64,000 nucleotides of DNA. Origin: Paramoeba atlantica. Lineage: Eukaryota > Protista > Discosea. The DNA lies in the NCBI GenBank assembly GCA_977017575.1, contig CDRNVI010000029.1, positions 558,001-622,000 of the forward strand. Direction: 5' to 3'. This document shows, in pieces, positions 1 through 64,000 of this stretch (position 1 is the stretch's first letter; each line of letters starts with the position of its first letter). The notes below the pieces were generated by a model, which was given only the letters and a program-made list of their open reading frames with translations, had not been told where the DNA came from and ran no database searches. A program made the translations under genes and the position numbers.

Positions 1-972
1 TTCACGACCGAACATTCAGAAAATAAGTCTTCGAAGCATCAAAACAGAAAGAAGTGCACCGAAGAGGTCATCGTTTCCCGTTGTTTTCTTCCAGTAACTC
101 ATTCAATCTGTTGGCCATTGGATACTGGAGTCACGGCGTATATCATTGACGAGTCTCTCTTATTTAGTTCAAAATCGGGGACGAAATTGACCGCGAGCCG
201 CACATTTGATCCTGCAGGATTTTTTAAAGCATCCTTCGACCCTCTCTATCCTTTTCGATACTGTATTCTTGTACGGAGCTCGTCACGTCCACCGTCTTCT
301 GCACTTTTAGGTACATGCTTCAACACGGAATCCGTAAATGTGGGAAAGTCCACTAAAATAAAGCCATCTTTCATTTACACCGAAGTGCTTTCTTCCTTGT
401 TAGAAAATGTTTTATCTATACACGAGAGTTCTCAGGACGATATGAATCATCGAGCACAGTTTGCAGCATCTCCCTTTTGTTTGCTATGTGCTTCGAACGA
501 GGCTAGCGTAGTCAATCACATTGTTTCAATAACGCATTATCTGCAACGTCTTAAGACAAAGCCACACACTTCATATTATGGAAAACGACGCAAACAACGA
601 AAGACAGCACAAGTAGAGGTAGACGATATCGTTCCGGGAAACGCGGATTCACTGATTGACACCAACGCAGAAGTTACAGAAAGCGTATTCATTCCTCAAA
701 TTCATCCCACGGGAAGGATTCGCACGAGTGACTGTGAAGTATACCATCGAATGTTATGCGAAATTCCGCAAATAAACGAAAAGCGCGCCCAAGCGATTCG
801 GCGAGTCTATCCTTCTTTAGTAAGTCTTCTAAATGCGTACGAATATTGCGTTACGGAAACAGGACGTCGAACGATGTTGCAGAATCTGTTGCAGTCACAC
901 GATGGATCCGTCCTGGGTGGTTCTATATCAGAAGAGGTCTACCGCGCTATGTGCCTAGGGTATAAAAATTAA
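1..972 (+). CDS. EME1: ERCC4-family crossover-junction endonuclease subunit, EME1-like (5' end outside window)
   Basis: Frame 1 is open from base 1 to TAA at 970-972. C-terminal MLCEIPQINEKRAQAIRRVYPSLVSLLNAY matches the EME1/MUS81 HhH region. Confidence 0.65.
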   Translation, partial: FTTEHSENKSSKHQNRKKCTEEVIVSRCFLPVTHSICWPLDTGVTAYIIDESLLFSSKSGTKLTASRTFDPAGFFKASFDPLYPFRYCILVRSSSRPPSSALLGTCFNTESVNVGKSTKIKPSFIYTEVLSSLLENVLSIHESSQDDMNHRAQFAASPFCLLCASNEASVVNHIVSITHYLQRLKTKPHTSYYGKRRKQRKTAQVEVDDIVPGNADSLIDTNAEVTESVFIPQIHPTGRIRTSDCEVYHRMLCEIPQINEKRAQAIRRVYPSLVSLLNAYEYCVTETGRRTMLQNLLQSHDGSVLGGSISEEVYRAMCLGYKN

Positions 973-1259
973 AATGGTATCATCCATGGAGGAAAATAGA
1001 CAGCAACATGTTTAATTAATTGCATGTTATTAATTCCGTTGCTTGTTTATCAAAAGCATGTTACCAATTGTTAATTATTATTAAATGCAGCTTAATTACT
1101 ATTCCACTAATCATATGCCGCAATATTTCACTACAGTAATTGCGGGGCGGGCGATAATCTCAAGGCATCTTGTAAATTTTATTCAAAAGGGTCCATCTAT
1201 TTCTACATCTGTTCTGTGGTTTCCTTGACACCGGCACTCTTATTTAGGAAGTACCTCAT

Positions 1260-2048
1260 ATGTGTAAGTCGAATATGGAGATTGACTTTCTTAGGCGAAA
1301 ACCGACAATCATACGAAATCTTTCAGAAGATTTTGAACACGCAGCCTTCGTTTCCATTATCTGTCGAGGAGAGCGGAACAAATCCGAAGTGCACGTCAAA
1401 CACGATTGCTCTCCTAAAGGAAGCGTTGACAATCGGTGCTGGCCAATTCTCAGAGTCTTAAACCTCACTCCATGTAAAAATTGTCCAATGGGTGATTACG
1501 TTACTACGAGTAGTTGTAGCGGGCGAATCGCTCTGTGGCGCGGTGTAGAAAAAGGTAAGGGCACATGGTTATTTACATCTCATGACTCGGTACCTTTGGA
1601 TAAAATAAGTCCTACGATTGCCAACGTCGACTCCAGAGATGAACATAACCTGGACAATGAACAGGTCTCCCCACCTGTAGGCTCACTTTGGAATATTCTG
1701 CAGGAAGGAACACAACAGGATCGTACCACGAACGTAGCGTGGACTTTTTTGAAGTTTGAGCCCTTTGTGGCGCACGTTCAATGTCGCACAATAGAAGCAG
1801 GGAAACTACTTCTCAGCAGTGCTTTGCAATGTGGATACAGACACAGTGGGCTACTTCTAGGGAAAAAACGTATTATTTGCACTATTCGTCAATCTACATC
1901 GATCGATACCCCGCTGGCTAAAGGACACAATATTTTCATCTCAAAAATTGGGTTAATCAATATTGTTGAAATGCTTAACTTCAGGCTAGAGGACAATCAC
2001 AGGCGTGTGGAATCCCTTCTTGATGAGTTAAAATGTATGATGGCGTGA
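1260..2048 (+). CDS. TYW3: tRNA wybutosine-synthesizing protein 3 (methyltransferase)
   Basis: KGSVD..CWPIL..LN, YVTTSSCSGRI, KFEPFVAHVQC and CGYRHSG motifs of TYW3. Confidence 0.9.
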   Translation: MCKSNMEIDFLRRKPTIIRNLSEDFEHAAFVSIICRGERNKSEVHVKHDCSPKGSVDNRCWPILRVLNLTPCKNCPMGDYVTTSSCSGRIALWRGVEKGKGTWLFTSHDSVPLDKISPTIANVDSRDEHNLDNEQVSPPVGSLWNILQEGTQQDRTTNVAWTFLKFEPFVAHVQCRTIEAGKLLLSSALQCGYRHSGLLLGKKRIICTIRQSTSIDTPLAKGHNIFISKIGLINIVEMLNFRLEDNHRRVESLLDELKCMMA

Positions 2049-2099
2049 GACCAAAAAATAGTTTTGTCTATCTATAAATTTATCCCGGTTGTTGTACTG

Positions 2100-2262
2100 T
2101 ACCTTATTTATCCCGGTTATACTGTACCCGCACTAGTTATCTATCGCACGGCAACCCCCCTGTTATCTGTCACTTTTTGGCCCTTTATTTTTGGTCGGTG
2201 ACTCCCCCCCCCCTAGTTACTATCCCCCTATCCTAGCTCTGCCCCGGCACCCCCCTTATTAG
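2100..2262. repeat. MITE-like remnant with (CCCC)TAGTTATCT-type motifs
   Basis: Motif copies (ctagttatctat, cctgttatctgtc, ccctagttac) shared with 31478-31585. Confidence 0.45.
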
Positions 2263-3411
2263 TGTTGCTTTTGAAGAGAATGCATCCTGCCGCGAAGTGG
2301 ATTTTTTTTTGTGGTATCATGTTCATGCAAAAATAAGAAAATACCATCCTCGAAATAATTGTGCACTACAACTACTAGACTCTACGCTATGTCTGAAGAT
2401 GCACCTGAGCATCGTGGACGGATGAGCAAATACATCGTTCGCAAACCCCCTTTGCGGAGAGGGTATCCCTTTGCGGGATAGTATTCGTCACACGTCAGGG
2501 TCTACGGGCTCGGTGCGGGTTCGGCGCAGGTTGAGACAAAAATCCTCTGAAAGCAGGCGAAATTAGTAGGAAATACAGACAATGAAGGAGTAAAATAACT
2601 AGATGGGAAGGAGAAAAAAACTAAGTGATAGCTAAGTGAAATTTATTTCACTATCGAAGTCATATTGGGGTTCTAATACAAGCAAACCCTACATAGCAAC
2701 AAATTCAATGTGAACAACATCCTGTACTCATGCAATATCGTGGTCTGTTCCATAAAAAGAGCGAAATTCATCGAAATTGGAAAAATAGCGCTCACTTTTG
2801 GAGCGAATCCAAGAATGCTTCGGTTGAACCGATATTAGTGTTCATCAAGACAACCTTTGTGTGGTGCCTTGAATTGAACAAGACTGGTTGCGCACCACCT
2901 GCTGCTTCTTAGAACAGAACTCTGCAACGTGCTTGTAAATGGGGATCCGGTTTAGTCCCCCCGGTACGGTACGAGGTCACAGGTATGGTAAGTTGCAGGG
3001 GTCTGAAAATCTACAAAATCTATAATTATAGTACTATACTAGTAGTATTATAATTTTTCAAATACTACACAAAAAATACTATACCATAAAAATCCATAAA
3101 TTTTAATAAGGATTTTTTGGCGGATTTGGATGAGTTATTCCCTCAAAAGAGAGTCCTAGATTACTATTGTACTTACTTAATGAAAGGAGAAGTATCTCTT
3201 GCTATTTATGTGAAGCGCATTCCCGTGCTATGATATCACGAGTATCATACCTGTAATATCATGGTATCAGATTATGAAGGTGGATTCATTTGTTTTTCTT
3301 TAAAATATTCTTCGCTAGACGGTAATTCTGCAAACTTGTCTGTAAGCTTGTCTTGTCTATGTATCCACAAAGAACGTATGGTTGTATCTTCTGCATTATT
3401 ACTTTTTCAAA

Positions 3412-4935
3412 ATGGGTTCTGGGGCAAGCAAATCTACGAGTGTCAGAAAACATAGCACAGATGAGAGTCGTGATTCAAAGACTGAAACAATGTCACCTTT
3501 GTCTCCAAAAATTTGTCGTCTACCCGACAAACCACTTCAAACCTTGCACAGTCCACAAGAGACGTTACCCCAGGACAATCGAGATACATGGAAAATGCGA
3601 GGGAACTGGAGTCATGAAATCCTCCAAAGCTTGAGTCAAATTCAGCAGGAAAACAAAGCGAATATGTCTCGTACGATTCGATATTCCCGACATTCTAAAT
3701 CTAAGGAAGTGTACCTGCCGAGTCGTCCAGCCCATGATAATTCCGCTGAACATGTACCTCGGCTCGACTTCTCGAGGTTATCTCAAAGAGCAGAGCATTC
3801 TTCCGTGAACTACTGCACCGCGGCCACTTCTCGTAGTCACTGCAATCCGAGGGGCGCTATTTCACATAAACTAGAAACGCCACATTCCATTGTTGCTACC
3901 GCAAGATTTGCATTTCCGAAATCTACGGCCCCCAAAGTTACAGAATCTTCATTCGGTACTTTGGCTGCCTCGCCAATGAAGTTATCCGGCAGTTCATATC
4001 AGAGTAATGAAATGCGAATAACATCTAACGTGGGAAAAAACTTCAGGAATAGAAACTATAATCAAGATCCGCGGCATAGAGAATACCAGCAGCCAGCACT
4101 CACGACACGTGTTGAAAAAGGCAATGTTGAACTAAAACATTTTCAAAAAGGTTTTACTTGTACAAGACCAAGCCTACGTAGGTCGGAGAACTTACCAGCC
4201 GCAACTTCCCGAACATCAAAAAGAGAAACCCCATGTAAAAAAGTAAGTCTTCAAGCTTCTGCAGATGCGAAGCAGTTTCGATTTGCTTTCTACTCAACTC
4301 CAACTAAAAAAATGCAAAAAACAAGTTTTAGAACGCCTGGCCCTCAGAATCGAATCCCACAACCGGTTTCTTTCCCCGGATCCGAACTATTCTCTTCATT
4401 TAATCGCAGTAATCGTCGTAGGGACCGCAGTGATGAGTACGCTTCTCATAAATTAACAGGGCCTAGCGAATCGCCTCTAGTGTCCGAAACTGCTGCTCAC
4501 CGCTCATTACATTCTACTGAAGGAAAGTATACGGCACATGATAGTGACGACGATTATGACATGAAAGCAATCCTCAGTGAAACCTACACTACAGCCAATA
4601 CTGCACAATCGCCAGACCACAAGTCATACCAGCCAAGTAGCATAACTAATGAAACATTATCAACTTCTGGAATGAAAAAAGTGGCTATTCTGCAGTCTCA
4701 GCTTACTCCAAGTCCGGCTCTTTACAGTCAAGATCATAGAAGGATTAGATCAGTGGTTTCTGCCGATAAAAGCTATCCTCCGTCAACGGAACCAGCAACC
4801 ATTGAAAATGCATCTAATTCAGAATTAACAGCGAGACCCGCTCTATTCTGCGTGGCCTGTGGATGGAAACATACGCGAGACAGTGCTCGTTTTTGTTGCC
4901 TTTGCGGCACCCCCCGAGAGTTATTATTCGGCTAA
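3412..4935 (+). CDS. Hypothetical low-complexity protein with N-myristoylation-like start and C-terminal zinc ribbon
   Basis: ATG at 3412 gives MGSGASKS; S/T/R-rich body; ends CVACGWKHTRDSARFCCLCG, like the ZC2HC1-type C-terminal ribbon. Confidence 0.7.
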   Translation: MGSGASKSTSVRKHSTDESRDSKTETMSPLSPKICRLPDKPLQTLHSPQETLPQDNRDTWKMRGNWSHEILQSLSQIQQENKANMSRTIRYSRHSKSKEVYLPSRPAHDNSAEHVPRLDFSRLSQRAEHSSVNYCTAATSRSHCNPRGAISHKLETPHSIVATARFAFPKSTAPKVTESSFGTLAASPMKLSGSSYQSNEMRITSNVGKNFRNRNYNQDPRHREYQQPALTTRVEKGNVELKHFQKGFTCTRPSLRRSENLPAATSRTSKRETPCKKVSLQASADAKQFRFAFYSTPTKKMQKTSFRTPGPQNRIPQPVSFPGSELFSSFNRSNRRRDRSDEYASHKLTGPSESPLVSETAAHRSLHSTEGKYTAHDSDDDYDMKAILSETYTTANTAQSPDHKSYQPSSITNETLSTSGMKKVAILQSQLTPSPALYSQDHRRIRSVVSADKSYPPSTEPATIENASNSELTARPALFCVACGWKHTRDSARFCCLCGTPRELLFG

Positions 4936-4985
4936 ATTCGGTGTTTTCTTCATGGGTTGTCAATATTTTCTTTTTCATAAAAATA

Positions 4986-5732
4986 CAGTGGTGATCAGCG
5001 TCTTTTACCCCCCCCCCTACAGGTCTTGTATTTTGTCCGATTTTGGAAATATTTGGTATACCACCGTTTTTGACCAAATCGTTCCGAATCCGAGGTCTTT
5101 TTCACTCGAGCGATCCCCTACCCCCCCTAGCCATATAGGGGTCAAAAAGCCAATTACAACTTTTTCGGGTGTGCGTTTTGAAATGTTTCGGATGAAGAAC
5201 AGTAGTAAATTAGGTCAGCAGACGTGGAAAAGGAGTGCAAAGTAATCTCAAGTATTTAATCATATGTCCTTTGGCCCCCTTCACTAAAAATAAATGCTTA
5301 CGATAGTCCCGGAAGATATTCGTAAGCGTTTCCGGTTGATCTTCAGGAAAAAACGAAAAGTTTCAATGATGGACCAGGGGATAAGTTTATGAAGACTTGC
5401 GACTGCCTTATAGGACTTAAATCGCTTATAATAAATTACGGGTATCGTGCGTATCTCGGGGCGCACTCGGAAGGAAGGTAAACAGAGGGGGTCGTGCTTC
5501 TTCATCATGAATCACCAAACATGCACCATTTTTGAAAAAAATGCAATCTATGGAAAATTTATCGACTTTTTTGCAGATTCCTTTTCAGTTTAGGTATGAT
5601 ACAGGTGTTCACGAGTGAAAGGGACCTCGGATTCGGAACGTTTGGGTCGAAAAACAGTCCGCGACAAAATAATTTCAAAATCGGACAAAATGCAAGACCT
5701 GTAGGGGGGGCAAAAGACGCTGAACACCACTG
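4986..5732. mobile_element. Tc1/mariner/pogo-type MITE, family A copy 1
   Basis: TA|CAGTGGTG...CACCACTG|TA, ~135-bp imperfect TIRs, no ORF; inverted copy at 33663-34453. Confidence 0.9.
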
Positions 5733-5743
5733 TAGATACAGTA

Positions 5744-5860
5744 CTGTGCCCCCCCCCACTTATAGTGCCGCGGTTTTCGACCAAACGGCACTATAAGTGG
5801 GGGGCGTAGTATTTTTCAGGTCGAGGGTGAAAATTTTCCGCCCTCGAAATAACGATAAAG
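5744..5860. mobile_element. MITE end, family B (terminal hairpin ccccccacttatagtgccg...cggcactataagtgggggg)
   Basis: Begins TA|CTGTGCCCC; reverse-complement copy at about 39262-39370 ends CACAG|TA. Confidence 0.7.
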
Positions 5861-6527
5861 ACGAATAACTTCGTCACTGCATGCTTACCATTTATTTTTT
5901 GGACCTATTTAAGGTGCACTTTCCTTAAAATTGTCTTTCGCTCTTTGTTAAAGCTTCTCTGGCGCTTTCTTCCTTTGAGGCCGTGATTAATGATTGATAA
6001 GAAGAGGCACCGTTGCTTTTAAACCCCCCGCACACTTATTATTCCGGATTTTTTCGCCCCCATTTTCCGGAATAATAAGTGTGCGCGAACACTTATTATT
6101 CCGGAAATTTTAGGGCCGTGTACTGCCATCCACCTGTTTCAACCCTCTAAGCATCATATTTTTGCTACTTACACGACTCCGTTCTATCATTTTTCTTTGC
6201 ACAGGTTGTAAAATGTTTGACCGTATTTTCTTGTAAGGGTGGTAATGGGCAGGAGATGGGATTCCCGTGAGGGCTAAGGTGCTTTTCCTCTAGATTTGCC
6301 AATGTTTCTTCACCCCCTTTAACATGAAAACAAAGAATATTTCGAAGAACTTGCCCAATACGCTGTGCGATATAAACGTTTGTCCAGATATAGCTTTCGT
6401 AATCAACCTGCCCCCCCTAATACAGTATGCGCCTCGGAAGTTCGAAAAACGCACAGGACATAAAAGCGCCGCGAAGCAACGCATTTTTTTTTTTTTTGGG
6501 GGGGGGGGGGGGGCGGGTTCTCCACCC

Positions 6528-6597
6528 TATTACGCCCTCCCCCTTAATATGCACAAACCCCAAAAACGTGTGCATATTAAAGGGGGGGTCACAGTAA
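6528..6597. mobile_element. MITE end, family C (hairpin ccccttaatatgcac...gtgcatattaaagggg, ending CAG|TA)
   Basis: Near-identical copy at about 58690-58754. Confidence 0.65.
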
Positions 6598-6736
6598 TGT
6601 TTCGACGGTACGTGGAAAATGAATTTACTTTAGTATTTGATATTTCCATCTCTTACTAGTAGATCTACGTACGTGTATATTTTTCTCTTGCCCTGTGCAT
6701 TAATTCAATTTTTCATCCTCTATCACTTCTTTTTCT

Positions 6737-8032
6737 ATGAAGCAAGAGCTAGTACAATCGCTCCTAGAATTACGTCACGCACTTTGTCTAACACGTGAAA
6801 AAGCATTGGACAAATTAAATCCGATGAAAAAATCGCAAGTACTGGTAAATCAAATTCTGCTGTGGAAGGCGCTTGGCGAGAAAACAAGGGAAGTAATAAG
6901 TTGTTTGCGAACTCATGCCCCTTGCGAAGGGCTTTCAGCCACAACACCTATTGCTCAAAAGTACATTGCGTTCTTGAATCGAAGCAGCACTCTGCGAGAC
7001 GCTCTTGAGCACTCGATCGAAATTTTAGAAACCGCGTTGTTGATGAAAAAAGGGGAATTAAACGACTTTGATCTGTCTGAAGCGAGTAAAATTTGTGACT
7101 CTTGGCTCACATTTCAGGATAACGTTGTTTGTGAAATTTCAAGTTTGGAAAAGGAAGCCACAACTCTGGATAATCACGCCCGAACTACTGTTGAAGAACT
7201 TCACACTCGCTTTCATACTTGGCAAGACTTGATCCAACCATCCTGCACAATTGTTCAACGCGAAATCCTTCGTAGAAAAACGTTTCGTGATGACATTGTT
7301 GTGTTTCGCGAACAAAAACTTGCTTTATTAGCGTGGTGTAGGAAAGAATTTCAGCTCCTTACAGAAATGGAATCTGCCGCACATACTTCAGAATTTTGTG
7401 CATCTTTGCATTCAAACGCTGTCGCAATGTCGCAAAATTTACGTTTATTAACCCATTTTACTGCCTCATTGTTATCTTCTAAGGAGGTGCAGCATGGTAT
7501 AGTAGAGTTATGTTCCGCGTGGTTTGAACTACAGTCCTCGTCGTATGAACGTATGCGCGAAGCGGTCTTGAAGGTTCATCTAGACTCTGATGTGTGCAAG
7601 ACCTTTTCCTCCTTTGAAAAGGGCACAAATAAACTTAACGACTTCTTGAACGCGATTCCAGAGAGCATGTGTGATGACGAAAGTAACCACTCCCCGATGT
7701 GGAAAGTTTCGGCTAAGTGGAAGGAAAATTACGAAGGCACTATTTCCTGTGAGGGACTTCTAGCAATCTGTAAAGATTTTTCTTTGAATGTAGAACTAGC
7801 AAATGTGTGTTTTACTACTCTTAAGGAAGCTCTAACTGCGCCACTCTCCAAGTTGTCCCAGCTGCTACTCATATTAGAGCACGATAATCATGAAGCGGAG
7901 CCCGTTAGAAAGGAACTAGAGATCACGGCTGTATGTAATAACGCGAGCACTCGAAAGGAAGGATGGATCGATATTCTTGAACGCACGAATCGATTATCAC
8001 ATATCCTAGAATCGCACAAAAATAGAATCTAG
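6737..8032 (+). CDS. Hypothetical helical/coiled-coil protein (431 aa)
   Basis: Long ATG-started ORF on the gene strand after a pyrimidine tract; no motif recognised. Confidence 0.75.
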   Translation: MKQELVQSLLELRHALCLTREKALDKLNPMKKSQVLVNQILLWKALGEKTREVISCLRTHAPCEGLSATTPIAQKYIAFLNRSSTLRDALEHSIEILETALLMKKGELNDFDLSEASKICDSWLTFQDNVVCEISSLEKEATTLDNHARTTVEELHTRFHTWQDLIQPSCTIVQREILRRKTFRDDIVVFREQKLALLAWCRKEFQLLTEMESAAHTSEFCASLHSNAVAMSQNLRLLTHFTASLLSSKEVQHGIVELCSAWFELQSSSYERMREAVLKVHLDSDVCKTFSSFEKGTNKLNDFLNAIPESMCDDESNHSPMWKVSAKWKENYEGTISCEGLLAICKDFSLNVELANVCFTTLKEALTAPLSKLSQLLLILEHDNHEAEPVRKELEITAVCNNASTRKEGWIDILERTNRLSHILESHKNRI

Positions 8033-8704
8033 CATTGAAAAGACAGAGGTTAGGATATAGTGAAGAATATATCAAGGTAGATCTAGCGTGAACTATGTGT
8101 CTAGTCTACTAGAATTGTGTGCGTGCTTCGTTTAACGCATATTAGTAGTAAAATGTTGTAAAAAACCTTAAAATGTTTCACAAATTGATAAATGATAGTG
8201 CAATGATTCATTGTTGCTGGTTCAGTTTATTATTGAAACGTCAAGGACTTGGAACAATCAAGTACAAGTTTGATGCATAGTATCAGGAAACCTATAAATT
8301 ATTAACGGTTTCATTTTTTGGATATTTCTTTGTTCTTCTTTGCATACATGCTTATGAATAATCCAGGACAAAAAGTCAGCTCTCCACGGAGTAATTCTTA
8401 GATATCTGAGGCGAGTGTTACACATGTCCGAGATCAGAAGAAATTTCTTCTCAAAAAATGAAATATATTGCACGTTTTCTTTAGTAGAGGATAATACATA
8501 GAGGTATATTGTTATTGCGGGGGTTGTTTACAAGCTCTGCCTCTCCCTTCTTTATGGTATCCGGGGTAGGGTTTCGCCAGAAGAGTGAGAAAAGGAGGTC
8601 CAGCCTCCCTCCCCCCCTATGGTCGATTTGTAGTTCGAATCCCGGTTCGAATCCACAAGATGCGTCATATCGGTGAGCCTAGAAACGTACGTCTCGGGAT
8701 TCGA

Positions 8705-8778
8705 GCGCAGGTAGTCCAGTTGGTAACACCTGCCATAAAAATAATCTGGTGGTCGCAGGTTCGACTCCCGGTGGTTAT
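8705..8778 (+). promoter_or_regulatory. tRNA-like Pol III A box and B box without a tRNA cloverleaf
   Basis: TAGTCCAGTTGG at 8712 and GGTTCGACTCC at 8758; acceptor and D stems do not pair. Confidence 0.4.
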
Positions 8779-9668
8779 ATTTTCAGCCATGCGCGACGTC
8801 GTTAGTGGGAAAGAGTTTGCGAAGCGGGAGGATTTTGCGAAGCAGCTACCACACCGAGATCACCTTTGCCTTTCTTTTGCACTCAGTCCCCGATCAATTT
8901 TTTTGTGGGGCGTGGTATATCTGGATAAGACTACCACACACATATAGAAAGGGCGGTAGAGAGGCATGGTTCATCTGAAGACGATCTGTGGTATGGTATG
9001 GTACAGTGATTTAGATCCTCTAAAGGTAAAAACTATTTTATCGCCTAAACGGAAACCCAGTCGCCTAGCGTTATTAGTTAAAAAGATTTACATTGTCCTG
9101 TACAGAAAAAAACAGTGTCATCGTTTAGAATAACTCCTCTTATCTTCCTCTTCGGTATGTTTTTGCTCTGAAGCTAGTCCTAGCTTTCTGTAGCTTTCTG
9201 TGTGATCGAACACACGATTCAGAACTTTGATTGGGTCCGTACTATCAGGATTTATTGATGTTCTTGCAGTTTTCAGGATGTTTAAGTTTATATTGGATAC
9301 TCGCATACTATTTTGTACTAAAGCTTTTGCAGTAAAGGTCATACAAGTCAGCTCCTCTTTGAGTCTGTAAAAGATATTCGAGATGAGTGTTACTGGTGCC
9401 CGAGATCACTTGCCGTGTACTCCAAATTCTTACAGCTGTACATGAATATTTCGCTTTTTGATAATAATAATCGCCACAGCTGTGATCATAATTGTCCATA
9501 CTGTGACCCAACTTTTTATAAGCACACCCCCTCAATCTTTTTCATTATTCATTGATGATTTTATAACAAATACCTTTATTAATATTGAATCTATATTAAA
9601 TAGCTTACCACCAATAAATTTAACATTTTTTACTCGTGTCTTAATTACTTAATTTTTTCGATTCACCA

Positions 9669-9824
9669 ATGGGAGCAGTCCGTAGCCTTTCCATTAAATT
9701 AAAGCATGCGAAAAAGATGCGTCAGAACCGACCGGTGCCCTATTGGATTCGACTTCGCAACGTTCACGCGGTACGGTACAATTCTAAACGCCGGCACTGG
9801 AGACGTGGTAAGCTAGGGTGGTAA
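9669..9824 (+). CDS. RPL39: 60S ribosomal protein L39 (eL39), below the ORF-track cutoff
   Basis: Translated by hand: [51 protein letters not shown], 51 aa, with the QNRPxP-W and RYNxKRRHWRR signature. Confidence 0.95.
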
Positions 9825-10198
9825 GACGTTTGGCAAGGAGCAAAAAGAAGAAAAGAAAGCGTTTCAAGTGGTTAAGTTTCATGGAACAAAGGAATAAAGA
9901 TGTATTTGCCAAATGCAGGGCCGCTATACGGAGAACTGTCTTTATCTAACTTATGTGAACGGTTTCTTCCTCTTCTACGTACAATTTATTTGGCTCTTCA
10001 TTTCTCACTAAGTTGTAATATGTTTCAAGCATTTAATTTGTCTTCCAAGGACAAAATATTTGAGAGTTGTTTTTAATCCTTTTTTGCTTCAAGTATGTTC
10101 TAGCAGACATATGGGATTGTACCTTATTTTCACATTTTCGGCTATCGCAATCCTTATTTTACAGTCCATTCCTATAAATGACGTAGTGTGGGCATCAA

Positions 10199-10687
10199 AT
10201 GCCAGGCATTTTTTATTCTTCCGACTTTGGAAGTAGTTCGTCTCTCTCTGTATTTCGCGATCCCGTTGCATACGCGGCGGCCAGTGTTTTCTTACTGACA
10301 ACTGCAACACAAGTGTGGCCTAACACTTTTCTCGACCCTTTCTTTAGGGGAAAGATTTACTTTAGCTACCCAGCTCAACGATTGATGTTACCTGGGCTCG
10401 GCATTCCATTCTCCGGGTATTGTCTATCTTCGAACTTACTGCAAGACGGAGAACTTGTTCGGGGTCATTCTCTGTCTTTGCTTACTTGTATGTATATGAC
10501 ACTTTGGAGTCTACCAAGCCACAAGCTTACTATGTGGTATACTTCGATAGGTCTTAGCGCAATTATGCTTGGCTATTTTTACAATTACAAGGCGCTGGTC
10601 CTTTACACTGAGGGAGCACCGTGGTGGACGGAACAGGATTGGAGGGAAATAATTGGAGACAAAAGAAAACACGAAACTGTCGCGTGA
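10199..10687 (+). CDS. Hypothetical small multi-pass membrane protein
   Basis: 162 aa with several hydrophobic segments, on the gene strand. Confidence 0.65.
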   Translation: MPGIFYSSDFGSSSSLSVFRDPVAYAAASVFLLTTATQVWPNTFLDPFFRGKIYFSYPAQRLMLPGLGIPFSGYCLSSNLLQDGELVRGHSLSLLTCMYMTLWSLPSHKLTMWYTSIGLSAIMLGYFYNYKALVLYTEGAPWWTEQDWREIIGDKRKHETVA

Positions 10688-11031
10688 AAGTCGTTGCAAT
10701 TCAAGACAATGTAAATATCGCATCATACGCTAAAGTATGTATGTACCTTGCGTCATGTGCTACTCACAGGATGGCATTGCTACACATGGTACAGGGGTTT
10801 TCTGTACAGGATCTCTTCTAGGCCACGGTACTTATTTCGCTGCACTGCATACTTTTAGACATACAGTTGTAGTTCTCCAAATATGTTCTAATATGACTTT
10901 CTCTCTTGTCTACCACTCCGTGAAGTCGAGTGCTATAAGCTTCGTTAAGTTTTCCGCAGCTTACTGGATAAAAAATGAAACATTTATCAATTTATCTACT
11001 CTTCTAACATAAATTATCTGAGTTTGGCAGA

Positions 11032-12003
11032 ATGGTGGCTCTTCAATTTGCCGAGAAAAACCGCGAAATGCCGGAACAGTACTTTAACTATGACAATCTC
11101 GAAATCTCCTGGAGCAGTCCTGAACGGTACGAAATTGTACGCAAACTAGGTCGAGGAAAATATAGTGATGTATTTGAGGCAGTCGACACTTCTATTGGCT
11201 CATCGGTTGTTATAAAGGTTTTAAAACCGGTAAGAAAAAAGAAAATCAAACGTGAAGTAAAAATCTTACAGAACCTTATTGGGGGACCAAACATTGTTCG
11301 ACTGCTCGACACAGTTCAGGATCCTGCAAGTCATACTCTCTCACTAGTTTTTGAGCACGTTCGCAACGTCGATTTTCGCACTTTTTACCCGACCTTAAAT
11401 GACTTGCAATTGAAGCGGTATGTCTACGAACTGCTTCGCTCATTGCATTATAGTCACTCAATGGGTATCATGCATCGAGACGTTAAACCACAGAACATTA
11501 TGATTGATCCGACATCAAATACCATCCGGCTTATTGACTGGGGTTTAGCAGAATTCTATCATCCAGGAACGGAGTACAACGTTCGTGTTGCATCTCGCTA
11601 CTTCAAAGGTCCGGAGCTTCTTGTTAATCACATGAAGTATGACTATCGACTCGACATGTGGAGTGTGGGATGCGTATTGGCGGCTATTTTATTCCGCAAG
11701 GAGCCTTTTTTTCGTGGAAAAGACAACGTTGATCAGCTTGTCCAAATAGCTGCCGTGTTGGGGACATCAGATTTACAACGATATCTGGATCGCTACGACC
11801 TCAAATTGGATTCCAAAGTAGTCAAACTTATTGGCCTGCGTCGCAAAAAACCCTGGAAAAGTTTTGTTTCTCCAGAAACAGAGTGTCTCTGCACTCCAGA
11901 AGCTATTGATCTACTGGATCACCTCCTGCGCTATGACATGTGCGAAAGATTTCAATCGTTTGAGGCTATGAACCATCCGTATTTTTATCCCGTACGTCAC
12001 TAA
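11032..12003 (+). CDS. CKA1: Casein kinase II alpha catalytic subunit
   Basis: GRGKYSDVF, KKKIKREVKIL, HRDVKPQN, LIDWGLAEFYHPG, RVASRYFKGPEL. Confidence 0.97.
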   Translation: MVALQFAEKNREMPEQYFNYDNLEISWSSPERYEIVRKLGRGKYSDVFEAVDTSIGSSVVIKVLKPVRKKKIKREVKILQNLIGGPNIVRLLDTVQDPASHTLSLVFEHVRNVDFRTFYPTLNDLQLKRYVYELLRSLHYSHSMGIMHRDVKPQNIMIDPTSNTIRLIDWGLAEFYHPGTEYNVRVASRYFKGPELLVNHMKYDYRLDMWSVGCVLAAILFRKEPFFRGKDNVDQLVQIAAVLGTSDLQRYLDRYDLKLDSKVVKLIGLRRKKPWKSFVSPETECLCTPEAIDLLDHLLRYDMCERFQSFEAMNHPYFYPVRH

Positions 12004-12440
12004 TGTGAACGTTTAAGTTGTGGAGTTTACTTATATTTTAGCAGGGCTCTGTGATAGCGGGGCAGTTTGTGCGAGATTAGTGTGCAGCTGAAAATTGGTT
12101 ATCATGCATTTGTATCAATTACGACAATGTCGTGCGCAACGTATCAGAACCTGATCCTGGACGGATACTTTACCAAGGTTCGCGGAGGATCACGCACAAC
12201 GCTTTAGATACACATGTAACAGCACGAGATGATGCTGCAATGAAATATTTCATTTGCTTTGCTACGTGGCAAATACATTGTAATTGTTGCTACATTGTAA
12301 TGATGAATATAGTAAAAAGAAGGACACAACTCCTTCAAAGCATTTCGTTTACGTACGTATAGAAATATCCAGAGCCATTGTATATTACTCGATTATTATG
12401 CTTGAGTCTCGGTCTTGATCTCCGCTTTGCAAATCAAGGC

Positions 12441-13847
12441 ATGTCATCTATCCTAGGAATTCGACGGAAAATACGTAAGCCCCGGCACGCCGAAACCACC
12501 GGCAGGTATCTAGGCTTCGAACACACCCCTCTCCCCGCAGCTGTACACAAACACCCAGACACCTTACTACAAAATTGGACCCCCAATGCTCCACCCACCC
12601 TTCCATCCCCGAAACCTCACCACCCCCGCACCTGTCATCTCCATATCCTCAATCTCTTAAAACACAAACCTCCCTTCCCCTCCGCCCCCTCCCTTCAACA
12701 CTACCTCGACTGGGCCCACCCCCCCACCACCCCCTCCCCCACCCCCTCCCTTCTTCTCCACGAGTGGCATCCACGAAATGCCCCCCTCACCCCCACCGCG
12801 GTCCCCTACCACAGCGCACGGTTCCTTTGGTGGAGCTGCGCCACGTGCTCCGCGCCCTACCTCGCTCGGGTACGGCACCGCACGCTTCTCCGCGGCCCCC
12901 ACAGCCCCGCCTGCCCGCGCTGCGTTGCGGCAACCCACAGCCTGTGTCTCACCCACCCCACGCTCGCGGCCGAGTTCGCCGGGGCCCTCGTGGACCCGCT
13001 GTCCGGGGATGCGGTGGGGGCGCTCGGGGTGGAGGCCCTCACGGCGCTGGACATGGCGGTGGCGCGGTGGGGGTGTCACCGGTGTGGGACACGGTGGTGG
13101 GCGGCGGTGGTGGAGCGCGCGGGGGCGGGGGGGATGGAGGGGGGGGAGGGTGGTGGTGGTGGTGGTGGGGAGGAAGAGCAAGGTGGGGAACAAGGACGGG
13201 AAGGGGGGAAGGGGGGAGCAGAACAACCGATGGATTGTCCCACGTGTAGGGGGAGTGCCCCGAGGACGGGGTTGGTGGCGGGACGAGGGGTGGGGAGTGT
13301 GGGGGGGAAGAGAGAGGAACCGGCAAGGCTTGTGCCAGAGAAACCGTGTGAGAAGCCACAGCTGAGCGTTCCGGAAAGTGAGTCGTGTTCGAACCCCATT
13401 TTTGCGAATAGCATGTTGCTGAATTACCCGTTTTTGTACCAAGAAATGGATGAAAAATATTATCGCCACGTATCATGGAATCGCTTAGCGCGGATATCCA
13501 TCTTCTCGCGCGAACTAGCTCGTTGGATATGTATTCGGTGCTCTAAGTCATACGCGTCGTCTCCATTCGAACGAATCTTTTCGTCGAACAAGAGTGGTAG
13601 AATACCAACGCGAGAGGGTCAAAAAATACGAATGCGTGACCTTCCCATATGCTGCCCCAAATGTCGGTGGACCTCTGGATATGATCCTCTTGAACCTGTT
13701 TTGGGTCAAGAACAGACGGAACCTAACACACCCGCACCGAACTTACATAAAGTCAGTTGTCGCAGTAAGCGTGTCCCGGGTAGGTCCAATCCTTCATTCT
13801 TCAGTAGACGGTCTTACCCTCGGTGGGTTGATGATGCTGTAAATTGA
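12441..13847 (+). CDS. Zinc-ribbon repeat protein (DUF4379-like), possibly mitochondrial
   Basis: Three units of the type EW/EF...WxCxxC...W/Y.A...R...CPxC; first in-frame ATG at 12441; basic N-terminus. Confidence 0.7.
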   Translation: MSSILGIRRKIRKPRHAETTGRYLGFEHTPLPAAVHKHPDTLLQNWTPNAPPTLPSPKPHHPRTCHLHILNLLKHKPPFPSAPSLQHYLDWAHPPTTPSPTPSLLLHEWHPRNAPLTPTAVPYHSARFLWWSCATCSAPYLARVRHRTLLRGPHSPACPRCVAATHSLCLTHPTLAAEFAGALVDPLSGDAVGALGVEALTALDMAVARWGCHRCGTRWWAAVVERAGAGGMEGGEGGGGGGGEEEQGGEQGREGGKGGAEQPMDCPTCRGSAPRTGLVAGRGVGSVGGKREEPARLVPEKPCEKPQLSVPESESCSNPIFANSMLLNYPFLYQEMDEKYYRHVSWNRLARISIFSRELARWICIRCSKSYASSPFERIFSSNKSGRIPTREGQKIRMRDLPICCPKCRWTSGYDPLEPVLGQEQTEPNTPAPNLHKVSCRSKRVPGRSNPSFFSRRSYPRWVDDAVN

Positions 13848-14096
13848 CATGAGCAGCAGTAGGCAAGACGAAGGGTGGTCTCCGTGTGCTGTACTATACT
13901 ACTGAAGAATGTACTAGTTAGGGGGGACCTTCGATGTGTAAGCATTGAAAGTTGTAGACTACGGATCTGCCTTCCTCTATTTCTTCCCTAGGTCTACGTA
14001 TCCTTCTATGGGCCCGTATCCGTATAGTTCTATGTTACGAGTTTTTATTTTCATTGGAGTTATTTCTCTTTAATACCACCTCTTTTGTAACGGAAA

Positions 14097-14675
14097 ATGA
14101 ATTCGAAACGATCTGGTAAACCGAAAGAGGATAGGCACAAGCTTGATAAGGAACTAAAGACTCTTCATTTCCAAGCTGCTAATTTAGATCGCAAGAACTG
14201 GAATAAAAAACAAAAGCGTGACCACGACTGGAAGCACTTTGAAAGTTTGGGAGGCGGTTCAAGGCCAAAACAACGGCAAGGATACGTTGAGCACTTACGA
14301 CGCACGCACAAAAGAAACCGGCTTGACCGCGAAGACGCAATATGCGAACGCCGTACAGGCCAATATGACCTTACAAGGGGAAGCGCCGTTCGCCGTCTTC
14401 GTCAAAAAGTCCAGAAGCGCCGTGTTAAAGTAATTAAGCGCCTTAGATACGAATCACATCATATGGGAAATCCGCATGTGATCTACACGGCAGGACGATT
14501 AAACAAGAAGAGCCAGAACTTGGAACTTTCATCACGGTTGCAAAGGCGTATTGGCAGAACTCAAAATCATCAAGATGTCATCTTAGACAAAGTTTGTCGG
14601 GACATGAAACGGGAAACTTTTTCTGGAAACTTTCTCTCTGGGAAACAAAGTTCTGTCTACAGAAAAAAAAGGTGA
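14097..14675 (+). CDS. Basic protein resembling Faf1/C1orf131 small-subunit processome factor
   Basis: K/R-rich; W.KKQKR...SLGG..PKQR resembles the Faf1-family motif. Confidence 0.45.
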   Translation: MNSKRSGKPKEDRHKLDKELKTLHFQAANLDRKNWNKKQKRDHDWKHFESLGGGSRPKQRQGYVEHLRRTHKRNRLDREDAICERRTGQYDLTRGSAVRRLRQKVQKRRVKVIKRLRYESHHMGNPHVIYTAGRLNKKSQNLELSSRLQRRIGRTQNHQDVILDKVCRDMKRETFSGNFLSGKQSSVYRKKR

Positions 14676-14790
14676 CGTAGATAAAGAAGTTTATGTCTAT
14701 ACCTCTTTATTCCGTACGTGTATACTCTGGGTTTGCTGCGAATACATTGAATTAGATGCCTTAGGAACATGCGTACATGTATACTAATAT

Positions 14791-14868
14791 GATATTAGTA
14801 TTGTGATATTAGTATTGTGATATTAGTATTGTAATATTAGTATTGTGATATTATAATATCACAATACT
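14791..14868. repeat. 14-bp tandem repeat (GATATTAGTATTGT x~4.5) followed by an inverted partial unit
   Basis: Direct reading of the sequence. Confidence 0.9.
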
Positions 14869-15039
14869 TTATGCAGGGAAATACACAATGTTGTATGCAG
14901 CGACGGTTTAACTCGAGTTTTTTCAGAGTGTAACGGCTTAAGAAGGTCATAAAATAGTAATTTGTATTAGGATGGAGTACACTATTGCGAATATCGGACA
15001 GAAACAATTACTGCATTAGTGCTATAATACTTTATTATC

Positions 15040-18000
15040 ATGGCTAAAAAGATACGTAAGGTTGGACAGCGCAAGTCCAATTCGTGGAGTCCTGCTACGC
15101 CAAATGCCAGTACAAATAAAAGCGTTAAAAAAGCGCAACACAAAACTACGGCAGAAAAGAAAAATCAGCGTACTCGACGATCCGAAAGTGTGACCAGCAA
15201 CGAAAAACATATAATTCAGGAACCAGAAATGGGATATGATGTGTCACCAACACCAATATCCTTGATAGAGGTACTAAACTCTTCTGCCAATGTCACGATC
15301 ATTGCGACCGAGCTGTTTAACCTTTTAATCAACCCTGAGAAACCGCAAGGGGAATCTCAAAAGCGTCGGCGCTCAAAAAGCAATGACATTGGCCCATCAC
15401 AATCAATGACCTCATCTTTGGATAAAGTACTCGCAGCACTAGTGAATCTTCTGTGTCGTGCCTGCGGGTCAACAGTTGAACTGGAGCTATGGCAAGTGCA
15501 ACAGGACGATATTCAATCTACTTTGGAAGAAGTCTTTTTGCGTATTGATCCCACTGCAGAAGCGTACCTCTTAGTCAACAAAGATTCAAAGTACAAAAAC
15601 ATTCGCAAAAATTTCTCGCCTTTTTGGCGTATTTTGGTAGAACGGAGTACCGAATATCACAAACTTGTCCAACTGCTCGACCGTTTGAGTCCCTGGATCA
15701 TATCCATGAGTGATAGTAAGAGTCGAGCGTTCCGGCATACTGCGACATTGTGTGCTTATTCAATTATTTCTGGATTGAGCAGTGTGCTGCGCGAAGCAGA
15801 GGAGTCGTTGTTGACAAGTCGGCGACCAGCAGATGTGAGGACTACTATGCAGGAAATTACACGAATAATTCTTGAGCTATTTCGAGATGTTTTTACGATG
15901 CGGGTACGCGACTTGTTCGTGGAGCTACGTATTGCTACCATACGTTTTCTTCAAGACTGGATGTGTGAGTTTCCTTCACAATATGTCAAGCCTGAATACG
16001 CCAAAAATTTGGGGTTTTTGCTTCATGATCGCAAACCTGAAGTACGCCACGCTTCATTAGAGGCATTAATCAGCGTGTATTCCATGGATACAGAAAGCAT
16101 CACGCCGATGGATAGATTTACCGAAAGATTTCGAGAGCGTTTCGCCGAAATGACTCGAGACGTTGACCCAAATTGTGTCGAAGCGGCCCTTCGTCTGTGT
16201 TCACTGGTGCTAAAATGCGATCACAAGCAGAATCGACTTGACGAAGACGGGACATATGATCGCGAAAGCTTGAATCAGATGTTGTCGACGTGCTTTGCTG
16301 AGACCGATAAAGTGAGAGGTTCCGCCGGTACGTTTTTGCGGCAAGTGCTTCGAATCAATACTTCAGGTTATCCTATCTTGGAAAGGGAACAGAAACAAGT
16401 GGATATGCTTTTGGGATTTGTTACTGAGGCAAGAGACGACAAAGGAATAGCCAATGCCGCCAGTTACGTAGTAGATGCTCTATGGAACGTTGCTAGTAGT
16501 GAGCATTTGAGCCAGAAGCGCAAAGCAAAGGAGGAACAAGGTTCTGTCACTGCTTCGGCCGCCGTTTTGCAAGTTGCACAAAGTTCTTCTGCCGAAACAC
16601 CAATAGCACGTAGCGCTGTAGAATTGTTGGCCGCTACAATGGAGAAGCTGAACGGCAGATTAATTTTAGTACGTGATCGGAAACCGACACTGTCAAAGCA
16701 TGAAAAAGTGGGCCAGAAGTCCTCCTCAGATATGTGGCTTACACTCAGCGTGTCATGCACAACAGTGGTCCTCCATGGTATTGATTTCCATAAATCCGAA
16801 ACATCGATGCTTATAGCTACTTCCAGATTGTTGAAAGCAATGAATATGCAGGCGTGGGAAATGCAACATATGGAAAAGCGGTTCAAGTCGGTAATCGAGT
16901 TCTTTTCTAACATAATCATGAATACGACGGACGTAGTGTTGCAGAGTACCGTAATTCAACTATTTCACGAAATTAAGGACTCCACAGCAACTTCCTCTTT
17001 AGTAAATATGGAGAATATATTGAAAAAAATATCACGCTCTGCTGTACGAGAAATGAGTGAGCTTACGAGTGACGAATCGACTGATAAGAAACTGGTGTTA
17101 TGGAATCGAGCCAATGCTTTGTGTGATATTGATAGTATGGAGGGCCTATTACCGTATGCTCAGAAATGGTTAAACGCTGCCAATAAAGATGATCATGAGG
17201 AATCGAAACCTGTTCCACTGGATCAAGATTTGTCACGATCGATCACTCTTTCTCTTGAATTAGAAGATGACAATGCTATTCAATCCGCTTGTACAAAACA
17301 CTATGTGCCCTTAATTCGGCTTAACGATATTGCGCTTCTAGAATGTGTCACAAGCTGTGCGTATAAGTGTGTAATGTGGCACCTTTCGAAGGGAAACCAG
17401 GACACATGCAATGCAACGGAGATCTGTAAAAGCCTTGTTTATCTGATGAGCAGGTTAGAATCACAGAACTCTGCGTCAGCATCCTTTCTAACGGTACATA
17501 TTTTGGTCTACTTATCGGATTTAGCTTTGATCCCGCGATCCACAATTTCCGATATCGTGAGGTCCGCGATCCGCAAAACGTTTTCTCTCGTTTGCGCAAT
17601 TTTAGGAGAAATGTACAACGAAAAGAAGAAACGTATTGCTGAACTATTGAGCGTGAAGGTATCTCAAGAAGTTTTGAAAGGAATGGATGATCACGCAGCT
17701 GAAATCACGGATCTCCACGAGGAACAACTCCGTATCGAGTACGAATTATATTGTCTTACGGCAGCTATGTACCGGCTTGTTAATTTTGGTGTCCTAGGTT
17801 TCGAGGATACTACAATGATTTTGCAACATTGGACCAAGGTTCCTTGCAAAACTTCTACTGATACCATGAAGGACTTGTTTCGCGCGGCTCGAGCGAACGC
17901 TGGTCAGCGACCTGGGGTGAAACCTTATGAGCTAGAACTCGGAATTGTACTGCAAGGGTTTCAAAGTGCTGTTAGTCAAGGTGAATCTCCATTCGCAGTA

Positions 18001-18819
18001 GATGCGTTTCAAAGCCTTTGCTCTAAGCTGTCGCAAACCCACTTTATGCCGCATTTAGATAAATATTATTCCGTAGTACCAAATCTAATTCAGGAAGTTG
18101 TAAAACTCGTGAGGGAATCACCCGAGACCAAAGGTCTCCTAATGCTAGGCGTATCATCTTTTATTTCTCGTTTGCGAATACAGGATGCGACGCACTTTTT
18201 GAAAGTCATAAATCCAGGCGACTTTATGAGCGTTGCTCCAGCATACAAAGCTGTCTTTTTGGGGGCACTGCGTCGTGTTGCTCATCAAGGTCCGAGAGAT
18301 CAGGCGAGCGAAGGACAGGTCGATCGAGAACATGACGATGAGGGCGAAGATTTCCTGGCCAATGAAATTATACTTCCAGAACGTGACGCAAAAACTTCTG
18401 AGGAAATTACGTATGGGCGACAGGTACAAGTTACACCAGCACGCAGTAAGCCCAAAATTGGAAAACGAAATAACCGCAAAATACAGAGAACGCCGAACGC
18501 CCATATTACCGAAACAGGATGGCGGTCGCGAGATCGAAATCATCTCAAAGGTCAAGATGAACCAGCACTCACGTTTACTTCAACTCCTGTCGAACTACAA
18601 GAGGCTTCTCCTAGTTTCGGGTATGAAACTGGATTCACTGAAAATAATCTAATCAATACAGTTGCCAAACCCGTTACTGCGCTGGAATCTACACACTCAA
18701 AGGGCCTGCATGAACTTGATAATGCCACCGAAACTAACACTCCGAATCAAACGACAGAAACAGTGCCTATGGAAGAGAGTTCCGAATTTTTTGTAGAATC
18801 TCAACTATGGGCCGATTAA
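15040..18819 (+). CDS. SCC3: Cohesin subunit SCC3/STAG
   Basis: STAG domain SRAFRHTATL; SCD region R.RD...ELR...I..L..W...P..Y...LG..L.D....VR. Confidence 0.9.
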   Translation: MAKKIRKVGQRKSNSWSPATPNASTNKSVKKAQHKTTAEKKNQRTRRSESVTSNEKHIIQEPEMGYDVSPTPISLIEVLNSSANVTIIATELFNLLINPEKPQGESQKRRRSKSNDIGPSQSMTSSLDKVLAALVNLLCRACGSTVELELWQVQQDDIQSTLEEVFLRIDPTAEAYLLVNKDSKYKNIRKNFSPFWRILVERSTEYHKLVQLLDRLSPWIISMSDSKSRAFRHTATLCAYSIISGLSSVLREAEESLLTSRRPADVRTTMQEITRIILELFRDVFTMRVRDLFVELRIATIRFLQDWMCEFPSQYVKPEYAKNLGFLLHDRKPEVRHASLEALISVYSMDTESITPMDRFTERFRERFAEMTRDVDPNCVEAALRLCSLVLKCDHKQNRLDEDGTYDRESLNQMLSTCFAETDKVRGSAGTFLRQVLRINTSGYPILEREQKQVDMLLGFVTEARDDKGIANAASYVVDALWNVASSEHLSQKRKAKEEQGSVTASAAVLQVAQSSSAETPIARSAVELLAATMEKLNGRLILVRDRKPTLSKHEKVGQKSSSDMWLTLSVSCTTVVLHGIDFHKSETSMLIATSRLLKAMNMQAWEMQHMEKRFKSVIEFFSNIIMNTTDVVLQSTVIQLFHEIKDSTATSSLVNMENILKKISRSAVREMSELTSDESTDKKLVLWNRANALCDIDSMEGLLPYAQKWLNAANKDDHEESKPVPLDQDLSRSITLSLELEDDNAIQSACTKHYVPLIRLNDIALLECVTSCAYKCVMWHLSKGNQDTCNATEICKSLVYLMSRLESQNSASASFLTVHILVYLSDLALIPRSTISDIVRSAIRKTFSLVCAILGEMYNEKKKRIAELLSVKVSQEVLKGMDDHAAEITDLHEEQLRIEYELYCLTAAMYRLVNFGVLGFEDTTMILQHWTKVPCKTSTDTMKDLFRAARANAGQRPGVKPYELELGIVLQGFQSAVSQGESPFAVDAFQSLCSKLSQTHFMPHLDKYYSVVPNLIQEVVKLVRESPETKGLLMLGVSSFISRLRIQDATHFLKVINPGDFMSVAPAYKAVFLGALRRVAHQGPRDQASEGQVDREHDDEGEDFLANEIILPERDAKTSEEITYGRQVQVTPARSKPKIGKRNNRKIQRTPNAHITETGWRSRDRNHLKGQDEPALTFTSTPVELQEASPSFGYETGFTENNLINTVAKPVTALESTHSKGLHELDNATETNTPNQTTETVPMEESSEFFVESQLWAD

Positions 18820-19343
18820 GGCGAAAGCGGGATACGTACGCAAAATTGAGCTTTAAGTTCACCAAGCAATAAAAAGTACATGTAAATGTATTGAGTTTTG
18901 ACCTACATGAAGAATTGGAACGGTATTTACTGACTGACTAGTGAGATTTATGAAATAATTTATGTGTTCGGCTTGAATTTATTTTATTCATAGGTTTTTT
19001 AATTATGTCACCTTTTGAATCACACGATCAATTTGCGGTGTACAGGATTCCCACAGAAACTTGTAGTATACAAGTTTGTAAAATAGTTGTGATTGAAAAG
19101 CAAGATTTTATACGGTTGTGTAGTCAGATGAACGGACCATTACGTTCACTGGGAGCTGGCCATAAATGAGTGTGCCGAAAGAAGAATATCAGAAAACTGA
19201 TTAAAGCAGTGATGTACGTATTATATGTGCATGACACATATGGTACTGCATGATGCTATAAATTATAGTGTCGCATCGAATAATACGATTCAGCATATTG
19301 TGTTATTCTTTTTAGAACTTTCCTTGAACTATACATCTTGAGT

Positions 19344-19892
19344 ATGACTGCCTACGACCGTTTCTCTCTGCTGGACTTGTTTAGTCTAGGACTAACGAAC
19401 ATTGATCGTTTGACTGAAACGTATTCCGTCGGATTCTACGGGCTATATTTGACACAATGGCCAGAGTGTTCTATAATTGCTCGTCATTCAACCTCGGGCC
19501 AAAACATGGGTTACGTCATAGGAAAGGTTGAAGGAGAAGGAGAAGATTGGCATGGTCACGTTTCTGCAGTTACGGTAGCTTCACCATTTCGAAGACAAGG
19601 TTTGGCACGACTTTTGATGTGTTATATCGAAGCGGTTTCAGACAAACTTCACAAGGGGTACTTTGTAGATCTTTTTGTACGAAAATCGAATAATACAGCT
19701 CAAATCATGTATGAAAAGCTAGGTTACATAGTTTATCGGCGAGTCTTGAAATATTACCAAGGCTCTAAAGAGATTTCTGATGAGGATGCGTTGGACATGA
19801 GAAAACCAATGACAGCCAACACTTCTAGGAAGAAATCTGCTGTTATTCCGTTAAAGCATCCAATCTTGCCTCACCAGCTTGAGTGGCAATAA
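19344..19892 (+). CDS. NAA20: NatB catalytic N-terminal acetyltransferase
   Basis: LTETY, GY..GKVEG....WHGHVSAVTVA, FVDLFVRKSN, YRRV..YY, EDALDMRK; ATG at 19344. Confidence 0.93.
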   Translation: MTAYDRFSLLDLFSLGLTNIDRLTETYSVGFYGLYLTQWPECSIIARHSTSGQNMGYVIGKVEGEGEDWHGHVSAVTVASPFRRQGLARLLMCYIEAVSDKLHKGYFVDLFVRKSNNTAQIMYEKLGYIVYRRVLKYYQGSKEISDEDALDMRKPMTANTSRKKSAVIPLKHPILPHQLEWQ

Positions 19893-21020
19893 TCTTTCAA
19901 TGCAAGACAATGATTATGTAGTACGCGAAACTGAGCTGCGGGCGTCAACTTAGAGGCATACTTCGCAAAGGAAAATGTACCGCCCATTGAGTTTTGTACA
20001 TTATCGTTTTTTTTGTTAGCATTTTTTCTGAATGTCATCTCAAGCTCCACCCTGCAAAATGCTCCCGATGTTTTCCACAGTACGTTGCGTCCTTTCACGC
20101 CGCTGAAAAAAAATTCCTATGTTTCCTCAAGAGTGTGCGGCTTGAGGTGACATTAAACAAGTGCACAAAAATAATAATAACCTTTTGTCTCTTTGCTTTA
20201 CATTCCACCAATTTCTGTTTTTGTTCGACTGGTACCGACGCTGGGTACGATAGCTCGGCGAAGGGTTTTGTTTCATAAAATTATTGGACATTGTTCTCAC
20301 TAGTAAGCATGTTTTTGTCTTCCAAGCACTACGTCTACATCTCTAACGAACGTTTTGCCACGGTTTGCGTAGAACGCCGTGAAATTTCTTGTGCTCAGGG
20401 CGTGCCCATGAGCTAGGTTGACTAATGTGTGCGAGAGACTGTATTTTATGGCTCGGAGGCACAAAGTCATTGCTCAAACCGTGAGATGCAAAAGTGGACA
20501 TTCACAAACCGTGTACGTTACGAAGAGGGCGGTGGGAGGTCAGCCTTCTGACCTGGCTTGAGCACTGCAAGCAGTGTTCCGACTCCCATTATGAGCTGCG
20601 CCACGATTAAATTATTGCTTAACGCAATGGGCAGCAAAAAAGGTAGCAATGCAAAAAAAAGTATGGTGTATAAAATATATTCCAATTTACCTGTACGTTG
20701 CAATATGGCTCTGATAAGGGTGTAAAACATTTTCATAATGTTTGCTACAATGGGAATAATTGTGGTAAATGCTCCACAACGTTTTGTATTTGTCATCCGC
20801 AACGGTAATTAAATTATTTATGAATGTTGATTATTACTAAACATTTTCGAAGGGGGACACAAAAACGTATCGTATTGTCTGTTTAACCGCATACAATGTA
20901 GTACAACTACGGTGAATCACTTCCGCTTTAAAATTTCTTTTTGTACACCATGTAGCTTAGGAAAACGTTCTCGCATATTGTATATTACCATTCTGTGTTT
21001 ATTAGCATTCAGCTTTGTCA

Positions 21021-22442
21021 ATGTCTAGTAGTCTTCTCCAGAAAGAAGCTTTGCGCAATGCTTCGACCATAGCAAATGATCTACGTTTATTTTTGCACCG
21101 CGCCGTCACCCCGTTTCACGTGATTAAAATCGTAGCAGAGATGCTGCGAGAGGCGGGGTTTTGTACAATGCAGAGTACTGGTACAAATACCTTATGTGCC
21201 TCTAATTTTTTTATGACAAAGAACGATTCAGCCTTGATTGCAGTGGCACGCAGTGGAAAATACAATCCTAGAAATGGGGCGACTATTGTTGCAGCCCACA
21301 CAGATTCTCCTAATTTGATGCTTAAGCCTAAGAGTATAATTTCAAATCAATCCTATGAATCTGTCGCTGTGCAGTGTTACGGTGGAGGCCTGTGGCACAC
21401 CTGGTTTGATCGAGACTTGAGTATCGCGGGACGAATGGTTTTGGAAAACCCAGAGACCAAAGAATCGAAGTCACGGGTTTTATCTACACATTTGGTTGAT
21501 TTACGTCGTCCAGTCTTGCACATTCCGAATCTTGCTATTCACTTGCAGAGCTCAGAGGAACGTGAAGCCTTTCGCTTCAACAAGGAAAAACATATTCGTC
21601 CAGTCCTATGCACTGCTCTTTCCAAAGAAATCAGCGGTACAGAGCTACCCCAGGGAGGAAAACATGATTCAGGGCTGCTACAGGAACTTTTGGGGCAATG
21701 CGACAAGATTTCTGAAAATGTTGCTGTGTTGGATGCTGATCTTATGGCATATGACACTGCTGCCCCAGGACTTATTGGGCTGTATGGTGAATTTCTTCGC
21801 TCAGCACGCTTAGATAATCTTGTCAGTTGTTACTGCGCGGTAAAGGCTCTTATTGACTCGTTGGATACAATCGAACAAGAGAATATGGCTCGTATTGTTG
21901 TTTTGTATGACCACGAAGAAGTAGGCTCTGCATCGCTCAGTGGAGCTCACGGAACGCTTCTTCAGGAAATTATACCATACCTAACGCATTCCAACGTTTC
22001 CAGCGAGTGCATTATAAACAGGGATGATTTCTTAAAAAGATCTTTTTGTATTTCTGCAGATGGTGCCCACGGACTTCATCCGAATTATCCGGATAAGCAC
22101 AATGCAGAACACAGTCCTTATTTGCAGGGAGGACCTGTATTAAAGCACAATTGCAATATGCGTTATGCAACGGATGCCTGCGGTGCATCTGTAGCACGAC
22201 TGATCGCTAAAAGCGCAGAGGTTCCCCTACAAGATTTTGTTGTGCGCAACGATAGTTCATGTGGTAGCACAATTGGACCTATCCTGTCTTCGCAAACAGG
22301 AATACGCACGGTGGATATTGGAGTTCCTATGTGGGCGATGCACAGTATTCGTGAAACGTGTGGTATTATGGACGTGTTTTACTTGCATAAATTACTAGTA
22401 GCGTTCTTTTCAGAGTATGGCACTATATCCTGGACGTCGTGA
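21021..22442 (+). CDS. DNPEP: Aspartyl aminopeptidase (peptidase M18)
   Basis: AHTDSP, YGGGLWHTWFDRDL, RLDNL, DHEEVGS, H..HPNY, GSTIGP, MHSIRE. Confidence 0.95.
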   Translation: MSSSLLQKEALRNASTIANDLRLFLHRAVTPFHVIKIVAEMLREAGFCTMQSTGTNTLCASNFFMTKNDSALIAVARSGKYNPRNGATIVAAHTDSPNLMLKPKSIISNQSYESVAVQCYGGGLWHTWFDRDLSIAGRMVLENPETKESKSRVLSTHLVDLRRPVLHIPNLAIHLQSSEEREAFRFNKEKHIRPVLCTALSKEISGTELPQGGKHDSGLLQELLGQCDKISENVAVLDADLMAYDTAAPGLIGLYGEFLRSARLDNLVSCYCAVKALIDSLDTIEQENMARIVVLYDHEEVGSASLSGAHGTLLQEIIPYLTHSNVSSECIINRDDFLKRSFCISADGAHGLHPNYPDKHNAEHSPYLQGGPVLKHNCNMRYATDACGASVARLIAKSAEVPLQDFVVRNDSSCGSTIGPILSSQTGIRTVDIGVPMWAMHSIRETCGIMDVFYLHKLLVAFFSEYGTISWTS

Positions 22443-22778
22443 CCCAACGGTTCAGGGTATGCACACTATTAAAAATAGCCAACGTTACTTTAAATCCAGT
22501 TCTGTAAAACTACAGATGGTACATGAAGTGAACATGCGGCACATATTGGCTTCCATGGAGTCAAAAACTTACTACTACGATAAATTAGGTCAGACAAAAT
22601 AAGGCAAATTACCTTCAAATCAAAGCTAGACTAGCTTATTATACATGAGCACTAGCCTAGTACCACTGTATTTTCTTGATTACGAATTACTTCACTGGAA
22701 TTCTATAGGAATTTACATGACAGACACAAAGACGTGCACTCATCCTTAGGTTTCTCCCTACGATATTAAAAAGGCTTC

Positions 22779-23687
22779 ATGTTATCCCGCAGCGCTCGAA
22801 GACACTTTTCTAGGCTTGTTGTCTTTGGCGGTGGCACGCGCGGCGGTGGGATTGCTCATCTTTCAGCTGCCCACGGAATGGACGTAACGGTCGTTGAGGC
22901 AACACGAAGTCTTTCGGAGCACTGTGAACGAGCCGTACACGAATGCTTACGGAGGACAGCTGAGCAAATGGCAGAGACCAATGTAGTCGGACATGAGGAC
23001 TACGTGGAACGGGTAAATTCAAAGCTCAACTTTACAAGTGAAGGTATAGAGGCCGATCGAGTCACAGAGCAGGCCGATCTTATCATTGAAGCAATTGTGG
23101 AAGATATGGCCAGTAAACGGAAGTTATGGTCCAGGTTAGATGGACTTGCTCCCCCTGAATGCGTATTTGCATCAAATACTACATCATTGTCTGTGCGCTC
23201 GCAAGCGGAGGCCACGAATCGACCTCAACAATTTTTGGGTCTACATTTTTTCCCACCTATAGTGCTTATGAAACTGGTTGAAGTTGTTAAGACTGAACAA
23301 ACCTCCGAGAACGTGTTAAATCAAATTCTAGAATACGTCAAAGATATCGGCAAAGAGGCTGTTCTATGTCGCGACACGAAAGGGTTTATCGTTAACCGAC
23401 TGCTAGTGCCTCTAATCCTTGAAGCAGCCCGTATGGTTGAGCGTGGTGACGCTACTAAGGAAGATGTGGATCGGGCTATGAGACTAGGCGCCGGTCATCC
23501 ATTGGGACCCTTTGCGTTGTGCGACAACATAGGTGTGGATGTAATTTCCAATATTAACAAAGCGTGGCATCAAGAAAGCCCAGGCGAAAGTTTGTTTAAA
23601 GTTGTTTCACTCATTCAAGACACTGCTTCTGAAGGAAAATGGGGCAAAAAGTCAGGAGAGGGTTTCTACAAATACGTTAAAAAATAG
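22779..23687 (+). CDS. HADH: Short-chain 3-hydroxyacyl-CoA dehydrogenase
   Basis: GGGTRGGGIA Rossmann loop, IEAIVE, FASNTTSL, GLHFF.P, GFIVNRLL, GAGHPLGPF, G.KSGEGFY. Confidence 0.93.
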   Translation: MLSRSARRHFSRLVVFGGGTRGGGIAHLSAAHGMDVTVVEATRSLSEHCERAVHECLRRTAEQMAETNVVGHEDYVERVNSKLNFTSEGIEADRVTEQADLIIEAIVEDMASKRKLWSRLDGLAPPECVFASNTTSLSVRSQAEATNRPQQFLGLHFFPPIVLMKLVEVVKTEQTSENVLNQILEYVKDIGKEAVLCRDTKGFIVNRLLVPLILEAARMVERGDATKEDVDRAMRLGAGHPLGPFALCDNIGVDVISNINKAWHQESPGESLFKVVSLIQDTASEGKWGKKSGEGFYKYVKK

Positions 23688-24086
23688 AAGGCTATGTCGC
23701 GTAATGCTAAATCTTAAGTTGACTTGGGTTTGCTGTCAGAGAATTTCGGTATTTTAATAATCGGAAACATGATCATGCCTCATATTCGTGACGTTTCCGT
23801 TGAAATTCGTCACTATGACTTTGTGCATAAAGTTCTCCTGGAGAAATCGGAATGCAATTGCACTTCATACAGTTGACACCCCTGTATATTCTTTCTTTAG
23901 GTATGTACTTTAGGTATACTTTATATACAGTTTAAGTATACAGTACTATATAAAAATTCTAATCTATATAAGTTTAAAATGAAATATTTTCTTGATTCCA
24001 TTGTGACTGCGGTATCAACTCTGTTTTCGTGCGCGCTCTATGATACTGATTTACTCCAACCAATGCACAGCTAATTCTTTTTTGTG

Positions 24087-25454
24087 ATGTCTTCCTACAC
24101 TCTGGAGACATTTGCGGAGGAAGCCAATTTATTGCAAGAAGTCGATGTAAAGACACATGAAGGTGAGGAGCCGCACGACATCCAATTACTTTCAGAGAAG
24201 CAAAAGCAAGAAGTGAAATCCTTCCTCAGCCTGCAAACTAGCAAGCGCGACGACGATAATTGTTTAGTGATGTCAAACGCACTCATAAGTGGATGTTTTA
24301 AAGCTTTGCGACCACTTCTTCCTTCTGAGGACATTGATGAGAAGGTAGAAGCACAGTTACGCAAACTTGGGTACAAGCATGAGAAATCAAGACATTGTAA
24401 AGATCTTTCCATTAATGTAGAAGAGGTTCAACCTTATGCCGAACGAATGAGAGGAATGCGAGAACAGACGAATTTAAGTTTGTTTCAAAAGCAACATGCG
24501 GCATATTTTTCAGAAATTCTATCCAGCGATTATGGAGTGAGCCACCGAGCTCATGTAAATTCCATCTACGGTCATCTATATCATAAACACTTGCACGAGC
24601 GAGCTGGATCAAGAAAATTTAACGACACGAGCTCCACGAACCATATTATGGATCTCGAATTTTGGATTTACCGTCCTCTTGATTACGGATACCCAAGCTC
24701 CAAGTTACTGATTCCAGCAGAAGCGCCACTATGTCATGTAACAAACATGCACTGTAACAATGCTGAACTACCACTGCCAATTATTCAGAAAATGACTCGT
24801 ACAAAAAGACTGGATGAACATGATATGGACAAGCATTGTGTTTTAGAAGAGCTTTGTGGGTGTGGGGTCGGGATTGATCCAATAAAAATTGTGTTTCTCA
24901 GTGGCATATACTATACGTGTCCTTTTCCTCCAAGCTCAGCGTCCTATAAGTATATTCAAGAGGCAGAAAAGGCTTATGAAGCCCCTTCGGATGGCATTCC
25001 AAAGGCTCCACAGGAACTTCGAATACGGAGTCTGCACACACCGCTCTATGACGTTCCGATAACAATGCACACTAGAGGTTGTTATATTCATCTTGCAGGA
25101 ACTTGTGAGCATACTTTTATGATAGTGGACGTCATCCGCCAGCGTTTGAATCGATCTCGCTCCGATGGTCTACCCGCTCATGGTACTGAATTCTTTCGTT
25201 CAAAGGCTCAACCTATACTGTGCGCCGCTTGTACCCAATTGCCCGCTGTAGTGGCCCATTATTTCGATATTCGCTTGCCGCATCATCCGACCTTACTGTG
25301 TTATTTTTGTGATAGAGCTTATGAAGCAGCAACTCTCTCCCCTGTAGATATACAGGGCGATAGATTAAGTCCCAGCACTGTATTGCGTTTACCTCCAGGA
25401 GAGTTCTTTGAAAAAACAGTGCAAAACTTTCCACTGGGAAACGTAAAAGTTTAG
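24087..25454 (+). CDS. SNAP50: snRNA-activating complex subunit SNAP50/SNAPC3
   Basis: Y.H.G.CEH motif plus C-terminal CxxC...D...P..P...CxxC zinc domain. Confidence 0.75.
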   Translation: MSSYTLETFAEEANLLQEVDVKTHEGEEPHDIQLLSEKQKQEVKSFLSLQTSKRDDDNCLVMSNALISGCFKALRPLLPSEDIDEKVEAQLRKLGYKHEKSRHCKDLSINVEEVQPYAERMRGMREQTNLSLFQKQHAAYFSEILSSDYGVSHRAHVNSIYGHLYHKHLHERAGSRKFNDTSSTNHIMDLEFWIYRPLDYGYPSSKLLIPAEAPLCHVTNMHCNNAELPLPIIQKMTRTKRLDEHDMDKHCVLEELCGCGVGIDPIKIVFLSGIYYTCPFPPSSASYKYIQEAEKAYEAPSDGIPKAPQELRIRSLHTPLYDVPITMHTRGCYIHLAGTCEHTFMIVDVIRQRLNRSRSDGLPAHGTEFFRSKAQPILCAACTQLPAVVAHYFDIRLPHHPTLLCYFCDRAYEAATLSPVDIQGDRLSPSTVLRLPPGEFFEKTVQNFPLGNVKV

Positions 25455-25896
25455 GAAATTCATATAATATACTAATAAGGAAAGAACAGCTGCAACGTTT
25501 TTGACGTTCAAGAATACTAAACTGCTTTATTTTATTGAGATTTACCCGTATTTTATTGGGATTTATATGCTGCATAAAGCTTTTTAAACCCTATATACGA
25601 AAGCAATATAAGAATAGGAACCCTAGCATTTATGCTACAAACCAGGGAAGCTCTTGTGGTTCTTAGAAGCGTTATCGCGCCGCACGGCTATCACCTACCA
25701 GGCCAACACCAGAAGCATAGTCCGTACGAATACCCTCCGAAGTCGACCGAATAACTACAGCAAACATCGTATTCTATCCACCTACAGCATACATCGTATG
25801 CCATTATAATGTTCTTTGTCAGTTTCTATGTCTACCAGCTACTATCTTCATAGTCTATCATAGACTATATTTTTTTATGTATTATACGTTGATTGC

Positions 25897-26325
25897 ATGC
25901 CTACTTTGCGTTACGCCGGCAAAAGCGGGATTTCCGGTTTCACAAATCTTATAGATGGGAGCTATGGACTACAAAAATCGTCTTTTCTGGTTATCTCAAC
26001 TGCCATTGGATTTCGTGCTTCACATTTTGCGAAATGTCAAATTAGCACTTCCGTAACTGCCTTGAATCTTTTCGCTACTGCTCGACGCCATCACTGCCCG
26101 TCACGCTCGCGAAAGCCAATCGTGTGGCTTCGGCGAAAACCTTGGTTCAGTAGAAAGTGGAGCATTGAGGCTTCGATCCCTCGGAAAGGCCCACCAACGC
26201 GAACGTTTCCCGATGGCATTCCCATAGTGCGTATTCGCAAGTTCAAGGACTTTTCTGGTCGTGCGTGGAAAATCAATACAGGACGCAGGAAACGCGTCCG
26301 CATACGTAGGAAAAGTAAAAAGTAG
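25897..26325 (+). CDS. Hypothetical basic protein, possibly mitochondrial ribosomal
   Basis: 142 aa, ATG start, very basic W/R-rich C-terminal half, on the gene strand. Confidence 0.5.
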   Translation: MPTLRYAGKSGISGFTNLIDGSYGLQKSSFLVISTAIGFRASHFAKCQISTSVTALNLFATARRHHCPSRSRKPIVWLRRKPWFSRKWSIEASIPRKGPPTRTFPDGIPIVRIRKFKDFSGRAWKINTGRRKRVRIRRKSKK

Positions 26326-26498
26326 TAAATCATCTCCTTGTAGCCCCATTGACATTTTATGACAAGCAAACAGGGATTTCGTACCTGTTTTCTAGCCTTC
26401 AATGTTACACCTTTTCCTATGAAACACACCCTCCTTTTATTGCTCTCCTCTCATAAATCACCTTTTTTTCAACTCACCTTTCTAACCTCCCCCACCCC

Positions 26499-27077
26499 AT
26501 GGTAAAAGTAGCGGAGCGCCCCAAAGTGTTTGGCAAGTGGTCCACGGATGAGGTCAAAACCGCCGATCTCTCCCTGCAGGATTACATCAACCTTCGCCCC
26601 ATCTTCGTCCCCCACTCCGCGGGGCGGTGGAACAAGAAGCGGTTCCGCAAGGCGCAGTGCCCCATTCTCGAGCGTCTCACCAACTCCATGATGTTCACCC
26701 ACTACAACAACGGCAACAAGCTGCGCGCGGTGAACATTGTCAAAAACACGCTGGACATCATCCACCTGGTGACGGATGAGAACCCGGTGCAGGTGGTGGT
26801 GAATGCGGTGTCGAATGCGGGCCCCCGGGAGGACAGCACGCGGGTGGGGACCGCGGGGATTGTGCGGCGCCAGGCCGTCGATGTCGCCCCGATGCGCCGC
26901 GTGAACGAGGCGATCTACCTGATGTGTAAAGGGGCGCGTGAGGCGAGCTTCCGGACGATAAAATCCGTCGCGGAGTGCCTCGCGGATGAGTTGGTGAATG
27001 CCGCAAAAGGGTCGTCGAACTCGTACGCGATCAAGAAGAAGGATGAGATTGAGCGTGTGGCGAAGGCGAACCGTTAA
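26499..27077 (+). CDS. RPS5: 40S ribosomal protein S5 (uS7)
   Basis: [58 protein letters not shown]. Confidence 0.98.
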
Positions 27078-27354
27078 AAAATGGAGTGTTGGGGAAACAA
27101 GGGAAAGTTTTTGAGGGAGAAGCGTGAAGCGGTGTCAATAAGTAATGTGGTTTGTTGTGTGTGATTTCAAGATATGGAAGTAGATTGCTTTTGTATTTCA
27201 TGTGTTACGTTTTGATTCATTGTAAAATAGATTAAGCGCCAAATACTATCTAGTTCTTCAATTAATTTATTACTGAACTCCTATATGAGTATATTTTATT
27301 GGTGGAAGTTCACGTGGATAGTAAGCATATTGGATTAGTCTGTTTAGGAAACCC

Positions 27355-27948
27355 ATGTCAGGCACAGCGTCTTATCAAGAGTATGAGAGAGAATCAGGTT
27401 ACGTTGAATTGCCTCCGGCGTTGCTTGTCTTCCTTGAAAGCAAGTCCTATTCACGCTTAGCAATGACTTGGAGCGTTGTATTTAGCATATACTTTATAAC
27501 ACATATCATGGGTTACAGCGCAATTCTTCTTTTATGCCGCTTAATACAGGGATTACTTCTGGCTCTACTCACAGCAAAGCTATTAGGCCATAGTATTCAC
27601 TACTCGGAAGCATTTCTTCGTGAACATACACGGCGACTGCTCCGAAAAGTGGAAACAGTAATTGTCAAGCAGCTGGGCTCCGAACGTGCATGCTCTGTTG
27701 CGCGGGGAGAGAATATGACGGATTGGTTTTCTGCGTTTTTTACCGTTACTGGAATAGGTTTTCTTGCTGTCTGGTTCGCGACTCCTACCGTTCTCTTCTT
27801 AGCATCGTCTTTTGCACTAGTCTATGAAGAAAAGCGCGATCTTTTACAACCGTTTGTGACGCAAATACGGACATGGACTCACGACACAATCGGAAGAGCT
27901 ACAAAGGTTCTTCCTTCCGCTCACAAAATGAAAAAGAAAAAGCATTAG
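27355..27948 (+). CDS. Reticulon-like ER membrane protein
   Basis: Two long hydrophobic hairpins, VYEEK..ID-like motif (VYEEKRD), KKKKH ER-retrieval-like C-terminus. Confidence 0.55.
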   Translation: MSGTASYQEYERESGYVELPPALLVFLESKSYSRLAMTWSVVFSIYFITHIMGYSAILLLCRLIQGLLLALLTAKLLGHSIHYSEAFLREHTRRLLRKVETVIVKQLGSERACSVARGENMTDWFSAFFTVTGIGFLAVWFATPTVLFLASSFALVYEEKRDLLQPFVTQIRTWTHDTIGRATKVLPSAHKMKKKKH

Positions 27949-28006
27949 GTGGGATTGACGGTAGGTAGCAGTGCAACGGGAATGTTGTTGGTATTATGTA
28001 CTTTTC

Positions 28007-28075
28007 GCTGACACTGTGGTTATAGCGCTGACACTATTATAACTGTGGTTATAACGCTGGCACTGTGGTTATATA
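28007..28075. repeat. Degenerate ~20-bp tandem repeat (cgctgacactgtggttata)
   Basis: Three to four imperfect units. Confidence 0.7.
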
Positions 28076-28565
28076 CATATTGCATATCGGAATCAAGCAC
28101 GTTTGGTGTTCGTTCCCTTTAAAATTAGATCGAGTTTGTTCGTAAGGTTAATATTGCTCAAGTAGATAGAACTGAATTAGGAGTTGTTGTGTAAGCCTAT
28201 GTAGTTAATTTGTTTATAGCAGCTTGATTGAATTCGTTGCTGGGCGAATAGTGCGATACGAATCTTGTATTCGTATTTTGTGCAACGGACAATGCATTTT
28301 TTTAGTTTGAAGCTTTCGTCGATGAATCTGCAACATTCATTATTTTTACAGCGGACTACAGCTTTAGCACATGCAAATATTGTGCATCTTGTTAATAATT
28401 TTTTTGGCGAGTGTGGTCGATATTTTTTATGGAAACATGTGAAATGCAACACACTTCATTATAGTAACAACACTGAATGCAACAATTCGTTACTTTTGAA
28501 TCAGCCACTTGGAAAGTGCAGATAGCTTGCAAAGATGTGACTTTTCATTTTACGTATATTCACAC

Positions 28566-29540
28566 ATGGGTGATGCATCCACCGGCTTCGTTCGAGAGAA
28601 GCTTCTGTTTTCTGAATCTTATCGTCAATGGTTGTTGCAGTGCTTTGGTCATAAGCAAAAGACTGATAGCAAATACAGCGCTGTTGAACGGAGGTGTGAA
28701 TGTCAAAAATGCGGTCGGCGGCGCTCGCTTTACTGCTACGATTGTCTCGTGCCTACGAGTCGTCTGCGAAACATAATGCCTTCCGACGGCACCCCGCTAC
28801 CTTTGAAGATTCATCTTGTTTTGCACCCTCAAGAAAAAAGAAGCAAGGCTACTTCGTTGCAATGCCCCATTTTATGTCGCCCGGAGGATGTCACGCTTCA
28901 GGTTTATCCGAGGCTGCCACCATGTGTGTACGATGATCCTGACAGAACACTCCTAGTTTACCCTACCCCAACGGCCCGTTCGCTAAATGCTATTTATGAT
29001 CTTGGTCGCTTTAAGCATGCGGTCTTCATTGACAGCACATGGAAGCAAAGCGGTAGCATACTACGAGAAGCTACTGTGCTGCATGAACTACCTCACCAAG
29101 TGTACTTACAGCAATACAACACAAAATTTTGGCGTTTTCAGGACAAAGGGGAAACATTTCTTGCTACAATTGAAGCCATATACTATTTTTTAAGAGAATA
29201 TCACACTATTCGAATGCTATCACCGTGGAGTAGCGCTCTAGAAAACCATTATTATGATGGTCGCTATGATGATCTTTTGGTGTTGTTTGTTCACCAATAT
29301 TGCAAAATACAGTTTCATTATCGAATGCCTGGCGTGAAACGTACTTTTACTCGACGTCATCGGTTGGGTGACTCCTACATTCAAATGTCAAATGATATTT
29401 TTGATAGTGAAGAGGATTTCAATAGAAAGAGTTTTAAGCCGTCTGTAGGAATGAAAATACGAATTGGTTTCCTATGTAAAAACTTAAAAACGTTTTACAA
29501 ATATTGCTTCACCTGCCATACCCTTCGTATTAAACAATAA
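28566..29540 (+). CDS. DTWD1: DTW-domain tRNA-uridine aminocarboxypropyltransferase
   Basis: C..C....SLYCYDC, HPQEKRSKAT, FIDSTWKQS, TKFWRFQ, LATIEAIYYF; ATG at 28566. Confidence 0.88.
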   Translation: MGDASTGFVREKLLFSESYRQWLLQCFGHKQKTDSKYSAVERRCECQKCGRRRSLYCYDCLVPTSRLRNIMPSDGTPLPLKIHLVLHPQEKRSKATSLQCPILCRPEDVTLQVYPRLPPCVYDDPDRTLLVYPTPTARSLNAIYDLGRFKHAVFIDSTWKQSGSILREATVLHELPHQVYLQQYNTKFWRFQDKGETFLATIEAIYYFLREYHTIRMLSPWSSALENHYYDGRYDDLLVLFVHQYCKIQFHYRMPGVKRTFTRRHRLGDSYIQMSNDIFDSEEDFNRKSFKPSVGMKIRIGFLCKNLKTFYKYCFTCHTLRIKQ

Positions 29541-29817
29541 AAATTAGAAGACTTTAGCCAACTTTTTGCGCATCCCATATGTAGTATTATTTTTTTTCGT
29601 CTAAAGGTCAGCCAAGACCATGGTTTACGTCCGTTTTGCGTTCCGTTTCTCCGGTGATAATCAGTCCGGGTTACCTTTTTAGCTACATGTACACATTCAT
29701 TCCTCCCAGGAATTGTCTATGAGTCAAAAAAATCAGTAAGGATACAACTCCAGCTAATTTTTATAGAATTGTATTTATATTGTGGGCGTTTTGTGGCAGC
29801 CTCTTTTATAGTGCGGT

Positions 29818-30993
29818 ATGAAACGTTTAACCGAAGTATTCCTTCAACAAAACTACCTTTTGCAAGTCGCTTTGCGAAGCGCACACCTTCCGGGAAAGTC
29901 TAGAAAGGTTGACTTCCACGACGTCAACGAGATCAAGGGGTACACATCAGCATTTATGGCGAATAAAAACAGTGTTGCGATCGACGGCGAAGTATGGCAT
30001 GAGGCCATCACGATTGATTATCGACGTGGCATCGCTCTACTAGACCAGGGAGATGTTCTAAGTGCGAGACAAGCTTTTCTGGAACAATCGCGCGTAAATG
30101 ATAACATGGCAAAAAACATTTGGAAGTGCGATACGCCCCACGAGGGACAATTGTCAACAATGTTTCATATCACGCGTCACTGCTGGAATTTTATATATCG
30201 CATTGAGAGTAAACTTAACGAAACCTTCTTTAATCTTCCTGATGAAATTGAAGCTGCGGAGCCTCATTTTGCTCTAGTTTATCATGGAATCGTACGCTAC
30301 ACAATGTTGCATTGGCCAAGATTACTCAATATTTGGCGTCGAATTCGAGAGCTTGGAAATAGAAGATTGCTACTTCCCCAAAATTCAAAGATAGACAAGT
30401 TCTGCATTGTCGACGCTGGTGTAGCCGCGGGTGGAAGCACAGTTTTAATGGCAGTGGCTTCACATCTTTATTTGGGTAAGTGGGAAGATCTGAAAGGTGT
30501 CCCTCCAAAGGTTTTGGCATTTGACACTTTTAGGGGAATGCCTCCTGTTGGAAATATGGACTACCGTTGCTTCGACAAGGCAACTGCGCAGTCGTTGGGC
30601 TGGGGTGAGGGTACTTGCTCTTCTGGGGGGTCGACGGAGATTGTTACGAAACTTGCTACTCAATACAATGTGAACTACCTTGTGGATTGCATTTCTGGGG
30701 ATTTTAGTGATACATTACCTGCGTATTTCACTTCTGCCTCGGAGCCTCGTAACGTTATCTTCGCTCATCTGGACAGTGACTGGTACGACAGTACAAGACT
30801 GGCCTTGCGGTACGTCTACCCTGCTGTCATTAACAATGTGGGGGAAGCACAAATCGACGACTACAACTATTGGAATGGAAGCAGAAGAGCCGTTGATGAA
30901 TACTTCGCCCTGTCAACTAAGAATTACAACAACAATATTCTCAAGAAAGTGCCGTACGATGATAACGCACGTTGGATCACCAAACAAAAGTAA
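29818..30993 (+). CDS. TylF/MycF-family O-methyltransferase with N-terminal extension
   Basis: DAGVAAGGS, FDTFRGMP, HLDSDWYDST, IDDY.YW.GSRRAVDEY. Confidence 0.85.
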   Translation: MKRLTEVFLQQNYLLQVALRSAHLPGKSRKVDFHDVNEIKGYTSAFMANKNSVAIDGEVWHEAITIDYRRGIALLDQGDVLSARQAFLEQSRVNDNMAKNIWKCDTPHEGQLSTMFHITRHCWNFIYRIESKLNETFFNLPDEIEAAEPHFALVYHGIVRYTMLHWPRLLNIWRRIRELGNRRLLLPQNSKIDKFCIVDAGVAAGGSTVLMAVASHLYLGKWEDLKGVPPKVLAFDTFRGMPPVGNMDYRCFDKATAQSLGWGEGTCSSGGSTEIVTKLATQYNVNYLVDCISGDFSDTLPAYFTSASEPRNVIFAHLDSDWYDSTRLALRYVYPAVINNVGEAQIDDYNYWNGSRRAVDEYFALSTKNYNNNILKKVPYDDNARWITKQK

Positions 30994-31477
30994 TCAGTCT
31001 ACGCAAAAGTAAACAACTGAAATCGTCTACTACTCAGAGGGTTGAAACCTGTCCTGTTTTCTTAGGTTTTGCCAGGACGCTTGGTAATTGCTCTAGTTTT
31101 ATTTTTTTTCTTCTCTCTTTCTTCTGATGAAATTTTGCGTATTCCAAAATGCATGCGGATTTTTATTGTGCTGCGGGTTATTATTCCGAAACAGCGCGAA
31201 ACACCGCGAAACAGCGCTTTACGTCATACGCAGCCCCTCATGTAAAAGGCAAACGTTACACGACTGATAGTTCATATCCCACACAACATAACCAGTCAGA
31301 ATAAACAGACATTATTTTAGTCGCTTCGCTACTAACGGTTAAACGCGCTGGTTGTTTTCAACTTAGAAGTCACTCAGGTGAAAGTCAAGCCTTATTTCGC
31401 AAAAAGAGGAATTTTTTCTATGTGGTCATTCGGTCATACTTCCAAAGTATTTCTTATGATAATTTTCGCATATAGTG

Positions 31478-31585
31478 TACCCCCCCTAGTTATCTGTCAA
31501 CCCCCCACTCACCCCCTAGTTATCTGTCGCTTTTCGCCCATTCGATATTTTGTTTCGTCGACCCCCCTAGTTATCTGTCGCCATT
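31478..31585. repeat. MITE-like remnant with three CCCCTAGTTATCTGTC motifs
   Basis: Three exact copies; related to 2100-2262. Confidence 0.65.
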
Positions 31586-33662
31586 TTTCAAAAAAATGAA
31601 AAATCTAAAACATAATACATACTATGTTGTTCTGAGAACTGTTCTTTGTTCTCAGAACACCGAGAACACCATTCTATGAACCCAGTTTACTTGAAAGGTT
31701 TCGATGAGCTTTGAAAAATAAATCATCCAGCGAGCCGTTGTTGCATCGACTGCAGCGTAGAAAATACGCTTCCTATGGGCGGATCTGGAGAACATGATCC
31801 AGTCCCAGTGATTTTTATTACCAGAAAGCAGGCGACGCATGCCATCCTGTATGAACGACCGACATGCGAAAGCTTCATCCGAGTCATTAATTTCACCGAG
31901 AAGACTTTGTTGCTTCGAAATGTGACTTGTTGCTAGTTCCAATATGTCGTATTCATGTCGCAAGTAACCGGCGAATTGATACTGTTTTCTTACAGAGACA
32001 ATATCAACACGATTGGCCGCAAGTGCCCAATTATCAGCGATACACAGAGTACTATCAGTGAGGTGGCAGTGTCTGTCAGGGAAGACACAATCACATTTGG
32101 TGACCATAAGTAATCTCTTCTCCAAGCTAGCATTGTTGGCTCCTCAAGTTTGATGTTCATGCGTTCGTTGGCGCAGAGATACAGCCCTTGATGCGACAGC
32201 CGATATCATCGGCTCAATCCGTAATGACGGATGTCGCACCAAGTATATTAATCATGCAGTTGTACTGCAGAGATTAGCCCTGGACAAGTGAGCACGCCCA
32301 AAACGTGCTGCTTGTTCGGGTTTGCCGTTTCACTGAAAGCTGTGCACCTCCCACGTAGGGTTCTCGCGGTGCTGATATATTACGAAGCTTCCCCTGATAG
32401 CGCGCTGGGCCATTGTTTCCCTACATTCGGAGGCAAGGCTCTTGTCTCCTCCGAAAAGAGAGTTCAACGCGCGAGTGGTGGAGTTAAGCTTTCCTCTTGC
32501 ACCCACCTCAAAAACCAGTAAAAATGTAGATGGATTGATCAGCTTTCTCTGATTATAGATAAACGAATACTTTTGAACCTTCCGCTCATGAGCATCAGCA
32601 AAGTTTTCTTCCCATGGTGAGGTCAACTCGATGATGAATTCCGCCCCATTGTGCAACTTTAACCACCCGTCTGGTCTCAATTCAGTTTCTTGCGAGAGCC
32701 AGGCGGGAGGGTTTCTGTATTGTTGCAAGTCGAAGTGTAAGTGGGCCGTGTGGGGAGATGAGGACATGGCTTCCGCGAGTGTCGAAAGGGTGAGGTCGTG
32801 CCGGTAGTTGTATCTCCCTTGGCTTAGAGCTACCGAGCATCCCGTTAATATATGACGTGGTGTCTGCATGGCTTCTCGGCAAATTGGGCACTTTGCATCC
32901 GTGTGGGTGGATATACCCCATCGACGGAGGGACGCACGGGTCGGTAGAGGGGTTTGAGTCAATACGGATGCCGCGAAACGCGAGAGAGAAGGGCTCTTGA
33001 TATTGCATAGGGCAGACGCAAACTCTTTTGCTAACTCGCCTTCAGTGGCCATTTGAAACCATTGGCAGGCGATCGTAGTTCGTCGCTGCACAGACGCGGC
33101 GAGGAAACGCTCGTACTCGTCATTTACTGTCTGCCGTAACCGTCTTGGGCCGTCACGATTCTCGTAGAGCTGAACAGCTGGGCGGATGCGTCCGGATGAT
33201 CTCCTGTTTTGCTCGGTGGCAATCCTCTGTCTCAAAGCTTGCAAAACGGCGGGGTCGCGCGATCGATTCATTTGGGAAATAGCTGACGCAGTGCACTGCA
33301 GCCACAGCTTCGTTATACTGGTTATGCTCCATCCGCGTTCTGAGTAAATGAGCTCGCTTGTGGCGGTTTTCGCAATATTGAGCCACTTCCGTATACGTGT
33401 TGTCACTAGTTTTTGTAGACGGAGAACGAAGTTAAAGGTTAATCCAGGATTTACTGTGAGAACATAGCGCAGTCTGGAAATAATAGCATTATTATAAATA
33501 TATATGGTTATATCCACAGTCGTGCTGGTTGTTCGTGCGCACTTTCCGATATGTTATCCAACCACGTTCTCAATTTCGAGCGCAGAGATGAAAATAGAGT
33601 TTTGCCTTGCTGTGCTCCGGGTGCGAGAGTCATCCCCAAGAAGCAGCTACCCTTATCACATG

Positions 33663-34453
33663 CAGTAGTGTTCAGCCTCTTTTACCCCCCCCTACAGGTC
33701 TTGTAATTTGTCCGATTTTGGAAATATTTTGTATGGGACTGTTTTTTGACCCAATCGTTCCGAATCCGAGGTCCTTTTCACTCGTGGACACCTGTATCAT
33801 ACCTAAACCGGAAAAAAACTGCAAAAAAAAGTCGATGTTTTTTTCACAGTGCATTTTTTTAAAATTGGTACATTTATTTGTGATTCATGACGAAGAGGCA
33901 CCGCCCCCTGTGTTTACCTTCCTCCCGCGTGCGCCCCGAAATGCGCACGGCACTCGCAATCGATTACGAGCGACTTAAGTCCTATAAGGCAGTCGCAAAA
34001 CTCCAGCGATGTCTCGCCGCGTAAAGGATGTGCTGAAACCCCGAAACAGGACTCAACTTCGGGAGTCCATCATTGAACGTTTCGTTTTTTTCCGAAGATC
34101 AACCGGAAACGTTTAAGAATATCTTCCGGAACTATCGTAAACATTTACTTTTGGTCAAGGAGGCCAAAGGGCATATGACTAAATACTAGAGATTACTTTG
34201 TACTCTTTTTCCACGTCTTCTGACCTACTTTACTACTCATATTCATCCGGAAAATTCGAAAAAATGCCCCGAAAAAAGTCGCAATTAGCTTTTTTGACCC
34301 CTACCTGGCTAGGGGGGGGTAGGGGGTCGCTCGAGTGAAAAGGACCTCGGATTCGGAACGATTGGGTCGAAAAACGGTGTTATACCAAATATTTCCAAAA
34401 TTGGACAAAATACAAGACCTGTAGGGAGGGGTAAAAGAGGCTAAACACCACTG
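33663..34453. mobile_element. MITE family A copy 2, inverted, inserted in the HERO RT
   Basis: CAGTAGTG...CACCACTG|TA; removing it restores the frame IPHICDKGSCFLG. Confidence 0.9.
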
Positions 34454-34749
34454 TATGTGAGGAATCGGTTGTCCACAAGCCATAATACGGGGGCGATGGG
34501 TCATATATCCTCCCTCATGTACTGCCATGTGTTGCGTCCGACATTTCTTGACATTTAGCTGAAGACCCATGATGCCTAATGCCTTTATCAGGGCATTTGT
34601 TACTTGTTGCATTTCTCCTGGGGTATTGGTCATAATTGTTACATCGTCTGCGAATGCTTTGAGGAAAGATTGAGTGTCATTCCACACTATGCCAAGTAGT
34701 TTTATCATGCACTTATAGTGCAGAGATTTACTCATCATGTCCTTATCCC

Positions 34750-35269
34750 GCATACGACGGGTGGATCATGTGAGGTTTCGTCCTCGCCGGAGGTGTGCGG
34801 GTGCGGAGAGCTGGCGTCCCAGGTGCAGAGAGCTCGGTTGTCATGTGCAGGTGCAGAGAGCCGGATGCGTAATCCCCATATTACAGTTTCGGGGGCAATC
34901 CGGGTGCAGAGAGCTGCGACAGAGCCGAGGTGCGGAGAGCTGGGCGACCGCCAGGTGCAGAGAGCCGAGCCTCGTCGGCGGAGGACACGTCTAGTGGTCC
35001 TCAAGGGAGGCCACCGTGACGCATGGCCCTCTCGGAGAGGAAAAAGACAAGTCGAAAAAAAGCCGAGAGGGGGAAGCACACTCACTCCAGGGGAGTGAGT
35101 CGGGGAGGGGTGAAGTGGTGAAAGCGCGTCCCCTGCTTCAGCGACAAGAGGGACAGTTCCGACCTTAGTGCCGGCCGGCAACGGGCATAAAAATACAGTA
35201 AGAGTATGCCCGTTGCCGGGGAAAGAAAGGATTAACTCAACAAGGTACAGAAACTAGTTGGGTAGAGTT
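34750..35269 (-). ncRNA. Highly structured non-coding insert ending in an SL-like 32-mer
   Basis: Rod at 34780-34986 with six GGTGC(A/G)GAGAGC motifs; perfect 15-bp hairpin at 35175-35219; AACT...AGTTTCTGTAC....TTG on the minus strand at 35269-35238; it replaces conserved RT motifs. Confidence 0.55.
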
Positions 35270-38246
35270 GATCTTAGGTAGCGAAAGACTACTTCTATGG
35301 TGCTCCAGAAGCTCACACAAAGCCTGTGTATGCTCGATCGTTCCGTTGACCCCAGGTAAGAACCCCTGCTGTATAGTTGTATCTATGATTCCCGTGGATG
35401 TGACATGCTCAAGAATTCGATGGCTAATTATCGTGTGGAATAGTTTACCCAGACAGCTTGTGAGGCAAATTAGACGCCAGTTCCCAAGATTGCTGGTTTC
35501 CCCATCCTTATGTGTCAGAAGAGTGGCTCCTCGTTTCCAGCTATCGGGGCACGTACCGAAGGTAAGGAGGTCGTTGAAAGCCTGTGCTATGGAAGGATAT
35601 AGAGCTGCGCAGCGTTTTAAGACAGCGTTCCCAATGGTATCTGCGCCAGGGGCAGCGGATGGTCTCTTTGAAGCTATCGCCGCCTCGATGGCACTGCAAT
35701 CGATCTCAGCCCAATACATGTCTGACTGTACCTGAGGTCCCAAGAGCTCTGTGGGAGGAAGTCCATAGTTTTCTTGTGGGGTTTGCATGCTATTCCGAAA
35801 ATAGGTTGTGATTTCCTCCTAGGAGCAGTCCGGGTACTTGCCCCACCGCTGATCTGCCTCTTTCGTGTGCGCATCAAGGCATTCCCCAGCTGCAGTCCCA
35901 GGATTTCTTTGGAATCGCACTTTAGCCCAGCGCTTGGCGATCTCCTCTCGTTGTGTCCTGCTTTCTTCTGCATAGACTTTTAGCAGCTTACTAGCTTCTT
36001 TTATTTCTCCTTTTAAGCGGTCGCGTTCCACTCGTCCATGGCTGTATCGCAGTGATATTTTGAGCCGGCGGATATGGCCCTCCATTTGCTTGGCTGAACG
36101 GTCGGCTGCAAGGGGTCGAGATCTACGTTGGGCGCGTCCTGTGTGGGTGCGTAGGCGAAAGCCTTCCACTGCGTCAGCCTTGCACGCAGTCTCGTAGGCA
36201 CTCACCGCAATACTTGCAGTCAGAAGTTCTGCCTGGTGTTTAGCTTCATCTGCGGTAGTTGCAGGGCGCAGAAATTTCGCGCATCGCTCTGCTGCGCGTC
36301 TTTCGGTCTGCTTCCACTGATCGCTAGAAAAGTGAATCATAATTCTTCCTCCTTCAATGGACTTCAGAGTTCTTAGGAGGGATGCGCTCGTCTCTTCCTC
36401 GTTGTGCGTCCTCTGTGACGACATTATTCTGTTTGCGTTGCGTGATCGACGGCTCGGTGCACTGGATTGGAGCATTGACGGTTGTAGGGGTGGCTGTGGG
36501 GGTGATTGGGGGCTGGGCAAAGTGGTGTCTGGGCCATCTGCCACGCCGCGTGTGGTAGAAGTTTCGTTCGCGTGTGCAGGTGTTCGGCTTTCCGTCCGTG
36601 CTGTGCGGAGGTGCGCTTCCTCTGTTACGTTTGTTGCCGGTACTCTGTGTTCCGTCTCTGTTCGGTTTCCACTGTTCAGCGCAGTACTTGGACGAGTATT
36701 ACCATGATCATTTCGGGTTTGCGCAGTCTCTGGCTGTGCCTGGGTCACATGTTCAGTTGAGGGATTCGATTCGTCAGGGTGGATCTGCATGTACGACCCG
36801 GAGATAAGGCTACGCAGGCCCCGGAGCCCGGCCCACACGAGTGAGTTGACCACAGGTCGGACTGAGGAGGTGGACACACCATCCTTGCAGCACTTGTGCT
36901 TGCAAGTAGTTTTATCAAAGCATTTGGGTAAGCACGGGCGGAGCTGGGTTTGTGGTTCTGGAGCACGCGTGTTGTTCTCTATCGCCGGAGGTGTGCCGAC
37001 GGAAAGAGGGACTGATAAGGGTGGGGTTTCATTTCTTTCAGCGGACGAGGGTAACAGGTTCCTCTATAGCAGGTCAGCCACCGGTTTCACGATACCTCGC
37101 TGGAGCTTTGGTGACCACAGGTCGTTTTATCGCGGCAGGAGTGTTTACATGGCTGCTCTACGGGAGTTTTTACAAGGGCTGCGGTGGGTGTAGCTTGTTT
37201 CCCGTTCCCTGTCGTCAATGCTGTAGGTTCTGTCGCATGAGTTAGGGATATAGGGCCAGAATGGAGCACTGCTCGCTCAGGGATTAGGGACTCATGTGTG
37301 GCGTCTCGAGGCGGCGTTAGCGGCACACCAATTTTGCAGCATACGTGCTTGCAATGGGCTTTGTCCCGGCAGATGTTTTTACAAGGGCGATGTGTGGGCA
37401 GGATCGAGGCCATTGGGGAGGACTCGTCCGGGACTGTACTTGTGGGCTCGGGCATTAAATCCAGGGTGTCCGCTCGCTCTAGGCCGGGCGCTGGCTGAGG
37501 GGAAGGGAGGGGCGCGAGATCGTTTGAAAGCGGGATGCCATCGTTTGTGACTTTACAACATAGGTGTTTGCAGGTAGCTTTGTTGCTGCAATGGTGCGCA
37601 CATGGTCTCGTCCTTCGCAGAGTAGCACCGGGATCCGCGTTCGTGTTGTGCCGCGTCCGTATGCGATAAGACTCGTCGTAATCCACTTCTTTGAGCTTCC
37701 AATATGAGCCTTCTTCCTCGGTTGACTCGCGTTGAATAATCAAAATTTCATATCCCGATAATGCAATCATGCTCCGCCCTCCCAACTTCTTAATGGCGCG
37801 ACCTAGAGCTCCTGCCGAGGAATATGCGCCAGTGAGGTTCATGTCTTTGTCCGCGTATGCCGATGTCCAACTGGTGTGGCGGAAAGTCCGTTGTTCTCCA
37901 TCTACTTCACGGAATTTGATGTAATCGCAACATCTTTGGTCCATAACGTCACTTATGTTGCATGTTTGGATCAGAATTCCATCAGGTCGCTTGGCGCCTG
38001 ATTTTAAGGTTCGTGCAATAGAAAGTTCTGCCGTGAGTTCTGCATTAAAAGCCCCCTTTTCCGTTAGAAACTGTGCTGCTGCGTGGATGTGGGGAAAGTA
38101 GGCCCATTTGCTCGCTTCAGGGTGTCTAATGCGAATTGGCACTGCACTAGTGCGTGTCGGGCGAAAGCTTTCTTCGTGAAATGGCTCTGCGCTGGCAGAT
38201 CCTCGAGGGGTGGATGGACATGCCCCTTGTGGGGATAGCAGTTATA

Positions 38247-38822
38247 CGGTAACTAAAAAAAGTGTTCAAATGTTTTAACAAATTTTAATGCTTTTATATT
38301 TTGCAAAAGAGATTCAAAGGATAATGCAGTAGTATATTACAGTAGTATAGGCTGGAGTAGTGCTTACATTCCCACGTACTTAGACTTCGTCAATGATCTT
38401 ACTATAAAAAACTATGAAAGATGTAATGCGAGCCCAACACTTGAACACTTTTTTCACTTTTTTGAGATTACTTTTTTTTTGAACAAAACTTTGTCATACT
38501 TCACCCTTACCAAACCAAAATGACCGAAACGTAATACTTCGTAAGTCCCCTCTTCGCCCTAATTACTGCCCTCAAACGAGGGGGTATGCTACGGACAAGA
38601 GGAAGACATGCACTCGGAGGAAGGTCTGCCCATGCTTTTTGGGCGCGTTCCCAAAGCTCCAACATTCGTACGGGAGGATCTGGATGATCCGCAGTTGACT
38701 TTTTGAGCTCGCCCCATAGGTGCTCTACGGGATTTAAATTGGGAGACTTCGAGGGCCAGTCTAGGACACACAATTCTTGTAAACGAAGGAATTCCCGGGC
38801 CTACTCGTGTGCTTTGGATCAT
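38247..38822 (-). mobile_element. Tc1-family transposon 3' fragment with IR/DR-like end
   Basis: NDPKHTS, WPSKSPNLNPVEHLW, AVI.AKRG.TKY; end TA|CGGTAACTAAAAAAAGTGTTCAA with an inner AAAAAAGTGTTCAA copy (inverted) near 38443-38456. Confidence 0.85.
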
Positions 38823-39055
38823 TATGGACCACCTCTACCGACTGAGACCGAGTCGGTTGCAGTACGCCCCTCCGGCTGCGTAAACAGAGGGCGAGTTGCC
38901 TGGACCACCTCTACCGACAGAGTCCGTGCTAATCCCCTTGGTGCGACATCCGTCATTACGGATTGTACCGATGACTTAGGCTGTCGCATCAAGGGCTGTA
39001 TCTCTGCGCCAACGAGCGCATGAACATCAAAATTTGTCTAAAAAGCAAAAAAAAA
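38823..39055 (+). mobile_element. Short SINE-like element sharing the HERO 3' end
   Basis: 38938-39031 matches the reverse complement of 32149-32242; A-rich tail; 18-bp direct repeat at 38825 and 38901. Confidence 0.6.
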
Positions 39056-39261
39056 TTCCCAATCTGCAGTTGCTAGAAAAATAGTGTCTTGACCTTAAAA
39101 TGCGATTTCTTACCGTGTTATTGATAGAAAAGTTGCTCTGTCGCTTCTAAAAAAGGGACGTCGCCCGCTCCTGTCGCTGGGAGGGGGGTAGGTATAATAA
39201 GTGGGCATGGGTATACTATCCTGGAACATGGTTTAGAAAGAAGAGCTCCGCGAAACAGCGC

Positions 39262-39370
39262 GCTTTTTTTTGAGGGTGGAAAAATTTTCACCCTCGACCT
39301 GGAACATATTACCCCCCCACTTATAGTGCCGTTTGAACGAAAACCTCGGCACTATAAGTGGGGGGCACAG
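39262..39370. mobile_element. MITE end, family B copy 2
   Basis: Reverse complement of 5744-5860. Confidence 0.7.
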
Positions 39371-39989
39371 TATATATTAAAATTCATTTTCCTTTATTTT
39401 TGACCGGAGTATCTCAGTACAGATTATTGTCATTGTATGGAAATATAAATTTCGATCTTTAAAGGTGCATACATAAAGGGTGTATAATGACGCGTTTTTT
39501 AACTTGGATGCAATGCTGCACGAAGTATACTACGGCTACCGAATGCAAGGATGCGTTTCTTTTTTACGTGGTGCGTCCCTATTTTCCAAGTCTGTGCTTT
39601 CTGTATTTAGTGCACTCATTTTTGCCGAATCAAAATCATCTTCGTGCGACACTCAATCGGGGGTGGATTGCTTTACCCGTGCCTACCAAAAAGAATGCGT
39701 TACATAAGCGTGAAAATGTTTTAATGTTTGAGCAATCAAGCATTAAAACGAAAATCCTGAACTACAGTATTTTTCCCTCTTACCCCTCGGCCTTTTCTAT
39801 TTTCGCCGTCGCACGTGTCCAAAATCACGCTGATGGAGATTCTGAAAGTGGAGATTCGTATAACAATGATCAAATCAGGGTACTGGGTTTTTTGAATATG
39901 TGGATTCGCTTCTAGTGATGGGTCTACACGCTACACACTGGGAGATGCATTACTAATTGCAAATATAAAAAAATTATTTCTTGTATTCA

Positions 39990-40790
39990 TAATTGTTTCC
40001 CCCGTTTAAGCACACCTCGTTTTCCGTGAGTTCTATTCCTTCCGAATGAACCTTCAGCTGGATCGTTTCAAAAAAATTCGAACTTTTTCGAACCGACCAA
40101 GCGTTGAAACGCTACATACAAAAGTGCTCTAGATAAGAGTGGTTTCAGGGTTTCACGGAGGTTACATTTATGGGCTACACATTACTTACACCTTATATTG
40201 TACCCATACGAAAGCGTTACTCTTTATACCACCTTTTTACTCTTTTCCAGGATTTGAGCCCCTTTAAAACATCTTTGAAAGCGAATGGACTGCGTCGAGC
40301 GCTCCTCATCTAGATTTTCTAATTGACGCCATACGAGCGCCGAGTGAAAGGACTCTAGTGTAGAAGGACTGTAAAATCTTGCCAGACTGACGCATAGGCA
40401 AAGAAAGTCTTCTTCTTTGATGTGCTGAACTCCCTGAATACCCAATAAAACCTCGAGTCGATTGTAATAGTTGGCCAAAAGGGACTTTTTTCCCCCAAGA
40501 TTTTTTTCTATTTATTAAAATATTTTATAAAAATATTTATAGAACTTTCCAACTTCAAGACCCCTTTTCTGAATACTTACTCTTGGCTGGTTAAAAATCT
40601 TTCAAAATCATCCAACGCCCCGTCACAAGCACCCTTTACTTTGGAAAACCTTTGCAGTGTCTTGAGGAATTCCACAAACGAATGTTCACGACGCAAGCTC
40701 AGAGTTGAGCGGGCATGCATCCAAACGCGAAGTGATGCACATCGACGATGCCTCTCTTGTTGGTCTCAGCGCCCGCAACTCTGCGCTCGA
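39990..40790 (-). pseudogene. Possible tyrosine-recombinase relic
   Basis: Fragments STLSLRREH..F..F, LARFYSPSTLESFHSAL, RCFKG and RALLYVAF resemble YR core-binding and catalytic starts; many stops. Confidence 0.35.
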
Positions 40791-41209
40791 ATAACCTCCT
40801 GCCCAGTCTCGTCAAAATGGACAAGTAAGTGGGGGGTGGGACTATGACAAATACAGTACCTCAAGAAACTGATCACACTTTCTCGCGTTGAACATTGTGG
40901 TAAGAAAATGTTTATAAAACATATTAGAAGGGTGAAACCAGCTCGGTTCTAGCGTGTTCCCCCGTGTTTGGTCGAGTTAAGAGTTCGGACACTTAACTTG
41001 TGGAGAATATGCAGTTTCTTTCTAATCTTTTAGTTTGTATTTTGTAATTTTTTTTATTCGTTTTTTTGAAACGCGGCATTCCCTCTATATTTTTACCCAG
41101 TACTTGAACCATGTAGGTCCATTGGGGGGGTATATGATTTTAAAACAAGCAATCAAATTAGCGATTTCACATGTGCCCAAAACTAGCAATTCAACCTGCC
41201 TTAAGTTAT

Positions 41210-42720
41210 TTATGATTCTGATAACAATAATAATAAAAAGAAGCAATCCAGGCCCAGTCCATTCGCGCTTTCCGGACCGGGTCTTTCGACCTCTCCACGG
41301 CCTGACTTGTGAACCCTTCGCTTGCTATATGGGAGGGCGCAGGCGCGGGCCTGTGTCGACAGCAACACGGCCGCGAAACAGGATGAATTTTTTTTATCCC
41401 CCGTAATACCAAAGAAGTTTGTGGCCTTGGTAACCTTCGATAGGACCCATCCCTCTTCAACTGCTTCCGTGGCGCCAATATACGCCCCCAGAAGTTTAAC
41501 GCCCCCCGGAGCATGTTGCATCCTGCTCCCCGAGAAGACCGAGTACAAGTCCGGGTGGCGGGTAGCCACCATGCACTTGGTCGTATTGAGCTTTAGGCCC
41601 AAAAACTTGATCTCCTCTTCCAAGGAGTCAAAGGCATTTACGCACACCCCGGGCTCCGCGGCTATGGTTTTATCATCCAGATATGCCCATAGTTTTAGAC
41701 AGCCAGAGTATTTTGCCGCCACGGCCGAGATGGCGCCCTGTATCCCTAAGGCAAAAAGGATGGGCGCCATCGGGTCCCCTTGTTTCACCCCCCGGGAGCT
41801 AGGGATGGCAATCCCCTCCCGCAGGTGGAGCTTGCTAGGGGTCCCGTACCCGAAAAGGGAAATGCCGATCATAGGGGAAAGGTTCGGATACCTTTTCAAG
41901 GCTCGGAAAATGGCCGCGCGGGAAATGCTGTTAAAGGCATTTTCCACTTCGACCGCCGCGGTCACCTCATCGGGTCTGTCGCGGAAGTGATCTCTCACTA
42001 CGACGTGCTCGCATCCTTGAGTGTATTGGGCTCCGAATTGGAGGCCCTGAAACACAGCAGGGAGGTGGTCTCTGACCTGTTCGAGGGCTAGTAGACCCGC
42101 GAGCTTCAAGATGCCCCCCCTCATGGCAATGGGCCTGTACGAGGAGTGGTGTCCCACTGGGGCCCCAGGCTTGTTAAAGAGCTTGAGGTTAGCTCCCGTG
42201 AGAAAATCCCTCATCGTGGGAGGGAGGGAGGGGGTGGGGATCCCTTGGATGATCCAAGTGACCACGTCCCTCGGGTCATCCTCCTGTAGGATGGGGACCA
42301 GGAGTTCCTTGGTCCATCCGGACGAGCCTGGCGCTCTAAGCGGCGCAAGGCTAGTTGCCTTTCGGACAACGTCTGCCGCCGACGGGAGGGGTCCATGACT
42401 TTCCTTGTCATAGACGAACTTGGGGGTGTTATAAGGACCTCCCGTAGGGTGGAGGCGTTCCACCTGTTCCCCCGCTGTAGCCGGGTTTGCCGACGGATCG
42501 AGGGGGCTTCCAAGATTTTAGCCGCCTTCGAGAAAGCCCCCGCCCGGATCAGCTCAGTGACTCGTTTGATAACAGAACGGGGGAAACTGTTGGTGAGGAG
42601 GGGAGTAGAAGCGATGGTTTCTGACCTCTCTAGGTTAGCCCGTTTCCGTAACTCCCTCGCCAACTGCCTCTGGGACAGCTTGTCCTCGGGGAAAAACAGG
42701 AACCGTTTAACCCCGAGGGG
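41210..42720 (-). mobile_element. CRE/SLACS-clade reverse transcriptase fragment
   Basis: G.FSKAAK.L, LHP, APGSSGW, RPIAM, QFGA....GCE, NAFNSISR, GVKQGDP, AYLDD, GLKLN..K, GVKLLGA.IG; one frameshift; RLE missing. Confidence 0.88.
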
Positions 42721-43415
42721 GGTTACAATTTTGTAATTGTATACTGTAATTTGACTACGAAAAAAATACGTATTTTAATAGTAAATTTTTTGTTTCGTAA
42801 CTATTTTTTCGGGCTCATTTTGGAATGAAACACGACTTTCCCCCCGATTAAAACGTTTACATCGAAGACATCTACGGGAATCCTGCCTCGGACACTTCTG
42901 AACGTCTTCGTAAGGGGGTGCGCCACCAGATGAAGGAAACCTTTTTGATACCACTAACTCGTAAGGAAATAGTGGATATCAAGTTTTCGGGACTGAGCGC
43001 GGCCGAAAATGACTGAGAAAATGGCTAAGACAAGCACAAACTGCTCCACTAGAATCAGCATAGCAAAGAATTTCTGAAGTCGGCATTCGGACTTCTGTGG
43101 AACAGTGAGCGCGTCGACTGGCGTATTCGGCCTCGGCAACTTTATTTAACTTCGTTGACACTCCTTGATGTCGATCACCCTAATGTACAAGAATGGACAT
43201 CTCGCGAGGATTGTTTCTGCAAGTTTCATAAGGGGAATGCGAACGACTCTCTCTCTCTATTAAGAACTACAGAACTCAGGTAACACAAGAGCTTCAAATC
43301 AAAGGAATTGAATCTGTTGGAAAGTGTTCATCGAAGTGTAAAGAAGCCCCTAAGACGTATGTAAAATTGAGTAAAAATCAAATTACTTACTTACTTCTTT
43401 CAATAAATGCTTACA

Positions 43416-44424
43416 TCAATACTTTGTGTAACCGCCCTTGGCCGTGATTACCGCTTGCATACATCGCGGCATGCTTTCGACCAGAGTACGGCAGTATGCG
43501 GGGGATATGGTCTCCCACATTTCCCTGGAACGGTCCACAAGCTCCCCGATATTCGCCGGTGGCGGTTCAACTTCACCCAGCTTTGCCTTCTGTTGGCCCC
43601 AAAGATTCTCAATGGGGTTTAACTCCGGTGACTGCGGCGGCCATCCAGACAGAACTTGAACTCCCACGCTGGCGAAATGCTCCTTTGCAATCTTGCTGGT
43701 CTGTTTTGGGTCATCATCCTGCTGGAAGATAATTTTGCCCATGTTGTCACCCAGTTTTCGAAGTGAGGCGGGAAGGTTCTCCGCTAGTATGTCCTTGTAC
43801 TGGGAGGCGTCCGTATTACCTTGAACGATTTGAATGGTTCCAATACCATCTTTGGACATACACCCCCACGCCATTATGCTCCCCCCACCGTGCTTTAGAG
43901 TTCCTATGACGGTTCGGGCACTAGGTTCACCAAGCCTCTTCTACACCCAGTGAATACCATCAGATCCGAAACGGTTGATTTTGGTTTCGTCGGAAAAATA
44001 CAATGAAAACCACTCTTCCTTCCAAATATTGTGGTCGAGGGCAAATTTTAAATGCATAGCACGGTGTCTATCGCTCAGGAAGGGTTTTCGCTGACGCTTC
44101 CGACCCCCCAGACCATCAGAGCGCAAGATATTACGAATGGTTTCTGGCGAAACATTGCCGATGCCTTCACGGCAGAAACGATTCCGCACTCCCACAGGAG
44201 TCCTTTCCGCCCCGCTCTCAATTAGACGCTGAGAGCGCCTTATCGAGGTCTCAGAGAGCTTTCTACGGCGACCTCCCTTGTTGATTGGACGCGGCGTCAC
44301 GTTCATCGACCTTATTGTGCTCACTGCACCTCCCTTTCGGGATATTTTTCTATGTGAGTCACCATTGTCTATTATTTCATTGACTTGTTTTAGCTTTGAA
44401 TTCGACAAACGTAGTGGTATGTGG
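43416..44424 (-). mobile_element. Tc1 transposase pseudogene (DD35E spacing)
   Basis: GR.RKLS, VS..TIR..L, FSDETK, KHGGGSIM.WGC, QQDDDPK, WPPQSPELNPIENLW, KGGYTKY; single in-frame TAG at 43941-43943 where W is expected. Confidence 0.92.
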
Positions 44425-44965
44425 ATAATACAAAAATATATTGGTTTGGTGGCAATTCTTTTCTTATCTCTCAGTAAATATTTTTTACCATTTTTTTTAT
44501 TGGTTTCTATCGTTTTGTACCCAAGGTTTGTCAATGCCACCCCGGTTGTCGAGGTCCTGTCATGGTAAGTACTTGCCAAGGTCCTGACGAATATGAAGAT
44601 TATTGACCGATTGTGGTATAATAAATTTGGCTTACTATTCATATTATGAATAATAATAAGCAGTTGTGACATAACTGCGAGAGTTTGAAATCAAGGCCTT
44701 TAAGTCATTTAATATGTAGAATTTGATGTTTGTTTTAGAATTTCTAAGCGTAACCTCAGCCCACGTTTTCTTTAATCAAAATTAGCCGAAGGTAAGAGAC
44801 CACCTAGGCATTACTCACATTTTTACCTGTACTGTAGACATACCTAAATTTTTATCACTGTTTGACTTTCTGCACTGAATTTTCCTTATACGTAAGAAAA
44901 AACTCTTGAAACACGAGACTCACTATACTAGGGAAAACATTCGGATATTCCAGGAACCTTTATGC

Positions 44966-45508
44966 CTATTTCCGCGGGTAGGCAGACTTTCCTTGTCCTG
45001 CGGCGTTGTAGCGCGGCTTAATTGGGAGGACTTTTTCCTTTTCGCTGGAAGAGAGCCCGGACCACACTTCTTCATTTGACCGAGTGCACTGTCGCACACC
45101 ATGGCCTTTCCGGCCGCAGTGTCGACATCCCCTCGCCGGTGCATTCGGATAGTACCAAACCGGCTTAAAATTGCTAAAACTTGAGCGCGATCTTTCGAAC
45201 TTGAAGCGTTTCTTCGAGGACTCGTCGTGCGTCCATCGACGTTTCTCAACCGTCCGGCCTAGTTCATTCATAGCTTTCTTGTTACCAGCTAGGATCGAGA
45301 CGATGGCCTTGTCCGATAATGAGGCTTCATTATACAGAAGTAGGTCCTCGATTTCGCTGGTCGTAATATCGACTTCCTTAGATGCTGTCAGACGGTGATA
45401 ACACAGCACCGACGCGAGCTTGCACAACAAACCCCAATACATGAGGCGGACAGAGTCCACTTCTATGTCGGGGAGGGCGGCTTGTGTGTGGGGGGGGAGA
45501 GCGGACAT
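44966..45508 (-). mobile_element. gag-like ORF with CCHC zinc knuckle
   Basis: CRHCGRKGHGVRQC is CX2CX4HX4C; antisense to host genes, among TE debris. Confidence 0.6.
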
Positions 45509-46070
45509 CGTTGTTCCACATAGAACTTTGCGAACAAATCAACAATCCCGCCCGTACGCCACGTGTTACAAATACAGTACATACAAGTGGAAAAAGCATT
45601 GGCGTCGCGAAGTGGCACCAAACGGTTTTTGCTTGCTATACTAGTAGTATAGTGAATTACTACATGTTGGTTACTGATTACTACACGGAATACTGATTAC
45701 TACGTCGATTACTACATGCGCCTTTTGAGAGTGTGGAGCAGCAGTTTCCGACATGATTGAGGCAGGTAAAAGAAGGACTGATGCGACCGGTGTCATCAAC
45801 TATGTAGGTTGTTGAGATTTAGGAAAAACTTCTAAACATACATGTACGTATGATTATCACACCAGAGGACGTTATTATGATTATCACTGTACATGAATTC
45901 GCATTCGGTGACTACAGGGACAATAAAGAAGTAGTGGTGAACAGCTTCATAAATAGTGGGTAACAATCCCCTTCCTCTTGACTGCCACCAGCTTCAGGCC
46001 GTCTGATGTTTGGCTGGATCGCGGTCAAAACCTTTGCCGGACGAATACTCAGACCAAACGTTGGCAGTAA

Positions 46071-46517
46071 TTACAAGCACTGGTGTCCCGCTTTTGAAGA
46101 GATCGTTGGCCTCGTCAACTCCAATGATCTTACCGGCCTCTTCGAACCATCAGTACGTACATGCTCTCGAACCATCAGTACGTACATGAGTGAAAAACTC
46201 ATCGCTCCCTTCCAGAAGAACATGAACCACTTTTGTTGCAGTCTGTCTAGGTGTTTTCGAAGATCTGCACCTAACGCTGCGGGACAACCTTCACGATCTG
46301 CCTCTCTGAGCAAAAGTTTAGTAGCCCAGTAGGGAATCAGCGCCGTAGGATTGTCTCGAACGTCAGAAAGCTCCTTCAGCATGTCTTTTTGGATGAAACT
46401 GGACGACAAGGGATGGTAATTGAAAACTGTATAGGTCCCCAAAAGAGATGTCATTGGAGAGTCATTAGTAGCTCCAGCGACTGCTGGTGATCGTCTGCGG
46501 TTGTCGGCGATTGGCAA
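46071..46517 (-). pseudogene. Possible tyrosine-recombinase catalytic-domain relic
   Basis: FFWKGAMSFSLMYVLMVREHV.TDG...LEL resembles F.GA.R.SE...L...DV...G..L with the catalytic R lost. Confidence 0.3.
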
Positions 46518-46847
46518 TGACTTTCAGCGCCCTCCTGAGACTGCCCAAATGCTCCTCAATGTTAACAACATTCGATTTTTTATTGCAACTCGTATAATGT
46601 TAACATTGGGGAGTAAAAGTTCGATTATTGTCAACATTCGATCATTGTTAACAAAAAAGGTTCGAAAAACTTGTTAACAGTAAACGAGCCCCGCCTTTAA
46701 CTTGAACACATTACCAGTCGCTGTACGGTACCTTATACATGTATAGTTTACGACAACTTTCGTCGTGGTAACTTCCCTCCGCTTGTGTTGAAATTTCAGC
46801 AAATGTGCCAGGTCTTTCTTTAATTCTTGTCTTCTGTATAGTTTCTA

Positions 46848-47387
46848 ATGCTTCACACCCTGGCGTCCTCGAGGTTTCACACAAGGAAGTGTGGAATACT
46901 GAGTTGTGAAAGAATTTTTTCGGTGGATGTTATAAGGCCTACGACCCGTACATGTGGCACGTGGTCATATTCTCAGACACGGAGATGCTCGTCTCAATCG
47001 GCTTCTCTGCGTAGTACACTGCACGAAAGTGCATCTGGAACGAAGCAGTTGCAATCTCCACATTCTAACACCGCTTCGAATGCCTCAGCGTGTCACGCCC
47101 AGCGTTTCCCAATGGAAAGGTCTTCTTTCGTTTATGAGGGGGCGGAGAAAGGAACTGATATTGGAGCTCGGAATGAGGCAGCATATATTCCGTACAAATC
47201 GTTTGTTCCATCCATTTTTAGTTGGAAACGTCGCATTGGCATGCCCTCGTACAACAATATAATGACCACTATAATAGTGGAACTAGGGATTATTTTTACA
47301 ACTGTTACAGCCGTATCCATACTACTGTGGAGTGCATGGATCCAAAGAAAATACGAAGTTGTTCGTCCTACTCGAGCAGCATCCTAA
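46848..47387 (+). CDS. Hypothetical protein with presequence-like N-terminus and C-terminal TM helix
   Basis: 179 aa, ATG start, hydrophobic IIVELGIIFTTVTAVSILLW segment. Confidence 0.6.
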   Translation: MLHTLASSRFHTRKCGILSCERIFSVDVIRPTTRTCGTWSYSQTRRCSSQSASLRSTLHESASGTKQLQSPHSNTASNASACHAQRFPMERSSFVYEGAEKGTDIGARNEAAYIPYKSFVPSIFSWKRRIGMPSYNNIMTTIIVELGIIFTTVTAVSILLWSAWIQRKYEVVRPTRAAS

Positions 47388-47959
47388 GGTTACAAAGCAA
47401 ATAACCAAGATGGGGACAAATGTAACCCTCTGCTTCTTTATCGGCCTACTAGCCCTTTAGGCTGTTTGTGACCTTTTTGTTATATCTACGTTTATTTATT
47501 CAACAGTTTTTAATTTTTTAATTTCAAATCGCCAAATTTGTAGGTGTTACCAGGTTTGTCTTGTTAAAGCATATAAAATTTATCATTTTTTTCTCATATT
47601 CGTTTCTCCCTGCACTAATTTAAGCCTGTATTAAAGTCGCAAAAACATACAAGCAAGTATTATTACGTAAGATTGATGGAGGTTGTCTGCGTACTGTTAT
47701 TATGTTTTATTAATATACCGAAATGTGTACTAAATAGAGCGTCAGGGAAGAAGGGACACTTTTGCAGCATCTATGTTTCTTTTTGATTTTGAAAAAATCT
47801 AAAATATTTTTAAAATATTCGACGTTTTTTACATTTATTTTACCCTGAAGCGCATATTTCTTGAAGAGGAAGACGAGTTTAAACGGGGGGTATTAATATA
47901 ATGTTATGATTCTATACCTCATAGTCTCATAGCCTTTTGCAACTTTACTATCAGCTGAC

Positions 47960-49540
47960 ATGAAGCATGACGTTTGGCAACCTTCCCTTAATGTAGAAAG
48001 TATTCCCAAAAAAGCCAAGTGGTCAGAGGGACCGCTGATTCGGGGGGGTGTTGCGTATAGTGATCTGCTCGACACCTACGACTTCCGTAAGGTCTACGGC
48101 GCTAAGAGCACCGATTATTTTGGAAATATTATTAACTACGTAACATCAAGAGCTTTTCGTTCCCAAGACGATATGAGCACCGTAGCACCCTATCCGAAAT
48201 ATGCGTCACATTTATTCCCCACATCGAAAACTATAGAAAACCCTTTGAGCGCTATATGTACCCAGTGGACAAATACAGTCTATAATCATGACTATAGACG
48301 TACAGATCCTGCGATAAGTGAACCTCGCACAAAGGGTTACTTTAGCAATATGATTTGGGTAAACGAAGGGCGTCGACTGATAGCATCTACCTCCACCGGA
48401 GAGTTTGCTTTATGGAATGGCCATAGCTATACAATAGAGGGAAGAACACTTTCTCACGAAGAAGCCCCATGTCGTTCTCTTGCTTACGCACCAATTAATG
48501 AGATCTTATTTAGTGCCGACGATTTAGGCGTTTTAAAAATTTGGAAATTGGACTTGAAATGTGTTGCAAAGCTTCAGGCGCATTCTGGTTGCGGTTGTAT
48601 GATTCGTGAGATCACTGTTTCTCCCTCGGAGATGAAATTCTTATCTGCAGGAAAGGATGGTACTGTTCGCGTGTGGGATACGGAGACGCAAACAATGATG
48701 AACAAATTTCAAGGGCATGGCAGTGACGTGACATCGTGCTCTTGGCATTCGGATATGGCTTTAATTGCAACAGCAAGTTTAGACAATAACATTCGTCTAT
48801 GGGATCCAAGAACACCTCGATCCGAATTGGCCATTATGCAGGGACATATGAGTGGTGTGGGCCGGGTGCGATTTAATCCAACATGCAAACATTGGTTGCT
48901 CTCGGCAAGTAAGGATAACACGATCCGATTGTGGGATATACGAAAGCTTGATACTGTTTCATTATTTCGTGGACATACGAAGGAGCCTACGGGCATTGAG
49001 TGGCATCCTCACCATAGCACACTTTTCACATCCGCCGGATTGGATGGTATTTTAGCGTTTTTTATTGTGAACTACGGGGGCGCTACTTTATACTACAAAG
49101 GTCGTGACGTACACAATCGCTGGATGGCAGCAATAAATCGCGCCCATGGGACATTTAGATCTTTGCCTACAGGGATTCAGAACGTAACATGGCATCCCTT
49201 GGGTCACGTAGTAGCGACCTGTTCATTCGACGGTCGACTTTGGACAAGAAACAAAGTTGGTTCCGAAATTGAGGTGAATTACAGCGAGAGTGAAGATTCT
49301 GCATACGACGTCATCACGACGCGACGAGAAACGCAAAGACATGACCCAGATGACACCAAACCGCAAACTTGTATCTATCATGACTCCAAGACGCTAGCCC
49401 AACCGGAAAGCTCCCAATGGGCGATCACCCAAAATCACGGTACTTTAAATGAAAAATCGTACCTCGACGATGAGTATGATGCTCCTTCAACACGCAGTGA
49501 CAATGAAGATGCCATTAACGCGACATTTACATTAGAATAG
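47960..49540 (+). CDS. PFS2: Polyadenylation factor PFS2/WDR33
   Basis: W..EGRRL......GEF.LWNG signature followed by WD40 repeats and WHP.GH..AT. Confidence 0.88.
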   Translation: MKHDVWQPSLNVESIPKKAKWSEGPLIRGGVAYSDLLDTYDFRKVYGAKSTDYFGNIINYVTSRAFRSQDDMSTVAPYPKYASHLFPTSKTIENPLSAICTQWTNTVYNHDYRRTDPAISEPRTKGYFSNMIWVNEGRRLIASTSTGEFALWNGHSYTIEGRTLSHEEAPCRSLAYAPINEILFSADDLGVLKIWKLDLKCVAKLQAHSGCGCMIREITVSPSEMKFLSAGKDGTVRVWDTETQTMMNKFQGHGSDVTSCSWHSDMALIATASLDNNIRLWDPRTPRSELAIMQGHMSGVGRVRFNPTCKHWLLSASKDNTIRLWDIRKLDTVSLFRGHTKEPTGIEWHPHHSTLFTSAGLDGILAFFIVNYGGATLYYKGRDVHNRWMAAINRAHGTFRSLPTGIQNVTWHPLGHVVATCSFDGRLWTRNKVGSEIEVNYSESEDSAYDVITTRRETQRHDPDDTKPQTCIYHDSKTLAQPESSQWAITQNHGTLNEKSYLDDEYDAPSTRSDNEDAINATFTLE

Positions 49541-49714
49541 TTTAAATTATGCAAATCGTATGATACATTGTAAAAATCCTTTATATGGACGTTGGGTATC
49601 GAGATTTCTCCTTCCTCCGATTCATCGCAACAGAAGCGCACCACTAATTTGGGAACAGATTTCATATTTATTAGTTTGTGCATTGATTTCCGTTATTTTA
49701 TATTTTCTTCGCAC

Positions 49715-50548
49715 ATGAGAATTATTTTTGTATGTCTGTGTATCATAGGGTTTGACTCGTGCCATATTAGGGCATTGCACGGAGTTCGATTCGCGGATCA
49801 GGAGGCCGTTCCTGGAGTCCCGCTGAACGCTCATCAAATACTTCAAACAGGTACCACTTCCATCGGGTATTGGGTAGAGCGCTGCCTTTATACTCTGGAG
49901 TACTACTTAGGAGGGATGATCGGAGGAAATCCTTCACCGATGTTGGATACAAATTCTGATTCACTCGGAGGCGTTGTACAAGAAACATTGCGTGCTGCAC
50001 TGAGCTCGCGATATTGTTTTACAGTGTCGTGGAATGAAACATATTTCGGATTTTGGACATTGACGCAGCGCCGCTCGTTTCCATGTGCCACATCATGCGA
50101 ATCAAAGAACTCATCGCACGCACAGACATGTTCCGGGGTGGATTTCAATTACCGTCTCAGGACAAGGCGGCAAGCAAAGCCTCCATATCGTCCATGGTAC
50201 ACGCAACTGTTTGCCCGAAGTCATGGGCTACCAGATTTAAAGGATGAATGGCCTTGTGAACCTTGCAAGCCACAAATTTACAACATTCCTGGTTTTTCTC
50301 AGAAGTGCGCAAAAGTTCAAATTGGCGATGCTCATGCGGAATTTGAGTGTGATGAGCCCACCATGTGCGATTACGATCCGAACTGGGGCTTGGAACCTAG
50401 ATGTTCATTTTGGCGCAACCGTGCGCGGCATGGTCTACTCTGGGGAGGTCCTACTCAATGTGCACAATGTGGTAAACAATACTACGCTTCCGATGGTCAC
50501 CTTGAGACATCTGCTCGAAAACAAATAGAGCAGCTGTTCGATCAGTAG
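49715..50548 (+). CDS. Hypothetical secreted cysteine-rich protein
   Basis: ATG at 49715 gives a signal-peptide-like MRIIFVCLCIIGF; many Cys and Trp residues. Confidence 0.65.
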   Translation: MRIIFVCLCIIGFDSCHIRALHGVRFADQEAVPGVPLNAHQILQTGTTSIGYWVERCLYTLEYYLGGMIGGNPSPMLDTNSDSLGGVVQETLRAALSSRYCFTVSWNETYFGFWTLTQRRSFPCATSCESKNSSHAQTCSGVDFNYRLRTRRQAKPPYRPWYTQLFARSHGLPDLKDEWPCEPCKPQIYNIPGFSQKCAKVQIGDAHAEFECDEPTMCDYDPNWGLEPRCSFWRNRARHGLLWGGPTQCAQCGKQYYASDGHLETSARKQIEQLFDQ

Positions 50549-51868
50549 TCGCATATTACTTTTTTCTCCTGCAGACACAATCAAAAACATTACCTTCCTT
50601 TCGCTCTTTGTATTTGTTATGAGTATTTGCATTTTTTTATAGTTCTACATGTATGTGTTCTCTATTCTTCCTGCTGCGCCTTACGAAATATGTAAGTCTA
50701 TAATATAAACATTGATCGCGTCACACTGAAAAATCGAAATGAAACAGGTGTCGTAGAATATTCGGGTATTCGAAATATTTACAGGGCTGAAACCTGAAGG
50801 ACTGTCACGTAACAGGTGGGATCGTGTGGGATGAGTGATTCAATCACATTTGATACTAATACTTTTGCTAATGCTACTCTTTTGGTCTTTGATTCCTTGA
50901 TCATTTCTTCATCAATCTATTCAGAATAAAATATTCAGAGGAAATTTTTTGAGCATACATTTCTTTTTTCTTTTATCAAAACTAATGGAAGGCTATATTA
51001 CTCTAGATGACTCAGTGTATATGGAAGGCCTTTTCGTCTCCAGTGACTCGGAAGCCTATGATTGTCTAGTTCGTGGGTCGAACGTTCGGTGGAGTTGAAA
51101 CAATATTGCCGTATTTTTGTCAAAAAACTAATTATTCCATCGGAATGTTGTAAGAATCATCAACGAAGATACAATAAAGTGCAAAGGATGGAACGCACAA
51201 ATGGCTTGGGTCCGCCTTGCGACCCCAAAAGACGGTTACAGTATTTCACTCCGCGCGAAGTGAGGCAGAGGGAGACCTTACCCTCCCTATTACGGCCGAA
51301 ATTTGGTTCCTGGCTCCATTTTTTTGACGGATAAAATCAGGCGGGGCGTTGCCTGACGACCTGACCTATTCCGGTTCATAGCTAGTGGGACATACGTAAA
51401 ATACTACAAGCCATGTGATACCTCGGGGGTAGGTACGGAGCCCGAGACAATGCCATAGAAAAACCATTTAACTCATATGTCTTGCCTTGACAAGCAACGT
51501 AGAAAAGATTTCGGACAATCAGTACCTAAATTGCGCAAAAAGAATCTAAACTTCTTTCTGCCTCACATACTTTACTCTCCGTGGGAATTTCTTTTGCCGC
51601 CCCCATCTTGTCAAGAGCGTGCTTTCGTTCTTGCAAGATGCATGCTGTTCAAAGTACAATCATTACAGGGGTCCGAATAACTACAAAACTTTATTATAGG
51701 TACTTTAAAGTAACTATATCTATTTTTCCCTACCTTTATCTACCTTTATTTTTTTGTCAATGGTTTGCACTGTAATCGTAGAAATTTTGTAGAAATTTTT
51801 CAATGCCTAATCGCTCGGATTGATACAGAAAGTCGAGCTAAATTTGTCCAGTCTTTTTAGTAAAATTA

Positions 51869-51977
51869 CTTTTTTAGGATCTTCGTTAAACGCGGTGGTT
51901 GTTTTCAACTTAGAAGTCACACATGCTGTGCGCTTCCCGTTGAAAACTACCACCGCGTTTAACGAAGAGCCTAAAAA
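51869..51977. repeat. ~100-bp palindromic element, family P
   Basis: tcttcgttaaacgcggtggttgttttcaac...gttgaaaactaccaccgcgtttaacgaaga; full copy at 63791-63889, half copies at 31338-31374 and 53573-53651. Confidence 0.9.
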
Positions 51978-52586
51978 AGAAAAATCTCCAAAAGATCATG
52001 AATAATCTACTTTTTTGGGGGAAAAAGTTCGATTTTTCGGCAAAAATTGCGAAATTTTACACCGAATTTGGGCTGTTTTGTATACCTTACCAGTAGGGGC
52101 AGGAGTCGAATTTGTCGACAAAAACGTCGTAGAATGGTATCTGAGGTCCGAAATTCTCCAAATACGGTTTAGGAGTCGATTTTGGAAGAAGAATATTTTT
52201 CCTTTTTTTTGGGTCAAAAATTTTTTCCGCAGGCGTTGCCGCATCGTTATTGAGCGAAACGGATCTTCTTGTGGGTATTGAGGGTAATTTTTGACCATTT
52301 TTTACAGTTTTTCAACTTTGCAAATCGTGTTTTTGACCCTTCCATCAAATGGGGGTACCCCCCTAACCCCCGCAAACTGCGTATCCTAAAACATACAACT
52401 CTGCGAGAGCTCTCGAATGCGCTATTATTTCCCAATATCGGACAAATTTTACGAATTTTAGACCCCTCCCCATCATGGGATTTTCACCCCTGTATGTACA
52501 TCTACACATACTCTGTAAGTGTACAGTGTATATCAGCAGGGGATATTCTAAACCACAGTCCGAGTTAGCATTCCTGTAGCTAGATA

Positions 52587-52933
52587 ACATTCCGGGGGGG
52601 AATGTTATTATGTCCCATTGCTCCCCCCGAAAAACCCCCGTGCCCCCCCGTGGCTTACAGGTTCACCCACTCCACCGACGAAGAGCCACCACGGGAGATT
52701 CTCAACTCTGCTCCCCTACAGGGTCCTCCAGGTTTTCGGTACGCATGTACGCTACGTAGTACTTTAAGAAAGTTCAAGAACTCCAAGAAAGTGAAGCAAA
52801 AGAAGTCGAAGCAATGGGCGAAGAGGAAGATACTGAATAAATGAAGTTATTTTTCCTTTCAACAAAATAACTCAAAAAATTATCTTGAAAATTTGACAAT
52901 CCTGTAGCTACTTAACCTTCCCCCCCGGAATGT
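52587..52933. mobile_element. MITE-like element with ACATTCCGGGGGGGAA TIRs
   Basis: TA|ACATTCCGGGGGGGAA ... TTCCCCCCCGGAATGT|TA. Confidence 0.6.
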
Positions 52934-53571
52934 TAAACCGGACTGGTGCATAGGTATCTGCAGGGGAAATGAAAGCTTGGCGCGAATTGAACATGACATG
53001 TCATGTATGACAGGATAGACAGCATTGAATCACACTTCATGACCACAACAGGAATCCATAGATAGTGGCGGGCAACAACGAACAGGCTAGGAGATAAAAT
53101 TTTCCCAGTACTGCACCACCATTGATATTCATATTCATAGACCGTGGAATCCCACCCATAGTCATCACAATCAGTGCTTCCTTCAACTTCGGTGATTGAA
53201 AAAATCGGATGCTCCGAGGCTTGGTCGTCAAAAAGGTTATTCGCGGCGGCGACTGAAATGGGCTCCTGTTGACATGGCCGGCCGAACCGAACAATCCAAC
53301 TTGGTCGAAACCACATTACTTGTTTCCAGAGACGCATATTATGATTCTTATCTAGTCTTTTCTTGTGGTGCAAAAGGGATGATCGTAGTCCTTGTGGTGC
53401 TCCTGTACCTTCCGAAATTTCGTATAGATGCTCCAACATTTGGCGAACGTGTGTTGCCATCGGAGTATCTTTGCTTTTACTAAATTCCTTGAGTGCCGCA
53501 TGTAGTTCACTGCATTCGCTCAAAAAAGATTCACACTGCTTCTTAAAGCATTGTGAGCCAAATTTAGTCAA
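52933..53571 (-). pseudogene. hAT transposase C-terminal fragment
   Basis: QWW......SPSL...ARHYL.IP......DS.LS matches the hAT dimerisation-domain pattern WW...P.L...A..YL.IP.TS...ER.FS. Confidence 0.6.
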
Positions 53572-53678
53572 GTTAGAAGTCGCTCATGCTGCGCGCTTCT
53601 AAGTTGAAAACTACCACCGCGTTTAACGAAGAGCCTAAAAAAGAAAAATCGCCAGAAAATCCTTTAACGTAGGTGACG

Positions 53679-53920
53679 ATCGCAGGACGGGAAATGCGTT
53701 TCTGAGTGAACGAAGGGCTCCGGGTCGCCCCGGCTGGCCGCTGGCTCCCTCAGGAGGTTGTGCCTCCTTTGCGAACTTGCCACCCTCCTTCAAGGGTGAC
53801 ACGCCAGGCCCTTCACAGACGGTGGGGGGTACGAGAACCGAACACGCCTACCAGTTTCCGCTTGTCCAAGGGGGTGCCGACGTGTTTAACATTGTTTGAC
53901 GCCCACGACGGGTACGGGAA
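53679..53920. repeat. GC-rich dispersed repeat, copy 1
   Basis: Similar to 55712-55935, with long identical blocks such as ttgccaccctccttcaagggtgacac. Confidence 0.85.
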
Positions 53921-53973
53921 GATGCCTAGGTCAGGGGTGATATACAGCAGAGTATAGAACCAATCCCCAGCAT

Positions 53974-54011
53974 AGAAGAAGAAGAAGACGAAGAAGAAGA
54001 AGAAGAAGAAG
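53974..54011. repeat. (GAA)n microsatellite
   Basis: About 12 GAA/GAC units. Confidence 0.9.
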
Positions 54012-54214
54012 ACACGGAGGGCTGTGCAGCGCCAAACGTTAGGGTAGCGTCTCAGGTCACCGACCTTCATTATCTTGCAACCCCTTTCTCAGACTGCACT
54101 CGACGCCTTCCGGCCCGAGCACGACTACCCAACCGTAGCTGCCAGGACGGGCGTCCACCCCGTTGCATCGTGTAGGCTGTGTCTCAAGCCTCCTTTGCGT
54201 AAGCCTCCTTTGCG

Positions 54215-54290
54215 TATTTACCCACATGTGGGTAAATGCGGGTAATTTACCCGTTTGAGTTACCCGTTTAACCGCATTTACCCGCCATTC
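54215..54290. repeat. Cluster of TTACCC(G)/GGGTAA motifs, hAT-like subterminal repeats
   Basis: Palindrome atttacccacatgtgggtaaat plus about five more copies, upstream of the hAT fragment. Confidence 0.5.
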
Positions 54291-55305
54291 TTCAATTGTT
54301 ATTAACTTTAGTAGGAACTCAAGTTGCAATACCTAGTCGAAGAGCTACCGTGTCAGACACTCCAATGGGGATATTTCTGTCCTATATTCGCTTTAGTAGG
54401 CCCTCGCATTGTTTCTAGCCACATGATCGACTAAACTTCCATCAGTGATCATGAATGGATTAAAAGCTTCAACAAACGTTGCTCACCAAGATTGGCCTGC
54501 AGAGTACAGATTAGGTGCTGTGCCATAGTTTTTCCATCGATTGCTCGATGTCTCGGTGAATAGATGGGAGGTAGTAAGTATTACTGCGGGCCAACGCACA
54601 TCACTGACAATAAAATTAGAGGCTGTGGGTATGATCTCGCGTGGTCTCACGTGATCTCGTTTTGAGATCGTCCAACCACCTTCCCGAGCCAAATCTGCTC
54701 TCGAGAGATCTACACCCCCGTCCCAGAATATAGTTAGTAATATAGTTAGTAACATATATGTGTAGTTAGTACTATATGTATAGTTAGTAGTCCCAGAATA
54801 TAGTTAGTAACATTTAGAGAACGCCAAAAGAGCTTTTCGTTTTCTGTTTTTTGTGGATTATGTATGACGTCGTCGTGACTAGCTTAAAATTGTTATTAGC
54901 TCGTGTTTCTTTTTTCCTACAATATGATCTTAAATTTTATTACCTACATGCCGCCGTACTGCTTAATTTTTTGGTCGGAGAATCAAGTACCCGGATTTTT
55001 TTCTTTCTTTCGGGTTCTTTGACTTTAATCGCTTCATATTTACAGCTTTGATATTTGTAATTTCACGAATTAGACTATTCACGCGTATCCCTATAGTCTG
55101 CCTATACTCCTTTATTTTTTCTGATTTTTTATGACTGATTCCACGTTCAAACTTTCGGATAGCGAATCAGACGATGCAGAAGTGATCACTTGCGAAACAG
55201 TCTCACTTTCTGAAACATCGAGTTCCGATTAGTATGACACCTCAGACATAACTACTCCCCCTCTCATTAATAATTATAAACCTCCAAAAATCATTAAAGG
55301 GATTG

Positions 55306-56317
55306 GGGCGGTAGGGACAAATAGGATAGGGACGAAAAATTGATTTTTTTCGAAATTGCTCACAATAATTTTTTAAACGTTTTCAAATCATTTTCGTATT
55401 CATGCAGCCATTTTCAGCGTCTCTGAGCACATAATTTTATTAACTTGTCGCACCATACTTCTTTAGTAACATGGCATAGTATTTCACTCTATCGAAACTT
55501 TTCCCATGGGTAGATCACACAGAAATCCAACACTCTGGTCGAGAGTGCAATAAGTCAGCGCGGCGAGACGTTCTCGTGGGCGCTTGAGCTCCCCTGACGA
55601 TTGCTTGGGAATGATCGGTTACTATGTTTCTTCCCGGCGATCTGAAGGAAGTTTCGACGCTTTGATCCACATGAAATCAACATTTTCTTACCTGACAAAC
55701 GCAGATGCCTATCGCAGGACGGCAAATGCGTTTCTGAGTGAATGAAGGGCACCGGGCCGCCCCGGCTGGCCGCTGGCTCCCTCAGGATGTTCCCCCTTTG
55801 GGAAGTTGCCACCCTCCTTCAAGGGTGACACAATAGGCCCTTCACAGACGGTGGGGGGTGCGAGGTCCGAACGCCTCTACCAGTTTCTGCCGACGTGTTT
55901 AACTTTGTTTGACGACCACATCGGGTACGGGAGTTGGTTCCATGCGGGGGGGGTCCGAGTCGGTCCCCCAGACCTCAGACCTAATCGGAGGGTCTGTGTG
56001 GATCACTAACCATTGTTCTTCCTCGTGGATAGCTGACTGGTCGAATTTCTCGGAGTGTTAGACCGCCCACTATTACCGTAAGTCCCGTAAGAGAGATTGG
56101 GCCTCAGTAAGCGAGATTTGGTTCGAGGGGCTGAGCGGGTGGCTGGATGGGGGATCGTGGCTGGGATAGGTGACGGTAGCTGTGCGGGCGGTGATGTCTC
56201 TTTTAAACGCTTAAAATGGGTGTATGAACCTGCAAATGCCATAAAAACATTTAAAAGGACTTTTGAATCATTTTCGAAAAAAATCAATTTTTCGTCAAAT
56301 ATTTGTCCCTACCGTCC
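55306..56317. mobile_element. Non-autonomous Mutator-like element
   Basis: Exact 9-bp TSD AAGGGATTG at 55297-55305 and 56318-56326; ~50-bp imperfect TIRs starting GG(G/A)CGGTAGGGACAAATA. Confidence 0.8.
55712..55935. repeat. GC-rich dispersed repeat, copy 2 (inside the Mutator-like element)
   Basis: See 53679-53920. Confidence 0.85.
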
Positions 56318-56809
56318 AAGGGATTGTTTATAGAAATTTAATGAGATTATATAATTCTGTAATGAGATTATATAATTCTGAGTCTCACTTTTATAATTAT
56401 AAAGCTCAAATTCTTCATTTTTTATCTAGAAAGACACCTGTACCACATACTTCGCACAAATAAATGCTTCCAAGTTGAACGAAGTGTCTCGAAAATCAAG
56501 AATTTGAGGTCCATAATAAGAAAAAATCAGTTATCAAATCTCATTAATAATTATAAACCATAATTATAATTATAAACTAAAAAGGTTTATAGATTATAAT
56601 TATAATTATTAATGAGGGGTAGTACTGTGTCTGAAGGAAATGATTCTGATTGGGATCCGGACGATGATCTCTCGAGTTCTTCTATTTGTGATACTGAGGA
56701 ATGGAGCGATAAGGAGACTCTCGAAGCATTCAGCGAACTTCGAGGTGTGTCTGAAAGTTCCAAACAAGAACACATCATAAAACATTTTACTGATTCTACT
56801 GTCGGATTT

Positions 56810-56932
56810 GATGACCATACCATAGCGATACCATAGCGATGAGGAGACGGAGCTACCCTATAGATACCCTATAGATACCCTATAGATGACCATACCATAG
56901 CGATACCATAGCGATGAGGAGACGGAGCTACC
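56810..56932. repeat. Nested tandem duplication
   Basis: A ~48-bp unit occurs twice, each with a doubled ATACCATAGCG, separated by (TATAGATACCC)x2.5. Confidence 0.85.
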
Positions 56933-57286
56933 CGATTCCACTGTTTTATATGAAGGACAGCTGTTAAACATAATGGAAGAAAGAGTTTCAAGTTCCTGTG
57001 TGGAGGAGATCACTGAAGAAACCATCCCCCGAATAGAGGTACCCATTGTCACGGAGTCATGCAACCGAGAAATCAGTGATACTATATACACTGTACTATA
57101 TCAGTGATACTATATACTATATTCCGGATACCTGTATGGAGGAATACGAAGCAAAACTTAGGTCCCTCCAAAAAGCTTTGTCCTCTAAGGCGAGGACTAT
57201 ACTCGTACTCCGCAGAAAATTATATTCTTCGAGGTCAGAAATTGTAAGACTGAAACAAAAATTGGACGAAAAGGGAAATCTTCTTA

Positions 57287-57694
57287 ATGATGCAAAATTT
57301 AGAGAAAGAGAACTTACCATCGAGCTTGACATGGTTAAAAATGAGCTCCAAGAGTCAAACGAAAGGTGCGAGTACTACAAAAAACAGTGAAGTCCTAAAG
57401 ATCAACGAAAACAAGCTGCTGGCGTCGATGTCCCGCCTCAGAAAAGAGAATTATTTTTCTACAAACCTCGCCTCCGTGCAGAAGAACAAAAGATCGGGGC
57501 GCCCAATGAAGAGACGTACTATAAATCGGAAAGGGCTCCCTCGAATATGGTACGGAAAGGATGGGTTGAGGGAAAAGGGCATTACTACCTTAATGCTGCG
57601 AGAGGACGACGTGTCTGGAGGAGCGTTTCTTCAAAATCTTGTTTTCACGGACGAAGTAAACATTCATAGCGTGATCTCATGTGATCTCGCGTGA
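57287..57694 (+). pseudogene. Possible Tc1/IS630-like transposase relic
   Basis: RSGRP and NLVFTDE motifs only. Confidence 0.3.
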
Positions 57695-58689
57695 TTTCAC
57701 GTGATCTCTTCTTGGGCCTCACCCGCATCCAGATTTGGCCCGATTGATGCCAGCATCGACTGCGATCCCGTACACCATGTGCGAATCTACATACTGTACA
57801 TGTCCGTGCGGAGTTTCCCCCAAACCTCGTTCGATAGAATAGTCCCGTTTTCGTGTCATGTTTTCAGATTTTTTTGTGGAATTGCCTTTCTAATGGAGGT
57901 ACTTCGCTCGCAGGTATCGGGCGTAGCTATTCGTACTTCTTGATTAGCCATGCAAACCGACTCGAGGGAAGGTTCGTGAAGATTTGCAGGTGTGTGAGAA
58001 CCTTCTCAACAAATCTTTTTACTACCGCATATTTTGGTACGGAGACCTCCTTTAGTTTCTCTGGCCCTCTCCCTCCGTTCATGACACTCTCGTCGGTGCC
58101 TGTGATATGCGTTTTTGAATCGGCGGTGCGAAAAGAACGTACATCCCTCTTTAGCACACTCCAAATGCCTGGCAAAATTGCCTGGCACCGTGACTGCATG
58201 CAAAAAAAATGAAGTCACTGACACCAGATTTATCCCATTTGGCAATAGTAAATTAGCCATGGGGCCGCACCTACAAGCGAGTGATCTTCCCGGCAGCACC
58301 GAAGTGCGTCGAGAAGGCTGGTTTGTAGGCGCGGAAATTAAATACAGATGAAAATGATCTCTTTAAAAGGTATATTATGTTATGTGTACCTCACTTTTGG
58401 TGATATACATGTATTACATCCGACAAACAGTTTATAATTGCAATTTATTCAAAAAGTTCTTATTAATTCAAATAACATACTAATGCTGTGTTTTTTTTGT
58501 GCTGTGCATAATCTAAAGTCAATGTCAGCCGCATAAAGATCATAAATTCCACGAATCAAAATATCCGGAAACCAAAAGATTCCAAAAGAAATACGCACAA
58601 CGTAGTGGAAAGCGTCACTCAGACGCTGAGACATAAAGACCTCGGATCATAAAATCCGGAAAACAACAGAGTAATTTTTCACCCCCCTC

Positions 58690-58754
58690 TTACCCCCCCT
58701 TAATATGTACATACCCCAAAAACGTGTGCATATTAAAGGGGGGGGTCTCAGTAT
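58690..58754. mobile_element. MITE end, family C copy 2
   Basis: Matches 6528-6597. Confidence 0.65.
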
Positions 58755-58868
58755 GTATTTTAACCTTATTTAAAATATGGCTAAAATTTATAACAAAATA
58801 AATTTATATAAATTTATAACAAAATAAAAGATATTTCTGAAGATTAATGAAAATTTTTCACACGAATT

Positions 58869-60683
58869 ATGAAAGTACATGAAATTACCAGTCGAGTGCA
58901 GCTAGCTCGAAAGAAAATGGACAGTTCAACTGGCTCCGAAAACTTCGCCAACACATTGGAAATGACGAAGCTTAAAACTGCGACACACGACGAAAATATC
59001 ATGCACCCGGAAAATCATCATGAAAAAGACGGAGTTGCCAACCTATCCGAATCATACGAACCTAAGGGAAAATATGCCAGAATGAGCTCCAATTCTATCA
59101 TGACAACTCAAAAAGTGAATGAATGTGATAATACGCGTGATTGGGAACTGCAAGAAAAAACTTCTCTTTCACTAGCGAAGTCTTCTATCGACGCTTCTTG
59201 TCGACGCCTGGCTCTGGAATATGAGCAATTCTCGTTTGATAGATGTATGACCACGCGCATGTACAGATGGATGCGAAGGGAGTTGAGCAACTCTTGCTGG
59301 AGACAGATGGAAGTGCATGCCAAGAGCTTGATATCAGATGCTCCTCGTTCTATGTGTTGCGCACCCAGAAAACTTCTAGGTCTTCCTAGGGGAGAATCTC
59401 AATTTATTGTAGGTACCATGAACGGACGTCTTCAGCTATGTGATTCTTCTACACTCGAAGGGGTGCCTTTAACCTACCAAGATAGCGAAATATCATACCA
59501 CAATAGGCAGAGTACTTTGCACAATGGCAGGATACTGTGTGTCAACTGGTCTCCACATTGGTACGGGGCAGGTGATACTGAAGAGGGAGATAAGCATAGA
59601 GGAATTTTCACAGCATCAGCTTCAGACGATGGGTCAGCGAACGTTTGGAAAAATCACGAACACCAAGTAGCTACATTGCGCCACCCCACGACAGCAAATT
59701 ATCAAATGCGTTTCGTGGGCTTCTCTCCCACGTCATCGCAGCACATCATCACAGCCGCCTCTGAGGGATCATGGGTACTTTGGGATATTGATCGAATAAC
59801 ATGCGAAAAAGGAGTGGAGGCACAGCGACCTATTTTTTTGCAAAGACACGAGTCGCCTATCACTTGTTCGGATTGGCAATCCGATGGCACGCTTGTATAT
59901 TGCGGTAATCAATCAGGAAATGTTACAATATGGGACATAAGATGTGCCAAGGTAGTTGCATCAATATCTCATTCATCCGAGCGAGTGCTCACTTTGGCTG
60001 CTCATCCTACTGATGGGGTCTCGCTCGCCGTTGGAGGCGAAGACAATTTGGTATCAGCGTGGGACATAAGACAGCCTAAGCGCTTCTCTTCTCTTCTAGC
60101 TGCACATTCTAAAATGGTAACCAGCGTTCGTTTTGGAATCGCTTCTGAAGTTACCAAGCAAAATGCCTCATGCAATTCCTCTTGCATCTCTTCCTGTAGC
60201 TTCGATGGAACTGTGGTTCTCTGGGATTATTTGCCTAACATTTCACGAGATTATGAACATCATGAAGTCACCAAGGGCTCGAGATGTTCCAACGGCGAGA
60301 TATTGTCTGTTTTGAGTGGTCATGACAGTCGCGTGTTTGCTTGTGATTTTGCTTATTTGATGGATTCTTCCGCCCGCACTTCACAGGTAAGATTGATCAG
60401 TATAGGATCTGATCGCACGTGCCTAAGCTGGGAAACTCCGAGATTGACACGTGATGCCCATCTTACAGACGCTTTGGAAAGTGAACATGGTCCTAGTCTT
60501 CAATATTGCTCAAGGCGTGCATCAAGTACTATAGCATCATCATACAAACAACCCGTGCTCGAAACGTTAACCAGTAATGATTCCAGTTCCGTAGTCACAC
60601 CCTCAAAATTCAAAGAACTTTCTGAATCAGATCTTTTAGAAAACGAGTTAGAGGAGGAAATGAGCAGCCATCACGAGCACTGA
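58869..60683 (+). CDS. PRP4: WD40 protein, U4/U6 snRNP PRP4-like
   Basis: WD repeats with H...I...DWQ.DG.L...G, WDIR, LAVGGEDN.V..WDIR, AH...V.SV.F in the PRP4 order. Confidence 0.65.
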   Translation: MKVHEITSRVQLARKKMDSSTGSENFANTLEMTKLKTATHDENIMHPENHHEKDGVANLSESYEPKGKYARMSSNSIMTTQKVNECDNTRDWELQEKTSLSLAKSSIDASCRRLALEYEQFSFDRCMTTRMYRWMRRELSNSCWRQMEVHAKSLISDAPRSMCCAPRKLLGLPRGESQFIVGTMNGRLQLCDSSTLEGVPLTYQDSEISYHNRQSTLHNGRILCVNWSPHWYGAGDTEEGDKHRGIFTASASDDGSANVWKNHEHQVATLRHPTTANYQMRFVGFSPTSSQHIITAASEGSWVLWDIDRITCEKGVEAQRPIFLQRHESPITCSDWQSDGTLVYCGNQSGNVTIWDIRCAKVVASISHSSERVLTLAAHPTDGVSLAVGGEDNLVSAWDIRQPKRFSSLLAAHSKMVTSVRFGIASEVTKQNASCNSSCISSCSFDGTVVLWDYLPNISRDYEHHEVTKGSRCSNGEILSVLSGHDSRVFACDFAYLMDSSARTSQVRLISIGSDRTCLSWETPRLTRDAHLTDALESEHGPSLQYCSRRASSTIASSYKQPVLETLTSNDSSSVVTPSKFKELSESDLLENELEEEMSSHHEH

Positions 60684-61293
60684 GCGAGAAAACAAAAAGA
60701 TGTAGAGTTTTTCGAGATTTTGGTCGTAACTTATTTTTGTAGCTAGCTCTTTTATAGCTTTTACAGTGGCAGGCTCTTTTGTAGCATTTACAGGTGCAGG
60801 CTCTTACACCTTTTGTAGATGCTAGAAGGATTTTTGACGTACAGGGGGGTTAGCTAAATCTGCAAATTCTAACTTTTTGTCTCGGTCAATTTTTGATTTT
60901 GGAAACTCGGCCAATTTTGGATTTTTATCGCGCTTTTGAGAGCTCTCGCATAGCCTTTTAGTGTACTAAGCTTCTATTCGCGTTCATTTAAGTCCTGTAA
61001 AACGCACGTGAAGAAAAATGTCAAGAGTCTTCAAAAAGAACAGACCATAGTACACGCACAGTACAAGAATGAAGATTTCAGTTAAAGAACGAGAAAAATG
61101 TTTCATAGACTTTCCTTTCGCATTGTACTCGGAAGCATAGAGAATGCGTATTTTGCTTTAATTTTACCACAAACACAATGTCCTGTTGTCATAAGTTTCG
61201 ATTCTATGAGTTTCAATTATGGATGCGCTTATAAGACGAAATTCGAGTTTCAACATCTCTCCGCAGCAATAGACAACCCTACGAAAAGTTTTC

Positions 61294-63708
61294 ATGCTTA
61301 GGCGTATATCCTGTCTGTGTATTATTCCTGCGTCGCAGCTAAATCCACTCTCACCTCTCGTACCATCTTTTTCCCTTGTGGGTGCTATGGTACAGGACAT
61401 ACAGGATCGTACTATAAAAGAAGAGTATACACTGTTTTTTGAGCAATTATCTACAGAGGAGCAGATCAGAATTTTCAAAGAGAATACGCACCGCTATCGT
61501 AGTTGGATGGAAACCGCTATAGCGCTGCGTGACATCGACGTTGTGTCACGTCTGGTGAAATTTGTTCGCGAAAACAGTTCTGTATTACACTCAAATCCCA
61601 TGTCCGGTGGTCTAGTTCCTTATTATTATCATTGCCTGCTTCGAGTTTTTACTCTTCATAGAGATTTTTCTTCCTTGGAACAGCTTTTACAGGTTATGGA
61701 GGCTCGAGCTGCCTCTGATCCTATGAGTTCTCTTATAAATAGCAACACTCTAGCATGGGTAATGTGGGTCGCCCATCGGTGCGATGACTTATTTACACTT
61801 GTAAGAGCATTTCAATTAACGAGTCACACTCGACATGCTAATTCGCAACGCGTACTCGAAAAGGAAAGTGAAGATTATTTGTTTGCTGATTGCGAAGGAA
61901 TCGCGTGCGAAGCTTCTAAAACAGTTGCTCCGACCGTTTCAATGATGCTGTATATTGTATCACAGTGTTCCGCACCAATGGCGGGCTTAATTTCAAAAAT
62001 AGGACGCACAAAGAACTCGAAATTCAGTATGAAATTGATCGAAACGGCTAACTTTTCTTGTTCTTTGCCACCTGAACTAGGTGTCTTGCTGGCGGCAACG
62101 CTGAAAATGCTTGATATTCGTATGCAATCTATTGACTACATCTCTCTTCTGATGTGTGTTCTGAATAATCATAATAGATTCTCCCGGATCCAAAGGACTA
62201 TTCTTTACCATTGTCATACATCCGATGTGAATAACGATGGATATAGCAGCTTTCAATGTCTGGTGGAGCGCATTAGTGTACCCAAGTCAGTTATTTCTGG
62301 GCATCAGCAACGATGTACTCAACTTGTTGATTCTATAGTACGTACAGTACACGAATGTCTGGTTAAATGCGGTAAAGATATAAGAAAACCAATGCGTTTA
62401 GGATTTACACAGTGCCGTCACGTCACCTTAGAAGGATGGGTGAGATCTGTGCTCCACCTAGCATGTGAAGAACTCACTGACCCTTCAGCCATTTTTGATG
62501 CACTTCTGACTTGGGGAGATGTCCAAAAACGGCGTATATTTGTGTTGGACGTATCGCTGCAACTTATGTCCGCACTTGCGAGGGATACCACAAATGCAAG
62601 TCAAAATAGAAAATCGGAGGATGTCCTTCTTACTTTGAGAAGCAAAATAATAAGAAAATGTAGACCTTCCATACAGGCTCAGGAACTTCATTTTCACCCA
62701 ATGTTTACTTCAGTTGCGTTATTCGCTGACAATTTAATGCATTATTCTTCTGGGTCGCGGTTATGGGCGCAATTTAGTGCTTTGGCAGATGCAGCTTTGT
62801 CCCATCCAAAATATGAGGATGGCACTCGACTATACGTGAAATCTCAGAAATTAATGTTTCTTCAAACTGAGGATCTTAAACAAAACTTGCAACACATATT
62901 ACACACTGGAATGAGAATGCGCAGTGATCAAAAAATCTCCTTCAGTGTGATGCGCGAGGCCGTTAGGTGCGCACTAGACGCATGCGCCCGCTGGGTTCCA
63001 AAAGACCTAAAGCTGAATGAACTTTCGATGAAAGCGAGGTACAAGTGGTGGACATTCAATGATTGTAGGGACATGGCCTTATCACTGTACGGCTCTGTTT
63101 CTGAGGCCAATGAAAAAATGAAAACTATATTCCTGAATAACTGTATACCCCCGGCCATGAAGGGCTCTGTTTCTTCAGAAGAAGAATTCTTCTTCGCGAA
63201 GAAAGTCGATTCATCAGTTCACAAGCCCAGTAAAGTATTACAGCGAAAAACGTCGTGCTGGTTACAGCTCCCCGATACCTACATTCCTGATCACATGACA
63301 GATCCCCATGTATACAACATGTTTCCGCGTATTAGATTACCCGCAGAATCTACCGCACAAGGCATTCATTCAGCTATTCGTCAGAACAGCATTGATGTTT
63401 TCCCACAAATATATGAGATGATAAAGGACTGTCACCTAAACCAGAATACTTGGTATTTAAACGACAAGGACACAGTAATACGACTTGTTCGTTGCCTATT
63501 ACATCGGCTTGATTTCGACGGTGCGATTGGGGTAATGCGTGCAGCTATTCGACTTCTGGGATATGGGCATAAAATGGACCGCGATATACAGAAAATCTTT
63601 TCTGAAATACACGATCCAAGTGGATCAATTTGCTTTAAGCTTGCATCAGGAATAATGGATGGAGAAGTACATCAAACTAAAACTCGTCACTATGCACCAA
63701 AAGTTTAG
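61294..63708 (+). CDS. Hypothetical 804-aa helical protein, possibly mitochondrial (PPR-like stretches)
   Basis: Long ATG-started ORF; Y..LL..F......F..L..LL..M repeat-like segments. Confidence 0.75.
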   Translation: MLRRISCLCIIPASQLNPLSPLVPSFSLVGAMVQDIQDRTIKEEYTLFFEQLSTEEQIRIFKENTHRYRSWMETAIALRDIDVVSRLVKFVRENSSVLHSNPMSGGLVPYYYHCLLRVFTLHRDFSSLEQLLQVMEARAASDPMSSLINSNTLAWVMWVAHRCDDLFTLVRAFQLTSHTRHANSQRVLEKESEDYLFADCEGIACEASKTVAPTVSMMLYIVSQCSAPMAGLISKIGRTKNSKFSMKLIETANFSCSLPPELGVLLAATLKMLDIRMQSIDYISLLMCVLNNHNRFSRIQRTILYHCHTSDVNNDGYSSFQCLVERISVPKSVISGHQQRCTQLVDSIVRTVHECLVKCGKDIRKPMRLGFTQCRHVTLEGWVRSVLHLACEELTDPSAIFDALLTWGDVQKRRIFVLDVSLQLMSALARDTTNASQNRKSEDVLLTLRSKIIRKCRPSIQAQELHFHPMFTSVALFADNLMHYSSGSRLWAQFSALADAALSHPKYEDGTRLYVKSQKLMFLQTEDLKQNLQHILHTGMRMRSDQKISFSVMREAVRCALDACARWVPKDLKLNELSMKARYKWWTFNDCRDMALSLYGSVSEANEKMKTIFLNNCIPPAMKGSVSSEEEFFFAKKVDSSVHKPSKVLQRKTSCWLQLPDTYIPDHMTDPHVYNMFPRIRLPAESTAQGIHSAIRQNSIDVFPQIYEMIKDCHLNQNTWYLNDKDTVIRLVRCLLHRLDFDGAIGVMRAAIRLLGYGHKMDRDIQKIFSEIHDPSGSICFKLASGIMDGEVHQTKTRHYAPKV

Positions 63709-63790
63709 TGATGATAATTTGCATAAAAAGAAAAAATGGATGTTTCATTCACACCATCAAAGTTGGGATACATTTAGTTTTTCTTTTTTA

Positions 63791-63889
63791 TGCTCTTCGT
63801 TAAACGCGGTGGTGGTTTTCAACGCGAAGCGGGGAGCAACCGGGAACACGGTTTAAGTTGAAAACAACCACCGCGTTTAACGAAGAGCA
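63791..63889. repeat. Palindromic element family P, second full copy
   Basis: Arms match 51869-51977; the central loop differs. Confidence 0.9.
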
Positions 63890-64000
63890 CAAAAAACACA
63901 ATTATACCTAGGAGGTACAATAGGTGTCCCTAGGTATAATAACCCGGAGTAAAATAATAGTGGTATAAAATAATAGGGTATAATAATAGTGAGGTATTTT

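Follow-up and report, generated by a model that had tools for sequence, protein, structure and literature searches.

The rod-shaped hairpin analyzed here, in which a 12-base motif occurs six times, is almost certainly a module of a retroposon that we call X, a dispersed and non-autonomous element of about 560 bp, and not an independent RNA locus, as which it could be taken from a preliminary description of this DNA. X is a mobile, multi-copy element with established ends, strand, and modular build. The features concerned are collected in Table 1, in which all positions refer to the window, the whole 64,000-nucleotide stretch of DNA that was analyzed. In the reading that we prefer, which we hold to be nearly but not quite probable, X is a non-coding euglenozoan retroposon, and the rod at its center acts in cis as an RNA module and reiterates the box by which the reverse transcriptase (RT) of a LINE would recognize its RNA.

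Table 1. Element X, its modules, and the neighboring retroposon features in the window.
Feature	Position	Strand	Remarks
A-type 3' fragment	32153..32243	-	has its own terminal box; directly past the LINE end
LINE terminal stem-loop box	32253..32273	-	77 nt past the last ORF; same type as the X box
Host non-LTR (LINE) coding region	32330..38142	-	reverse transcriptase and CCHC zinc finger; degenerate
Retroposon X, whole copy	34699..35256	-	about 560 bp, non-coding; dispersed copies; sense-strand fold
X 3'-terminal stem-loop box, 21 nt	34706..34726	-	sense TCTCTGCAC-loop-GTGCATG; 9 bases in common with the rod motif
X 3' tail, rod to terminal box	34727..34779	-	folds as its own hairpin
Rod hairpin	34780..34986	-	three symmetric internal loops, each of two facing 12-mers
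Motif copy 1	34800..34811	-	plus strand GGTGCGGAGAGC; faces copy 6
Motif copy 2	34822..34833	-	faces copy 5
Motif copy 3	34850..34861	-	faces copy 4
Motif copy 4	34903..34914	-	exact motif match; faces copy 3
Motif copy 5	34929..34940	-	exact motif match; faces copy 2
Motif copy 6	34954..34965	-	exact motif match; faces copy 1
X 5' structured module	34987..35237	-	several hairpins, one with a perfect 15-bp stem (35175-35219); common to the A-type family
Spliced-leader mini-exon remnant	35238..35255	-	sense 5' end of X; truncated in the window copy
A-type copy, 3' part	38825..39040	+	orientation opposite

Element X and its host locus

Eleven distinct DNA copies of X, 88–98% identical to the window copy and set in unrelated flanks, were found at other loci of the same assembly (ENA ERZ24900291), of which about 246 kb of DNA was examined; within the window no further copy was found. 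Six further contigs carry X by ORF matches alone, and one of these copies extends out of a PIF1-type helicase ORF; this ORF-based census registers only those copies that have a called gene of 0.55–1.75 times the query length. The ORFs of X have no Pfam match, and their only database relatives are other copies of X. The left (plus-strand) end is constant among the copies, and the two or three truncated copies are shortened only at the right end, the 5' end of the sense strand, which in the window copy (at about 35256) is uncertain by about 3 bases. As is characteristic of LINE-dependent retroposons, X occurs in dispersed copies, has a LINE-type 3' end, and has no coding capacity; the target-site duplications of such elements were not found, the sequences on either side of five full-length copies having no repeat of more than 5 bases in common. 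Such duplications are often absent where a LINE has a restriction-like endonuclease.

The fold of the whole element is far better than that of its shuffles, with z = -4.9 on the sense strand (0 of 100 shuffles) and -5.1 on the other strand, and in the 5' module five pairs have changed on both sides. A second non-coding, non-autonomous family, termed A-type, corresponds to the 5' module of X exactly to the base of the rod and then continues into a different core, so the rod is an exchangeable module.

Two other placements of X were considered and rejected. In locus L077, X might have been the 3' UTR of a plus-strand LINE, but it is complete there and split by three copies of a short repeat; nor does X recur at the corresponding position of this LINE at other loci, where the RTs close to its copies are not homologous. 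The repeat that splits X in L077 is a short interspersed element of about 380 bp, inserted at 9576-9955, 10348-10730, and 10790-11170, the first of them lying between the two copies of an 11-bp target duplication that differ at one position. A tRNA-like head, which this repeat seemed by eye to possess, was discarded when ARAGORN proved negative. In locus L071, X is adjoined by a small element (10540-11282) whose terminal inverted repeats are rich in G, and related pieces lie in the window at 39300-39365 and 52359-52497, the former being a near-perfect hairpin of similar sequence.

In the window, X interrupts the coding region of a LINE that has lost about 100 codons of its RT core at the insertion and that stops or frame breaks interrupt in at least four more places; the missing RT motifs are found in none of the three minus-strand frames of the X insert. 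Of the traits of R2/CRE/SLACS-type LINEs, this host has Pfam matches to RVT_1 and zf-RVT, no match to Exo_endo_phos, and a candidate restriction-like endonuclease motif that was seen in its last ORF by eye alone, a PDB sequence search of that ORF having returned nothing. In the PDB, the N-terminal part of the RT has matches in LINE-1 ORF2p and in R2 proteins. The first ORF of the LINE (37087-38142, minus strand) has no Pfam match and contains three Cys-rich repeats of the C-x3-C-x5-C-x3-C type, which could be a nucleic-acid-binding finger array. A 129-bp inverted duplication inside the LINE (33656-33784 and 34332-34460, 91% identity), one arm of which lies in the C-terminal part of the RT, is a sign of internal rearrangement.

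The other haplotype, L003, is 97–99% identical to window positions 32123-38209, with 33497-35452 replaced by 641 unrelated bases; since it is itself rearranged, it is not a clean empty site for X. Beside the LINE, L003 has an extra insertion of about 1.7 kb that contains an IS1595-type DDE transposase ORF. L001, at 100% identity, represents this locus again and supplies nothing new. A second, unrelated RT in the window (41210-42463) belongs to a different family.

The region from 32 to 45 kb of the window is a transposon island. Tc1/mariner-type ORFs are present in 43416-44672, with HTH_Tnp_Tc3_2 at 43941-44672 and a DDE_3 match on the allelic copy of 43416-43874, and the stretch 38507-38773 is mariner-like by eye only. 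The surrounding setting is gene-dense and intron-poor, with cohesin STAG, SNAPc3, and M18 aminopeptidase in same-strand arrays. In positions 1-31000, intron-poor genes form long same-strand runs like the polycistronic units of kinetoplastids and diplonemids; positions 6498-6517 are a run of G, and the tract 12715-12750 is rich in C. The best named relatives of the M18 aminopeptidase are from kinetoplastids, Perkinsela, and prokinetoplastid transcriptomes (45–48% identity), and the source DNA is therefore read as euglenozoan.

Nested pairing and conservation of the rod

The architecture first proposed for the hairpin, a rod with three two-fold-symmetric modules of two identical facing 12-mers each, is borne out. 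All six motif copies are in their reported places as exact plus-strand matches to GGTGCRGAGAGC in a scan of the window (Table 1); when up to one mismatch is allowed, seven matches occur, the six exact ones and one elsewhere, where about 0.4 are expected and none of 100 shuffles reaches seven. The loops are set apart by helices of 9–10 bp, a 14-pair basal stem closes the structure, and an apical hairpin caps it. Every one of the nested spacer pairings originally listed consists of standard pairs, and the full list of 48 spacer and 18 motif pairs contains no non-pair in the window sequence. The summed duplex energy of the nested spacers, apical hairpin, and flanks is -60.6 kcal/mol, compared with -43.1 ± 5.6 kcal/mol for shuffled spacers, and the observed energy is equalled by 11 of 5000 spacer shuffles with the flanks and by 58 of 5000 without them.

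Folding of both strands, which the preliminary description had suggested as a check, gives a divided answer. The minimum free energy (MFE) of the 226-nt region is no better than that of dinucleotide shuffles (z = -0.25 on the plus and -0.95 on the minus strand), whereas RNAalifold, applied to 10–11 copies, predicts the identical nested rod on both strands (-71 kcal/mol on the plus versus -59 kcal/mol on the minus strand). The case for the rod is thus its nested register, not its stability. On the sense strand, RNAalifold leaves the motif pairs as large symmetric loops; the central UGCA/UGCA helix that had been drawn in each of them can form, but RNAalifold picks it on neither strand.

Comparison among homologues, another check suggested at the outset, upholds both the register of the motifs and the pairing of the spacers. 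The six motifs stand in the same register in all 11 copies, and 94.4% of the cells of the rod structure are paired across copies, compared with 32–50% in controls with slid partners. Three rod pairs (six cells) have changed on both sides, and the observed values are reached by 0–1 of 500 shuffles; these compensatory changes lend moderate support, because only two lineages contribute all three. Retention of the six motifs is by itself weak evidence, because the copies are young and related. The motif columns are nevertheless significantly less variable than their surroundings: 3 of 64 non-CpG motif columns vary, and elsewhere in X the figure is 98 of 389 (Fisher 7e-5), so that the motifs are about fivefold less variable. 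The changes at motif position 6 are CpG transitions.

It is rather unlikely, though not far-fetched, that the rod is a neutral relic without function, in which slippage or template jumps of the RT on the terminal box gave rise to tandem boxes and partly palindromic spacer units that persist because the copies are recent. Such a history would fit the right arm, whose units form a 26-bp tandem repeat with 78% matches, and the left arm, whose spacers are likewise similar to each other; it would also fit the resemblance of the motif to the terminal box, the divergence of the copies by merely 2–12%, and an MFE no better than that of shuffles. The roughly fivefold lower variability of the motif columns relative to other non-CpG columns of the same copies argues against it, as do the three long-range pairs that have changed on both sides, and direct motifs combined with nested, mutually complementary spacers are unobtainable by tandem duplication alone.

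Sense strand and the two ends of X

At its 3' end, X carries a terminal stem-loop box of the same type as its host LINE. This box occurs 17 times in 246 kb, every time at the end of an element (LINE, X, or A-type); its alignment has 14 invariant columns and a stem that is 98% paired, with two of the five pairs covarying across the three families. The sequence GTGCAGAGA is found in the terminal box of X and in four of the six rod motifs, and the chance of this nine-base identity between motif and box is, by our estimate, of the order of 2e-4.

At the 5' end, the leader of the X copies has 16 bases identical to published 39-nt euglenozoan spliced-leader exons, and both end in TTG (PMC3795323). 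The leader sequence from the loci matches the text of 55 papers, and all 15 of those listed concern trypanosomatids and their spliced leader. The leader meets the body of X at three different points, one of which lies just past a pyrimidine tract and an AG inside the longer form. Varying junctions of this kind would be expected if the template RNA had been trans-spliced repeatedly, and an origin from a spliced-leader RNA gene is another possibility. In locus L074, a second partial leader stands just upstream of the X leader. Spliced-leader-type heads of up to about 36 bases are also seen in several retroposon families (L071 17784-17824, 2308, 2464, and 6123; L073 4264 and 10992; L072 10630; L079 17460), and one leader-headed element is LINE-like, its first ORF starting about 37 nt further on.

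The covarying 3' box in common with the LINE and the spliced-leader core at the 5' end identify the minus strand as the sense strand of X, and the RNA motif is therefore the pyrimidine-rich GCUCUCYGCACC. The purine-rich G/GAGAG loops of the original proposal consequently belong to the opposite strand, the loops of the likely RNA being pyrimidine-rich.

A functional plus-strand RNA is improbable. It would be a rod with purine-rich loops, antisense to the retroposon, and its role would be to dock proteins or to give rise, as a long hairpin, to small RNAs directed against the element. The plus strand folds somewhat better by the RNAalifold energies given above, its spacer helices contain 23 G.U cells (valid on the plus strand only) versus 13 A.C cells (valid on the minus strand only), and the A/G switch at motif position 6 leaves pairing intact on the plus strand alone, where it preserves a U-R pair. 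Both ends of X, however, mark the minus strand as sense. The cell counts are not decisive as a test of strand, the G.U count being biased because the structure was derived from the plus strand; the position-6 changes are the CpG transitions already mentioned; and large loops every 10 bp would make a poor small-RNA precursor. Hardly credible, too, is a DNA-level feature, whether six direct sites to which a protein binds on DNA or a stretch prone to cruciform formation, with an incidental RNA fold, for although pairing is equally possible on both strands and the direct motifs within each arm are spaced 22–28 bp apart (about two helical turns), the element spreads via RNA, all its other modules show RNA-type covariation, compensatory spacer changes are unexpected of a site array, and 246 kb of this genome contain no other occurrence of the motif.

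A possible docking array and related elements

Under the preferred reading, that of a cis-acting RNA module, the RNA of X would be transcribed from the minus strand and would consist of a spliced-leader-derived 5' end, a structured 5' module of about 250 nt, the rod, and a short tail ending in the stem-loop box in common with the autonomous LINE. The rod would carry six copies of the 3'-end sequence that is putatively bound by the RT of the partner LINE or by its RNA-binding ORF product, and would present them pairwise in three two-fold-symmetric loops. Each facing pair of motifs could join in a short UGCA helix with single-stranded CUCUC ahead of it, mimicking the terminal element twice in a two-fold-symmetric arrangement. 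That the rod works in this way, as a scaffold with multiple protein-binding sites, is possible but doubtful, the proposal being drawn from sequence. Were several LINE proteins captured by each non-coding RNA, X would for that reason compete well for them. In the roughly 246 kb examined, no autonomous LINE with the rod came to light.

The fullest form of the proposal is unlikely. In it, the rod would be a new kind of RNA docking array that displays two copies of the 3' box per loop and loads several LINE-protein molecules or dimers, in retroposons templated by a trans-spliced, spliced-leader-capped transcript. Neither a docking array of this kind nor a trans-spliced template is known to have been described for trypanosomatid retroposons. 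X may be a natural example of a LINE parasite assembled from exchangeable RNA modules, namely leader, structured head, core, and terminal box, with one core, the rod, apparently built by symmetric reiteration of the recognition box. A rod that loads several LINE proteins would illustrate the way in which non-autonomous elements gain an advantage over their partners.

The rod was not initially recognized as a member of a known family, and it has no match in Rfam. At the gathering threshold, neither the window nor two other X-carrying loci gave a match, and at E up to 10 the region 34000-36000 gave five chance-level matches, none of them in the rod and none a ribozyme. A public pattern scan of viral contigs for two motifs 8–38 bases apart yielded no hit, and 67 metagenome loci with two motifs at this spacing were rejected as unrelated minisatellites or chance pairs. 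In the literature, the motif has only primer-like chance matches. For a classical SINE head (tRNA, 7SL, or 5S) on X, ARAGORN and Rfam were negative, and the head is the spliced-leader core.

The closest kinds of element to X are the trypanosomatid RIME, NARTc, and SIDER, for which we know of no description of a rod with iterated motifs. Like them, X is short, non-coding, dispersed, and euglenozoan, and its ends are shared with autonomous LINEs of the same genome. RIME, NARTc, and SIDER are reported to have 5' and 3' ends in common with autonomous LINEs, ingi and L1Tc (PMC8190864, PMC1874656), and a 77-nt Pr77 head and unspliced transcripts are reported for these families (PMC8190864). Unlike the Pr77-headed trypanosomatid elements, with which it was compared by description, X starts with a spliced-leader core, and, unlike the partners of RIME, NARTc, and SIDER, its own partner looks like a CCHC-finger LINE without an AP-endonuclease match.

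In stringent LINE-SINE pairs, such as the eel UnaL2 and UnaSINE1, a common 3' stem-loop is recognized by the reverse transcriptase of the LINE. X resembles these pairs in its short terminal stem-loop with invariant sequence and covarying stem, present in autonomous and non-autonomous elements alike. It differs from them in that part of the box is repeated six times in a separate long hairpin, and recognition by the enzyme is here putative.

The likeness of the rod to retroviral export elements, raised by analogy in the preliminary description, holds for architecture. The constitutive transport element (CTE) of simian type-D retroviruses is a hairpin with identical internal-loop sequences on opposite arms, which are related by two-fold rotation and form equivalent docking sites, and the X rod similarly has three loop pairs with identical sequences on opposite arms. 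The resemblance is one of architecture alone, since the search for kinship with the CTE gave no sequence or Rfam match. The CTE has one pair of loops in place of three loop pairs, and the X rod has pyrimidine-rich sense loops and belongs to a protist retroposon; we know of no export role for it. The companion analogy to kink-turns, in which tandem sheared G.A pairs come after a three-base bulge, fails on the sense strand, because the facing sides of each loop both read GCUCUCYGCACC and offer no G.A pairs; the predicted loops are, moreover, symmetric.

The spliced-leader heads suggest, as far as sequence can indicate, that trans-spliced RNAs may serve as templates for retroposition. This would mean that in this euglenozoan the templates of retroposons are excised from polycistronic transcripts via trans-splicing, in contrast to the unspliced, promoter-driven transcripts reported for trypanosomatid elements. 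Retroposed genes of dinoflagellates carry relic spliced leaders. The present elements are like these in that genomic copies start with a spliced leader, which would mark a trans-spliced RNA as the template; they are unlike them in that the carriers are retroposons (X, A-type, and a LINE with 2A-like peptides) and not cellular genes, and in that the host is euglenozoan. In locus L071, two NPGP motifs like those of 2A self-cleaving peptides lie in an ORF of a LINE-like element (19453-20499, minus strand), and after them comes a motif resembling a Cys-His finger.
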